Below are positions 1 through 64,000 of a DNA stretch of 64,000 nt, piece by piece (the first letter of the stretch is position 1; each line of letters starts with the position of its first letter). Both the position numbers and the translations under genes were made by a program. Under the pieces are notes generated by a model. The model was not told the DNA's origin, did no database searches, and saw only the letters and a list, made by a program, of their open reading frames with translations. This DNA is from Fimicolochytrium jonesii (lineage: Eukaryota), in the NCBI RefSeq assembly GCF_025526975.1, contig NW_026515700.1, forward strand, positions 62,001-126,000, written 5' to 3'.

Positions 1-161
1 CACACCCAGTTCACACCACCCGCTACGTATTCATCGCCCAAACAATACCGCTCTGCACATCCGCACATCCGCACTCTCAGTCGCCCCAGTGTCCAAGACC
101 GATAGCATACACATTTCAACGCAAACCCGGCACGTTTTTTCCCCGGAATCCTTCGTCAACT

Positions 162-718
162 ATGATCTTTCGACCAACAGCAGTCCTTTTCGACGCTCTC
201 GTCAAACCACCACGGCAGTCCTTTATTGGGGAGGTCATTGGCACAAAAATGCAAAAGACGATCAAGGTCAGAGTAGCCAAGACGAGGATACATCCTGTGG
301 TGCAGAAGGTAAGAGTTGGCCGAGGCAGAAAATCAACTTCGGTGCGAATTTGTATGAATCCCCAAAGTTGCGCCACTGGCGGAGGCAAGCCTTGTCAATA
401 TTGTTGTCTTTGGCGCAATACCAGGAGCTGATAAACGTTCACCCTCTCTTTGTTCCCCTTCCCACACTCCAGCCTGTCGTAATTCACAAAAACTTCCTAG
501 CGCACGACGAAGAATCCACATGTGTCGTTGGCGACGTTGTCCGGATAGATTCGTGCAATAAGCTCAGCAGACGCAAGTTCTTCACCCTGGGCGAGATTGT
601 GAAGCCCGCCGCTAGATATGTTGATGAGGAAGGTGTACTGCACACGCAGAAGGCGGCCGGATTTGAGCCAGATCGGTATGAGAAGGCAAAGGAGAGCAAG
701 GGATTGAAAGATATGTAG
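162..718 (+). CDS. MRPS17: Mitochondrial ribosomal protein uS17m (2 exons)
   Basis: Exon 1 MIFRP...GEVIGTKMQKTIKVRVAKTRIHPVVQK, GT-AG intron 309-472, exon 2 PVVIHKNFLAHDEESTCVVGDVVRIDSCNKLSRRKFF. This is the S17 OB-fold pattern. Confidence 0.9.
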
Positions 719-1610
719 ATGATAAGCGAAGGCAACAGATGGAGGGGGGTTGGAACGGGCGGAGGGAGATCCGAGACTCGACGTTCATATGACATTTTCA
801 TGGGTGGATTGAAGCTGAGATGTGGATCGATTGGTCTTGCGCAGGGAGGCGATATGGGATGAGCGAACAACTCGCTTCAACACCTGCCTTTTGTATATCG
901 CGGATGTTGGAACTATTTAGTGCGATAAGTTAATCATAGAGACAGATGTTGAAGCGACGCAGCTTCGAATGAACGATGATGGAGGTCTGCAGTAGGGCCG
1001 TATGATGAATCCGAGCACATTTTTGCTACAGGAAAAATTCATCGATTATGAACAGTGGTCGATGTGGACAGCATCACATCAGCAACGAGTGACTTTCCAA
1101 CCCATTTACGGAAGGTCTTCAAAAGGAACAGCATTCGTTGATACATGCGATACATGAACATCCCATGACTCCGCAGATATGGAATAGGGGGATGGGCACT
1201 GCTTGTGTAGGTGGCACTCATCCATAGACTTCTTGTCTGCCAGTTCTGGGATCCCTCCCGGTTTATGCTTGGTTGAATCCCAGACAGGCAAACGCGTCAA
1301 GGCTCGTCTCTCGTCAAGGGGGAAGCACTCAAGTCGAAATTCCCAAGTCTGACGAGTCTAACCCTCAACTTCAACAAAACTCCCACAACGCAACTCGGTG
1401 GGAACAGCATCTGCCTCACATATATACACATACCGAGTCGCTTAGAGGCCCGAACTGCACTCGTCAAGGTTCAGTTCCGTAACGACTTCTCGAAGACTCA
1501 TATCGCTGATCGAGAACCTTCAGAAGCGTCAAGTGACGGAAGGACGACAGAAGATCAGACATCGTTCTGCAGCCCATCTCGCGTCTTTTATAGCAGAGCT
1601 TTGTATTGCA

Positions 1611-3942
1611 ATGGTGGAAACACGCGCTTCCAAGGCAAAGAAGGCTGAGGAGCAGCAGAAGGGTGCTGCTCCCGAGAAGTCGGGCGACGTGGTGCCGATG
1701 GAGACGGAGAAAAGCGAAGAAGAGAAGAAGGCTGAGAGTAATGCCCTGGTTCTAGCAGGTGAGGAAGTCGACCCCGAGCGAGTTGACGACATAGCCGAAG
1801 TGGCATACACTGCTGGGGTGATGCGGCTTTCGACTGGAACTAGCGAAGCTGAATGGGCTCGACTGCAGACATCAAGCAGAATCTGGCTTTGCTCGATCGT
1901 GCCGTAGCCACCCTTGAAAGTCGGTTCACAACCCGCGCATTGCGAGCCACCGCGTCAATCAGGAAGCGATTGAATCAGGACCTACTGGCTCAAGCTATTG
2001 AAACTCATGTTCCACAAGAAAAGAAGGGTGGGCTCCTTAAGTGGGTCGGGAAGGTACGTTTGGCCTACGATTTCAGCTACCCGTCGGGTTCAGCGGATTT
2101 ATTGTTCTCACTTTGCAGAGTTCCGATGCTATGGACGTGGATCAACCTGCGACTGATGGCAAAGAGAGCAAGACTTTCCTTCCCGAACATGAGATTTACC
2201 TGAACTACCTAGTTTTGCTCTGGTTGCATGACCAGCACCAAAACGAGAAGGTTAGATTCCCTTCTCCTTAATGGGACCGCTTACATGCCGGAGCTCACCG
2301 ATTCAACGTAGGGGATGCAATTGGTGAGCACCCTCGTAGAGCACGCTCAAGCGCTGAACCGTCGCACTCTGGACCAGCTTTCCGGACGTCTGTACTTCTA
2401 TCTGGCAAGGTTCCATGAGCTTTCGAACACAATGGCCAGCGCTCGCCCGTAAGTTGTACGAATAATAGTTGGGTGATGGGTCACTGCTGACGAACATCAT
2501 CCTGTAGGGTTCTCTTGGCTGTGCAGCGTACCGCCACCCTCAGGCATGACGACGACACGCAGGTACGTCGCATTAGACGCAGAGTCTCCTGACACGCACA
2601 TAACTGATGACGATGGTATCTAGGCGACCATTTTGAACTTGTTGCTTCGAAACTACTTGCATTTCAACCTATACGACCAAGCAGACAAGCTTGTCTCGAA
2701 GACGGTCTTCCCGGAGGGTGCTTCCAACAACCAAATCGCCCGCTACATGTACTACCTCGGTAGGGTCCCACCTTCTGACGCGCGAGAGTCACGTCGCAAC
2801 TCTTGACGTTCTTCCATTCAGGTCGCATTAAGGCAATTCAGCTGGACTATACCGCATCGCACCGGCATTTGCTGCAGGCAATCCGAAAGGGTCCCACGAG
2901 CCCGGCGAGCGCGGGTTTCCAGCAAGCTGTAAGTCTAACGTTGTGAGCACCATTATCCGACCGTCGCTTTCCTTACGCCCTCTACTCTAGGTCAATAAAC
3001 TTGCGATCATCGTGCAACTTTTGATGGGGGAGATCCCTGATCGGGCGATCTTCCGTCAGCCCATGTTACGGAAGTCGTTGGTTCCGTACTTGCAGATTAC
3101 GCAAGGTATGCATTGCTGATTGCGAGGCGGGTGTCTTCTCGAAAATGTTGCGGCCACTAAACAACGCCTTCTACCGTCAGCTGTGCGAATTGGAGACCTT
3201 GCCAAGTTCCAAGAAACCCTCGGACAGCACAATGCCACCTTCAGGACTGACAAGACCCTCACTTTGATCCTTCGGTATGTTGTAGACGTAATGTTTTTGC
3301 CTAGCCCACCGTTCTCACATTGCCCTTCAGTCTTCGCCATAACGTCATCAAAACCGGTGTCAGGATGATCAGCCTGTCCTACTCCCGCATTTCTTTGAGG
3401 GATATCTGCTTGAAGCTGCAGCTGGACAGTGAGGAGGATGCGGAATACATCGTCGCGAAGGTTTGTAAAAGTCTCTTTCCAGCAATGCGCTACTTTAGCT
3501 TACCATTGGGCGGTCTCAGGCAATAAGAGACGGCGTCATCGACGCTTCCATCAACCACGAAGAAGGCTACGTCAAATCTAAGGTATTACCAACCCAGCTT
3601 GCATACGCGGAGAGGAGCTCCCCAACACTGAAACTTGCAACCATCACAGGAAAACGTTGACATCTACTCAACGAACGAGCCGCAGCACGCCTTCAATCAA
3701 AGAATCACCTTCTGCTTGAACCTGCATAACGAGAGTGTCAAGGTGTGTCCCGCTGCCACTGTGTTTACACGTCGTCATCTAACCCCCTTCTGTGACATCA
3801 GGCACTACGCTTCCCACAAGATGCTCACCGCAAAGAGCTCGCTAACGCCACCGCATTGCGCGAGGAGGAGCGGAAGCTGGCGAAGGAAATCGTGGATGGG
3901 GAGATGGGGGATGATGATGATATGGGTGGAGACGAGTGGTAG
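1611..3942 (+). CDS. RPN3: 26S proteasome lid subunit Rpn3/PSMD3 (multi-exon)
   Basis: Spliced segments [118 protein letters not shown]. Stop TAG at 3940-3942. Confidence 0.95.
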
Positions 3943-4274
3943 AAGTGTGGTTTCATGGGAAAGACACCTAATTGGAACGCTTTTCATTGGCTGCTTTTGC
4001 AACGTCGTCGTCGCGCCTATATACCTTGTGGAAATGAATGCAAGATGAAAGGTTCCTTCATGTGAAATTTGAGCTTGTGTCTCCCAGCAGCCTCGAGCCT
4101 AGCAGATCCTTGTGCAATCTGGCATCAAGCGCGGCACATCACCCATGGCCAACCGGAGATTGCTCAATGTTTTGTCCACGGAAGTCTCTATCCCCAGACC
4201 CCATTCCAAAAAGGAGTATATTTTACACGTTCTCGCTGTCATGCAGTCAGGTATATGTACATTTGTTTCAAGTC

Positions 4275-7160
4275 TCACTGCAGTTCCCCACTGAACTCGT
4301 CGCTCCGTCGTCGAAGCTCGGAGCGTATACTGTCGACCTCCGCGCGCAAAAGGTTTCGCTCGTGGGGACTCGTCTGCAAGTCCTGTAACGATCGTTCGAC
4401 ATCTGCAAGGATTTGAGTCTCCAGGATCTTTTCTACCGTTACGTTGTCGCCGCTGGACGAAGGATGTGAGCATCTATGGATTTTGCCATTCAAGAGAAAA
4501 CAGACTTACAAAAATCTCCGCAGCTTCTTCAGCTTTTCCTGTCCCTGTCGTTTCCTCGGATCCTTGGACCCATCTGGTGTCGTATCAGACGACCCCGTGA
4601 ACGAAAGCTCCCCCGGCGGCGCATCAGCCCCTCCCTGCGTGATCTCCGATAACGTATCCAACAACTCGAGGGCATTTGCATTTCTCACCAAAAATGATAA
4701 CCCAACCAACCCACGATGCAATGTAGCGACTTCGGTCTTTTGCTCAGCGGGTAACGACCGCATCAGCGCTTCCACCGGCGGCAATTGCCCGAGAACCCGT
4801 TCCAGCTTCGACGCCTTCCATTGAAACTGCCGCTTTTCTTCCGATGTCAGCGGACGATTAGGCCCAGGCCCTGCCAGCGACGGTGCCCCACTGGCCTGAT
4901 TCTGCGCTTCTTCCAGATCGCTGACTCCGATGCGTTCGCCCATCAACTGCGAGATCTTGTCCAATCTCTTCTTGTGCATAAATTTCGAGTCGGAATCCTG
5001 CGCATCGGCGGGTTGTTGCCAATACGGATCGCCCAAGGAAAATGAGGACGTTGTGATGGGTGGCAGTTGCGGGATCTCCTGTTGGCTGTTGAAAGACTGC
5101 AACTTGGCAGCATGCGTGACCCGCTGCGAAATCGTCTGCTCGTTCATAGCTTCTCCCAGCATCCTCGAGATCTTTTTCGTCCGCTTTTGCAGGATCCTCC
5201 TCTCTTCCGGGTCGAGTTCGTTCTCGGTGGGTCCGGGCGGAAGTGTCTCATAGCTGCCGCCCTCGCTACTGTCGTCATCGGAACTCGTACCTAGACTCAG
5301 GTCACCCGACCCAAACGCTTTCCCGCTGACCATCAACCTCTGATTCCGTTTCTGCCGGTCAGGCAACCGATTCCCAAAGAACTCCTCCAATTTCTCCTTC
5401 TTCCGTCTCCGTATCATCTGCCGCTGGAAATCCACATAAGTAATCTCCTCCTCGTTCGGGCTCTGCGCCGCGCCAAACAAATCATGCGGCGACTCGTTCG
5501 GAAACCCTTTCATGGCCTCGCGCAGGTAATTCGCGGACGCCAGCGCGATCTGCTGCTGGACGAGATCAACCGACGGACGTTCCCCGAAAAACTTTGCGAG
5601 TTTCTTCTCTTTGTGCATGCGCGCCTGCTTGCTGCTCCAGCGGTTGCGGTTCCCTTCACTGAAATAGCCCTCTATCGACCGGTCGAAATATGGGAGGTAG
5701 CGCGCGATGACACGGTCGAGCATGTTTTCCCGGAACCCGATGTTGGTGTTTTGGGAAGTGGACGACAATTTCCGGTCGTTTTCGGTAGGTGTCACCATGC
5801 GCTCGAGGAGGGGGAGCATTGCTTGCGCTTCGATCGGGCTGGTTGCGAAGTGCCGTATGAAGGGCTCGGTGAGGCGGCCTTTTTGGTAGGCAGCGTTGTC
5901 TGAGAAAGACCGACTCATCAGCAATCCGTTCGAGAATGATATGTGATGGTGTGGCTCCGTCCCTACCTGCTTTCTTCGCCTGAAGGCATTCGCTGTGTAA
6001 TTTACTACCCTCAAACTTCACGAAAGAATGATTCTTGATCATCGCGTACGCCTGCTCCTGCGCCTCATCAAACGTCGTAGAATCCAGCTTTCCCGATTTG
6101 ATCAACTGCTCCAACTCCCGGCACAGATCCGGCGTCAAGTTAACCTGCAGCGGCGACGTCCGTTCCACATAATTGAGATACATATACTTCGCGAACCCTC
6201 GTCGCTGCGCCTCCCCGCACGCCTGGTACACCTCCGCGTCGATCCAGAAAAGCAAAATCTCAAGCGTGTATTCCTCGAAACAGAACTCTGCAAAGTATCG
6301 CAACGCCATTTCGTTGCGCAGGTACGGTTGCAGGCGGTTGTCGAGCGAGGCGCTCGGGTTGCGGCTTAGGGTGTCGTTGGACGGTGCGTCCCGGTCGCGC
6401 GATGAGCTGCTGGTAGCGCGCCGGTAGACGCCAGCGGCGAGGCCTTCGCTATCCTCGCTGTGAGAGTGCGGTTTTGTCAGCGAGGATATCTCCACCATAT
6501 CATTGGTTCCAGTCGAGGGGTCGTCCTCCGGCGGTACAAGACTGCGCTGCAAGCTCGGCCCTAATTTGCCAATGAGATTTTAGAGAAGCTGTTCACCCAA
6601 GGGTGTGAGAAGCAAAACTATGGCGAACCTTCGAAGGCATTGATAACCGATACCCGATCCGTATACCCAAGTACATCCCCAACCAAATCATTGAACCTCA
6701 GCGCCAACCGTCCGGCATTATACATCTGGCCAATCTGCAACGGCACCGCCTCACCTCCCATCTCCAGCGACGTCTGGCCAGCGCCCTTATAAAAGCACTT
6801 ATACGCATATTCCGCTTCAATCAATCTCGCAAGCCCCTCCACCTTCTCTGTGCGGCTAATCGTGACATCGAAAACGATATCCGTGCCGATGATCGAGACG
6901 GACAGCTTACAGAACTGCTGGATGTGCGCCGATATCCGCTTTTGCTGCTTGTCCATCACCCGCGCCATGCGCATCCGCCGTTCCATCGAGTCGCTGTTGG
7001 TTGTCTTGGACGAGGCTGCAACTTCCTCTGCCCGTCCTTCCGCCGGTTTGCGTGGCGCGTCGGCTTTTTCGAAGAGGCGCTCGGCGATGAGTGCAGATTC
7101 ATCTTCCTGCTTGTCGTGGGCGAAACTTGAGGACGAGCGTGGTGTGCTGGCGAGCGACAT
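4275..7160 (-). CDS. RGS-domain protein with N-terminal ubiquitin-like segment and six C-terminal K[LI]xx[FLM]xG repeats (4 exons)
   Basis: RGS motif LRYFAEFCFEEYTLEILLFWIDAEVY...YLNYVERTSPLQVNL...FDEAQEQAYAMIKNHSFVKF. ORFs 6618-7160, 5656-6552, 4506-6014 and 4275-4493 join through GT-AG introns. Confidence 0.85.
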
Positions 7161-7781
7161 ATTTCTCGTTGGTTAGGCGAATGTCAGAAAGCCAGGCTGG
7201 AAAGGTTGCGTAGTGACCGTGAGCAGGTGGAGGGATGAAGGTTCGGGTGTTACTGTGGGACTTTGGTTGCGCTAACCTCCATAATCGGGCTTCCAAACAG
7301 CAAACCATGGAAGGGGTGCGTGGCTTTTGTTTGTATCATTGCTCCCCGTCGGAGTCAGCTGTGCGCCGCCTTAAGCCACCTGAACACGAACTTGACAGCG
7401 CGTGGTGCCGTCAGTTTGCGCATCTCGACTCTCTAAAATCTGATGTCGGTCTTCCAATGGTTCAGCCCATTCCAAGCCCATCAGTGATCTTGCTATGTAT
7501 TGCTGCCCTGGTGACTATATTCCGCGAACTGAGTTGTCGTTGTCCATCTCATATTTCATCACGAAGAAGTGATATCGAACAAAAAAGTACGCCAAACTAC
7601 GATTGTGTGGACACACCACAAGGATGCGAGGTGGTTGCACTACGCCAGCTACATACACAGATACATACACTTCCCGCGGTAGTCCCATTTCCTCTTGTGC
7701 AGCCCCTTCACAATCCCCACCCCAAAAAGATAGAACTCGGAAACCCACGCAGACAAACACGAGCCGTTCATCTCACCATGC

Positions 7782-9803
7782 TCACGGCTTCGATTGCCGC
7801 AGTCCCAATTGCTGTATGCTGTTTTGCATGTACGGAGGCAAAGGCGCCGTCACTTTTAAGTCCGCATGTGGTCCATACCAGTCCTGTAATCATAATCAAG
7901 ACGTTGAGTACTCGACACGACGATGAGACCCGTCAAAAGGGCACCTGTTGAAAGAACCGAGCACTTGCCTTCAACACTATGGTATGCATGTGTAAATGCA
8001 GCGGGACATGCTTGCGTTGAACCCAATCGCCCTGTGGGACGAATGCGCCTGTCAGCTCACAAGACAGGCGGGATGTTCCAGAACATCATAGATCGTGTGA
8101 GTCCAGTTTCTACCTGTAACCGGTGTATAGCACCTTTGCCATACTTCGGGTCCCCGAGAACGGGCGCTGAGGAGAACGCAGATGAGCCACCAACCACGCA
8201 GGGCCCATTAGCGGTGGCCGCGAGAGAGCTTACCATTAAGATGCTCAGCACAGTGCACACGCAGTTGATGTTTCCGTCCCGTGAGAGGCCTGAGCTCAAG
8301 GAGCGATGCCTACATAATTATGCATGAGACTAATGATCTTCTTAGACTAAAGTGGAATGGATGGCTGGACCTACTTTCTTCCCCGAAACAAGCACTCTGT
8401 AGTCGGTGACGGCCTTCTTGATCTCAGGGTCATCTTGCTCTTCGTCTTGCTTGTCTATAAGATTCAAATGTATAAGATTCAACGTTTTGTGCTTCCTTCC
8501 CGATGAACACGACCAAACGTACACCACTCCACGATAGTCATCCTCTCCTGCCCGTTCTTCCCTACACTCGCAATACCCGTGGTGATTCGGCCCTCCTCTG
8601 GTATCGGCGACTTCCCGCTGTCCCACCCAGCCTGTCGCACATCCCCATATTCATCCTTTGGGACAGGAAGGACCACTACGGCTTGATAGAACTTGGTCAC
8701 ACTCTCATGACGGTCTCTGAACAACTTGCTTATCCTCGCGGCGCACTCCCGTGTTCGGGCAAGGAGGAGGACGCCGGTGGTATCCCTGTCGAGACGGTGG
8801 ACCAAGCGAGGTGGTTCAGCGGCGTCAAATTGGAGGCCTGTGGAACGCAGTGGTGAGCCACATGAAAACGGCACAATCTCTCGCGGCGAGCTGCGGAACG
8901 TACCGCCCAGAAGCTTCTCTATATGCATTGAGGTTTTCGATCCGCCTTGTACGGCCAGGCCAGCTGGCTTGTTGATCAGCAGGACATCGTTGTCTCTGTA
9001 AAGCACGCTGCGTGGGCATCAGGATCCAAAGCACTCGTCCCGATGCCGTCACAGGATGCTAGAGTACTCACCATGCTCTCAGTTTCTGAATCTCGGCCTG
9101 ACGGTAAAACCAATCTTCATTCAGCCACGCCTACACCAGCTGATACACCCACATGCTCGCCCACCTCTATCGCATCCTCAACGCTCTGCTTTTCCTCCGC
9201 GGTCATATCCTCGGGTGCTTTCTTTTTTCTGCCCATAACAACAACCACTACATCCCCTGCATGCACGATCCCCTGAGGTTTGATATCGACGAACCGTGCA
9301 TGCGTGCTGCCCTGTACCGATACCTCCCCGTTCAAAATCTTCAGCCGAGCGACGTTCCTCCGAATTCCCAGCCGGTTCTCCAAGAACGCGTCCAGTCGTG
9401 TGAGATGCTCTTCAAAGGACACCGGTAGATATTTTGAATTTAGCGTGGGTTCCGCAAGGTCGGAGGGAGTGGTGCTGGTGCTGCTAGAGGTTGGTTGGGC
9501 TTTGGAATTTGAACGACCTTTCGTCCCACCACTGCTGCCGATTCCCACTGCTTTCGTGAGCCGCAATGCGGTCGACTTTGACATGGAAGTTGGTTTTTTG
9601 AGTTCCGGCCGCAGTTGCCGTGATGTATCCACCGATACCTGCCTACGAGCCCCAGGAGAGGAGGAGGTGCTAGGTTTCGCTGCTCGTGTGTACTTTGTTC
9701 GCACACGGAAACCGCAAATGCTCGCCGTGCCGCTGTTGACGGGTAACCGCCCGAAGCAGGCGATGGCCTCGCTGCCGCATAGTGAGAGCCCTTTGACGAA
9801 CAT
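7782..9803 (-). CDS. RluA-family RNA pseudouridine synthase, probably mitochondrial (multi-exon)
   Basis: Motifs LLINKPAGLAVQGG, PRLVHRLDRDTTGVLLLA (catalytic Asp), KKAVTDYRVL, PVLGDPKYG, PLHLH, VTAPLPPYM. Basic N-terminal extension. Confidence 0.9.
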
Positions 9804-10242
9804 GGTGGAGTGAAGATCGTCGAGGCAAAGACCACAGAAATGTAAGGATGGCGTCAATGTCGCAAACGAGGCTTTTTTCGAAGGGCAAACAGGGCAAACC
9901 AGGATGCACGCGCGAAGGCTGCGCATGCGCTTTCTCGGACGCGACATCTCTTGAGGAAGGGAAAACGATCCACACACAAAGGAAGCAGGAAAAGCACATA
10001 TGTTTGGCAAGCACGGATTTCGGTGAGGTTTCTTGTGTTTTCATGCGAAGTCAAGTAATATACAATGTAGGACAATTAAAGTTGAAACCCTCGTCCGAGT
10101 TTCTCCAAAACTGGTTGCGGTTCATGATTATGTTCTACGTAAAGGTATCCCCCATCTACAAATGTACGCTCGTAGTCCACCCCAGGGAGCTTTCATCACG
10201 ATTGTCCCTCCCGTTCCGTCCAAAATTGAGTGTCCTCTATCG

Positions 10243-12552
10243 TCAAAGTGTTGCCACAAGGCTGCTTGCGAAAGCGTTAGCCAGCGCCGCATGTGATGCA
10301 TCCGTATTGTGGTTTGCGAAAACAAGATCATCTGAATGACGGTTGCTGTTGGTCGCATTGTGAAAGTCGTGGGGCACACTGAACAGAAGCTCGTCCGGAT
10401 GGGCATGTGTCGAGTGCTGATCGTCGTGGTGCGTAGTCGATGGATAGACGAGATCGCCTGCGTGGCGGCTTGATATCAGACCCATCCCCATATCCAGCTC
10501 GTATGACATATTATGGTATTTGTTTGTTTGTGGGTCTCCAAACCCCAAGCCCATTTGCAGACCCGCGAAAGCAGCCGCATTAGCGGCAGATTGCTGCGTG
10601 GTGACCCCCGTGACTTCATGTGCCATGGAATGGTGGTCGTGCACAGCGAGGTGACCGTCGGCGCCTGTCATGGCAAACTGGTTGTTTACAAAGTTCTGGA
10701 GGAAGCCGTTGAATTGCTGGTCGGAATCGCTTTCGGAAGACTCGCATACGCCTTCGGGTCCCACGTTCATCAGCCGTGTGAGCTCGTCGACGGGCGATGC
10801 CGATGTTTGTGAACCGAGGAAGGAGGCTGTGGGGATTTCTGGTGTACATGGGGCACTTGGAGCTTCGGTGGCTGGCTCATCGACGAGCAGATCGCGCAAG
10901 ATGTTGTCTTTGGTGTCTTTGCCTTTAAATGGCCAAGAATTCCATCCGGGAATGTTGCCGAAGTCGAGGAATTGAGTGCAAAAGAGGTCGGCATTTGGTC
11001 CCCTATGAGAAAAAGTGCGACGTCAGTTTGTGTGAATGTCACCATCCGTTGGGGTAGTCCCTCGTAACTTACAGGTAGACAAGTACGTGGCTTTCATCCT
11101 GTACACACTTCTCCCGTCCAGTAGGTGTTGAGAAGCAAAGCTTGTTGAAAAAGAAGCAGTGCGGGTACTGCAGCACCTTCTGAAACCACGCGGTCCCAAA
11201 ATCCACCTTCAGCAGCACCATCGCCGACGAAATCTCTCCCAAGCGATACTTCTGCTCCGCCGCGCAGAACCAGCGACTTTGCTGACTGGTCCCGTCGGTG
11301 TCGTGCCCGACGGGCGGCGACAACCAGACATCGCCGGTCCATGGTTGGAGGAGGCCGTCGGCGTTTTCGTCAAAGAACTGCCGAGCGATCTTGTGCTCGT
11401 GGATCTTGTCATTGGCGAACTCGCAGGACGCGGGGTCCAGGTCGAAGACCACCTTGTTGATCACTTGCTTGGCTGCCGTTATAATGTCTTTTGGGGTGTA
11501 CAGTTCATTGTTGAGGTCCGAGAACGAGATTCCGGTTTCTGAGAGCAATCGAATGAGAATCGCTCATGGCGTTGATACGTAGATAAGACCCTCGATGACC
11601 GGATTTCCTGAGACGTACCATATTTGACAGTCATGGCAACAACGTGCTCCTCGGTAATAGTATGCCCCGATTCGCACACCCGTTTCCAGATGAACCGCCT
11701 CACATCGGCCGGGAACTTGTGCAAAGACCGAATGTGGGAGATGTTCACCGGCACGGGCAGGTTCGGATCCTCGACCAACGATTCGTAGACACTCCTGTGA
11801 ATTGGAAGCAGACGGAAGATGAGCACTATGACTCGCCGTCTGAGTGTTGGACAGGTGAAGGTGAACATACGCAGAGCACAGATAGGTGTTGGTGGTGCGA
11901 CGGCTGAATGAGAAGTTTTCTTTTGCGTATGTGTAAATGGTTTTGAAAACGGGCCCTGAACACAAACAATGCATCGAAATGAGTCCACGTATGCCGATGG
12001 AGACATAACTACGAGCCATGAACTCACCATAAAGCTTCTCCTCATCAATCTGTCTCAACGCAGCAGCTACGACAAAAAAGTCTACATTTAACAAACCGTA
12101 ACCGACGATGAGAAAGAAATGGGGCGACGACGAAGAGACTCACCAACTAAGAAGAACTTGCCAGTTCCCAGATGCTCCCTGATAACCGCCTCCAAGTTCT
12201 TCAACCGCTTCGCCGCAATCTCCGTCTCGCCCTCCGTAGCCTGTGCCGGCTTCCGATGACTGACGGGCTGACGTGGGCGGCGGGCCTTGCGCTGCAGGCT
12301 TGTTAGCGGCTGCGTGCCTGGAGCAGCGACGTTGACGTTGGGGGAAGCAGCGACGGTAGCGGTCGCGGTCTGACGAGGCCGCTTGTAGGGGTGATGAAAC
12401 TGGCGTCTGTGCTCGCCCTCGGCCGCGGGCGCCGCTGAACGAGACGGAGCGATGGGTGAAGGCTGCAGAGGCTGGAGTGGGAAGTCGTCCGTGGTGTAGG
12501 TGAAAGCATCCTCCGTGTCGAAACCGGCGAGTTGAACTGGCCCGGAAATCAT
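10243..12552 (-). CDS. ParB-like HTH domain fused to phage Dam-like DNA N6-adenine methyltransferase domain (6 exons)
   Basis: Spliced protein: LKNLEAVIREHL...AALRQIDEEKLYG...YTYAKENFSFSRRTTNTYLCSA...PVNISHIRSL (HTH), then ELYTPKDII...FDLDPASCEFAN...DGLLQPWTGDVWLSPPVG...SAMVLLKVDFGTAWFQ...HVLVYLGPNADLFCTQF (Dam fold). Confidence 0.85.
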
Positions 12553-13830
12553 GTTTTCTCGTTTGGGGTTGGGGGTGCCGTTGAAAGCGTGGGTCGATGC
12601 GGAAGGCTCGGTCGGGCTCACCGGTTTGTGTGAGATTCTTGGTGTTCCGAAGTAGAGGGGTGCTCTGGAAGTTGTGAGGGGCTAAGAGAGAAAATATCAG
12701 GAACAGGACGAGCCAAGAGGGAGGATTGCACCCGCCCGTATTTCTGGCCCGGATGGACAGGTTTCTGCCGACCATGAACTTCCTTTCCATACCGTTGTCA
12801 CACCACTTGCGGACTTGAACTGGATCAGGTAACAGCCAACGAAGAGATCGAAGCGACTGAAGTATATCTCCAAAGTAGATGAGAAGAACCACGAAAGCTA
12901 CTGGACAAACTCCAAACGGTAGAATGTGCAAGTTGAGTGCATCTCGATGTTGCTCGCAGAAGGGGATCGGGAATGGGGGGTTTTGAAAAAGTGTCAGTTG
13001 CATCACCTATGCGGAGTTTGCCATCACATAAGCACGCGTTTGCTTATGTAGCAAAGACAAACAAAAAGCCGCCCTTTTTCCGTTGACAGGGTTCGACAGC
13101 GAGTCGCCTGGACCCCGAAAAAATGTCACACCGCCCGAAAGACACCGCCCCAACCTTAGCATGTCAGCAGGCAATGGGCGAACGTTGGTCAGCATTTTCA
13201 GAGTGACCATACTTTTTCCATACTCAGATGACTCTGGTAATTTCTAGTCGATAATATCATAGCATGGCTAGCGTCGAAACGCCGTCCTACTTGGACATGG
13301 ATTCTTTATGGCGGTTTCATTAGGACTTGAGAACACCCACCCACCTCTGATAGAGCCGATGGTCAAACATTGTTGGCAGGACCGCCGGAAATGTCGCTTC
13401 GAACCTAGGATATGGTACTTACTATACACATCGCTCCGTTCACGAGCCTCTGCTCGTTTTTCATAAGGGGGTTTCGCCGGAAGAAGGTCTGGGCTAGCGC
13501 GGTGAACCGGGGTGCAACGCTCCGATGCCCAAGTAATGCCCCTCTGGATGCAGTGATTTAGGGGCAGCAGCCATGGATCAACAAACAAAAAGTTCAAGCG
13601 CCATTCCAGAGCGGGGCAGCCATTCGTCGTCTTGATGGATGTTCGAGTTTCGAAATTTTAAGTGATTCAGGAAGAAGTTCTATATGTATATGGATGCGCG
13701 TCTATATGATTGGGGGACTACACGATAGATAGAAAGGCTGGATGTATCCAGACTGAGAGTGTCCAAAAAAAAAGGGTCCGTAAAATAAGGATTAATGCGA
13801 GATAGGGACGGCAGCCACAAGCTGTGTCGC

Positions 13831-15492
13831 TCATAGAGCGAGATATTCGTCCCACACCGATTCCATGTAGTTGAGACGCGTGATGGCGTAGTCTAGGTAG
13901 TCGAAGTCGAGGTCGCTGATTTCTGCTTGGACGAGGGCCCAACTATAAAAGAAAAGGTCGTTAGAAACGCCGAAGCGTAGGGAGTAGAAGGAAACGCAGA
14001 TTTACGTACATCGCCCAAAAGAAGTGAGCCGCCAGCGAGAACTTGGTGACTTCCTTGTAGAGATTCTCAACCTCAGCGTCCATGACGGCACGCTTTGTGT
14101 AGGATTCAAGGTATGTTCGGAGCCAGGGGAGTTGAGCGGGTTTCGTCGGGTAGAGCTCCCATTTGCAATCGAAACCTATTGTTGTGCGCGAAGTTGGGTG
14201 GTGAGATCGGAGCAGTGATTCTGGTAGAGCCGCGTGATGGGCTGCCTACCTGCATACTCGCAGAAATGGTTCCCGATGTCGAAGCCTCTGTACGATATCG
14301 AGCCGTATTCGTAATCGATGAAGGAGACGGTATCTACAAAACCAAGTCACACCAGGTCAACGCCAATACGGTACGCCACTCGTTAAAAACCGCGTACCCT
14401 TAGCTTCGCTATAGACGATGTTGCCAGAAAGCAAGTCATTGTGACAAAAAGTAACCGGACTACCCAGGGCCTGAAGGGCACTCTGCAAGTCTAGCAATCT
14501 CTGCCTCAACTTATCTACACTCAGATTGGCTCTGAACTTGGCGTCTGCCGCCTTATTGGTGTACGATTTTGGAACTGCGCGGCAAGACATGTCAGTTTCC
14601 AACGTCGCCACGATCGGTTCAAAGGTTGACTGGACAATACCTTGGACCAGCCAGCGGAACATGGTGGGAAACAGCTGTGGTTCGAGTGTGGACCCTGGGA
14701 GAGCTACGCCATGCCATTCTGCTAACCGTTTGGCCACGAGTATGGACTTGTGCGCATCACTCATGTCTATAAGAAGACCCAGCATGTTGGAAGCGTCGTC
14801 AGAGGTGTCCAAGAGTGATATTCCACTGTACTGTCGTCATACCTTCGCCAGAAAAGGGAGTTCCAGCTATGAACCCATACACTAGGCCGTTATCGAATCT
14901 CCCGTATAGTGGAGGACATAAACCCAGTTTCGATAATGCTTGCATGTTCTGATGTAGGGAAAGATCACGCCATCAGAACTGATGTCTTCTCAAGGCCGGG
15001 TTTCTAGACACTCTTCCTCGCACATACCACCAACTCCTGGTTCCGATCTATGAGGATATCGGACCCTTTTCCGTACGTCCGCACCAGTACTGCGTGCCCT
15101 GAAGGCTTGTGAGTGGCGCGAAACAATTTGTTCGTGATGCCAGCTGTAAACTGCTTCAAGACAACATCCTCCTTCACATTCCAGGTTGGGAAGAAATGCG
15201 CACAACTACGGCCGAGACCCCTGCCTGAGTGCATAGAGGAGTATGAGGGGGGGATCAATATGCTACTTGGAAGGGAAGACATGCAACTTACGGTAAGCTT
15301 GTCGTGATCGATTGTGTACTTGAAGGTCGCAATGGACTTCAACACTGCCGCGGTGCTTTTCGCGGGCGCCGCTGAAGGTAGCTTTGTTCCATTTACCAAC
15401 CCCTGGAAGGTGGAAAGCAGCGTGTCGGACTCTGCGGCAGCAGCTGCTTCTGACATATTGTTGTAAACCGAGGTGACTTCACCGGAAAGCAT
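13831..15492 (-). CDS. Ethanolamine/choline kinase (multi-exon; start may be 15456)
   Basis: GITNKLF...VLVRTYGKGSDILIDRNQEL, Brenner motif FCHNDLLSGNIV, SFIDYEYG, FDIGNHFCEYAG, WALVQAEISDLDFDY. Confidence 0.92.
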
Positions 15493-16131
15493 GGTGGTGC
15501 AGGCAAGAGGATTTCCCACGGCGAACCGGATAGGAATGTGAGTTCGCGTCGGCGGGGCTTTTCTTGGCGAGATCGACTTGTGTGTTCCCTCTCAGAGAAT
15601 GTACAGTAAGTACCCGTTCTAGGTAACTTTTCACCACTGGGTTGCTTCGAAGTTTCGATTTCGTCGCTGCTCTTGGCGAGGGTAATTGCCAATTGGAGCT
15701 TAGTCAAGCCGGTTGGACCCTTGCCTGGAATGGAACTCGAGGCCGCTTGCCTGTTGCTCCCACAACATTTGAGCACACCCACGAACCGGCCCCATGTGAA
15801 TCCAAAAAGGAATCAAACTTTCAACAAATCTTTTGATGATGGTAACCACCGGTTTCAAGTTCTCAGACAAGAACCGGCGGTAAAAGCGTTTCCAGTTCCC
15901 AGGAGGCGGGGCCCGGGAGAAGCCGGAGTGGATGGGCGCTGATGTCACCGACGCGTTCTAACTTCTCTCATTCACTTTCACTTCCATGTCTGCACAAATC
16001 GGACAAGAAGCTCAACAAGTTCGGGCTCTTGTCCACGCCCGCATCGGATGGAGCCATTAGCTTGGGGAGTTGTCCCTTTGAATATCACTTCATTCTCACC
16101 TAGCTCTCAGAAGGCTTTTTAGATTCCAAAA

Positions 16132-19100
16132 ATGCCGCCGATTTTGGATCTCACGCTTCGGAAATGGCGAGTTCGGAATGCGGACGGAAAGATTGACATC
16201 CCAGCAAACGTGCCAGGTATGGGTTATCATGGAAACGGCACTTATTGAGGTTGAGCTTTGTTCCGACCCCTTTCAAGGAGAAATCCACACGGATTTGATG
16301 CGAAGCGGGCACATCCAGGGCGATCCATATCATCGAGATGCATACCAAACGTGGGTGTCCTTCGACTTTGACGGTGCCATTGAAAGGTTCAGAGGCATAC
16401 CGTTTTTCTTTGATAGGCTTCGCTGGATTGGCATGGAGGACTGGACATATTCCACAGACTTCCCCAGCAACCTCTCTTCTCAACATATTTATCTCGTCTT
16501 CGATGGGCTTGACACCATCGCCACCATCTCGCTGAATGGGAAAGTAGTTGGCAAAACGGAGAACCAATTTCGGAGGTTCATATTTGACATTCGGAGGTTG
16601 ATCCTCGAAGATGCGGGCGCCATCAATACTTTATCGGTGACCTTTGCGAGTGCTGCGAAAACTGCTGTCAGTCCGATGTTTGCAAAAGCACACCAAATCA
16701 CTTCTGCTTCGACTCACCGGCATCATGACTTTGTTCCCAGACCACAACAGCAAAGGCGTACCCCTACCAAGGTTTGAATCCCCGAAGTCGGGCCGATTGT
16801 GATGCAGAATGCTTCATCTGATGACCGTTGCAGTACCGGACGGCTTTGACCCAACTCAGAATGGAGAGAGAAATCGCAACTTTGTCCGGAAAGAGCAATG
16901 TTCATTCGGCGTACGTTTCTGGGTCACAGTGGGGAAGAGAGGAATTTCTAGTGCTCATTTCGCTTCCGATCACTCGCTAGTGGGACTGGGGACCGTGCTT
17001 TCTGCCATGTGGTATATTCTATCGTGCAGTTTGACTACGAGATGATGCGCGAAAGCTCTTATCTCCTCCAATCAAGGAATCTGGAAGTCCGCAAAACTTG
17101 TATACCTCGATCAAACCGCGTTATGGATCACCGACGCGGCCGTAGACATTTTTCCGGCCGGAAAGGACTTTGGCATCAAAGTAGGCGGTACATACCATGA
17201 AAGGAAGAAGTGCGCATATTGAATTCGCCTCCAGGTGAAGGTGGATTACCGGACGGCCTTGAGCGGATCGACGATTGTCGTGGATGTGCATGTCGATGGA
17301 TTGGAGAACCTCGAACGTGTGGCGGAAACTCAGTATGGGCTTCGTTTTGCGAGAGGATGCGAGCATTTACCCAACAGTCGCGCTATTAGGGACGCGGATA
17401 CTGTCGAATTGCATTACAAGGTTCCGGCAAGCGCTGTAACTCTCTGGTAACACTTTGCCTGGAAGAAGATTGGGGAGTTTCGTGCACTTCCGCCATTAAC
17501 GACGTCGCGACAGGTGGCCAGCAGGGTACGGCGCCCAGAAACTGTACGACCTGCGCATCTCACTCAAATCCTCAAACGGCAACACCGAAGACGAAGTCCA
17601 CAAAAAGATCGGGTTCAGAACCGTAGAGCTGGTGCAACAGCCCTACCCCTCTCAAGAAGGCCTCAGTTTCTACTTCCGCATCAACTCTATCCCCATATTC
17701 TCCAAAGGCACAAACTGGATCCCCGCCGACGCCTTCGAATCCCGCGTAACAACCACCCTCCTCCGACGCCTCCTCCAGAGCTGCGTCGAAGCCAACATGA
17801 ACATGGTCCGAGTGTGGGGCGGGGGGATTTACCAGCAGGACGCGTTTTATGAGATCTGTGATGAGATGGGGTTGATGGTTTGGCAGGAGTTTATGTTTGC
17901 CTGTGCAATGTATCCGGTTGATAAGGCGTTTTTGGAGAATGTGAGGGAGGAAGCGGGGTATCAGGTCAGGAGGTTGATGGCGCATCCGTGTATTGTACTT
18001 TGGAGTGGGAATAATGGTACGTCCCTCCTTGACTTTCTGTCGTTAAGTTGATTGTGATAACTCACGCTGGCCGCAGAGAATGAGGAGGCGCTGATTACAG
18101 GGTGGTATGAACCGATCAAGAAAAACAAGTTTGTGTATACGGTAGGTTTAGCGCGTGACAACTATATGGGAGCAGTCCTAATGGACGCTGGGGAACAGAT
18201 CGATTATCACCGCCTGTACCACGAAACCATCATGCCGACCGTAAAGCAGATCGACCCGACACGCCCATTCATCTCCAGGTATCTCACTACCCGTCGCATA
18301 CATCAAACCTTCACATCAATCTGACATTGATCATCCGCACAAAGTTCTCCATACAACGGAATCATCTCAGAAGACCCCTTCACAGAACGCTTCCTAGCCG
18401 ACAACGGCAACCCCGACGCATTCGGTGACGTCCATTACTACAATTACAAGGACGACGGCACCGATGTGAGTCGGATGCGGAAGCCGCGGTTTGCTTCAGG
18501 TGCGTAGCGTCGTCCTAAGCTGTGCCGCGAGGAAATGATCACTGACGTTGGTAATGCGCACAGAGTATGGATTTCAAGCCCTTCCGTCGTTCGCTACATT
18601 TCGGAAAGTGACGACCGAGGCCGACTGGCACCCGTTGTCGCCTTTGATGGTTTTGAGAAATCATCATCCGAAGGGACAGGAGGAGATTATCTTGCAGGTA
18701 TGTAGCCGTGATAGACGCCCATGGTAGGTTGGGCAAGCGCTGACATTTTGGCTTTTGTAGATGGATTACCACTTCAAACGCCCCTTCTCGGGCTCCGGCA
18801 CCTCCGTCTCCGTCCTCGAATTCGACCACTTCTGCTACCTCTCCCAATGCGTCCAAGTAAGTAACCGTTCCCCCCTCCCCTCACTCTCGAATGTCTCTTC
18901 ACTAATACTACCCACCTCCTCCCAAGGCAATCTGCATGAAAGCCCAAACAGAACACTACCGCCGCCTCACCAGTCTCCCCGCCAACTGCATGGGCGCCCT
19001 GTACTGGCAATGCAACGATATCTGGCAAGCCCCCACGTGGGCGGGGATCGAATATGGGGGGACGTGGAAGATGCTGCATTTTTTTGCCAAGGAGTTTTTC

Positions 19101-19736
19101 GAGAGGGTGCTCGTGTCGGTTTATGAGAATACTGCGGAGAACGGAAGGGTTGAGGTTTGGGTGGTGAATGATTTATTGGAGCGGGTGGAGGGGCGGTTGG
19201 TGGTGGAGTTCCGGCCGTGGATGTCGACGACGGCGGATGAGATACACCGGATCGAGATGACGGTGAAAGTAGACCCGCAGAGCAGTTCCCGTGTCGCCGC
19301 ATACGCAAACGTCGAGGATCTCATCACAACCATCGCACCCAATTCCACCGCCGACTCCGGGTTCCTTCACTTCTCACTGACGCATTACGAGACCTCAACA
19401 ACCGCAGTCTACTTCCCCACCTCCTTCACCCACGTCACCCTCCCCAACCCCAACCTACGGTTCAGCGCCCCAGAGTGTAAAGCCCTCAGAAACGGGCTGG
19501 TGGAACTATCCATCACCGTGGACCACCCGGCCCCGTTCGTTTGGCTGGAGATCGAGGATGAGGAGGGTCGGTTTGATAGGAACGGGTTTGTGGCGATCCC
19601 TGGGAGGAATGTCGTTAATTTTAGGGCGTGGGAGGAGCTGAAGGGGGATGTGGTATGCGTGTCTGTGAGGAGTTTGTATCAGGCGCAGGAGAAGAGGCCG
19701 CCGGTTTCTCTGGAGGTCTCAGTTACAACGGCGTAG
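16132..19736 (+). CDS. Beta-mannosidase, glycoside hydrolase family 2 (multi-exon)
   Basis: NVPGEIHTDL, LVFDGLDTIATISLNG, RKEQCSFGWDWGP, KGTNWIPADAF, NMVRVWGGGIY, WQEFMFAC, WSGNNE, PRFASEYGFQA, GALYWQCNDIWQAPTWAGIEYGG. Confidence 0.95.
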
Positions 19737-19857
19737 ACTTAAGCAAATTCGGCAGGCGTATATTCGGCATACCGCAAGGTTTTGTAATATATTCGCGAAC
19801 GAAGGTGGAATGTATATACATTGAGGAAGATTCCAGAAAAATGTTATGCTAGAGCTA

Positions 19858-22139
19858 TCATAGCACGCCGTCATTTACAGTGCCCGTAGACGTTTGCGGA
19901 TCGCCGGAAGAAGAAACCAGCTTCGCCAACCGGCCTTTCAGCTGCCGGCACTCATTATCCTTCTCCATAAGATCGCGGTCGGTTTCCTCGAGTTTGCGGC
20001 GAAGCTCCCTCATATCCGATTGCATTTTTGCCTTTTCTTGCTGGGTTTGCGTCACGTTTTGGTGGAGGCGGGTGTTGTCGGCTCTGAGCTGTTTGATCAG
20101 GGCTTGAAGGCCGAGGAGCTCGGTTTCGGTGACTGTTTTTGCGCGGGAGTCTTGGTCGGCTGTGAACCTAGTTCCACAAAATCGTTAGACTGCATCAAAC
20201 TACGTTTTGCTTTCATTGAATCTCTCACCTGCTGCTCAGCTCCACCAGTATGCTTGCGCTCACAAGATCCTGCACATCCTGCATATCCTGCACCACCGCC
20301 TCGGCGTCATTATTATACGCCGCAAACAACCGGTCGCCCTTCAACACATCCAAAACATTCTCAAACTCCTCCTCTTTCAGCAATAGCGGCTCGTTCTTCT
20401 TCAATATCGCGATGCTGAAGCGTAGCATTGTTTCGATCGCTCCTTCGGCGAAGATGATGTCGAAAATGCGGAAGACGAATGAGAGAGGGAAATTGTAGGT
20501 GTAGAGGGTGAGGAACCATTGGGAGGCGTACATTGCGGCCGTGATGCCGCAGGTTTGGAAATGCGCGTGGAGCTTTGGGAGATGCTCGCGGACGAGCTCG
20601 GTGTGCTGGAAAAGGACTTTGTGCAGACCGGACATGGCGGGTTCGAAGAGCGTGCGCAGGCCATAGACTCGATGAGAGTCTGGTGGTGATCTGGACGTGG
20701 TTGGTTTCTTGTCCTCCATGAGTCGTACGAGAACTGCAAATGCCTCGACTTCAGACATCTATCGATGCGGAACAGGGTTAAGCTCCGCAGACGGTGATAC
20801 AGAAGAGATGAGAGACATAGCTACTGACAGTGGAGTGCACTCACGTTTTGCAACAATAGTGGCCCAACCACGAAACTCAGCCCTTGACAATAGCCCACTT
20901 CGCTGTCGTAGATACTATATCCCTTCAACAAGCGAAACAGTTTTTCCTGCCCTTCTCCACCATCTTCCTTGAACATATCCAGCCTCGGATACGTCCTCGG
21001 GATATCCCGCCGTATTATCCTCTCGTAAGGGCTCTCCTCCTTGAGCAGGAGAGGATACAGTGATTCAAAGTGCTCGACTTGCGCTCCGGACATGGTAGTC
21101 CAGATTTTTGCGCGGAGATGCGGTGGGATTCCACCGCGGATTCGCGCTGTGAGCAGGTGCGGGATTTTATGCACGATTGTGCCGTAGCCCTCCACGATGG
21201 AGTTCCAGAACTCCGTGTCCCCTTTGTCCATGTCGCCCGGTGCTGTTGTTGAGTAGGAGTTTAGCTCTGTTGTTAGAGCGGAAAGCGTTGGTTGATAGCC
21301 GCGGACGTTTCCGTCTTCCACGTATATGGTTTTGGGGTTCAGCGCAAGAGCTTGGTTCTCGATGTCCAACCTGGCTAGAAGAAACTCGGCGGATTCTGGA
21401 TCCAAGTTGGATAGGAGGGCATCAGGTCGGGATGGCCGATGTGCTCCCTGCACGATGTGTCGAGACGGGCGATCTGTGCCATTCTGACCGGAGACAGTTC
21501 CAGACTCATCGTCGTCTTGAGCAAACGGATATGATATCCCCAACATCGTGGCATGAGACTTCAGAAATGTACTCCACGTATTCGTTTCTGGCGTTGGGTT
21601 CACTGGAGACGACGGCTGCGTAGCACTGATGCTGGGATGGAGACTCGTAGTTCGTGGTTTGAAGACTGGGCCACCAGTAGACGAAACAGCTTTGGACGTG
21701 GAAACCTTGGCCTTCTCTGTAACTCCATTTTGCGTATCTATCCATTAGGCAAAGACGTGAGCAACAATGGCAACAATGGCCTTCGGCTTTCAACCCTCCA
21801 GTAGGGCGACCTACCTTTTGCAGGGCTTCTGGGCGTGCCCAGTTCCGCAGGCGCAGGCGATTTCCGAGTAACCGCTGGGACACCGTCGCTTACGCTGACG
21901 AGGTCCTCTGCTGCTACTTTTCCCTGGGCAATCCCGTCCCCTCCCTCCACAGAAATCCCGCTCTGCGCTTCCGTCGCATCCGTTGGGCTTCCATCTTCTT
22001 CGTCCTTCCCATTCTCCGTGGGTCCCATGTAATCACTCGGCGAAGTATCGGCTGCCGATGGGCTCTCGACGAGCGTTTTGGAAGCTGCTTCTGGCGCCGT
22101 GGGCTCCGGCGGCGTGGGAAATGCAACGGCCTCCATCAT
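19858..22139 (-). CDS. TBC-domain Rab GTPase-activating protein (Gyp5/EVI5-like) with C-terminal coiled coil
   Basis: GIPPHLRAKIW, IRRDIPRTYP (Arg finger), VGYCQGLSFVVGPLL (Gln finger), MYASQWFLTLY. Confidence 0.92.
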
Positions 22140-22469
22140 GTGAAAGCCCTCGGCACGAAGTCACCGATCACGAGGAAGTTGACGCTATCCCGAAATATCG
22201 TCCCGAAGGCCTCTTTGTTTTCTGCACTGCGCTCTCCAAATGCCGACGCCAGTCGTTCGTTATCAAATATTGCGTCTGGCTTCGTTATCGCTGAATGCCT
22301 GTAGGGAGGCTTTGGGCTCGACGGCCTCCCCTTGACCCTGTCTCTCGTAAGCACACTGACGCGTCCTGAACATGCATATCGCACACTTCGATACTCGACG
22401 AGGCTCTGGGATCGTGGTGTTAGATTCGTTCAGCGCAGCCTGATCAGTGTCAGTCTACATCCTTCCAAA

Positions 22470-22871
22470 ATGGCCGACCAACGCAAATCTGTCCGTGAAA
22501 TAATGACGCAGAGCATAGGTTTCTGTCCGAAAGGTGAGCGCCCACGATCGTACTTGCCTTCATCCGATTTCGCAGTCTCACACATCTTCCTTGTCCCATT
22601 GAGTTCAGATGCCCTAGGCTGGCTCTATGCCGCACGAGGCTACTACAAAACCCGCGACTACCACTCCGTCATTGAATGCGTCACGCCAGCCCTCCGCAAC
22701 GACAGGACAAAACGAGAAGCACAACATCTCCTTGCTTTTAGCTTTCTGAATACGGGGCAGCTGGAAGCCGCTGCTGGAGCATTCTTCAAAAGCATCAATA
22801 ATGGAAATGACACGGATTGGCAGCCGTTGGTTGAGCTGCTGATGGACAACGCTGGTCTGAAATTGACGTGA
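22470..22871 (+). CDS. Small TPR-like helical protein (2 exons), divergent from the TBC gene
   Basis: MADQRKSV...FCPK, intron GTGAGC...CAG, then ALGWLYAARGYYKTRDYHSVIECVTPAL...AQHLLAFSFLNTGQLEAAAGAFFKSI (TPR-like W/L-A-Y-A pattern). Confidence 0.65.
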   Translation: MADQRKSVREIMTQSIGFCPKGERPRSYLPSSDFAVSHIFLVPLSSDALGWLYAARGYYKTRDYHSVIECVTPALRNDRTKREAQHLLAFSFLNTGQLEAAAGAFFKSINNGNDTDWQPLVELLMDNAGLKLT

Positions 22872-23411
22872 GGGTAGGATGTATGGCTGGGGTGCAAATT
22901 GACAAGCATTGTGATGGAGCCGTCTTCGGCGCAAAGAATGTCGCCCAGTACGTAGATACTGTATTTATCCAAACACGAATTATGGTCGCTGCATTGATCG
23001 CAAGGCTGTGAGAGGCTTTCATTCCCGTGTGGCTTTCACCACCCGTCGCACGAGCGGCGAAGGAGACCCGTGCGAAAAGCCTCATTTGTTGTCATCTCGA
23101 TTGTCCTTCCCCATGCTCTTTCAAGGGCACTGTACAGTACTTCGGTATATACATCATACATGCTATTTGGGAGGGAGGTGACCAGTCTCTATATACAAAG
23201 ATCGAAGAGGATGTGAAAATACGATACAGGAAGATATTCCATAAAGAAGCTATCTGAGGGTGAAAAGAAGGGTATACGAGGACGCAGGTTTCCCGAACAA
23301 AGCTAAAGTATTTGAGGGTGGATGAAGGGTGTTGCCGGCGAACGCAAAGAAATGTTCCATCAATGTTTAACCATCGCGAGAGCGGGCACGCGATACTCTC
23401 TTTTTCGTCCT

Positions 23412-26299
23412 TCACTCATAATGTACGGGGCATGCTCTGGTCCCGCGCTGATACCACGCTTCGATGCAATGCACATGGTACAGGCACAAGCAATTGAGCC
23501 GTGCTATCCGTTGTCCTACAAGCCGCGATACGTTCATCAAAGCCACATTCTCTTAAGAAAATCAAAGCAAATCCAGCACTCACCACCCAAAAACTCCTCA
23601 AAACAAATCGCACACTCCCTCCCCTCAATATCCTCCTTCAGCGTCTGCACAAGGTACCTATTCCCACTCACACTACTCCTGCCCCCAAAGGAGCTCGGAG
23701 CCGGCGCGCTACTGGGAACACTTCCCGCGGGTGTGGCGACGCGATCGAGGCATTCCTTGACGTGTCGTTCGGATTCTTCCTCTGGCAGGCTTTCTAAGGG
23801 ACGTTGGCAAACGGGGCATTCTGCCATTGTGCTTGAGGTGCCGCTGTCTATTGAGCGGGTTGGGGATGAGGGGGAGATGGCGTCGCGTTCTTGCTGGGTT
23901 AGGATGGCGGTGGATGTTGGTGGGGCTGTGATTGTGGGGGTAGATGGGCTGCGACGAGTTGGGGAGGTTACGGAGGGGCGAGATGGCGGGTCATTGTGGG
24001 AGGCGTTACGTTGGGAAAGATGCCTGTAGCATGAAGTGCAGACTCGGCTGGGTGGAGAGTGGGGGTATAGCATGAATCTTTCGGAAGAACATGAGGCGCA
24101 GAAGACTTTGCCGCACCACCTGAGATAACCATCAATCGGTCAGTCTGGTTTACTCGGCGTCACTGCCCAGAGGAAAGAAGGGACTGACGGATATCCGGAC
24201 TACATACCGACAGTGATGCCGCCGAAGCCATAGATTGAAACGCTTCTTGCATTCTCCACACTCAGGAGCATCCTCGTCCGGCTGCCACGCGGATATAGGA
24301 GTCATTGACAGTGGCACTGCCGTCTGGACCCCGTTCACAGCGTCGGCCGGCACTGACGTTGATATTCCGTCCATGGATCCACTTCCACTTGCGCTTGCCG
24401 TCGCATTCATAGTTCCGTTAACCAACGCAGTCTCTGTACGTGATGATGTCCCATTCTGCTGCCGCCCTTCCGAGGCAGCCCGCAGCAAAGCATCAATGTC
24501 GGACGACGTCTGCCCTTCAAAAGCCAAAAAACGGAAGACATGCCTCAATATAAACTTTGAAACGCCTGTGGAAGGGGTGATCCTTCCCCCCAAATGTGAT
24601 TTTGTACGAAATATTTACATTGGAATTACCTACCGCTATTTGTATGCTGGTTGCCCTCACTCCCTTCCTCGGGACTCCCGGTGGCGTCGAGCAACGCATC
24701 CAACTCTTCAGCGCGTTCTATGTACCCTGTCACCAGCGCGGAGGCTTCCCGCTGACGGTCTTTGTTCGAGTCCGCTGATGAAATAAGAAGGATATGTATC
24801 AGATATGCGACACGATTTCGTCAATTCCTTCGGCATGTTACTTGCTCACCTTTGATCCCGCCCAGCAACTGCTGTATTACCAGATGATATGCTTCCAGCT
24901 CAGCACGAACATGACCCAAATCTCCCTCGCCATCTATGGCAGGGAGGTCATCTACAAGCTTCCGTGCTTTGGCGACGTAATCACCCGAAGCCGAAGCCGC
25001 ACTTGAACTCCCTCCAGCAGACTCCTCAAGCGTCACGTCCGCCCTCCTCTTCCTTACCCGTGTCCACCGCCGCCTTCTAACCCAGCTATTGAGCATCCCC
25101 ACAGGAGCTGCAACCCATTGTGACGTAGGTGTATCGAACGTCTTTGCATACTGCCAACCCTCGCCATCGGCTTGGAAATGCTTCGTCTCCACCCGCCAAT
25201 CCGTCAACCAGAACCAGCCCCTTACAGACTGTCCGGTTCGAGGATCACGGACTTCAGGCAAGTTGACGTCGTCCAAAGCGCAAGACTTTCCGGCGGGTGT
25301 GGTCCATTGCGTGCGTGCATCGTTGGTAACGAGGTTGGCGGCCGAGAATTTGCGGGTCAGGAAGGCTCCTCGTTCGTTTTCGTAGATGGTCTCGACAACC
25401 GTGCTGTGGTCAATGGCTCCTTCGGGACCTTTTCCCTCTCTTGTTCTCCCGTCCGACAGACGAGCCAGGGCATTCTGCTCAGCATTCTCGAGGACATCGC
25501 AGATGTAGGCCTCCTCGGCCTGCGCAGCGAGATCATACGCTGAATCTCCAAAACTGTTCTTGACAAGCGGATCCGCCCCATTATTGAGAAGCAGCTCAAC
25601 CAGATCCAGATGCCCTTTCGCGCCGGCACTCATGAGAGGTGTATGGCCCGTCTTCGACTTTGCGTTGACATCCGCGTCCGCTTCAATCAAAGCTCGGGCC
25701 GCCAGTAAGTGCCCTCCGGAGGCACAGTTGTGCAGCGCAGACCACCCATCCGTATCGGTATGACTAGTCTTTGCCCCATTCCGTAACAGAGTCTGAATCA
25801 CATCAATGTGCCCGGAGTAAGCAGCTTTGAAGAGGGGTGTTTCCCCTTCCCTGTCCACCCGATCGATTTCGGCGCACTTTTCGATGAGGAGTCGGAGGAT
25901 GTGTAGGTATCCACGTGCGGCGGCGTAGTGTAAAGGGGCTAGTCCCGTTGCAGGCGACAGATCGTTGACAAGCTTTGCGGGATCGCTTGTCTCGTCCAGT
26001 ACTTCGTTGATCTTTACCACGTCATTGTGGACTACAGCTTCGATGAGAACCTTCTGGCGGGCGGCTTCGGGGTCGTTCGACGAGGATTCTTGCACGGACG
26101 ACGAGGCACCGCGTATCCCAGCTGCACCAGCAGTGCTTGCCCTCGTCATAGATGGCACATGGTCTGAGCACTGATCAAAGTGGTACAATCCGTAAACAGG
26201 GTGGGTCCTATGTGGGAGGCAAGGCTGGACGAAGGCTGGTAAAGCGTGCGACGGCTGAAGGTGGTGCTGGCCTCCTGGTAGGAGCGGTTGTGATGCCAT
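23412..26299 (-). CDS. Ankyrin-repeat + DysF/Pex24-like + FYVE + RING-H2 protein (Pib1-like E3 ligase)
   Basis: ANK repeats (GLAPLHYAA, GETPLFKAA, GWSALHNCA, GHTPLMSAG). DysF YENER...WFWLTDWRVE...EGWQYA...VRRRRWTR. FYVE WQPDEDAPECGECKKRFNLWLRRHHCR. RING CAICFEEF...RLNCLCLYHVHCIEAW...CPVH. Confidence 0.9.
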
Positions 26300-26764
26300 T
26301 GTTTGACTTGGTCGCTTTTGCAGTGCCAAGATTGTAATATCAAGATGGGATGGTGTTCCAGACACCTTCAGACGTCCTTATCACGCTGACAAAAGCTAGG
26401 AGCTAGGTGAAAACCTGTGCTGCCCAGCTACTCGTTCCAGTCGATAGACACCCCACCGAGGTTTTACGATCCACTAGGAAGTCTTGGGATGAGTGTCAGC
26501 CGCTGCTCTCGGAAGGTCGCTGTTATGTGGGTCAATTGAGACGGCAAACGGCGAGAGGGCATCGCCTCAGCAATCGCGTGAGGTTTTGCTCGCAGTCCGC
26601 TCCAGATCATCCAGATTCTGTCAGCAGACTTTTGTGGCCGGCTCCCAGACTAGTACGTACGTACACGCCCATCTCCCGCATGCGACAAGGCATACTATCT
26701 CCCATCCGGATGAAACTTATTCCTCTCCAAACTATTCCTACACAAACCCCTGCCCGAACGCCCC

Positions 26765-28085
26765 GAACGTATATAAGACCTACCGAGCCTGACCGACTAT
26801 CGCCGAGTGCAGTTGAGCTGACCAGTTGAACAGCATAGGTCGGTGTAGCAAGCTGTGATGCATCACCATACCTGTCGCTTGTGCGCTGTTGTATACCCAA
26901 GATCATCGTCTGTCGTTACTGCGAGCTGAAGAGAAAATCCCTGAACGAGAGCCTTTCGGATATGGAGCTCTCTTTTCTCCTCTGCGCATGACCCCATTGC
27001 CAATCCCTGCTCGCGACATTCCCTAACTATAATGTCGTGAAACGCTGTCAGCAGACTTCAGCACATTGTAATCCAAGACATTGTCGTTGCACCACTTCCG
27101 TTGTTCAGTAGCCGGCGTGCTACGGAACCTTTTCATGATTTCCAGAATAGTCATGTGGTCCCCGTTGGTATTGACAAACTGAGAGTTTCGCTCCTCAGCC
27201 TGCTCCAGCATGCGCCTGTCATTCGGGAAAACGTATACCGGCTCCGTGTGCTCGAGTAACGACATAATTTGGCACATTTCCCCCAACTTGCAGTTGGCAT
27301 CCCGCCAGTACCGCGACGGCAGCTTGTACATCGATGCTGAATAAGGAATAATGGCGGGCGACAATGTGACGTTCGATATTAGTATTACCATGGGCATGCC
27401 GGACGTAAAAATATGCGCGAGATGGACGTACGCGTGGGCTTAGCAAAAAAGAGGCACCGATGGAAGTCCCATGCGCTTGCGCATCGGAATGTCCTCATCT
27501 TGTCTCATACGTTCAAGTTTTGGGTATGGCTCCTCTCGAAAATCACGGTGGTACTGACAGGAGCTATAGAGCGCGAAGCATTTCCTAGTTGCCGCTCGCT
27601 CAGCTCGCAAATTAGCGTCGACCTGGGGAATGAAGCTCGTTCGAAGTTCTTACATTCGATCGACGGGACAAACTCCTTGCGTTTCCACACACCGGTGTCA
27701 CTCACTGAGTCATTCCTTCCACGTCAATGTTCTTGGCTCGGGACAAGTGGCAAGCACGATTTTATGTTTCCCTTTTTCCTTGCCAGCTGGGAACAGACGG
27801 TCGTAATCTTCCGAAGGCAGAATTGAATGCCGCGGAAGCATTGTATCATGCACATCCTCCGGGAAATCCGTAGTACAACGCTTCAACCGGTTTTCGAATC
27901 TACGTACAGTATGTCCGCTTCCTCGGCGAGAAGCACCACAATCCCACTGATGAATGTTTGGATCGATGCCATGGAGTTGAGCCTGAGGCCGCCGCATGGA
28001 TTGATGAACCTCAAACCTGCACAATTGACAGAAGACGCGCTGTCGAAATATGACATTGACATTGCGGAGTCAAATGATGTACAGT
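26765..28085 (-). pseudogene. Degenerate DEAH-box (Prp43/Prp22-like) RNA helicase relic
   Basis: Collinear decayed motifs across several frames: SYFDSA, SGIVVLLAEEADI, HSILPSEDYDRLF...KIVLAT, VSDTG..K, GDHMTILEI...WCNDNVLDYNVLKSA, IRKALVQGF...GYTT..RQV, R*VLY. Frameshifts and stops are present. Confidence 0.75.
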
Positions 28086-29046
28086 AAGTATATTTGGGAT
28101 CTGCGGAGTGCAGAGTTTCTCACCCTTCATGACCGGCCCTGGCAAGCGAGCCCTTTTTTCCCTGGAGGTAATACCCACAAATGGGAAGTTGTACTCGTCT
28201 CCGTATCTTATTGAGAAATTGAAGAGCGCGCAAGGTAGCATACTATCTCCGCACCTCAACCCTATCGGCTCATAAAATCGTAGGGCGCTGTGGAGTGACA
28301 TGCAACAATTTCGCACTTCTAACGCAAAACATGGCTTTTTTTCTTCTCTGGTAACCCATGCCCTCGTCCCCTACATCGACTTAACGCACACGTGCGAGGA
28401 TGGAGAAGTTCTTAGCGGAAACTCCAATGGAGCGGGAAGCGAAGTGTTCGGACCAATTAATCAGGTATAGTTTGGAGAAAGGCTCCAATTGGAGAACGTC
28501 TCCGTCTGTCGCATTCTCCACTATGGCGGGCAAGAAGAGAAAGAACTTTGTCGAACCATCCAAGCTGCCAAGTTCGAGATTCGGCATTTTCGCAAGGGAA
28601 TGCGACTATAATGATGTTGGAGAGTGCGGAGTTCGTTGACGAATGAAAAAATGAAAAAGTGGAGGGGAAATTGGTCAATTTCCCGCAACGAAGCTCTCCA
28701 CTAGCTAATTTCGCAATTCGCTTGCCCACAGCTTCGTTACTGTTTCCTCTACAGCTGCCTAGCATGCCTGTAGCGGAACCTGCGGGGAACAGCGGTTTCT
28801 CTTCGCTCGCGACCAGATGTCTTCGACAAAATCCGCGACGGGAGATGGGTCCCGAAATTCTATAAAAGACCGATGGTCCATCGCTCTTCCCACTTCTCAT
28901 CATCCGGCTCCGTTCTTTCGAACACATCCTCATCCCACCTTCTTCAAACCAACCACCATCAGCCGCAACCTTCTTCGCTCGATTCTTTCGCTTAGTCAAC
29001 AACTTCTCTTACTCTCGATTTCAATCACCTTTCGAAATCAATCAAC

Positions 29047-31774
29047 ATGAAGGCCACGTTCATCCTCGCTGCCTCCATCGTTCCTTTCATCCTCAGCGCC
29101 GCCGCTGCTCCCGCTCCCCAGAATGCGGTAGGTGTCCTGTCTGGTTAGTTACTCTCAAGGACCTATCGCCTGCATGCTCATTCTTTGGTCTTCCAGGTTG
29201 CTGCCGGATTCAAGAAGTTCGAGCAGCCCAAGAAGAACGAGTTCAGCAACAATGAGTTCCAGAATAACAATGCCAACAACAACCAAAACCATCATGCTGA
29301 GAAGAAGAGTACGCCTTTATAGCATCTCATCGGATGTGTAGACACACTCACTTACTTTCCTTTCACTTCTCCTCAGACGCTAATAACGAGAACAACTTGA
29401 AAAAGGATCACATCCAAGCCAATCAGGTATGTCGAACGCTGTCCACACCCACACTTTTCACTGGCACATGCGTCTGACATCTACATCCTGCTCGATAGAA
29501 AAACCAGGCGGTTGCCAAAAAGAATCAAGAGAACAACTTCAAAAAGGATCACAAGGCAAGTATCTCACACTCACAGCGTGCTTCCGATCATAACACGCTA
29601 CTTACCGCTCTTACATCGCCTCCAAAACGACGGCAGAACCAAAACAACAAGAATCAGTTCAACAATGCCAATAAAGAGGACAGCAGTGAGTACCTCATAC
29701 ATTTTGTGTGAGCGTGTTGATGTGGCTTTCTCAACCATCTCGCTTCCTCAACGTTCCTTGCAGACAACTGGAACCAGAACAATGCCAAGAAGCAAGACAA
29801 CAAGCAATTCAACAAGAAGGAGGTTGAAGCTGCTGACGTCGATGCTGAGGAGGTTCAGGCCGCTGGGATTGGCTTCGGTGGCTTTGATGGTTTTGGGAAG
29901 AAGAAAGACGGTTTCGGCTTCGGCGGTGGCAAGGTATATTCGTCTCACCGATTTCCCGCCTAACGCATCAACGCTCAACCTGCCCCTCATCTCGTAGAAG
30001 AAGGACCAGGGTTACGGCTACGGAAAGAAGCACGGGAACGCCTACGGGAACACCTACTACAAGAAATATGATGCCGAGCCCGCTGAGGTCGAAGCGGCTG
30101 GAGTCGAGCCCGCTGAGGTCGAAGCGGCTGGAAAATACGGCGGCTACGGTGGTTATGGCGGCTACGGTGGTTACGGCGGCTACGGTGGTTTCGGCCCCTA
30201 CGGTGGTTACGGCGGCCACGGTGGTTACGGCGGTTTCGGCTACCTTGAAGCCGAGCCCGCTGAGGTCGAAGCGGCTGGTTACGGCGGCTACGGTGGGAAG
30301 AAGGGCGGCCCCTACGGTGGGCCCTACGGTGGAAAGAAGGGCGGCCCTTACGGTGGGCCCTACGGTGGGAAGAAGGGCGGCCCCTACGGTGGAAAGAAGG
30401 GTGGCCCCTACGGTGGAAAGAAGGGTGGCTACGGAGGATTCAAAAAGGTAGTGTCATCTTATCCACCTTGGCGCCGGCTCGTCCCAAAGCATTAACACTC
30501 GGCTGACTATGCACCTACTCTACAAGGACGCCGACGTCGAGGAAGTGGAAGCCGCTGGATTCAAGAAGGGCTTCCCCGAAAAGAAGAAGAATGAATACAA
30601 CAACAACCACTACGCCAACAATAACCAGAACCAAAACAACGAACATCACAATGAGAAGAAGAGTATGTCACGGCATTTCGTCACTGATCTGGGTTCGAAC
30701 TCTTTTAACGCTCTCAAACAGACGCCAACAACGAAAACAACCTCAAGAAGGATCACGTCGAAGCGAACCAGGTGAGATCCCTGTTCTTACTCGCTCTTCA
30801 GCGCACCTCTAACAGCGATTCGTTACCGCGTCTCCCTGTAGAAAAATCAAGCGTTGAAAAAGGTCAACCAGCAGAACAACTTCAAGAAGGATCACGAAAA
30901 CCAGAACAACAAGAACCGTAGGAGATCTCTGCTCGTGACTTCAACCGCGCGCTAGTCCGTGCGATTAACCCACTTCTCGATCTCTCCATCCCCTCTCGGC
31001 CCCATAGAGTTCAACAACGCTCAAAAGAAAGACCAGAGTGAGAACCACACATTCGCCAAGGCTGCATTTTGCATCTCCCTCGCTCACCACAACATCCCAT
31101 ACAGACAACTGGAACCAGAACAACGCGAAAAAGCAAGACAACAAGCAATTCAACAAGAAGGAGGTCGAAGCTGCTGACGTCGATGCTGAGGAGGTTGAAG
31201 CCGCCGGATTCAAGAAAGGAAAGAATGAGTGGAACAACCATGATTTCCAGAAGAACAATAACAACAATAACAACGAACATCACGCGGAGAAGAAGAGTAA
31301 GTCAGGCCGTTCTCCCGCTAGATGTGTAGACCGCTTAATCTTTCCATCTCCCGCTCTCAGACGCCCTGAACCAAAACAACGAGCAGAAGGATCACATCGT
31401 TCGTATCACAACATTCAGAGCAACCTCCCGCTCAGGACACACTACTCACCACTCTTGAACACAACGTTTCCAGCAAGCAAACCAGAAGAATCAGGAGTTG
31501 AAGAAGGTCAACCAAGAGAACAACTTCAAGAAAGATCACGGTCTGTTCCATTGCTTGCAGGCCAATCTCTTCCCTCAACATACTCACGTTGATATCTTCC
31601 CAACAGCGAACCAAAACAACAAGAATCAGTTCAACAATGCCAAGAAGAAGGATAGCAGTGAGTGCCTCTCCATCCTGACTTTCTCCTGACATAGCCTTCT
31701 CACCATCCCTTGCAGACAACCAAAACAACAACAATCAGAAGAAGCAAGATCAGAAGCAGTTCAACAAATACTGA
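29047..31774 (+). CDS. Secreted repetitive polyprotein: signal peptide, 3 N/K/Q-rich modules and Gly-Tyr-rich modules separated by acidic EVEAAG spacers (~16 small exons)
   Basis: Signal-like MKATFILAASIVPFILSAAAAP. The spliced frame stays open to TGA at 31772-31774. Repeats include NNWNQNNAKKQDNKQFNKK, NQENNFKKDH, GGY and GGKKGGPY. Confidence 0.85.
30070..30447 (+). repeat. Coding tandem repeats: GAGCCCGCTGAGGTCGAAGCGGCTGG x3, (GGY)n and (GGKKGGPY)n
   Basis: Near-identical nucleotide units visible directly in the 30070-30447 part of the exon. Confidence 0.9.
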
Positions 31775-32646
31775 GCTATCCACGGCGTAGATTTGCAGTG
31801 ATTCGGATGTTCCTATCTTAGCGGCGGCAGTTTCTCCGCAATTCTCATCCCCTTAGTGTAGTTTCTTCCCTTCTCGCAGTCTCTTCCCCTCCCCTCTTCT
31901 CTTCTGTACCTTGTACTACTCTCTATCAATCAAAACTGCTTTAAAAAAAACATTCTGTTCTTCCTCACGTCAACATGTCTTCTGGAAAATGGGTTGCGAT
32001 CAATTCTCTCTTATTTTGTTGACGTTGTCTTTTGCACTCTTCTTTCTCTCTTTTTCTCTTTGGGATCTCTCTCTTCCTTTCGCTCATGTTTTCATTTTAA
32101 TATATCCTTCTCGCGATCGAGTTGGATCAATGTGCAGTATCGTTTGCCATTTTATCGCCTTAATCCCGTTCCTTCGTCGTTAGATTAGATCTGGACAAGC
32201 ACTGCCCTCCTTCCCCTCTGGAGAATCAATGTCTGGAATAGACTTGCATTCAAAGCACTTCGTAATCGCGAGTTCGCGAGAAGAGACCCTCTGCCAAGGC
32301 TCCATTTGAAGTTTGAAGCAGAAATATGGGGACCATCAGTCTGAGGTCGCGTCGCGGACGCTCGTTTTGTCCGAACCCGTCAACGCGTGTCCGAATCGAG
32401 AACCTTGGGAATCAGATTTCTTTCGGACGTGGGTTTGCTTGGAAGCACAGCAACTGAGAAGCACAGCAATCCTTCCCCGCTGAAGCGAACGAGCAACATC
32501 GACAGTCGGCTCTCCTAGCGTTTACGTTTCGAAGCAAAGTCGACCCAGAACCGTTGCGGTGAGAATCACCGGCAGTCGAACGCTCAATAGCTTTTCAAAG
32601 GACGCACCGATATCCATTCACCTCGGGGTTTTCCAAACTCGTCAAG

Positions 32647-35600
32647 ATGGCTCAGACTTCCTCATATTTTATCAACGTCAACTACCAGCAGGAGAAAGGT
32701 ATTGTCCAGCGAGCATCTTTCTCCCAATCGGTTACTGCTTGCTGTGCCATGGGCCGGGGACTAAAGGAAATCGATTCGGCATCCTGATCATTCATTTTCC
32801 AGAAAAAATTACAAGCTTCATAGAGAAGTTTGCGGTGGAGCTGGAGAGTCCCGAGTCTGACGCGGACGACGATGTTTTCCAGACTAGGAGAAATGCGAAA
32901 GTCGCTCGCACGTCCTTCCCATATGCGGAACAGTTGGTACGGATGTCTGGACGCCGAGGGAAAAGGCGCTGCAATCTGCATGCGCTTATTGTCTTTTGTA
33001 CTCTGGTTGTTTCCATAGAAAGCACTCGCCGACAAAACTCAGTCCAAGCTCGAGATAGCTTTGGACGACGTCGCAGCGGTGAGTACACCTTGCCATGATA
33101 GTACAGACCTCATTCTGACTCTCTTTCTCAGTTCGAGGAGAGTGAAGAGCTGGTCAGGAACATCGAGCAAAACACCAAACGTTACGTCAACTTGTTCTAC
33201 GAGTGCGTGGACGCACTTCTTCCCGAAAGCACAAATCAGGTATGATTGCAGCTTGGTAGTGATTGCGCACATTCCGTCGCCTGACAAAGTTGATGATCAG
33301 TCCACTGAGGAGAGCGACCCTCTCGATGTAATCTTGAACCAAAGAAGGCAGCATGACGCTGCTAGGGAGGGAACGAACGCATCAGGGTTTTCACCAGAGC
33401 TGACTCGTAGATAGTGAGTACTGTTGATCAGCAATGTACCGCATGCCCTGCTCACATCATATCCCCCGGCACAATAGCACGCTGTACTTCAAAGCGCGGA
33501 GTAGCACGAAAGGAATGTCAGTCCGAGAAGTGAAGGGAATGTCTGTAGGGCAGTTGGTGAAAGTGAGAGGAATCGTCACCCGCGTTAGCGACGTGAAACC
33601 ACAAGCTGTCGTCATGGCGCTCAGTTGTGACAAATGCGGGAACGAAATTTTTCAAGAGGTGAGGCTACAAAATACGCACTGCAACCTTGGAATCTCAATG
33701 ACCATTCGATCATATCTTTCCAACCCGATAGGTCACCTCGCATAGTTTCATGCCCCTCACGGAATGCCCGAGCGAAGACTGCAAGAAAAATCAATCGAAG
33801 GGAAAGCTTTACCTGCAAACTCGAGCTTCCAAACTTGTGAAATTTCAGGAAATCAAGCTTCAGGAACTGGTATGTAAATGCTTTCGACCGCATCTTGTAA
33901 ACGCCGAGATTAACATCTCAACAGACCGACCAAGTTCCCATGGGCCACATCCCTCGATCGATGAGTGTACACTTGTACAGTGAGATGACGCGTACCGTCA
34001 ATCCTGGAGACGTGGTGTATATCTCAGGAATCTTCCTGCCCATTCCTTACACTGGATTCCGAGCGTTGAGAGCTGGACTCATAACGGACACCTACTTGGA
34101 AGCACACCACATTCACCAAGTGAAAGAGCAATACTCGGAGATGCGCATGACCCCTGAGATTGAGGCACGGCTCATGGATCTGCAAAATGAACAGGGTCTG
34201 TACACGAGACTGGCGCAAAGCATCGCACCTGAAATCTGGGGTGTCGACGACGTCAAGAAGGCGCTCTTGCTGCTTCTCATCGGTGGAAGCACAAAGGAGA
34301 CGCGAGATGGCATGAGGATCCGTGGTGATCTCAACGTCTGTTTGATGGGTGATCCCGGAGTTGCGAAATCTCAGTTGCTGAAGCAGATCAGTAAGATCGC
34401 TCCACGAGGAGTGTACACGACTGGTCGTGGAAGTTCTGGCGTGGGTTTGACTGCCAGTGTGATGAAGGACCCCATCACGGAGGAAATGGTCTTGGAAGGA
34501 GGAGCCCTGGTGCTGGCCGACAATGGTATCGCGTGCATTGATGAATTCGATAAGATGGATGAGAACGACCGGACTGCTATCCATGAGGTCATGGAACAGC
34601 AGACTATCAGTATCAGCAAGGTGAGTTTCCCGGACCGCGAAAGCTTTTACGGTTTATTAACTTCATCCTACAATTATTAGGCAGGAATCACTACCACGTT
34701 GAACGCTAGGGCTTCCATCCTCGCTGCAGCCAATCCACAGTTTGGTCGTTACAATCCCAAGAAGCGAGTTGCCGAAAACATCAACCTTCCCACCGCCCTG
34801 CTGAGTCGTTTCGATATTCTGTGGTTGATGCTTGACAAGCCCTCGATGGACACGGATTTAAGGTACCTCGATTCAGGCCATTCGGACGCCATAGAGATCT
34901 CGACTGACAATGTATTGCTTTCTCCTGCTAGACTGGCCCGGCACGTTGCCCACGTCCACATGCACATGCAACATCCTCGCTTGGAGGGCGACATCGAGCC
35001 CGTTGACGCAATGCTGATGAGGTAAACATTGAATTCATCCCATCTATACCTGAAACACCACTTACCCGGTTCATCGACAGGTTCTATGTCGCGAGGGCCC
35101 GTTCTTACGACCCAGAAGTGCCACCGGACGTCGCGGACTACATTGTAAACGCGTACGTCAACCAGCGAGCGCGATACAAGGAAACACAGGAGTTCCAGTA
35201 CACCTCTGCCAGGACCCTGTTGAGTATTGTTCGCATGACGACCGCATTGGTAAGGATTCTCCGATGTGGAAATGTCCGGGCCCATTGTCGAAAGAGCTTA
35301 TATCCTGACCATCTGCGGTTTGCCTCCAATGAAACTAGGCTCGTTTGCGATTTGCTTCCGAGGTGATCATCGACGACGTGGACGAAGCCTTGCGGTTGGT
35401 TGAAGTCAGCAAAGCAAGTTTGAACAACGCGGACGAGATGGAGGAGCGGTAAGCCCGATAGAAGCACCTCTCCTCGTCTAATCAGTATGATCTGTGATTC
35501 TGATGTCTGCTCCTTCAGCGACCCCATCTCGGTCATCTTCGACCTGATCAAAGACATCTCGAGGGATGGTGAAGGACGGATCAGGCCTGAGATTAGGTAT

Positions 35601-35832
35601 GTATCTTGTTTCGGTGCCGGGCTGCGGACCACTCTGTGCCAAGCTGCGGACCACGAACTTATACATCCTATATCTACAATCTTGTAGGATGGAGAGGGTC
35701 ATCAACCGCATCATTGGAAAGGGATTCACCCGCGACGAGCTTGACCAGTGTCTCGAGACGTACAGCGATCTGTGGATGATTACCGCCAACGGGACTATCT
35801 TGCGTTGGTCGAATACGGAGGCGGATGTGTAA
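32647..35832 (+). CDS. MCM7: DNA replication licensing factor MCM7 (multi-exon)
   Basis: [18 protein letters not shown]...CPSEDC zinc finger, [21 protein letters not shown] (Walker A), [10 protein letters not shown] (Walker B), LLSRFD (Arg finger), TSARTLL. Confidence 0.96.
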
Positions 35833-36520
35833 TTGTTGGGGGAGTAGGGATGTATGGATGGACATGAGGTGTTTTGAACGAGGGAACATTTTGGCTCGGG
35901 CTAACTGAACAGTTGGAGGTCTTGGCGCTTTGCGGTAGTGTATATTGAGGGGGGGCTTTGTATAGTCAGGGAGGCGGGGTTTCTCAGTCGGAATTCGTGT
36001 ATTCTAATCGTGAGGATGTGAAAATAATATATCTGTGCTTGAAGAGAGTGTTAGCGGTAGCGTTCCCCAGAGCCGCGTTGGGGTTACGGATCCGGAACCT
36101 TTACATAATGGCACCCAGTCGAGGAAACTTTAAGCAGAGGCTACGATGCACTTTCACAAACCAAGCATTCTTGAACCAGACCAGAGCCGGGAGTGAACAG
36201 TGCCTGCTCCAGCAGAACAGTCGGAGAAAACAAACGGCGACAATGTATGTACAAAGCTGATGAAAGCCAGAGAAAGAAGATAAATACAAAAGAAGCCGAG
36301 AGGGCACACAAGTGAACTTGTCTGATGAGCCAAAATGGGGGAGGGGAATGGGGGGAAGGGGTATATGGCGTGCGTCGCAGTACGGGCAAGGTTTTCGCTC
36401 GGACATGACCATTATCTGCTCTCAACCGGTGAGGGTGACGGAAATTTGCGGAAAAGGTTCAACTCGCTACGGTGGTCCATCCACAAGTTTGTTTGACGGT
36501 GACAACCGCCCCACGCTAAG

Positions 36521-37452
36521 CTAATGCATCAAATCGAAACCGGGGTTCGTCCGCACGAGGTTAACGTAGTACTGCTGCAGCACTTCCATGGAACATGATA
36601 ATCTCCAGCCGATCATTTTGCAGAAATCCATCTCAATAAGGTTGAGTTCTGTTAGCGGGAGCCCTCCGACCTGGTAGATTTGTTAGTCGGCCGACTACGG
36701 GTTCGAGGAGAACGGGTTGATTCGTCGGCGCTTACCCGAGCATAATACGTATTCGTGCAATAAATATCAGAGAGGGCTTTGCTTCCCACAGTGACTGCAG
36801 CTATTATGAATCTGGACTCAATGGTACAAGTTAGCGTGCTGCTTTCGCCCCTGAGACCGCCACTGCAGACTGCGACCCAGGCAACGCACCGATGGACAGT
36901 CAGACTCGATATCGTGAAATGCTGATGAATGTCGCATATTCGGTCAATGTAGACCAGTATTGTTATTATTACAGATGGCTCCACGGAGGCATATTTCACT
37001 ACTCGTCGTAAGTAATCCTCGGGCTTTATTCTGGATGAGAAGTGTTACCGTCGTGAGAAGAACCATTTGCGAATGCTTCGAACAAGATAGTCTGTGACTT
37101 ACGCTGGTGGTGCCCGTGAATGGAACCGAGTTATTGTTGCCGAAGTAAGGGGTATTCGATCGTTATGGAGGATAAGCCTGCTGATCATTTCCATAACCAA
37201 CTGTGATACAAATGCGGAATCGCAATTCTGCAGTTCACGTGGCACAGCCACTTTTGTCGGTGGAGTCTGTTGCTGGGCGGGCGCTGCCGGTGCGTGCTGC
37301 TCCTGCTGCTGTTGTTGTTGCTGTGTCGCCGCATTCGACGGAGGACCATGCTGGTTTGAGACGTCCTGCTGTTCCGCTGGTGGTGCTGCTGGAGGGTGTG
37401 CCGGCGCCGGTGAGGATGTAACCTGCGGGGGTTGATGGCCACCCGTGCTCAT
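36521..37452 (-). CDS. Pho80/Pcl-family cyclin (multi-exon)
   Basis: LILHNDRIP...TRFHSRAPP, DYLRRVVKYA, LVYIDR, SSLTVHRFIIAAVTVGSKALSDIYCTNTYYARVGGLPLTELNLIEMDF. Confidence 0.9.
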
Positions 37453-38457
37453 CTTGAAGCGGTGACAATAAAGCAACAGGCCTCAGTCCGTTGTGGGGCG
37501 ACGCAGCTACTGTATTTCATTTGCGTCTATCTGAAAATGAGGGGGGGGAATGCTTACAGAGTAGGTTCCCCGCTGTTCCTTCCTGCACGCAGACCCAGTA
37601 GGCACCGGGTGCTGCTGCCGTTCTGGAGTTACAGCAATTGTCGACGCGAGCACGGCCGAGCGTGGCAGAATGACCGTCAGCTTGGAAATTACTCGGTGGG
37701 TGCAAGCGCCAACGGCTCTTTCTTTCGTCGCCTTCCTCTCGAAATGGGCATTCGTTGAGCCCAGACGCGCCTGACCCCTGTTCTGGGACTCCAGCTGTTT
37801 ATCTCCGTAGTCGAACAAGCCGACACTTGCTCGCTTGAATTGACTGGACTGAGAGGACCGCTGGGCTCCGTGTTGGAGGTTTGCTCTGAACCCACTGCAC
37901 AGATATGCCCAGCCGATGAGTGCAGCTGCTGGGAGCGCGAACGGTATTTAACAGCTGAGCTGGCTGAGCTGGACGTTCTGGCGCCGCGCGTAATTAACGG
38001 TGGTGATGGATGTCCACGCATGGCGGGAGGGGACACGTGTGTGTGTTATTGGCAGGCCTTCCGAGGCCGTCATCCCCGTATACCCTCCTCATCAACCATT
38101 CCCGCACATATGTACAGTACTGTACTCCACCTTCCTTTTCCTGTCATCAGGGCTTTCGCGCCCAAGTATTGATGTTGACAGATTCAAGGTGCTACAGTAT
38201 GTCACTCATCTGCCTTCTGATTGCAGTTATATACATCTACACCACACATGCATGGCACAGATGAGAGTTGATCGAACCTCTCTTGGGCATTTCATCTCTT
38301 CGCAAGAGTGCTGGATTACAAGGAACATATACATGTGCTATGTAGAATATCGACATCCCTCCTGAATACGAGACTTATGAAGATACGACAACAACAACTT
38401 TCGAACATGACTGGTATCGATCCTCCCACTCCCAGCCTAGCTCATCCGTACACCCTC

Positions 38458-38661
38458 TCACTTGCCCTTGCTACCGCCTTGAGCAGCGCCCTTCCCGCCG
38501 CCTCCTCCACTACTTGTGCTACCGCTCCTATCGCCGGCGGACTGGGCCCTGGACGCGAAGGTTCCGGAACCAACGTTGTGCCCGGCTTTGGCTTGGGAGG
38601 ATTGAATGTTGGATGCAGCGGATTTGGTCATTGGGGTTGATTTTTGACCGCCGGAGGGCAT
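38458..38661 (-). CDS. Small hydrophilic SMP/LEA-like stress protein (67 aa)
   Basis: MTKSAASNIQSSQAK...VGSGTFASRAQSAGD matches the widespread MT..AASRIQS...GSFAARAQSA small-protein pattern. TATATAA on the minus strand near 38833-38839. Confidence 0.7.
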   Translation of the reverse strand: MPSGGQKSTPMTKSAASNIQSSQAKAGHNVGSGTFASRAQSAGDRSGSTSSGGGGGKGAAQGGSKGK

Positions 38662-41181
38662 CTTGCGCGTGATTTTTGGTGAGTATGAAGTGCGAATGCT
38701 TTTTGCGAATAGAGTACCTTCTTGGGGAGCTTTTGTGATGGGTTTCGTTGTTGAAGAGCTTTTGTGATGAGTTTCGTTGATCAAGTAGTCTGTAGTTTGA
38801 GACGGGAACGAGAGGGAGAGAGAGCTTCCACCTTATATACACAAGCTTCAAGTCCTAAAATGTGGAGGGACTGGTCGGAAGAGCTGACATATTCGCCATG
38901 TGCTCTCCTTGAGGCCTTGTCCTCTGTCCTTCTGTGATGCACGCCACGTCACAGCTCCACAAACCTACATGCTAGGAAGCAGAAGCTCCCCGTTTCTCTG
39001 TTCGTGTCCCGTCCCATGCCTCTCAGCGAGGGAGAAGATCCTCGAATAACATCTCAACGTCTCCAGAACTCCGCCGGAGTCACGTCCAGACTTTTCACAT
39101 GCCTCTCAGCGACCACAGCGCAGCCTGATGATGCCATCCCGAAGGCGAACAATTGCATTTCACTGACATCTCACCAGACTGGCGAACACGTCAACATCGG
39201 TCATCTCCTACTAGGCTGAGAAGTTTCGGCTCTCGATTCTGAGCATCTTCCAGTCCATGTAAGACATTCATCAGATGACCGTTGACAATGACTGCAGACT
39301 CCTTCCAGGCGCCCTCAACTGACCATCGAAGGATTGGACAAACTTCGGAGAGCCGGAGGAGTCCAGCGGCATCGCGCCGGTGGCGGCAACAAAAAACGCG
39401 TGAGGCTTCCATCGCGAAATGTGCAAAAAATTGCCATCCATGGACTCGATCGAACTGGATCTCGAGAAATGAAGTGGATCGTCGAGATCCAGGTCCAGCG
39501 CAGCAGTAGTAGCAGCTCCAAATCACATTGCTTGTCGGTGTTGTCACCCACGGCGACGGTTGTATTTGAATACCCGCTGGCTGTGAGACTGTCAAAAGAG
39601 GGATTTGCATTGGAAACTCCGCCGCATAGGTATCCCAAAAAATGCTCCACTACATATATATCCCGTCGTCCATAGAAAGAAAGTAACAGTTTCGACAGCA
39701 GCTCCGTACCATCCGGTCTTCGGAAGTTCGAAAGCAAAAGCGGATAAGCGTAACATCTTCAAGGTCGCAGCGGTGACGCGGACCCGGTCAGCCCACTTCC
39801 TACCCGCCGATCCCGCCTCGATCTGCGGCATGCATTTAAGGCGAACATAGTTTTTGGTTCGGCCGCAAAGAAAAAACTGTTGATGGGGGGACCCGAGCAG
39901 GGGTGTTTGCAGATAGCTTTTTGATGAGCGGCCTTTCTCCCAGTTTCCATCGTTGCATGCTCCGAGAAAACATCGCCGTCTAGCACATCCAGAGGCCTCT
40001 GGCCAGGGCTTATTAGTTCGCCTTGCGTTCGACCGATAACCGCCCCGCCTGCTCCGCCTGGCTCGATCCCGGCCGCACTCGATTGATGTTCAATCTCGAG
40101 TCGCTTCTGACTTGGTTCCTGCCGGTCAGCAGCGCATGTGTGAATTGGGGGTTCATGGAAGTGGGGTTTGGACCCTTCAGAAATCTCGTGTCGAATGATG
40201 TCTTTTCCTCTGCGACTGACGTGTTTCTTTGTATGGGGGAGGCGGTGAGCCTGTGAGAGATGGCGGTGATAAGCCCGCTAGCGAACGCGTGTGATTGAAC
40301 GCGATTGTGCCACTTATACCGGGTTTGACAGTTGGTGCTCCGTACGTTTTTTCTCGGGAGTTGGAGCCTTTGGGCCTTCTGGAATGGGGTATACCCGATC
40401 ATTGATCAACCCGATTAAAGCATAATGACAGGACGTCCGAGGTACATGAGATTAGGGAGGGAGATCCAAATTGGAAGGGAGCCGAGAACATCGCCTCAAT
40501 CTTTTACAACGCCGATCCCGGAGTTGCTGAGCCTTCATGGAGACACTGACGGGGCTGGATCCACAACGCTCATCATCAGATGGCGGGCCTTGATGACTCG
40601 TGCGATTCACGTCAAAGGTTGAAAGGCGAGACACATTGCGGCGGAGCTTGGTGGACACAGTGTTTGAGAAGGCTTTGACTTTTGGACCGTCGATTTGCCG
40701 CCGTTCATGCCATGGGGAGGTGGTGGGCTATTATCCATTCCGCATCAATCCGGAAGATTCTCTCCGATGCACTAGATATATGATAGATCCCTGCACAGCA
40801 GCCAGCCTAATGAGTGTCAGTCGCACGTCCCTTTCCCTGCACAGTCAACCCGTCGGCACAGTCATATGCAGCATATAGCCGTGTCAGAACTCTCTCTCCG
40901 CCGCCTGCCCCTGTTCTGAACTTCCAAAACCCATCGATTCGATCCCTTCGGACCTGCCATCAAAGACCTGACCTCGCTCGTTTCTCCACGTTTGTTTTTT
41001 TCCTCCCGCCGAACTCCTTATCGGACCTTATCCGGAAGCACCAGTTCCCACGAGCACAAACTTTAAGATATCGGTCTTGGGTGCAACTCGAAATCGTCTC
41101 CGACCAACGACTTCAGACCGATAAGAACTGAGCAGGTGCATAAAGGCAGCAGACATACGGACCTGCACTGTGTCTGTGTCA

Positions 41182-43138
41182 ATGCACTTTGAAATCGACG
41201 CAAGTGACGGGCGCCGCGACATCCCCGACATGGAGTTCTCCACGACCTTCATGGCCACCGCAGACCCAATTCCGGAACATTCCCACCATTACGCCGCGGA
41301 ATACACACCACAATCTCGGAAAGAAGCACCACCACGGCCCGCACCTCCAACCCAGGCGATCTCGTCAGGGCCCTTCACCGCTTCACCGTCCACTGCTCCC
41401 ACGCTCATTCGCAACGCGCCAGCATTCTCCCTCACTCCGGCCGCCAGCCCACAGCTTTCAAAGAAAGGCCTGATACGGCAGTTCTTCAATGCTCGCCCAA
41501 CACGGCCGATACCTTCCCTTGTCAATGCAAACGCGGCAGGGCCAGTGGCGAACGTAGCTGTTGCTGCCGATGCTGCGAGTGCTCCGTCACCAAGAGTGGA
41601 AAACAGTTCGGTCGCATCACCACCAGAAGACGATGATAAGGCACATACTCGAAAGGATGTGCCATCTGCACCGCCAGGTAATGTTCTTGCTCGTAATCAT
41701 CTTTTATTTTAACCTCGTTGGTCAAAACGCTAACTGAATATCCCATGTTGTATGAACAGAAATCGCGATATCAGCCGTTGACGCACTGGATCCTTCCCCA
41801 GCGACCTCCTGCGCGTCAGATGTTGCGAAAGAGGCCACCACCACCACTACTCCTGAGCGGCGGGCACCAACACCCTCTTCTTCCGTGAGCACAACCGCAT
41901 CGCCATCCTCAAACCCTTCGACCACAGAAACATCCACATCACTGAGCCCAGCTTCAGCGTTGACTGCCTCAGCGGCTGCGTTGTCCCCCATTCAACGACT
42001 TCTCAGCAGGAGTCCGCTGAATCGGACATTCCTGAGCAAATACGTAATCACGGCTGAGCTTGGATCTGGAGGTTTTGGCCACGCACTGTCGGCCATTCGC
42101 CTCTCAGACAACCGCGAATTGGCGGTCAAGCTCATCCTGAAGAAAAAGATACCTGTGCACGCATGGGCACGAGACACCGATTTGGGAATCATTCCGTTGG
42201 AAGTGTACATCCTGAAGCGCTGCAACCACGCCAACATTGTGCGGTACGAGGACTACTACGAATGTGAGCGTTTCGCTTACTTGGTAATGGAGATGCATGG
42301 AACCCAATGGTCGGCGAGCTCTCATCAGTACAGCCATTCCAACGCGAATGGAACTGATCGGAAAGATGGGCGAGATGTTGATGAGCACAGCAACGCGAGC
42401 AGTGAGTCTTCCGACAGACAATCGTCAGACCAACCACCAGCAGCCACACCGAGCTCCTCCGTGACTTGCGATTCGAACGCCGAGTCCCACACACGGTCCC
42501 TGCCAAGATCCCGAGCTCGACAAAATTCGCATCCGTCCGTATCATCGAACATGCCACAACCACCACCGCTGATCCGCAACCACTCATTCCCGACCGTCCT
42601 TGCACGCAAAGCATCAATGGATCTCTTCGAGCACATCGACGCGCACAGCCACCTTTCCGAACAGCACGCCCGACACATTTTCCGACAGATAGCCGATGCG
42701 ATCGCATACCTGCATTCCCAAGGCATCGTGCACCGCGATCTGAAAGACGAAAACATCGTCATCGACTCGTCCTTGACCATCAAACTGATAGATTTCGGAT
42801 CAGCGGCGTTCGAGGCGCCCAACTCCAACAAACGGGCATCGTTGGACCGATTCCAGGGTACATTGACCTACGCGTCGCCCGAAATCCTCGCCGGAAAGAA
42901 GTACCGCGGACGGCCGTCGGATATCTGGGCCGTAGGGGTATTGCTCTACACGATGCTGTGCGGAGAATGCCCCTTCCGGAACAGCTACGAAGCCTGCACG
43001 ACGTCGTACAAGAAGCCTGCCACCCACGTGTCGCGTGAGTGTCTCGAGCTCGTGGACTGGATGCTGGAGAAGAACCCGGAACGGAGACCGTCTGCGGACC
43101 AGGTGCTTGAGCATCGGTGGGTCAAGGGCGAACAGTGA
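41182..43138 (+). CDS. PASK/PIM-like Ser/Thr protein kinase (2 exons; start codon uncertain)
   Basis: LGSGGFG, LAVKLI, IPLEVYIL, MDLFEHID, HRDLKDENIVID, KLIDFGSA, GTLTYASPEIL, DIWAVGVLLY. Intron about 41678-41759. Confidence 0.9.
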
Positions 43139-43666
43139 ATGAAATGGTGGGGTTCTCAACATGGTCTGAGAGCCTTTGCATCACGGATATGAACACAATC
43201 TCAGTGACTTGAGAAGGCACCGCTAGGTACATGGAGTCGTCACCGTATAATCAGGTATTCCCACATCCCCACCGAATTTGGGACATTCGACATTAGCATA
43301 GTACATTTTTGCTCCTGCCCGTACTTTGCCGAGAAACTTTGTGATTTCGTTCCACTGTACTATATGTGACTTTTCTGAATCGAGACTTTGAGAACCGGTC
43401 CCATAATACGTCTACCTGTTCATGATGGAAAAGGATGCTCTACTAGGATAAATTGTTCGATAAGGACGACCACCTTATAAAAACCTCCCACAAAGTCTGA
43501 TTGCAAACTAGTTACATCAAAAGCTGCTGCGTATCCTACGTGCCAGACGATGACAAGCCTATCTGCATGCAACCGGAAGTGGTAATAGGTCTGCTAGTAA
43601 GTACGATTGGGTTCCCTGCCCCTCATCCACCCCCCGTCTATCTACATCCCACCGTTCCCTCAACAT

Positions 43667-45048
43667 CTAATCCATATCCACATATTCACAATACCGCCTA
43701 AACTCCGTCTGCAACCTCTCAAAATCCACCGTCGCCAACAGCGCGCGAAACTCGGGTCCACGTAGCAACTTCCGCAGCAGCGTCGACAGCCCCGCTTCAG
43801 AAAGGTATTCCAGCACTATGCCGTTCTGGTCACGGAAAACTTGGCCTAGGGTGTCGCTTAACGTTGTGGTGCAAGGAGAAGGTGGTGGTGGCTGGATTAT
43901 AGCAGGCGATGGGATCGCTTCGAGCGGAGATTGGGTGATGGATGTTCCCATGTCGGGTTGCCGAGCGCTGAGCAGCTGAGATTGGGTTTCGGAGGATGTA
44001 TCGTCTTCCTGAACCATGGTGGGACCGTTAAGTTGGGAATTCATATCGGAGAGATCTCGCATTTGCGTGTGATTAATGACCGACGCCATGGGAACGCGGA
44101 GCTGAGAATCCATATCTGAGAAATCTCTCATTTGAGTGTAGTTGGTCACTGGAGATAATAGTGTGGAGGACATGCGAGAGGATGGCGGCAGTTGAGAGAA
44201 CGTCGTAGCGCTGGGTGCGTCGGTGGCTTGACTGTCTGTCTCGAAAAGCATACGGCTCGGCGCTTCGAACCGGCTGTTGAAAACTGCGCGGTTTTGGGAG
44301 TATGTGGTCGGTGCACCTCCAAAGCCCTGACTTGCCGACGAATCTTGCGATATTGTTCTGGGAGTCGAGATTGGCGTCGGTAACCGTAGTCCCTCGGGTA
44401 GGGACACATCCCGTCGAGGGGGCATACCGATGTTCCTATTTTCACCAACGGATGGGATCGGAGCCCTAGGGGTGCTGACGGGCGAGGCAATCGATGAATC
44501 GAGTAGGGTTTGAGCTCTAGTCTGGACGGGCTTGATATGGACATAGCGGCCCAAGACGACCGAGAAGGAGTGGAAATCGGCGCTGGTGCTGAACTTGAGT
44601 TGGAATCTTTTGAGTGTGGCCTGGAGAGAGAAGCATATGAAAGGGCCCATCATCGCGATTCCCGATAAAGCATCGTACATTTTCTGCAGCGTAACGACCA
44701 TATAGGACGTTTTCTTTCTGTAACAACGTTAATCCAGACGTGTGTAGCGCTTGCGGTGATAGTTCGTGCAATTCCTGTGTAGTGAAAGAGCGGTTGATTA
44801 CGTTGAGGATATAAGGTACATGTAAAGGAGCTGTCCAAACTCACCAGAGACACCGTTTTCCCACCTACCAGCACTTGAACGTGCATTTTCCCACGGTTTC
44901 CGACATCCTCTGAAATTTCGACGCGGAGGGATTTATTCGACAGATACACCCAGCCAGCGGGATTACTGCTCGTCACTGAGCCTGTGCCCGGATAGAGTCT
45001 CGAGTACTTCTCAACCTGCCAGATGTGCTTGCTCTCCGCGGTCCGCAT
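43667..45048 (-). CDS. REC114: REC114/Rec7-like meiotic double-strand-break factor (3 exons)
   Basis: Spliced N-terminus WQVEKYSRL...W...LELHEL...KENVLYGRYAAENATLKRFQLKF...LGRYVHIK (PH-like signature motifs). S/T/Q-rich linker. C-terminal LSTLLRKLLRGPEFRALLATVD motif. Confidence 0.75.
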
Positions 45049-46306
45049 CTTGGTGATGGTCTGGAGCGTGGGAATGTGGGCGAACTTCGAGAAACGAGAG
45101 ACGTGCATTTCACGACAACGCGCCGCGGTCTGCCCAGATGACACGCACAGATCACGTGACCTTCCGTAGCGGCCGACTATATAAGCTGCAAAATTCCGGC
45201 TGCTCCAGCTTTTGACTTTATTCCAACCACATACAAACCACGACGATGAGTGGAAACCCTCAAGCATGTCCTCATCAGTGTCCTCGGATACTGGTTCGAC
45301 GGATTGTGAGAGAAAAGTAGCTGCCCAAATTACCTTGTATTTTGAAGCGACTATCACATTCTGAGTGGGTGCCTCGGTGTGTGGTTGTCATGATCTACCC
45401 CGAGTTTCTCTGCACACAGGATCTTTGCGGCCTCGAAGGTTGGAGAAGAGCAAAGACTATCACTCACAAGGTAAGAAAGGAACCTTAGATAGCTAGTAAT
45501 ATGGTCGCACGGAAGTTGATGAAGTGATGTCAAACTTCAATCCGACCTTGAAACACAATGATATGAAACCCTGTGTCTCTGATCATACAACTGGAGTGCA
45601 TGAGAAGTTTGGAGTTAAATGAAGCTTCCTAAGAGTTTTACTGATCAGACGCTTCCTCCATCTCTCTTCTGCCAGATCCGTTCCACTACATCGGTTCAAA
45701 AGAAATGGATATCAAGCCAACCAATTTTGCGAATGGCTTGCATATTACATTTGACTGCGGTTTGCTTGTCCTCCATCATCGATTTACAAGACGAAAAGCC
45801 CGTACTGTAAAAATCGTCCTGCACATCGCTGGGAGAGGTACAAGCAAGCCGGGTCATATTGTAAGCGGCGTCTTCAAATGACGTGATGCCCAGACAGATC
45901 CAGGCACATTACTCGCCTTAATTCTTGTCTCTGTTTGCAATCTGGGCAGATGCTTTTGCACTTCAGCTCAATCACTCTCCCATCTTCGGATGGCGTCCTG
46001 CTGAGATAAACTCCTCTCTGGACCCGCTGTTATGCATAAATTCCTGTGGGTCTTTGATTCGGGTGCGCGGGCATCCTACGAGACAGTCTCGTCGCAGGCC
46101 AAGCTGGCAGCTTTCGTTGTCGTCCGGGCATGATGACTTGGGGTGGTGTGGCGTTTCGTTGCTGCTCATCTGCATCATTTAGAGTCACTGTCATGAAACT
46201 CGCCTCCTTGGGAGCGGCAATGTAGAGGCGGTTCAGCTCTCGGGGACGAGATGGACTTCATTTCGACTCGATGGACATTACCTTCGTTCTCTTTCTTCTT
46301 TCTAAG

Positions 46307-49002
46307 GCACCGCTGGACGAGAACGTTGGGGGAGTCTACCGCACTTCAGCTGAGAAGGTGCGTCGGATACCCCGAATTCCCTTGTCCGTCGTAGTGCCAG
46401 TTGGGAAGTTTTCGACGTCGGCTGATGGATATGCTGAGCCACTTGCAGTGAATAGCCGGTCCAGTACGTACTTGAGTTTCGGCCGTCGTGGACTGGTAGG
46501 AGATGAGCCAATTGTTACCAATTTCGACAGCGCGTCGGAGGTCAGCTCCGTCCTTAAAATATCGCAGACGGCGAGCATTTTGAATTCTCCGAATAATCAC
46601 GCAGACCCTCGTCTCATCTGCCTGGTTACGTAGTGACGTGAACCTAGAATACGTAGAGTTGATACACACTGTAGATAGTAGAAATCTGGGTACTACAGCT
46701 TGCAGCGGCTCTTTCCGCCGCGCGCTAAGTTCGTCTACAGCGACCCAACTAGATAATTCAGCAGCGCAAGCGATTCTGGCACCACCGAGTCGGGGTGAAC
46801 TCGACTCACGAGGACTCTACATCTCTCCAGTTCATTTTGTACGGCACATCGGAATGCCAGCATCTCGCCGACCCTCCGGCGAAGTCGACACCCCACCCCC
46901 ACCCGACCACGAACCCGGCATGGACTCCGGCCCACACTCCGCCTCCGGCGGGTTCTTCTTCGGCCAAGGCGGAGAACTCACCGTCAACCACGTATCGGCA
47001 AAAGAAGAAGCCGCCTCCACACGTATCATACGAGAAATGGCAGCGAGGCGAAAAGCGGCCGCTGTCGAACCGGAGAAACCTCAAAGGGGCCGGTCGGCAT
47101 CCCAGTCCCATCGAGCGAGCATGTCGTCACCGCAGGCGGACCCGAATCAGCTGTCTCACCAGGAGCTGATTGCGTTGGTTGATACATTGACGCGGGCCCA
47201 GCCTTCGACGATGATTGTGAAAGTTATGAAAGCTATGAGTAAACGACTGGCTGATACGGTTGCGAGCGCCAATGTGCCTTCTGGAAGACCCTCGATTACG
47301 GTCTTTGGTGCTGAAACGCTTGAGGCGGCAGCTCAGTCAACTTCGGAAATGGTACCAGGACAAGGCCAGGCTCTCTTTGCTGAGGAGGCCGCGGGGCGCC
47401 CCACAACCGGTAAAGCCGAAGTTGATAGTTTCCCATTTCCTTAAACAATGACTAACCCAAGTTTGTGCAGCATCAGTCAGAGACCAGTTGCGTAGCCTCG
47501 ACTCCATCAACGAACACACAGGCTCCGCGCGGTCACAATCCTTTAGCGCGCGACAGCTAGACTCCCTCGCCCGACGATCAACCGTCCTGAAAGGCCGCGG
47601 TCGGACCGCTGGGCCTCCAGTCCAGATCCTCACGACCAAAGAAGCTATCAAAGCCATCGCCAGCATGCTTGCCGGAAAAAAACCATACGACCCACCAACC
47701 CGTCTCGGCGTCGGACTCACCGCCGCATCGTCTCGCCCAGCAACCACCGACGGAAACATCCGCAAGCAAACCCGCGCCGCCACACCCAACGGGGTCCCAA
47801 CCAGCTACGTCGCCAAACGAGCCCTCCCACACCTCCTCCACCGCCCAACCACCCCCGGCTCCGCGCGACCGATGTATGAAGACAAAGAGCACGCGAACGC
47901 ACAATGTCAGTCGCCCGCGCAGTATATCCAGTTCTTGCTTTCGCGGATTAGCGAGCTCAACCGGGCCCTTCGGACGTCCATTGACGTGGTCGCGGAGGAG
48001 AGTAGGGCGTGTGATCGGTGGAAACGAAGGGTGGACGTGCTGGAGAGGCAGGTGGAGAAGTTAGCGGGGGAGGGGGCGGGGAGGGGAGACCGTGACTCGA
48101 TGTCTGGATCCATACCGCCATGGAAGACTGTAAGCGCCAGCAGCTCTGGAAACAGACGCAAACGCAGACGCAGGAGCGGACCATCCGACATGAAACCGGT
48201 GGTCATCCGCCGATTACTCGCATCTGCCAGCACGAAACGAAACAGTACTAAATCCCGATCGAAAACCAGCTTGGCTCCAGGGTACCGAGACCCGATCCCA
48301 TGCATGCCGACCATGCGCATGCGGAAGGAAGTCGTGAGCGGAACAAACCGGCCGAAATATTGGGAGGCGTGGACAGAGGAGCAGCAGGCGAAGGAGGGGG
48401 ATGGGGCAGGAGCGAAATCGACGGATCCGACGACATTGCTTAGGTTGTTGATTTGGAATGAGCATGAGGATGCGGTGGAGCAGGGGGGTCTGGATGAACA
48501 TTTGGCGGATTCTGGGATACCAGATGTGGCTCTTTCTCAGGAAATCTCACGAGTAACAGAACCTGCCCCGCCCATAAAACGGAAAATTCTACCCGACCAA
48601 CTCTCCCGAGCCCCTAAACCCGCCGACCCACCCATCACCCCACCCCACCCCGCCCACGTCGCCATCCCAACCGCCACCTCATCAGCCCCAACATCCCAAA
48701 TCCACTCAGTACTCAACCGCTCCCGCAACCCCAAATGGACAACCTCCGACAACGTCGGCAAACCCATCCGCGTCCCTCAGTTCCCTCGCGTGCGGCCGAA
48801 AACTTCCGCGGCGAATACGGTGCAGACGGTGAGGACGCCGCTTATTATGGGGCGAGCGCACACCGCGTTTACCGCTGGGAATCAAGTTGGTGGGACTGAT
48901 GGGGCTTGTGTGGGCAGAGGAAGGAGCAAGGTAGATTTAGACTTGGGACAGGTTCCCATTGCTGTGTTGGGCGGGCCGGAATCGTTTGGGCAGATTATGT
49001 AG
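46307..49002 (+). CDS. Hypothetical low-complexity protein with a central coiled coil (5' exons unresolved)
   Basis: Long ORFs 46638-47444 and 47488-49002 are joinable by a short intron. Heptad segment YIQFLLSRISELNRAL...RVDVLERQVEKL. Confidence 0.55.
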
Positions 49003-49406
49003 AAGCGTAGATTTGGTGCTTGGTAGCTTATAGATATTCTGACATTTTGAATGAAAGTACGGCATTGAGAGACGAATGCGTAGGCGAGGACCTGATTCGG
49101 GATACTTTGCTAGGAGGTGTTTTCTACCACTAGCACGATCGGTTGTTATTGAGAAATCTACAGCCAAGTTTGTGTGAGTGAGAAGGTTCTCGGTCGCTCC
49201 TAGCTGGACCAAAATCCGCACTTTTGCGGGGAACATGCTCTAATGTGATTGTGTCCGTCTCCCTTCATCGAAAGCTATGGTATGTACAGATGGTGAGGGC
49301 GAGCTAGAATGCTGGGAGCTACGTACTGAAGGGGCAAATAGGAACAAGTGATGAATTGGTAGTGCAAACGCCTTCGGATACAACGCATGATGATAGGGAA
49401 CGCGGA

Positions 49407-50742
49407 TTAAGCTCCGTTCGCGGCGACGGGCGTGGTATCGCCTACATGTGCACGAATTTCTGGGGAAAAAGTAAACATCAGCATGAATGCCTTGACAGAT
49501 AGAATGACCCAAGATTGAACTCACTTTGAATGATATCCGTATATGCCTTGTACGCTGGTGAGTCTTGGTACAGATCCAAGAACGACTCGCCGAGATCACA
49601 GGATTTCGCTGCAAAACCGGCGTCAGTTTGCCACCAATTCGAAACAACACATGTGCCCAAGACTCACCTATCCTGGGGTCCAGCGGTATCGAACCGAGAA
49701 AAGGGATCTTCGTCTCCTCAGCCATCTTCCTCGCGCCTCCCGTATTCGGTGCAAAAATAACCGACTCGCCCTTACAGTTCGGACAAACGAACCCAGCCAT
49801 GTTTTCCACCACCCCAATGATATTAACGCCGACCTTCCTGCAGAACGCAATCTCCTTCCGCACATCCTGCAAAGCCATTTCCTGCGGCGTAGTAACCAAC
49901 ACGGCCCCATCGATCCCGCTCTCCTTCAGGTACTGCACCGCAGAGAGATGTTCATCGGACGTGCCTGGAGGTGTATCGACCACCAAGTAATCCAGCCCGC
50001 TCGTCCCATCGCCATTCCCTGTCCAATCCACATCCTTCAAGAACTGTTTGATCATCCCGTTCTTCTTTGGTCCTCGCCAGATAACGGCCTCATCCGGATG
50101 GGAGAGCATGAAGCCCACCGACATGACGCCGAGGTTGTCTGTGACGTAGACTGGGGACCATCCCGAATTGCTCTGGTGAATCGTTTCTCCTTCTAAACCC
50201 GTCATTTTGGGAAGTGATGGGCCTGTGATGTCAATGTCCATTAGGCCGACCTGATATGATGATTGGAGCGGTTAGCAGTGGATAGATCCTGGGGTGCAAT
50301 CCACGTTCGCCTTACCTGAACGTTCTCATCGAATGATAGCGCAAAGGCCAAGTTTGTCGCGAAAGTACTCTTTCCGACACCGCCTTTGCCGGAGAGGACC
50401 AATATCTTATGCTTCACTCCAGTCATTCGCTCATTTATAAGCGGAAGAGCTGACAACGTTCCAAGCATCAGTGATGGAGCTCCAGCAAAATGAAGGCCTG
50501 CAACTTGTTTTCTCATCCCCTCACCTGGATCAGGCCCCTTCGGTCCTGTTGAGCAAGCATTCTGGTTCGGACATCCCTCGCAGGCGGCGGCTGTAACGGG
50601 TGAGTGATGTTAGAAGTCGTCGCCATGACTAACGCTTCGCGCACGACTCCGACTAGGAAGAGACCGGCGTACCTTTCCCAGCCTGCTCGCTTTGTGGCCC
50701 CACACAGTTCTCGGGTGCATTCTCCGGTACGTCTCCGCTCAT
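49407..50742 (-). CDS. NBP35: Cytosolic Fe-S cluster assembly factor Nbp35/NUBP1
   Basis: N-terminal C-x13-C-x2-C-x5-C ([24 protein letters not shown]), [39 protein letters not shown]. Confidence 0.95.
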
Positions 50743-51103
50743 CCTTTCGCCGATATCGTAATGTTCAAACGTTGCGTTCTCTACGAATTCCCGGGGGACG
50801 CGAATGGCTCGTGGTCGTGAGCTCAAACTCAAACAAGGTTGGTTTTATTTTAGGTCCCTGTAGTCCCTGTATTACTAATGGTGGGAACCGGTTTCGTCGG
50901 TCGTGGGTGGTATTGCGAAATAGACTTGCTCTGCCACCTTGCGAAAATAGTCACTTGGTGCCACGTCCGACCTTCGCCCTCGTCCTGCTCAACTTTTCGA
51001 ACGCCACGTCCCTCCAGAATTTACCCCCACCGAAGTTGAACCAAACACACCCAAATTCACACCCAATTTCCCCTCGACATTACACCACCAACGCAACACC
51101 ACC

Positions 51104-51751
51104 ATGAACCACAAGCCGAAAAGCGGAGCCGCCCTGGCCGATACCCACTCTGCAACAACGCTCCCCGCCGGGGTCGCCAATTCAGCCTCGATACAGGCTG
51201 CACCGTCATATATCACCACAAACGCATACCAGAAGGAATACACAAAGAAAAAGTCGGCGCCGTCGTCGTCTAAGAACGCTAAGAAGGTCGAGGAGCATGT
51301 GTCGCATGTGAGTTGGGTCTCATGGATGCGTGCTGCTCGCGAGCGCCAGAGTTCACGAGGAGGCTCGTTTGGGCATGGGTGTGAAAGCCACAAACACCAC
51401 AGCAGACTGGTTACTGACGGGCCGGCGCATGTGATTCCTCTCAGGTCGACTTCTCCACGTTCGATGATAAGATTCTAAAGCGGTATAAGCGAACGTTCAA
51501 GCTGCGGACAAAGTCGTCCAGAGACCGCGACCGAGAAACGCACGAAGAGCTCGTCAAAACGGTCTCGAAACACTTTCATACGCAGGAAGTGAATGAGAAC
51601 GAATCTATTGCGTTCTTCATATATTCGTTACGAAATCAAGGTGAGGGCCGGGTGTGTCGATGCCCGCTGTCTACCGGCCGCTTTGTTCTGACCATCGCTT
51701 ATGTTCGTGCCAGGCAACGTATTCAAGTTACCAGCGAAGACGACACTGTAA
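51104..51751 (+). CDS. SAP30-like Sin3-binding protein (3 exons)
   Basis: Spliced VDFSTFDDKILKRYKRTFKL...EELVKTVSKHFHTQEVNENESIAFFIYSLR matches the SAP30 Sin3-binding helical domain. Confidence 0.8.
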
Positions 51752-52063
51752 CTTAGCAGTTTTTTGGGCTTCTCAATTCATTGATCGTCTTTTGCTTGTG
51801 CATACTTTTATATTCTTGATGAATATGCATTTTTGAACACCTCACGAGCTCTCCACAACCCTGCGCCCCGTCCGCCTAATGTCCTGACCAAGAGTGCTTC
51901 TCCTAACTATGTGGCAAAGGAAATATATTTGTGGAATAGTCTATGTATCGTAATATATGGCTAGTAATAGTGTGCGACCAGCGCGACAAATCTTGTGGGC
52001 AAATATAGCAGAGTAAGCCATGGACAAGGAAAAGGCGAATAAGCTCATATGAAAACTCAATCT

Positions 52064-52918
52064 TCACGCCCGAGGCGAGTCAGAGGAGGACCCGTCAGGC
52101 GATTGGGCGGAGGGAGTAAGGGTATAAGTCCTAGACATGGTGGGAGGAGGAGCAATGTAATCCGGAAGCACCTTGGCCTTCCGCTGCTGTGTCGAAGAGG
52201 AAGCGACAGACGGCGGTGAAGATGCCCACTCGTTGGACGGGCTGGTGCCAAAGTTGTTGGGAGGTACAGGAGAAGAGTGACGGTTGATGTCTTCTTCGTA
52301 CGAGTAACGAGCCGGCGCCTGCGCCTGCTCAAAGTGAAAAGAACCGTTCAATGGCGACCCTTCGCCGTCGGCCATCCCACCCATAGTGCGGTCCGTGAGA
52401 ATCTGCATAGCGCGACCAAACGCCAGGTTCCACTCCTGATAGTCCGTCGAGGAAGAGCAGCTGAAGCGGTAGTCGTAGGGCTTGACATTGCAGTGAATGG
52501 CAAAGTTACAGGCAGATCGGAGCTGGGTCTCGTCGGAGATCGACTGAATGTCGGAGAACTGTACGAAAGTTGGGGAAGCGGTTGCCGTTTTGGAGTCCAG
52601 TACGATAAGCAACGGGGTGCCTGGGAAAACGGGAAAGGACAATATGAGCAAATATTCTGGGTTCTGCCTCGATGACCTCTTGCCCAGAAACCTACCCTTA
52701 ACGGCCGCGCAAGCGATATGGCCCAAGCAAAACATGCCTTTAGCGTCCATTCCCTTGGTAGGGTTGATCTTGAAAACAGAGGAGAGCACCAGGTGCATGT
52801 CCTCCACGGTCAAAGGGGCGCACAGAACGACATACTTCTTCGAAGGCGCAAGGGGCGAGCGCTTGAGCTGTAAGTGTCCGCTCTTGAGAATGCACGGGTA
52901 CTGTTGTCGTTCGGTCAT
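52064..52918 (-). CDS. PH-like domain protein
   Basis: ILKSGHLQLK...KKYVVL (beta1-2) and YRFSCSSSTDYQEWNLAF (C-terminal PH helix with Trp). Probable in-frame intron near 52620-52695. Confidence 0.65.
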   Translation of the reverse strand: MTERQQYPCILKSGHLQLKRSPLAPSKKYVVLCAPLTVEDMHLVLSSVFKINPTKGMDAKGMFCLGHIACAAVKGRFLGKRSSRQNPEYLLILSFPVFPGTPLLIVLDSKTATASPTFVQFSDIQSISDETQLRSACNFAIHCNVKPYDYRFSCSSSTDYQEWNLAFGRAMQILTDRTMGGMADGEGSPLNGSFHFEQAQAPARYSYEEDINRHSSPVPPNNFGTSPSNEWASSPPSVASSSTQQRKAKVLPDYIAPPPTMSRTYTLTPSAQSPDGSSSDSPRA

Positions 52919-54298
52919 TCTGCTGAGTTTCCCACGAAAACTGAATTCCGCAAATGGTCGTGGTAAGTATGGCGAAAGGAAGTCGAAATGCAATAGGGTT
53001 AGCGGATGGCGAGGTTAGGGCTCTATATAGCTGTCGAAACTTTCCGCCGAAAGCAAAGTAGTTCGTCCTAATGACCGCAGTGTCTGATGAGAGGGGGGCT
53101 GGCAATAAAAGGTCGTTGGTTCATCAACCTTCCAGTTTTTCCTTGGACCCTTGCAAACTTTGAGGCCTGTCGGTGTCGTTTGTGCTCTGTGGGTGTTGGC
53201 TCTTAGCTCACGCGCCGCAAATTTTACCTCATTTTTTCCTCGCAACTAGACACAGCAGACACAACTATATTTAACGTTGTACTGTAGGTGCGGGATAGTA
53301 CTGTAGTACCGAATCTATAAATTGTTGCTGGATCGTGAAAGAAAGCCTCGTTTTTAACCCTGTCTCGGAGATTGGGTCCACGACAGCGTCCATGGTTCGC
53401 TCGCACTCGCACTGCAGGATTAGCAGCGAGTCGCCGGCGACTGCGGCCGAGCGTGCGCGGAGCGCGGCTCGATGACATTCTCCGATATCCTACCAATTCT
53501 TTCGACGGAGCACTGGGGTAAATGCGGACGACTGACGGCTATAGCTTTTCCCATACTGACGCAGGCAGGCAGTTTCACCACAAGCGCGAGATGGCAGGTC
53601 ATTCGACGGAATACAACGGCCGCCGCTGACATGTGCGTGCCAGCTTCAAAACTCCATGCTGGAGTGCTTCTCGGTTTCATTTCCATGGCGGGAATGAGTG
53701 CTGAGTTCAATAATCTAGGCAAAACACACGCTTCGCTCTGTTCCTACGTAGTGTTCACCACCGACCCCGCCAAAGGATTGGCGTGCACACTACGTAGCCT
53801 ATTTTTTCAGCTTTGTCGACATCTCTTCCATTTCTGTGAACCGAGGTATAAAGGATCTCATAAAGCTCAGAAATAACGCTGGCAGGGCCAGTGTCGTTAT
53901 GCGACTCCTGGGTCTGAGGAGTTAAAACTCCGATCAATGCCGTCTATTCGCCATGTAAAGGTCAGTCCGATCCGGACACCGTCATTCCACGGAGAAGCTG
54001 CGGCAGTTCTTGCGTAGCTGGCATAAAAGGCAGAGTTAAAGGTGTTGCGCTCGGCCTGTGTTTGGCGGTAGTTATTGACAGGAGGACGCGCTGTCACATG
54101 TGACGTAATGGTCGGAAGAGGGGTCTGGCACGGAACTCGTGATAACTTCATGAAAAGCCAATCGGTTCACATATGCCTGCCTGTCCTCCACTTTCAACAG
54201 CAATAGTATCTGAACACTACTCTGAAATCCTCGTGCATACCTGCACCATCTTGTAAAATCTTGGAAATACCTGCATTCAATAGCATACCCCAGCAAAG

Positions 54299-56161
54299 AT
54301 GGTCAACATCTCCATCCACCCACTGGCGCCCGCCACGTCCCTCGTAACCGGCTTCAACAACGTCGGAGCATGGGCCATCGAGGGCGTCGTCCGTCTCTCG
54401 ACCGGTTCTCACCCGAGCGAGGAGAACAACGATGCTCCGGACTCTGAGAACCACCCTGCGTCGTTCACGGCAACTAGCATCAAGATCGCGTTGAATGTGT
54501 CAGCTGGCACCAGTGTGGGCACTAGGAGCGAGAGCAATCTGATGGCTGCGCTTGGGAGCTCTGGTAGTCGGGATGCGAAGTGGAATGGGATCGTTCATAT
54601 GGTACGTTTTCGATGGGCGACATTCGTTGTTGAAACACCTGGGGATTGAGCCATACAGTATTTATGCTGGTGGTCCTCTGTTGAAAGCGTTTTCCTGATA
54701 TTCTGGCATTTTGCAGAACAAGGACCTGGAGCTTGTTCCCCAAACCAGTCACGGTGCCAACGGAGTGATTCTGAAGAAGAACGAGGTTGTAGATTTGCCG
54801 TTCCGTTTCGAATTTGGTCGAGGGCTTCCACCAAGCTCAGAGGTCGAGCGCGGAAGGTGCGTTCGAGCGTGAAACCTAATGGTATCAAATTGGGGCCATT
54901 CATACTGCAGTCCAACTAAGTGCCTAAGGGCTTTCTCATCCCTTGCAGGTACAGGGCGTTCTCTCGATACCGTTTGAATGTTGCCATCCACGGCCGTCCT
55001 CACGGGCTGAGGAACGCTTTCGAACCGCGGTCGCTGACTCTGGACTACGATGTTCCCGTTTCATTTTATGATGTTGGACAAGTCAAAAAGGTATGTTATA
55101 TCATTATCTTTGTGGGCCAGACGGAGATAATAGAATGATTTGTTGATCCACAATTTCTCCTCAGCTGTTGGAACCGAAGCCGGAGACCTGGGAGGGCAGC
55201 ACAGAGGAGCTTGACTGGTCCATCACTCTCGGCTCCGTTCTGTTCCCCCCCAACGAATTCACCAAAATCTTCCTGAAAGCCTCCCTCCGCAATCGCGAGG
55301 ATGCCGGTGCCCATACCCTCGCGACCTCCCCGACCACACAAGCCGCCTTCAACCATACAGCCGGCAGCCGCCGCGTGGATCCCGTCCCTTTCATCCGCCG
55401 CGCGACCTTCCAGCTTGTGGAGGATGGCCAAATCCAGGCGTTTCAGGTTGCTCAGACGCCCGTTGGGGCACAGAACTTCCAGCGCCGAGGCGGGTTCGAC
55501 CTTAACCTGCGTCGCAAGAGCGCTGCCGACAAGGTTCTCATTGATAGGGACGTAGGCGGTGGACGCATCGAGATCATGGCGTTCGAGGTGGATGGAGATA
55601 ACCTGAAGGAAGGTCATGAGTTTGTCTTACAGCTGCCGCCATTGGCGCCTGCTTTGCCGACACCGGGCAGTAAGATGGCTGGCGTAGCTTCAATCGACCG
55701 GAGAATGTCGACTGGAGGCACCACCGGCAAGGCGAGCACTGAGGTGCAGGTGAACCCCTCTGGAAACTGGGGTATGTTGTGATTATATTTCGATTCGGAA
55801 TCTGTTCTCATAATAATGTGCTCATTGCTACGCTATTTTCTCCCCAAAATAAGGTACCTTCCAAGTGAGCCACATCGCGCGCATCACCATCGAAGTAGCC
55901 GACGGCCACACCGTTCTATGGGAGACCCCCGTCACAGTTGCCTCCGCCACCGCCGAGCAAGCTCGTACGCTAGCTGCAGCCTACCCCGACTACACCTCGC
56001 TAGACGAAAGCGTTGCCAACTCCGTGAGCGCATCCAATGCCAATCTGGAGGAAGCTTCACGCGGGTTGTTGCTCAAGGCTGCTGAGATGGTCAACTCGGT
56101 CGTTCGGCCCGATGTGCCATGCGTTAGAGTTGATAGTGAGGCGGCTGTTGCGGCTCATTAG
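54299..56161 (+). CDS. Arrestin-fold (alpha-arrestin-like) protein (multi-exon)
   Basis: IEGVVRL, SIKIAL, DLPFRFEF..GLPPS, YRLNVAI, FQLVE, VSHIARITI...ETPVTV: the arrestin N/C beta-sandwich pattern across exons. Confidence 0.6.
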
Positions 56162-56524
56162 TGGACTAGGGAGGGTGTTATTTGTTCTGGCTTTTGGAAA
56201 CACTATAGGCTCGGATTTGCAGCACGAGTCAGAATCGTTGCGTCTTTGGTTGGATATGGGAACTTTGAAATGCTGTCATATGCTGAACATCCGCTCTGTA
56301 TGAAATATCCTCTGTCAAATTACATTCGTGGATAGTAAAGCTTGTCGCCCACTTTTCCTTTAGTTCTTCTATCAACCTGAACTCGCCGTACAACAGGAGG
56401 TGAATGTCTCAAGATGACCCTTTCCGAGCTCATAAGCGGGGAATTTTGCTCGCACATGCGGCATACGTTTTTTAACACGCCATGATCGACAAGTATGATA
56501 CAAGGAACAAACATATACCAAACA

Positions 56525-58644
56525 TTACGACGAATCTACAGGTATCACTTTCCCCTTTTGATTGATATGAGCCACTCCTTTCGCCCACTCGCTGACACGC
56601 CGCCCAACATTGGGCACCTCGGGCAGTGAAGGCGGCCGCACCTTCAGGGCCCCAGAGGCGTTTGCATAAGCCTTTTTGAAAGCGATCTTGAGCTTTGCCC
56701 ATGGTGATCGTTTATTCTCCATGGGCGATGTTTCGGCGTCGACTCCGGTGGACCTCCGCATAGACGTGCCGGCATCCTTCTTGCTTGTTGGATGGAAACT
56801 GGGGTCGGTGAAGGAAGAAGCGAGCATAGAGCGGAGATGGGATATCTCGGATTCCAGAGCCAGGATTCTATGAAATCGGATCATTAGCTTCGGAACTTGC
56901 TTGGCAATGAACATGTCTTCGTACCGAAGGCATAAACATACCTGAGAGACTGCATATCGATGTTGACGGTAGCCCGCAGCTTGACCTTCTTCGCCCTTTC
57001 CGCAAAGCGAAGGGTGCTCATCGTCTCCTCATAGCAACTTCCAGCCGGACTTATACATGCAATCATGACCGTCAAAGCATTTCCGCCCAGCGAGTCGGAT
57101 AACAAGTACGTCAACTTGCTATCCCTGTACGAGACGTGGTTACTCGCTCGCGTAGGCGCCGAGAGCGCGGAGATGACATTCCCGAGGCTGAGCAGCGACT
57201 GATTGATGCTGCCCCCTTCTTTTAACCGTGTCCCAACGGCGCCGGTGTCTTTCGCCCGTTCTGATCCTGCCAAGTCAACAAGGTGGATTTTCGACCGTTT
57301 GCGGGCGCCGATGTCCTCTGGGAGGGTGCCTCCTCGCCTTCGTTGGATTTGCTCGATGATGAGCGTGAAGACGGCGTGGGAGCGTGATGAGGCTTCGTTC
57401 ATGTTTGTCTCCCCGACTAGCGTTGCAGTACATATGAGTTGCGGAGTTGCGGTTTTCCTTCGATTTTCAACATGGTTGAAGGCATACCTGTGCGCCTTTT
57501 AGCCCCGACTTGTGCCACCCGGACGTAGTCCTCGATATCTACAACCTCACGCTCTGTCAGGCCCTGCACATACAGCTCACGCCCGGAAAGCGAGTCCGGA
57601 TCCATGCGAATTCGAAGATCCGCTGAGTAAACACCAAGATACAGTTTAGGTGAACGATCGACAGTAATGAGCGAAGTCTGCGATTTCTGCCTACCTTGCC
57701 CGTCCTTATCGCAAAGCAAGTCAGTCAGAGTCTCCTGGTAGATCTCAAGATACGTCGCTTTGACGCAAAACGAGGTGACATCTTCCGACTTGCTCGAGGC
57801 TTCCTCCTCGTTGGTTCTTCGGATGTGGTCCACGATGTCTGCAGCGACCCGGAGCATGATTCCGCGTTGTTCGGGTGCGGATGGAGGAGGATCTAATGGA
57901 GTGGGTTTGTATCCCTCCATGGTGTATGTCTTCCCACTAGCGGTTTGACCCTATCGCACAAACGAGACCAAGATCAATGCTTGAGACAGAGTTCTGCAGC
58001 TAAAAGTTCCGTCCACTCACATATGCGAAGACGCATCCATTGTAACCCTCAAGACACTTTTCCACCAACCCCTTCACCATCCTCTCATATACACAAGTGG
58101 TATCGTCCTGATCTGCAAACACAGCGTCGAAAGCAAATTCCTTACTTCCACGCCTCCCAGACGGATCCGCTATTCCCAGGGAATCCGGCTGTGATGTCCC
58201 GATGCTGATGCATGGCTCTTTTGCCAAAGGATTGGTGGGTGCAGGCGGTTGGACCGATGGGGTTGGAGATGGCGATGGTGCAATTGACGCCGCAGTCGAC
58301 ACTCTGCGTGATGTTGGAGTTTTGGGGCCCCTTGTTCCTGTGCATGACTGCGAAACCTGGCGCGCTGATCGATGGGGCTTCAGATTGGGGAGTGGACGGA
58401 CCCGTACAGCAACCTGTATCCGCTGGGATTCTAATGGAGGCAGATGCACTTTGGGTGCAGGCGGGCTCAGAATGCTGGGCTCCGCAGCGGGTGCAGTGTT
58501 CTTCTTTTGTGAGGCTGCATCCGCCGAGCTGGCCTTCCATTGCGATGCACCAACCGGGGCATCTAACCCAATTGATCTGGTGGCCGGTGTGATCTTATTG
58601 CTAAAACCTGGTTCCCGCACCCTTCCTTCCGTTATAGCAGACAT
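56525..58644 (-). CDS. Kinesin motor protein with short C-terminal tail (5 exons)
   Basis: [95 protein letters not shown]. Confidence 0.95.
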
Positions 58645-59057
58645 AGCGTTTTCGTGTTTCTCTCACGGTATTCCCACTATCAATGCTCTCTTATCAGAGG
58701 GTAGAATATGGCCACACTGCTCACGATTCCGAGGGGGCGAATCTCCGACATAAACGTAACGCGCACGCAAGCCACCTTTGCGCCACTCGGCGCCACACCG
58801 ATTCAAGCATGCACGTGACCGTCCCAGACGAACTGGAATGGGAAAGGCGGAAACGGCTTGGGCTTAACATTTCGCCAACGACGCATTCCAATAGCTGAGA
58901 TCCACCTCGGCTGCGAATTAAACTGTTGCTAGTCCTTCCTCAACAGGTGAGTATTTTGCCCTGGGCGGAGACGTCACTGGCAAACTTTTTCAGTCGAGGC
59001 ATTCGCATTCCTGGGACTAACTTTGATTGTTGATTATCTATCTACAGAACAGCGACC

Positions 59058-60011
59058 ATGCCCCACTCCTTCGGTAAGTAATCGAAAAAGCCAGGAAAAG
59101 GGCGCCGGAAAGTGTACTTGCGGAAGATATGCGAAAAATTATGGAGGAGACGAATTCGGGTCAAGTTCTACCACACAAATTGAAGCCGAACTCTGATCTC
59201 GGCGTATTTGTAAATTCCTACAGGTCTCCGGGCTCGTACCCGCCACTTGTTCTCTCGCAACTTCCGTGAAAAGGGTTCCATCCCCCTTTCCACCTACCTG
59301 AAGTCCTACAAGGTCGGCGACATTGTGGACATCAAGGCTAACGGTGCCGTTCACAAGGGTATGCCCCACAAGTTCTACCACGGGTATGTGTTAGGCAGGA
59401 CAGCAGAGTGTGGGCGTGGAGGATGGAGGATGTGGGGTTGGAGTGGGAAGGGGAGATTTAGATGAAGTTAGAGGAGTTACGGACGATTTGAGTAGAGCAG
59501 ACTATGGATTCGGAAGCTTCTTGGAGGATGGAGGAGGGAGTGGGAGAGGGGCTGAGGACTGCTGGGAACAACTTGGGGGGATGACTGCCGACACAATTCT
59601 CTGATCGAACCCGTCTCGCCGATTTCCAGAAAGACCGGCATCATCTACAACGTTACCAAGTCCGCCGTCGGCATCATCGTCCACAAGCAGGTCGGCAACA
59701 GGTACATCGAGAAGCGTGTCAACATCCGTGTCGAGCACATCAAGCACTCGAACTGCCGTCTGGATTTCCTGCGTCGTGTCAAGGCTAACGCCGCTGCCAA
59801 GAAGGAGGCCAAGGAGAAGGGTGGTACGTACAGTGGATATACTTCCGGTTTGAACAGGTTCGTGAGTATATTCAATCGGCTCATTTATGTTGCCACAGTT
59901 TCCTTCAACCTGAAGCGTCAGCCCGTCGGACCCGTCAAGGCCCACCACGTCTCGACTAAGAACAACGCCCCCACCACGATCACCCCCGTTCCCTACGAAG
60001 CTTTGGTTTAA
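59058..60011 (+). CDS. RPL21: 60S ribosomal protein eL21 (4 coding exons, probable 5'UTR intron 58947-59047)
   Basis: [19 protein letters not shown]...[29 protein letters not shown]...[13 protein letters not shown]...PVPYEALV. Confidence 0.97.
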
Positions 60012-60339
60012 AAGAAGCGTTCTGATCATGTTGTACATACGGTAGTGGGGAAGGCTCCTGTTAATTTCATATTCTTGCGGCAATTCGCTTCAAATATGAT
60101 GTTCTGGGTTCTTCGGCATCACCTGCTGTTCATTCGCACAAGTGTGTGTTAACTGGGGAGGCGCGACGGCTCACAATTTCGTGGCCGCCATATTTACATT
60201 TTTATTTACAACAGCTTTCCCGAGGATCCCTCTTGATGAGCAGGAGAGAGGGGGCTTTCGGGAGGGAGGAGGGAGGGTTATATACAGCTATCTTGCATTA
60301 AGGGGTAGTAAAGTATTGGGACCAAACGGGGCATAAACC

Positions 60340-60361
60340 GGGGGGGGGGGGGGGGGGGGGG
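60340..60361 (+). repeat. Poly-G tract (22 nt) between convergent RPL21 and SPX-RING 3' ends
   Basis: Directly visible homopolymer. Confidence 0.9.
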
Positions 60362-60409
60362 TATACGACGCCGCGGAGATCGTAAGGTTAAGGAGTCCAT
60401 GCATGCCCT

Positions 60410-62327
60410 TCACATAACGACACACCCTGTGCCATTCCCGGAAGCGCTCGACACGGACGCAACAGACTGCTGCGACCCCCGCCGACCCGTGCGTGGGCGG
60501 ACGGGGTTGGATGTGGCTGCCGCCGCAGTTGGTGCGGATGGGCTGCTGCTCATGAGCGCCTGTGGTATCCCGTTCGGAAACAGGGTAGCGAGCTCCTCGG
60601 TGGCGCGCTCGCGTCCGTTCTCGAGGGCCTTTTGTTTGACTTCTTTGGGGAAGTAGAGTTTTAGGAGGTTCATTCTTGCCACGTCTAACGGAACAGGAAA
60701 AGAGGGGCGCGGTTTTCCTAAATCAGTTCCTCTGGTCAAGAAAAAAGGGGGTATGAATATAAAAGGACTCACCGAGCTGGTTGGGCGTCGCGTCCTCGAT
60801 CGCGTTATGTGACCGACACACCGGGCAGTTCTTGACCTCCCGGACCTGCGCCTTGACGAGACACCGAACGCAAAAGACGTGGCCGCAGGTGAGACGGATG
60901 GGTTTCCAGGCCACGTCTTGGCAGATCGGGCAGGCGTAGTCGTCGGGTTGGGGGATCACTGTTACCAGTCGTTCCTGCGATTTCGAAACGTTGATCAGCA
61001 CACCAAATTCGGAGGGTCCATAGCTATAATTGTAGATATGCCATACCTGAATGGAAAAAATAAGGGCCCGTGCAATATTATCCATAAAGAAAGACTGGCC
61101 CTGCGAGAACCGACTAAACTCCTCGCTAGCGGTCAAATGCGTCCTCTTATCATGCTTCTTCAGAATCTTCCGCACGGCCATATGATTGATCTCCTCAAAC
61201 GTCCTCAACGCAAGAATCTCATGATTGATCGCCAAAAATGCTCGCAGCGCCTTCATGGACGCTTCGGCTTTCATCTGATGGCGCATGTTCTCCTGCACGA
61301 TCTTGGCGAAGGTTAACAGCTGTTGTTTGCTGGAGGGTAATGGCCGGTCTTTGACCCCGTTGACGAGCCAAATTTCGGACTGGAGGTAGGCGGAGAGGAG
61401 CGTGCGCCAGGCGTACATGTCTTTGCTGTAGGGCGAGGAGGCGCTGGCGAGGTAGCGGGAGAGGGTTTCGAGGTTTTCGTTGAAATTTGAGCGTTGGGTA
61501 TTTTCAAAGACGGTGATTTCGGTGACGGCGGAAGAGATGTCGGAAAAGAATTGTTGGTCGGCTTCGAGGAAGAGTTTGAGGACGTTGTTGCCAGCGTCTT
61601 CTGCTGATGACGAAGTTTGGGGGGTGGAGATGATGTCGTCGACGTCCAGAATGATGTCCTCCGTTGGGGATGGAATGCTGCTGCTGCTGCCGCCGTCGGT
61701 AGCCGGGGCAGAAACCGCCCCTGCGGCGGCGGTGGCGGCTTGCGAAAACAACGACTGACCCGCCTGCTTGCCCTTATCCTCCTTTGCAGTTTTTGAAAGC
61801 AGGCCCTTCAAGGAGATATGTGACTTTGATCGGATCTTGATCCGCAATGACCTCGATCCCCCAGCTTTCGATTTCCCCGACTCTTGAACCTCTATCTGAA
61901 CACCCTTCTTCTGATCCGATAAGGAAAGCACGGGGGCGTCGGGGTTGGCTTCTACACTCAGACCGGCATTATGAGCTTCGTCGTCCCCAGCAATGTTGAT
62001 GATTATGAACGGCTCGAGGTTTCCCGAGCTGCCTTCCAGAAAGTACTCGACTGTGCATAACCGCGGTCCCGAAGGAGTCGATATCACTGTCCCTTTTGAA
62101 TTGTCTCCCACCGAGATACCCTTTTCCTCCAATTCTGCCCATCGAAAAAATGGTGCATAGAGATCTCAAGTGAGTTCAAAAGGTTCTCGAGGCTCCCTGA
62201 GTTCCAGTCCTCCCACCATACCTTTAACGATACTCCGAATAGTCTTCTTCAACGCCTTGTACTGAAAGGCCGGCCACTCCGGCGGGAGGTCTCGGTAGGC
62301 CTCGCTGTATTGTTTAGCAAACTTCAT
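60410..62327 (-). CDS. SPX-RING E3 ubiquitin ligase (Pqr1/NLA-like) ending in CaaX motif CVVM
   Basis: MKFAK...QYKALKK (SPX helix 1), EINHMAVRKILKKHDKRT, RING CPICQDVAWKPIRLTCGHVFCVRCL...CPVCR, LKLYFPKEVKQK, terminal GCVVM*. Confidence 0.93.
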
Positions 62328-62714
62328 AACCGGGCGTACACTGGGGGCTACCCCGCAAGCCGTCCGGGAGTGTATGTGGAGTGTTCAAACGTGAGGGTTT
62401 TGGGTATGAGGTGCCTATTGCTGCCGGGCGTGGGAATATCCACCGTTTCCTGCGTCGAAACTTGGAGGGGAGAACTGACGGAATGCCGCAGTTTCTTTTG
62501 CCTTCTGTCGTATGGCGATTGCTGTCCGAGTTGCGGTTGTGCTCTGCGGCTCCGAGTTGCTTATATATGGATGCGAGACCTGGTTCCGTAGGTCGACTGT
62601 GTTGCCTGTTGGGAGCTGTGAATTTGAAAGACCGCCTGTGGTTGTGCTGAAGTGACTTTTCATCCCTGTGGAGCCTGCGGTTTGGCGTCGGTGATTATTT
62701 ACGCTGCGCTTGCT

Positions 62715-62993
62715 CACGCGACTCCCACGCACTCCGAACTGCCTCCGAACCCCCGCAAACTCGCTGTAACAACGGGCTCCAAGACTGTTTGCTTTCCACA
62801 CATGGGAAGTTTCCAAGGCGACCAACTTGTACTGCAGTGCATCCATCGAATCAATGAAATGTGGAGCTGTCGAAGCGACGGGGCGCACCGCCGCGGCCAA
62901 ATGTCTCGGACAGAGGGGTCCAATCTCGGCTTCTTTCCCGCATTGGGTTCCCTGACGCTTTCCGGTTTTGAACACGTACGCGCAGTTAGTCAT
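62715..62993 (-). pseudogene. Truncated giant-virus-like ORF: CxYxFKxGxxxGxxC...CxxH Zn finger followed by a possible Lon-protease N-terminal fragment
   Basis: MTNCAYVFKTGKRQGTQCGKEAEIGPLCPRH, then LQYKLVALETSHVWK and frameshifted KQTVLE...SLRG..GSSEC. Intronless. The left boundary is approximate. Confidence 0.5.
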
Positions 62994-63068
62994 AAGTTCT
63001 CAGATATCGTTCAGTGTATATTGAAAACACACAGGAAGGCTTTTTTTTTCGACAGCTGTCCATCCATC

Positions 63069-64000
63069 TCATCTGTAGGAAGATACCACCGCCTGTGTGG
63101 CCGCCTCGATCTCGGATCGATGTGCGGTGAAGAACTCCTGTAAGAACCGATATATCAAGTTCCCTTGTTCCATATTGGCCAGACCTGCGACATTCATTTT
63201 GCCACTGTTAAAGCACGATACGGATATGTCCTTGCAAGTGCATGCTTGTTTGTTCTGCACCGAGCATCTGCCCTGTTTCTCCGGATCGTCCCGGGTCGCC
63301 TCTTTGTAGTGATAGCGCAGGTTTACACCTGCGTTATCGTATGGCTCAAGGCGACTGTAAAAGCCGTTGTCGAGGAAGCAGCGATGCAATTTATCGCGAT
63401 TGATGCGGAACGGTGCTTGGAAGAACGTGTTGATCATGTGGACCTGAAAGGATGTCTCGGGAAGAGGCGCGGCGGGCCCCCACGTTGACGGCAGCGCACT
63501 AAAAGGATGTATTAGTACCCCTTATTCGACGAGGTACTTCCGTTGTCGTTCTCCATCAGCTATGAGCTTGCGTGTAGCCAGGACTGTTTTCGCCTTGACG
63601 AACGACTCTTTCCCAATGATAGTGTGGCCAAAGTATACATAGCCGAACTTCACGTCAAAATTTCGCCTGTTCGCGTCTCGATCAAAGCGCAATCGCAACA
63701 CCGCTCAAGGTATAAACCGACTTTTCGCCATCTTGCCATTTTTCGCTGACGAACAGGGGCGTTTTCTGCGCCCGACTAGAGTCTCCTGCGTCGCGTAGCT
63801 GATCGGCCAGGCCCGAGATCTGTCCCAAAGGCGTGAGGACGACGTATTCGCTGCCAATGTGAGCCACGTCTGGTGATGATCCGGCAGCCCAGCCGACGAT
63901 AGTTGGTGATGTACGTATGAGTTTGAGTTCGCGGGTGTTGTGCGTTTGGAGGCTGAAAAGACGAGGATGGTTGCTGAGATCGCACGCCGGCCGCCGCTAA
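63069..64000 (-). pseudogene. Disrupted Nucleocytoviricota-type TATA-binding-protein-like gene (runs off the window)
   Basis: MINTFFQAPFRINRDKLH...SRLEPYDNAGVNLRYHY...GRC...CTCKDISVSCFNSGKMNVAG...YRFL is a TBP repeat with a Cys-rich insert. The upstream frame has TAA at 63522-63524 and an apparent frameshift near 63700. No introns. Confidence 0.75.

What the first reader, a model, noticed from the sequence alone, without database searches (positions are those of the whole stretch)
10243..12552. Domesticated phage-type Dam DNA methyltransferase fused to a ParB-like HTH, with catalytic motif SPPV
Seen: six exons splice into an HTH module followed by a complete phage-Dam-like domain (YTP, DLDPAS, DGL.Q.W.G.VW, AWFQ, LVYLG) flanked by disordered tails resembling a transcription factor. 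Motif IV reads SPPV. Established: N6A methyltransferases use [DN]PP[YF], N4C enzymes often use SPPY, and the aromatic residue stacks the flipped base. Early-diverging fungi can carry abundant 6mA, usually attributed to MT-A70 enzymes. From memory, a Dam-like clade with ParB-HTH fusion has been noted computationally in chytrids and chlorophytes. Inference: an anciently acquired prokaryotic/phage gene that is now either a second, non-MT-A70 methylation writer or a catalytically altered DNA-binding/6mA reader. I know of no functional characterisation.
Basis: partly seen in the sequence, partly recalled or inferred. Interest (0 to 1): 0.8.

Follow-up and report, generated by a model that had tools for sequence, protein, structure and literature searches.

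The report
Disarmed phage methylase kept by chytrids
This six-exon chytrid fungal gene joins a bacterial ParB-type helical domain to a phage-type DNA adenine methyltransferase fold whose base-stacking catalytic residue varies freely across related fungi, so it likely works as a conserved DNA-binding regulator rather than as a DNA-methylating enzyme.

Summary
It is an orthologue of Batrachochytrium BATDEDRAFT_85509, which Iyer et al. already filed as ParB-HTH plus chlorophyte-type Dam, so the family is known by computation.

Added here: the fungal members form one supported clade that keeps the fold and the DLDP motif but has lost the catalytic signature. Canonical [DNSH]PP[YFW] occurs in 1 of 40 fungal-clade sequences against 107 of 121 other homologues, and the fourth position shows 15 different residues. 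Constraint has moved to the helical domain, which is better conserved than the methylase in 276 of 276 fungal pairs against 342 of 1485 other pairs, with an invariant RRTTNTY helix. The gene occurs in fungi with 1.84% and with 0.13% 6mA, so it is not the bulk writer.

Best reading (0.6): a domesticated pseudo-methyltransferase that binds DNA. No binding, activity or F. jonesii transcript is shown. The scan noted a similar chytrid gene before on other DNA (e1-7220109).

The parts
10243..12552 (-). Whole gene, ATG to stop, 6 exons, 644 aa (identical to database protein EV422DRAFT_544051)
12144..12552 (-). Exon 1 (aa 1-136): disordered N-tail with basic clusters and first helices of the ParB-like domain
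12028..12066 (-). Exon 2 (39 nt, aa 137-149)
   Evidence: following intron site shared with locus L003
11871..11955 (-). Exon 3 (aa 150-178), holds the helix-turn-helix
11619..11794 (-). Exon 4 (aa 178-236), rest of the helical domain
11073..11538 (-). Exon 5 (aa 237-392), most of the Dam-like fold
10243..11002 (-). Exon 6 (aa 392-644): last helix and G-x-I-P-G-x-N-S-W motif of the domain, then acidic disordered tail and stop
11620..12231 (-). ParB/Raf1-like helical domain, aa 108-236 (spliced across introns 1-3)
   Evidence: median 76% identity in 25 orthologues
11879..11902 (-). RRTTNTYL, predicted recognition helix (aa 168-175); RRTTNTY in 24 of 24 fungal-clade proteins with both domains
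10933..11527 (-). Phage/chlorophyte-type Dam-like Rossmann domain, aa 241-415 (split by intron 5)
11426..11443 (-). DLDPAS, strand-1 motif, likely cofactor-binding; D271 and P272 kept in 39 of 39 fungal rows
11309..11320 (-). SPPV, degenerate motif IV (NPP[YF] in non-fungal homologues)
11108..11128 (-). TPTGREK hairpin (aa 374-380), conserved in the fungal clade and variable in other homologues
10246..10920 (-). Acidic disordered C-tail, aa 420-644 (7 K/R, 29 D/E), not conserved between species

Best explanation
The gene encodes a phage-type ParB-helix plus Dam fusion that zoosporic fungi have kept as an ordinary intron-containing gene, and its product likely works as a sequence-specific DNA-binding regulator whose methyltransferase half is likely no longer catalytic. 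Steps: (1, shown by sequence and tree) an ancestor carried the ready-made two-domain gene, and its fungal descendants form one clade. (2, shown) In that clade motif IV lost its Asn and its aromatic residue, three further positions conserved in NPP-type homologues changed, and the fold and DLDP motif stayed. (3, shown) The helical domain became the most constrained part, with a fixed RRTTNTY helix. (4, inferred from fold) That helix reads one fixed DNA site, as ParB, Noc and KorB read theirs. (5, inferred) The dead methylase domain stays as a structural, DNA-contacting or partner-binding module, possibly still binding SAM, using new conserved surfaces such as TPTGREK. (6, inferred) Basic N-tail clusters carry it to the nucleus, and the acidic disordered tail recruits transcription or chromatin machinery.
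For: Canonical [DNSH]PP[YFW] in 1 of 40 fungal-clade rows against 107 of 121 others; aromatic at position 4 in 2 of 40 against 114 of 121; 15 residue types there, the 11th most variable of 157 columns. Position 1 is N in 121 of 121 others but S27/F6/H5/A1/N1 in fungi. W/Y before YTP in 1 of 37 against 114 of 119; K/R at 329 in 2 of 40 against 96 of 121; H/F at 385 in 0 of 36 against 74 of 120. The aromatic residue holds the flipped base (PMC4738411 Box 1; PMC10406627 passage), and its loss killed HP0593 and weakened M.TaqI (PMC3036652 passages). HTH better conserved than MTase in 25 of 25 orthologues, median 76% against 57%, and in 276 of 276 fungal pairs against 342 of 1485 non-fungal pairs; at matched MTase identity 178 of 178 against 41 of 378. 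The top 10 fold matches of an orthologue's isolated helical domain are all Raf1 or ParB-family DNA-binding domains. The same domain occurs without any methylase, fused to a PWWP-like domain, in two Rhizophlyctis proteins. Gene present at 6mA levels from 0.13% to 1.84%. Fungal clade support 100/98.
Against: No biochemical data. The likely cofactor motifs are as conserved as in NPP-type homologues (D271, P272, Y250, G298, W303, G305, both prolines of motif IV all invariant), which an active enzyme would also show. Three fungal-clade sequences do carry an aromatic at position 4: SPPY in Chytridium lagenaria, SPPF in locus L003, FPPF in Paraphysoderma. A basic residue lost at 329 may be replaced by K/R at 333 (38 of 40). 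The best fold match of the helical domain is Raf1, a Rubisco chaperone (Z 9.8, rmsd 2.9, 98 aligned), above ParB and KorB (Z 7.5); these Z values are modest for helical domains and Foldseek E-values were 0.3 or worse. The pair counts are not independent, and the non-fungal set is only the top of one hit list. Basic clusters were found in 15 of 26 orthologues with no shuffle control.
Confidence: 0.6

Rival explanations
1. It is still an active but atypical amino-methyltransferase that the HTH targets to few sites (6mA or 4mC in DNA, or another substrate), and it tolerates a free fourth residue in motif IV.
For: Complete Rossmann fold at high confidence, matching PCIF1 (Z 9.9), M.TaqI (8.6) and EcoDam (8.4). 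DLDP, [DN]G, W-x-G and PP kept. S fits the general [DNSH]PP pattern. SPPY and SPPF occur in two members. M.TaqI Y108A/G was reduced, not dead (as cited there). A rare-site writer would not show in bulk 6mA percentages.
Against: Position 4 takes G, E, K, S, N, Q, T, C, A and others and position 1 takes F, H and A, with losses at three more sites. The aromatic-bearing members sit nested among non-aromatic ones. In Spizellomyces and other AMT1-bearing species 6mA is mainly symmetric ApT (PMC12695648 section 7).
Confidence: 0.2
2. The helical domain has become a protein-binding module, as in Raf1, and the protein is a scaffold or chaperone, or an inactive partner of another methyltransferase in the way METTL14 partners METTL3.
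For: Raf1 is the top structural match in both wide searches. Inactive MTase partners are known (METTL14; Mta9 in PMC11258239 passage).
Against: The invariant RRTTNTY helix is basic and polar; domain charge is 18 K/R against 13 D/E. Six of the top ten fold matches are DNA-binding ParB-family domains. A PWWP-fused paralogue points to chromatin. The gene persists in species with near-background 6mA.
Confidence: 0.1
3. It is a reader of methylated adenine: the former active site binds 6mA without transferring a methyl group.
For: F. jonesii has 1.84% 6mA; the domain descends from 6mA enzymes and keeps the PP turn.
Against: The residue that would stack the base is the one set free. The gene is equally well kept in Polychytrium (0.13% 6mA; HTH 80%, MTase 64% identical to P0001).
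Confidence: 0.07
4. It is a mobile-element gene or a decaying relic with no host function.
For: Iyer et al. thought the family behaves like a mobile element because of its expansion in Volvox. One of the nearest intact relatives sits inside a Ty3/Gypsy polyprotein.
Against: One hit per named assembly, except two B. salamandrivorans entries and two identical Boothiomyces entries. Shared intron sites. Core identity 41-88% while tails fall to 10-27%. Housekeeping neighbours and no terminal repeats.
Confidence: 0.03

Closest known systems
'Chlorophyte-type Dam' clade, family 2 (ParB-HTH + N6-MTase) of Iyer, Zhang and Aravind, PMC4738411; listed member BATDEDRAFT_85509
   Same: Same two-domain architecture; P0001 is 68% (HTH) and 57% (MTase) identical to BATDEDRAFT_85509; xTP, DP and [DN]G features present.
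   Different: The paper defines the clade by NPP[F/Y] and a basic residue before strand 5, which the fungal branch lacks; it knew one chytrid species and suspected a mobile element. Here the gene is found across Chytridiomycota, Neocallimastigomycota and Paraphysoderma with shared introns. In the parts I read the paper does not call the chytrid protein inactive, though its alignment shows SPPS.
Phage/prophage Dam family PF05869 / PHROG_111, including HTH- or DUF3102-fused forms
   Same: Same fold and motif order; about 33% identity to Vibrio phage N6-adenine methyltransferases over the domain; nearest Atlas clusters are 287-296 aa Dam proteins, 89-94% viral among the few members with taxa.
   Different: The homologues keep NPP[YF]; their HTH varies more than their MTase, the reverse of the fungal pattern; score of P0001 is under Pfam's cut-off.
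ParB / Spo0J / Noc / KorB / SopB DNA-binding domains and the Raf1 N-terminal domain
   Same: Whole-domain structural match (Z 6.5-9.8, rmsd 2.4-3.3, 85-98 of 106 residues).
   Different: No ParB N-terminal (CTP-binding) domain was detected by Pfam; identity only 8-15%; binding untested.
Inactive methyltransferase partners (METTL14/Kar4; DIRS1 MTase domains; DNMT3L)
   Same: Retained fold with a disrupted catalytic motif.
   Different: Unrelated by descent; no catalytic partner is identified here; this protein has its own DNA-binding-type domain.
AMT1/Mta1 (MT-A70) and MetB (PF02384), the characterised fungal 6mA writers
   Same: Same organisms in part; MetB is also an ancient bacterial acquisition.
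   Different: Different families; these explain symmetric and asymmetric 6mA in Mucorales, and AMT1 tracks ApT 6mA across eukaryotes.

Membership tests
Chlorophyte-type Dam, ParB-HTH family (Iyer et al.) | N-terminal ParB-type HTH fused to the MTase | tested here: met
   orthologue listed as ParB-HTH+N6-MTase
Chlorophyte-type Dam, ParB-HTH family (Iyer et al.) | xTP motif before the first helix | tested here: met
   YTP aa 250-252; the W before it is replaced by L
Chlorophyte-type Dam, ParB-HTH family (Iyer et al.) | DP motif in strand 1 | tested here: met
   DLDPAS; D271, P272 in 39 of 39
Chlorophyte-type Dam, ParB-HTH family (Iyer et al.) | T/D at the end of strand 2 | tested here: met
   D293; D22, T9, N6 among 40 rows
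Chlorophyte-type Dam, ParB-HTH family (Iyer et al.) | [D/N]G before strand 4 | tested here: met
   D297-G298; 40 of 40
Chlorophyte-type Dam, ParB-HTH family (Iyer et al.) | NPP[F/Y] in strand 4 | tested here: not met
   SPPV; NPP[FY] in none of 40 fungal rows. The paper's own listed chytrid member also fails it (SPPS), so descent holds but the catalytic definition does not
Chlorophyte-type Dam, ParB-HTH family (Iyer et al.) | [quoted passage not shown] | tested here: inconclusive
   A329; K/R in 2 of 40 against 96 of 121, but K/R at 333 in 38 of 40; my choice of column 329 as the paper's residue is an inference
Active N6A/N4C amino-methyltransferases | [DNSH]PP[YFW] motif IV | tested here: not met
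   SPPV; 1 of 40 fungal rows, plus L003
Active N6A/N4C amino-methyltransferases | Rossmann MTase fold | tested here: met
Active N6A/N4C amino-methyltransferases | SAM binding and methyl transfer | not testable with these tools
Pfam Dam PF05869 | Score at or above the curated cut-off 28.1 | tested here: not met
   24.3 bits, E 2.8e-5
ParB-family DNA-binding domain | HTH-containing helical fold | tested here: met
   ParB 6s6h Z 7.5, KorB 7.5, SopB 7.3, Spo0J 6.5 on orthologue P0037; Raf1 higher at 9.8; Spo0J Z 8.8 on P0001
ParB-family DNA-binding domain | Sequence-specific DNA binding, dimer on a palindrome | not testable with these tools
   no binding data
Transposon-borne DAM (DIRS / DAM-LTR) | RT, integrase or recombinase in or beside the gene; many copies | tested here: not met
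   none in P0001 or in 7 neighbouring ORFs scanned; no terminal repeats in 8000-15000; whole genome not held, so copy number rests on database hits

The most novel reading that the evidence does not exclude
Zoosporic fungi turned a mobile, phage-type methylase fusion into a new class of essential sequence-specific transcription or chromatin factor: the ParB helix was frozen on one DNA site, the methylase was disarmed into a SAM-sensing or partner-binding module, and the helix was later reused with a PWWP chromatin reader. The near relative inside a Ty3/Gypsy polyprotein would mark a retroelement route into fungi, separate from the DIRS-derived DAM-LTRs.
Probability: 0.25. Interest if true: 0.75.

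Novelty: new variant of a known kind. Interest (0 to 1): 0.5.

Why it matters
If right, it corrects the inventory of candidate 6mA writers in early-diverging fungi: this protein is annotated as a Dam methyltransferase but is likely a pseudoenzyme. It also gives chytrid cell biologists a highly conserved DNA-binding factor of prokaryotic origin, found here only in zoosporic fungi among named fungal hits, whose target site can be found by one DAP-seq or ChIP experiment in Spizellomyces. It is a clear case of constraint moving from the enzyme to the targeting domain during domestication. It does not open a new enzyme class, and the family has been in print since PMC4738411.

Tried and rejected
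No whole genome is held, so copy number and AMT1 presence in this genome were not tested. No RNA holder was listed; this is not evidence either way. A PDB sequence search with the fungal profile gave only a polyQ artefact. No related locus in viral contigs for the fungal profile or for P0039, and none in metagenome contigs for the intact sister P0164, so its context is unknown. No phage record covers 80% of the two-domain query; the two phage regions opened hold stand-alone MTases. The fused phage form rests on Atlas clusters and unnamed proteins. Homodimer prediction with SAM was not available, so there is no verdict on dimers or cofactor fit. Two wrong exon boundary sets were corrected (then 18). 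Repeats around the gene are short and look like chance. A 4mC-writer reading from 'SPP' was rejected because S is not fixed and Y is absent. Literature searches without a functional study of this gene: only PMC4738411 holds 'chlorophyte-type Dam'; no paper holds either gene id; one search was swamped by an unrelated term. The library lacks most subscription papers, and bioRxiv supplements are closed, so the species tables of the DAM preprint were not seen.

Full report
1. Observation. Reading the minus strand gives six exons: 12552-12144, 12066-12028, 11955-11871, 11794-11619, 11538-11073 and 11002-10243. All five introns are GT..AG and 70-80 nt. The spliced frame encodes 644 aa and is identical to database protein P0001, named there as Fimicolochytrium jonesii EV422DRAFT_544051. 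The Dam assignment holds: PF05869 E 2.8e-5 though under the curated cut-off, PHROG_111 E 1.7e-13, and a confident two-domain model (aa 107-415 mostly pLDDT above 75, one dip near aa 241-250, tails under 50). Its C-terminal domain matches PCIF1 (Z 9.9, rmsd 3.3, 146 aligned), M.TaqI (8.6) and EcoDam (8.4). No RNA run was listed for this DNA. Indirect support for the splicing: 17 of 23 orthologue records I picked for this check stop at the residue before intron 5 without running past it (18 end there), while five run through it, among them a 553-aa protein on a 2173-nt Logan contig that covers both domains without a break, as a spliced transcript would (that it is RNA is my inference). Metagenome locus L003 shares introns 2, 4 and 5.

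2. What it is. Searches returned 20 of 126 candidates and 36 of 7994. Named hits are Spizellomycetales, Rhizophydiales, Rhizophlyctidales, Chytridiales, Polychytrium, Cladochytrium and Blyttiomyces, the gut fungi Piromyces and Anaeromyces, and Paraphysoderma (order names recalled). No named hit came from Mucoromycota or Dikarya, but these searches depend on shared words. A profile search of 1.84 billion representatives found 7733 proteins at E up to 0.001, of which I saw the best 150. Iyer, Zhang and Aravind (PMC4738411; passages, section 5 part 1, supplement search and parts 31 and 33 read) describe this family: chlorophyte-type Dam, family 2, with an N-terminal ParB-type HTH, in chlorophytes and chytrids. 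They list BATDEDRAFT_85509, which is my P0016. The fusion is older than the fungi: 55 of 121 non-fungal homologues carry both domains, a profile of 20 of them aligns over both domains with probability 100, and the nearest Atlas clusters are mostly viral Dam proteins of 287-296 aa.

3. The catalytic motif. Of 187 stored proteins, 180 gave a usable MTase domain. I assigned 52 to the fungal group by score and name, and reduced both groups at 90% identity to 40 fungal and 121 other rows. Many rows in both groups are unnamed metagenome proteins; the fungal grouping was then checked by trees, from which three short rows were left out. Canonical [DNSH]PP[YFW] is in 1 of 40 against 107 of 121, and an aromatic fourth residue in 2 of 40 against 114 of 121. 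Fifteen residue types occur at that position in fungi, making it the 11th most variable of 157 columns, while both prolines beside it are invariant. The first position is N in 121 of 121 others and S27, F6, H5, A1, N1 in fungi. Also changed: W/Y249 (1 of 37 against 114 of 119), K/R329 (2 of 40 against 96 of 121) and H/F385 (0 of 36 against 74 of 120). Kept: Y250, D271, P272, N279, G298, W303, G305. Gained: TPTGREK at 374-380 and other fungal-only conserved sites. Against a clean loss: Chytridium lagenaria has SPPY, L003 has SPPF, Paraphysoderma FPPF, and K/R333 (38 of 40) could stand in for 329. In a tree built without the two motif columns, the 39 fungal rows form one clade (100/98). The aromatic-bearing rows sit inside it, C. 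lagenaria within a starred group with SPPH and SPPG, and five changes suffice for the trait (a quick 93-row tree agrees). The aromatic residue stacks the target base, and replacing it inactivated HP0593 and weakened M.TaqI (PMC3036652 passages). That the domain is dead is inference from these facts, not a measurement.

4. The helical domain. Against P0001, 25 of 25 orthologues are more identical in the HTH domain (median 76%) than in the MTase (57%); the tails fall to 24% and 14%. Over all pairs: 276 of 276 among 24 fungal proteins, against 342 of 1485 among 55 non-fungal ones; at 45-70% MTase identity, 178 of 178 against 41 of 378. Pairs are not independent, but the reversal is complete. RRTTNTY is present in 24 of 24 fungal proteins, whereas the 55 others all differ in that helix. 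A model of the isolated domain of an orthologue (P0037, pLDDT 95) has as its ten best matches Raf1 (Z 9.8, 8.7, 7.5, 7.2), KorB (7.5, 6.8), ParB (7.5), SopB (7.3, 7.0) and Spo0J (6.5), each over nearly the whole domain. Foldseek ranks the Noc DNA-binding domain first, at weak E-values. 'ParB-like' is thus fair, with the caveat that the best match, Raf1, binds protein. Two Rhizophlyctis proteins carry the same domain (51-53% identical) behind a PWWP-like domain (under Pfam's cut-off) and without a methylase, which shows the domain can work alone in a chromatin-type architecture.

5. Relation to 6mA. Lax et al. (PMC11258239; passages, sections 6 and 13, 60 of 61 rows of Supplementary Table 1) give values for eight species in which I found the gene. 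High: F. jonesii 1.84%, Anaeromyces 1.71, Piromyces 1.68, Powellomyces 1.43, Triparticalcar arcticum 1.04 (my hit is named Phlyctochytrium arcticum; the synonymy is recalled). Low: Cladochytrium replicatum 0.21 and Polychytrium 0.13. C. lagenaria, the one named species with SPPY, is 'ND', a label I did not see defined. Presence of the gene does not track bulk 6mA. Romero Charria et al. (PMC12695648; passages and section 7) tie ApT 6mA, including in Spizellomyces, to AMT1. A rare-site activity is not excluded by these numbers.

6. Context. The neighbours are a choline/ethanolamine kinase and an RNA pseudouridylate synthase, and none of 7 ORFs scanned is a transposon protein; no terminal repeats flank the gene. 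L003 has different housekeeping-type neighbours (my reading of the translations). This is a resident gene, not the mobile element that the supplement suspected from Volvox. The nearest rows with an intact NPPY are two unnamed metagenome proteins (P0041/P0164, P0063) and P0069, a Ty3/Gypsy-type Gag-Pol with a Dam domain between RNase H and integrase. Their grouping with the fungal clade has 92/83 support, short of starred, so no donor is claimed. A 2026 preprint (10.64898/2026.05.21.726589; parts 1-4 of 5 read) reports DAM-carrying LTR elements derived from DIRS, and its main text has no occurrence of 'chytrid', 'fung' or 'ParB'.

7. Verdict. Best explanation (0.6): a domesticated pseudo-methyltransferase acting as a sequence-specific DNA-binding factor. 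Rivals: atypical active enzyme 0.2, protein scaffold 0.1, 6mA reader 0.07, relic 0.03. It belongs by descent to a published family but fails that family's catalytic definition, so I file it as a new variant of a known kind. I found no functional study in the searches listed under Tried and rejected. That is unlike this gene and may be a paralogue, perhaps of the BATDEDRAFT_90358 kind; I had recorded my own reading before seeing it and do not count it as support. Other papers seen: PMC7862722 (passages, nothing relevant) and PMC10406627 (passages). Interest 0.5.

Noticed in passing
protein P0069 (unnamed ENA contig of 5497 nt), aa 1073-1191: Ty3/Gypsy-type Gag-protease-RT-RNase H-integrase polyprotein of 1712 aa with an in-frame phage/chlorophyte-type Dam domain (NPPY intact) between RNase H and integrase; groups near the fungal clade (92/83). 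May be a capture separate from the DIRS-derived DAM-LTRs of the 2026 preprint; single record, misassembly not excluded.
   Followed up: partly
proteins P0035 (KAJ3041361.1) and P0042 (KAJ3033230.1), Rhizophlyctis rosea: PWWP-like domain plus the same ParB-like helical domain, with no methyltransferase; only these 2 of 232 candidates were found.
   Followed up: partly
proteins P0164/P0041 and P0063 (unnamed JGI contigs of 1.6-3.2 kb): Apparently intron-free HTH+Dam proteins with intact NPPY that share the fungal clade's short insertion after motif I; closest intact relatives; genomic context not found.
   Followed up: partly
proteins P0043, P0057, P0064, P0097: A second, separate group with a degenerate motif IV (NPPG or NFPG), suggesting an independent loss of the aromatic residue.
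   Followed up: no
PMC4738411 supplement part 33: A second Batrachochytrium ParB-HTH protein, BATDEDRAFT_90358, much more divergent than this gene's orthologue; not recovered among my named hits.
   Followed up: no
L003:3259-4300: Orthologue with SPPF and very short introns (roughly 25-35 nt) in a compact AT-rich contig, beside genes that look like an N-acetyltransferase and a zinc-cluster factor.
   Followed up: partly
window 13964-15591 (-) and 8482-9018 (-): Flanking genes: choline/ethanolamine kinase (PF01633) upstream and RNA pseudouridylate synthase (PF00849) downstream; a glycosyl hydrolase family 2 gene near 17500-18048 (+).
   Followed up: no
window 1-64000: TAT and ATA trinucleotides are under-represented (0.71 and 0.74 of expectation), but TA itself is at 0.61, so this does not single out 6mA-linked TAT depletion.
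   Followed up: no
model of P0037 and P0001 aa 114-240: The Rubisco chaperone Raf1 N-terminal domain is the closest solved fold to this phage/cyanobacterial-type ParB-like domain; no paper in the library holds all four search terms linking them.
   Followed up: no

Follow-up and report, generated by a model that had tools for sequence, protein, structure and literature searches.

Endogenous pieces of giant-virus DNA have already been published for zoosporic fungi, Fimicolochytrium jonesii included (PMC13533422; PMC5294986). The main text of PMC13533422 names F. jonesii among three isolates whose capsid gene is accompanied by no other viral gene on the contig, and it groups the fungal viruses with a lineage termed IM_02. 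In PMC13524828, IM_02 is renamed MY_02 Mycodnaviridae and IM_18 becomes MY_03, both belonging to the proposed order Mycodnavirales.

The locus described here lies near the end of the window, by which we mean the whole stretch of 64,000 nucleotides that was analysed. Positions 62,805-63,900 on the minus strand form a contiguous viral piece of about 1.1 kb among ordinary host genes. From a viral TBP gene it retains the 3' two-thirds; a spacer follows, and then the initial sixth of the gene after it. Both genes are truncated in mid-frame, and the TBP gene carries two more lesions. Our reading, to which we give a probability of about 0.7, is that this is one continuous fragment of a giant-virus genome, whose likely source is the fungus-infecting order Mycodnavirales; it sits upstream of a host SPX-RING gene and likely has no function. 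An earlier note, made from the letters of the window, had proposed a pseudogenised insertion of Nucleocytoviricota origin in an early-diverging fungus, and these three elements hold. The frameshift, the in-frame TAA and the truncation of both genes establish the pseudogene; the closest relatives, the tree position, the structural matches and the viral gene neighbourhood agree on the origin; and exons of an F. jonesii gene model are identical to the window.

The TBP remnant lies in two frames of the minus strand. Piece 1 (63,700-63,900) encodes the middle of an insert between the two TBP repeats; the first repeat and the start of the insert are missing. By tblastn, it is 30-40% identical to the five closest relatives, and a profile of 16 relatives matches it at 63,921-63,688 (positions 149-213 of 413, E 5.5e-09), the first few residues of this match not being real homology, so that the limit is placed at about 63,900. 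Piece 2 (63,069-63,698) encodes the end of the insert, with the in-frame TAA at 63,522-63,524, and the complete C-terminal repeat with its Cys-containing loop, down to the stop at 63,069. It is 56-61% identical to the closest relatives and matches the profile at 63,698-63,099 (positions 215-411 of 413, E 1.5e-86). Because the second open frame encodes the upstream part of the same protein, a frameshift must lie between the two pieces, near 63,699-63,702 on the minus strand (frame -2 to -3, by tblastn and hmmsearch), where the remnant is about five residues shorter than its relatives. Reading the TBP through in a single frame was tried and proved wrong for the first 98 residues, the upstream part being in another frame according to tblastn.

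The earlier note had thus correctly recognised a TBP repeat in the ORF at 63,069-63,437 (counted from its ATG; the frame is open from stop to stop from 63,521), as well as the TAA, the frameshift and a Cys insert in the C-terminal repeat, which is Cys-containing as in the viral relatives. It also described an alternative frame that is open to the end of the window. This frame is indeed open over 63,682-63,996, but a TAG follows at 63,997-63,999, and the homology ends at about 63,900. TBP needs both repeats for its saddle, and therefore the remnant, which has no first repeat in the window and is interrupted by a frameshift and a stop, could not work as a TBP. The relic as a whole cannot form a two-repeat TBP saddle or an ATPase.

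The TBP remnant is followed by a viral intergenic spacer of 75 bp (62,994-63,068, minus strand), the length originally reported for the gap between the two ORFs, with the next ATG at 62,993; the A10 run reported in it is in fact A9 (63,041-63,049). The second gene starts at this ATG. Its first 63 codons (62,805-62,993, minus strand) are the beginning of a truncated gene for a Lon-like AAA+ ATPase of about 410 residues, with 67-72% identity to four relatives (P0182, P0189, P0190, and P0191) and a match to profile positions 1-64 of 409. A second viral gene beside the TBP was therefore rightly predicted; it is viral over 62,993-62,805, however, and not down to 62,715. The identification came through the neighbour gene in a metagenomic locus, L003, where the gene next after the TBP begins with a sequence that matches the second ORF of the window (E 3e-11). 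A search with the first 175 residues of the L003 gene returned 37 proteins, mostly of about 410 residues with an AAA domain. Intact relatives match the AAA+ region of Lon (TIGR00763; E 4e-58, profile positions 255-585 of 795). The C-terminal Ser-Lys protease domain of Lon was not found in P0182 and P0189, which match only to positions 572-585 and have no Lon_C in Pfam. The family as a whole (P0167-P0203) consists of conserved viral Lon-like ATPases of about 410 residues with no protease region and with an N-terminal Cys/His segment, and this segment is all of the ATPase that the window retains. In L003 itself (1708-4104), the AAA gene carries an intein (Hint and LAGLIDADG) at the P-loop region, which the 37 shorter relatives lack. 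The frame of the stub in the window stays open for 129 codons past the junction, into the upstream region of the SPX-RING gene, to 62,415, which makes a chimeric ORF of 192 residues (62,415-62,993, minus strand).

Of the four distinct loci that carry this type of TBP, L003 is the one where the two genes were directly observed side by side. L001 and L002 lack the arrangement, and the sequence of L004 stops inside its TBP gene. Six pairs of TBP and AAA homologues have longest contigs of equal length (321,979; 62,136; 45,643; 15,010; 13,604; and 1,446 bp), which suggests that the members of each pair sit on shared contigs. The pairing is not general, because the regions around 81 AAA loci in other giant viruses contained no TBP, and 83 other TBP loci had no AAA gene next to them.

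Homology to the viral genes ends abruptly at both sides within the window, which sets the size of the relic at about 1.1 kb. In leave-one-out profiles, each of 27 relatives gives 19-54 bits over the 31 residues that precede the last matched motif, whereas the three frames of the last 103 bp of the window give -1.1 to -1.7 or are unreported. Since the upstream flank has no positive score where all these relatives do, the viral TBP gene is truncated at about 63,900, inside the window. On the downstream side, again leave-one-out, the next 31 residues of the ATPase reach 49-68 bits in every one of 37 relatives and nothing in the window. The downstream flank (62,328-62,804, minus strand) is likely the promoter and leader of the SPX-RING gene, judging by its sequence; its TATA-like box is at 62,569, and the relic ends about 240 bp upstream of this box.

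The earlier note had taken the locus for the left margin of a viral integration running on past the window. The end of TBP homology at about 63,900 does not support this, but the relic might still border a larger endogenous viral region beyond the window and have been rearranged, with an internal deletion or a small unrelated insertion at about 63,900 masking the continuity. On the one hand, the upstream breakpoint is 100 bp from the end of the window and the contig goes on, since the first exon of the deposited gene model lies outside and the longest contig given for that model measures 327,040 bp; besides, viral islands, both large and small, are known in zoosporic fungi (PMC13533422, PMC5294986). 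On the other hand, the upstream flank (63,901-64,000, minus strand) has no TBP homology in any frame and matches none of the 170 comparison loci; it carries the acceptor of the gene model at 63,953, a pyrimidine-rich acceptor-like site, and is probably of host origin. Moreover, the capsid gene reported from F. jonesii, perhaps on another contig, is described in PMC13533422 as the sole viral gene there. We therefore regard a larger region as unlikely, while giving it real weight. Within the window, the features of a giant endogenous viral element (a long gene-dense region, core genes, terminal repeats, and an integrase) were not found. Neither were terminal repeats or a target-site duplication at the ends of the relic, where the junction repeats look like chance, and so the route of entry is one that we infer. 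Broken viral DNA may have been captured recently at a host double-strand break during infection; alternatively, deletions may have eroded a longer insertion to the present piece. By either route, the relic would now be without function.

The other 62 kb of the window consist of host-type genes. We scanned 37 long ORFs of the window (of 94 with at least 150 residues), and all those with Pfam matches are of host type: ribosomal proteins, kinesin, MCM, kinase, TBC, SPX-RING, and others. For the 1,381 ORFs of the 170 comparison loci, one ankyrin gene was the sole match in the window beyond the 62-64 kb interval, and GC content is flat across the window. The immediate neighbour is the intron-containing host gene for an SPX-domain RING protein (60,723-62,327, minus strand; Pfam SPX E 1.2e-17, RING), with 3' exons further down. 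Two other features of the window were recorded. An exon at 11,069-11,563 (minus strand), part of an intron-containing host gene, encodes a DNA adenine methyltransferase domain of phage type, which narrowly passes the cut-off for Pfam Dam (E 1.6e-06); Dam-like genes occur in early-diverging fungi. At 29,400-31,600 (plus strand), low-complexity Gly/Tyr-rich and Asn/Lys-rich repeat ORFs share a common 'EVEAAG'-like repeat, have no Pfam match, and possibly encode secreted or wall proteins.

The locus itself is covered by a deposited gene model. The top homologue match of the TBP remnant, P0002, is the NCBI model EV422DRAFT_571353 of 235 residues, whose exons 2 and 3 (76 and 142 residues) are identical to the window and whose exon 1 lies past 64,000. 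The earlier description of the ORFs as intronless is true of the viral ancestor, whereas the deposited model predicts introns. One of them, delimited by comparing P0002 with the window (63,499-63,721, minus strand, 223 nt, GT...AG), spans both lesions and is itself viral coding sequence; a branch-like CTAAT is present near its acceptor. Gene finders pick introns that avoid stops. As this segment codes for viral protein and shows no more decay than its surroundings in the relic (its identity to relatives is 0.45, compared with 0.44 among relatives), we read the intron as a detour of the gene finder round the lesions and consider the 235-residue fungal model likely to be artefactual.

A different view of the same features is that the host is starting to co-opt the piece, using a host promoter and the predicted splicing to make a 235-residue one-repeat TBP, or else the 192-residue chimeric ORF. 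The GT...AG sites, the branch-like motif and the position of both lesions within the predicted intron speak for this view, as does the frame left open past the junction, which has a chance expectation of 2-7%. However, an intron that is as conserved as the exons with respect to the viral relatives, and that a gene finder would choose in any case for avoiding stops, argues against it; the product would have no first repeat, and the 192-residue ORF as a whole matched no protein at E <= 0.001 in the collection, in which only lengths of 105-336 were covered. We hold co-option to be highly improbable. A bolder version is that the chytrid is domesticating a fresh viral gene, with splicing round the lesions giving a one-repeat TBP plus part of the insert, a decoy that would poison the transcription start complex of the same viruses; we hold this to be more improbable again.

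The functionless viral piece that we favour is likely young, because the window retains all 34 columns that are invariant in 16 relatives, which also points to recent entry. Its end branch in the TBP tree is 0.12, and its identity to the relatives equals the identity among the relatives in five of five subregions, and likewise in the ATPase stub. With two lesions in about 340 codons, it would be a young pseudogene from an unsampled virus. The relic has a host-like composition (GC 52%, GC3 0.58-0.61), whereas the AT-rich named relatives have a GC content of 31-39%, with GC3 of 0.27-0.39 in the three loci compared. Recent capture explains the host-like GC only if the donor virus was GC-rich; as the comparison was made with DNA other than that of the closest relatives, composition does not separate a GC-rich donor from an older, ameliorated insert. 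The observed/expected ratio of CpG is 1.19 in the relic versus 1.00 +/- 0.09 in the window; with no CpG loss, there is no sign of methylation-driven decay. These data also bear on an assembly chimera, in which reads from a co-cultured or infecting virus would have been joined to a fungal contig. Both junctions are abrupt, as a chimera would have them, but a live virus is expected to have an intact TBP instead of a substitution-type stop and a multi-base frameshift, and the composition is continuous with that of the host. We give this explanation very little credence.

The homologue search passed 18 of 1,334 candidates, namely the gene model of the window locus and 17 proteins from metagenomes and unannotated assemblies; 15 of the 17 have 353-482 residues, and 8 have a precomputed Pfam TBP domain. 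In our own searches, Pfam TBP was above the cut-off in P0003, P0006, and L001; the viral pieces of the window alone gave no Pfam match. The predicted model of one intact relative, P0005 (pLDDT 84.5), can be superposed on human TBP over all 180 residues of the latter (Z 13.7, rmsd 2.5). When it was compared with viral structures by Foldseek, TBPs of Nucleocytoviricota came out on top (E 1.6e-18). On this model, P0005 would have the two-repeat saddle of the TBP family.

To place the remnant, we gathered 231 TBP-like sequences, in 201 of which both repeats could be located. The linker between the repeats has at most 60 residues in 146 of these (median 22), 61-139 in 6, and at least 140 in 49. A tree of the second repeat was built from all long-linker sequences, close partial ones and every third short-linker one (111 rows and 127 columns, three duplicates dropped); cellular TBPs were compared outside the tree, through sequence and fold searches against solved TBPs. 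The window TBP falls in a viral-type clade of 50 rows (100/97), apart from the 61 other TBP rows, with P0004, P0003, and P0005 nearest. The linker has 140-194 residues in all 39 members of this clade in which it was measurable. Nine rows with long linkers (>100) lie outside the clade, and one of the nine matched the insert profile at E <= 0.001; these rows seem to have other insertions. Long inter-repeat insertions unlike that of the window clade were seen in the viral-type TBPs L006:1032-2678, P0095, P0114, P0119, P0148, and P0152. Because these insertions do not match, the linker has expanded more than once. The earlier note had postulated a TBP with an unusually long region upstream of the C-terminal repeat; the length was right, whereas the location is between the repeats, with no N-terminal extension.

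Canonical fungal TBP or TRF, the best hits that the earlier note named as speaking against a viral source, were not seen among the top relatives. The window protein has the TBP fold and lies in a fungal genome, but a divergent fungal TBP or TRF paralogue is very nearly excluded, as the protein matches no solved TBP by sequence (best E 0.51, unrelated; the TBP family profile matches weakly, E 0.017), no top relative has a cellular name, and it is nested among viral-type TBPs beside a second viral gene.

The insert of the clade was modelled alone with a pLDDT of 91.7 and is mostly beta with one long helix. Two of its internal repeats are alike (hhalign probability 89%) and a third weakly so, giving at least two similar hairpin units. 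Weak matches to Pfam Bflower, the 4-fold beta flower (PF21784), occur in 7 of 20 members (best E 0.017). Compared with 48,161 solved chains, the insert model had no match with Z >= 5 (best Z 4.1, rmsd 3.4, 70 aligned); among viral models there was none at E <= 0.001, and all Atlas rows were sub-threshold. As far as a model can tell, these searches speak neither for novelty of the fold nor for one already described. We also considered that the insert might derive from an intein or intron, and dropped the idea because there is no Hint-domain match. The intact virus TBP is thus predicted to combine a normal saddle with a separate beta-rich domain of 140-194 residues between the repeats. Viral transcription factors or polymerase may dock on this domain. 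No description of the insert or of the window locus was found in the literature searched, in which some supplements of PMC13533422 are image-only or unreadable. Searching viral contigs with P0005 alone gave 12 pattern matches, none of which was confirmed, and a scan of prokaryote genomes ended with 0 of 42 confirmed.

The identity of the donor virus can be narrowed down further. The relic holds none of the GVOG7 core markers, and two scans of viral contigs found this TBP in one named locus, L001, in the genome GVMAG-M-3300015360-128, where the neighbourhood is gene-dense and AT-rich. This genome is filed under IM_02 in the supplement of PMC8575486. The window TBP shares a 32-row clade (100/84) with it, as the sole named row; L001 is not the closest relative of the window (34% identity to P0005). 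One named, more distant relative of the AAA gene is in a genome of IM_18, now MY_03 of the same order. The zoosporic-fungus host that characterises Mycodnaviridae is found here by way of the exon identity with EV422DRAFT_571353, and F. jonesii would be the true host of the donor. We consider it very probable that the donor belongs to the order Mycodnavirales and, at a clearly lower level of confidence, probable that it belongs to the family Mycodnaviridae (MY_02, formerly IM_02), an assignment based on one named genome and a tree of just 127 columns.

The locus itself is a small pseudogene, and the part of the finding that is most worth following is the insert of the viral TBP: it is a possible marker gene for the Mycodnavirales and offers a handle on transcription start in these viruses. 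Through the relic, a chytrid becomes the likely host for a cluster of environmental contigs (up to 322 kb), which indicates where to seek a live virus. It also adds a second, young giant-virus trace to a chytrid so far known for one stray capsid gene. Capsid-based screens miss relics of this sort, and the locus also warns that the 235-residue model deposited for it is likely artefactual.

Each of the known systems shares some features with the relic and its relatives. The endogenous Mycodnaviridae fossils of PMC13533422 resemble it in having giant-virus genes amid host genes and a host-like GC content; they were found by a screen for the capsid gene, and the main text of that paper does not mention TBP. 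Whereas those of Allomyces reach up to 350 kb with inverted terminal repeats (PMC13533422), the relic has 1.1 kb and no capsid, polymerase or integrase gene. The Lon protease (TIGR00763) has its AAA+ region in common with the relatives of about 410 residues, which end before the protease region and, unlike Lon, begin with a short Cys/His segment. Cellular TBP has the same saddle fold as the intact relative (Z 13.7), with about 14% identity in the structural alignment; in contrast to it, the viral clade has the inserted domain, and the window protein has no match to it at the sequence level. Closest in structure are the Nucleocytoviricota TBPs, mimivirus-like and from other giant viruses, which share the two repeats and the Cys-containing loop in the second; however, their linkers are short (median 22 residues in 146 of the 201 sequences) compared with 140-194 residues in the window clade. 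The relic is likely what a recent infection by a fungal giant-virus lineage left behind, and not the edge of a large integrated virus.
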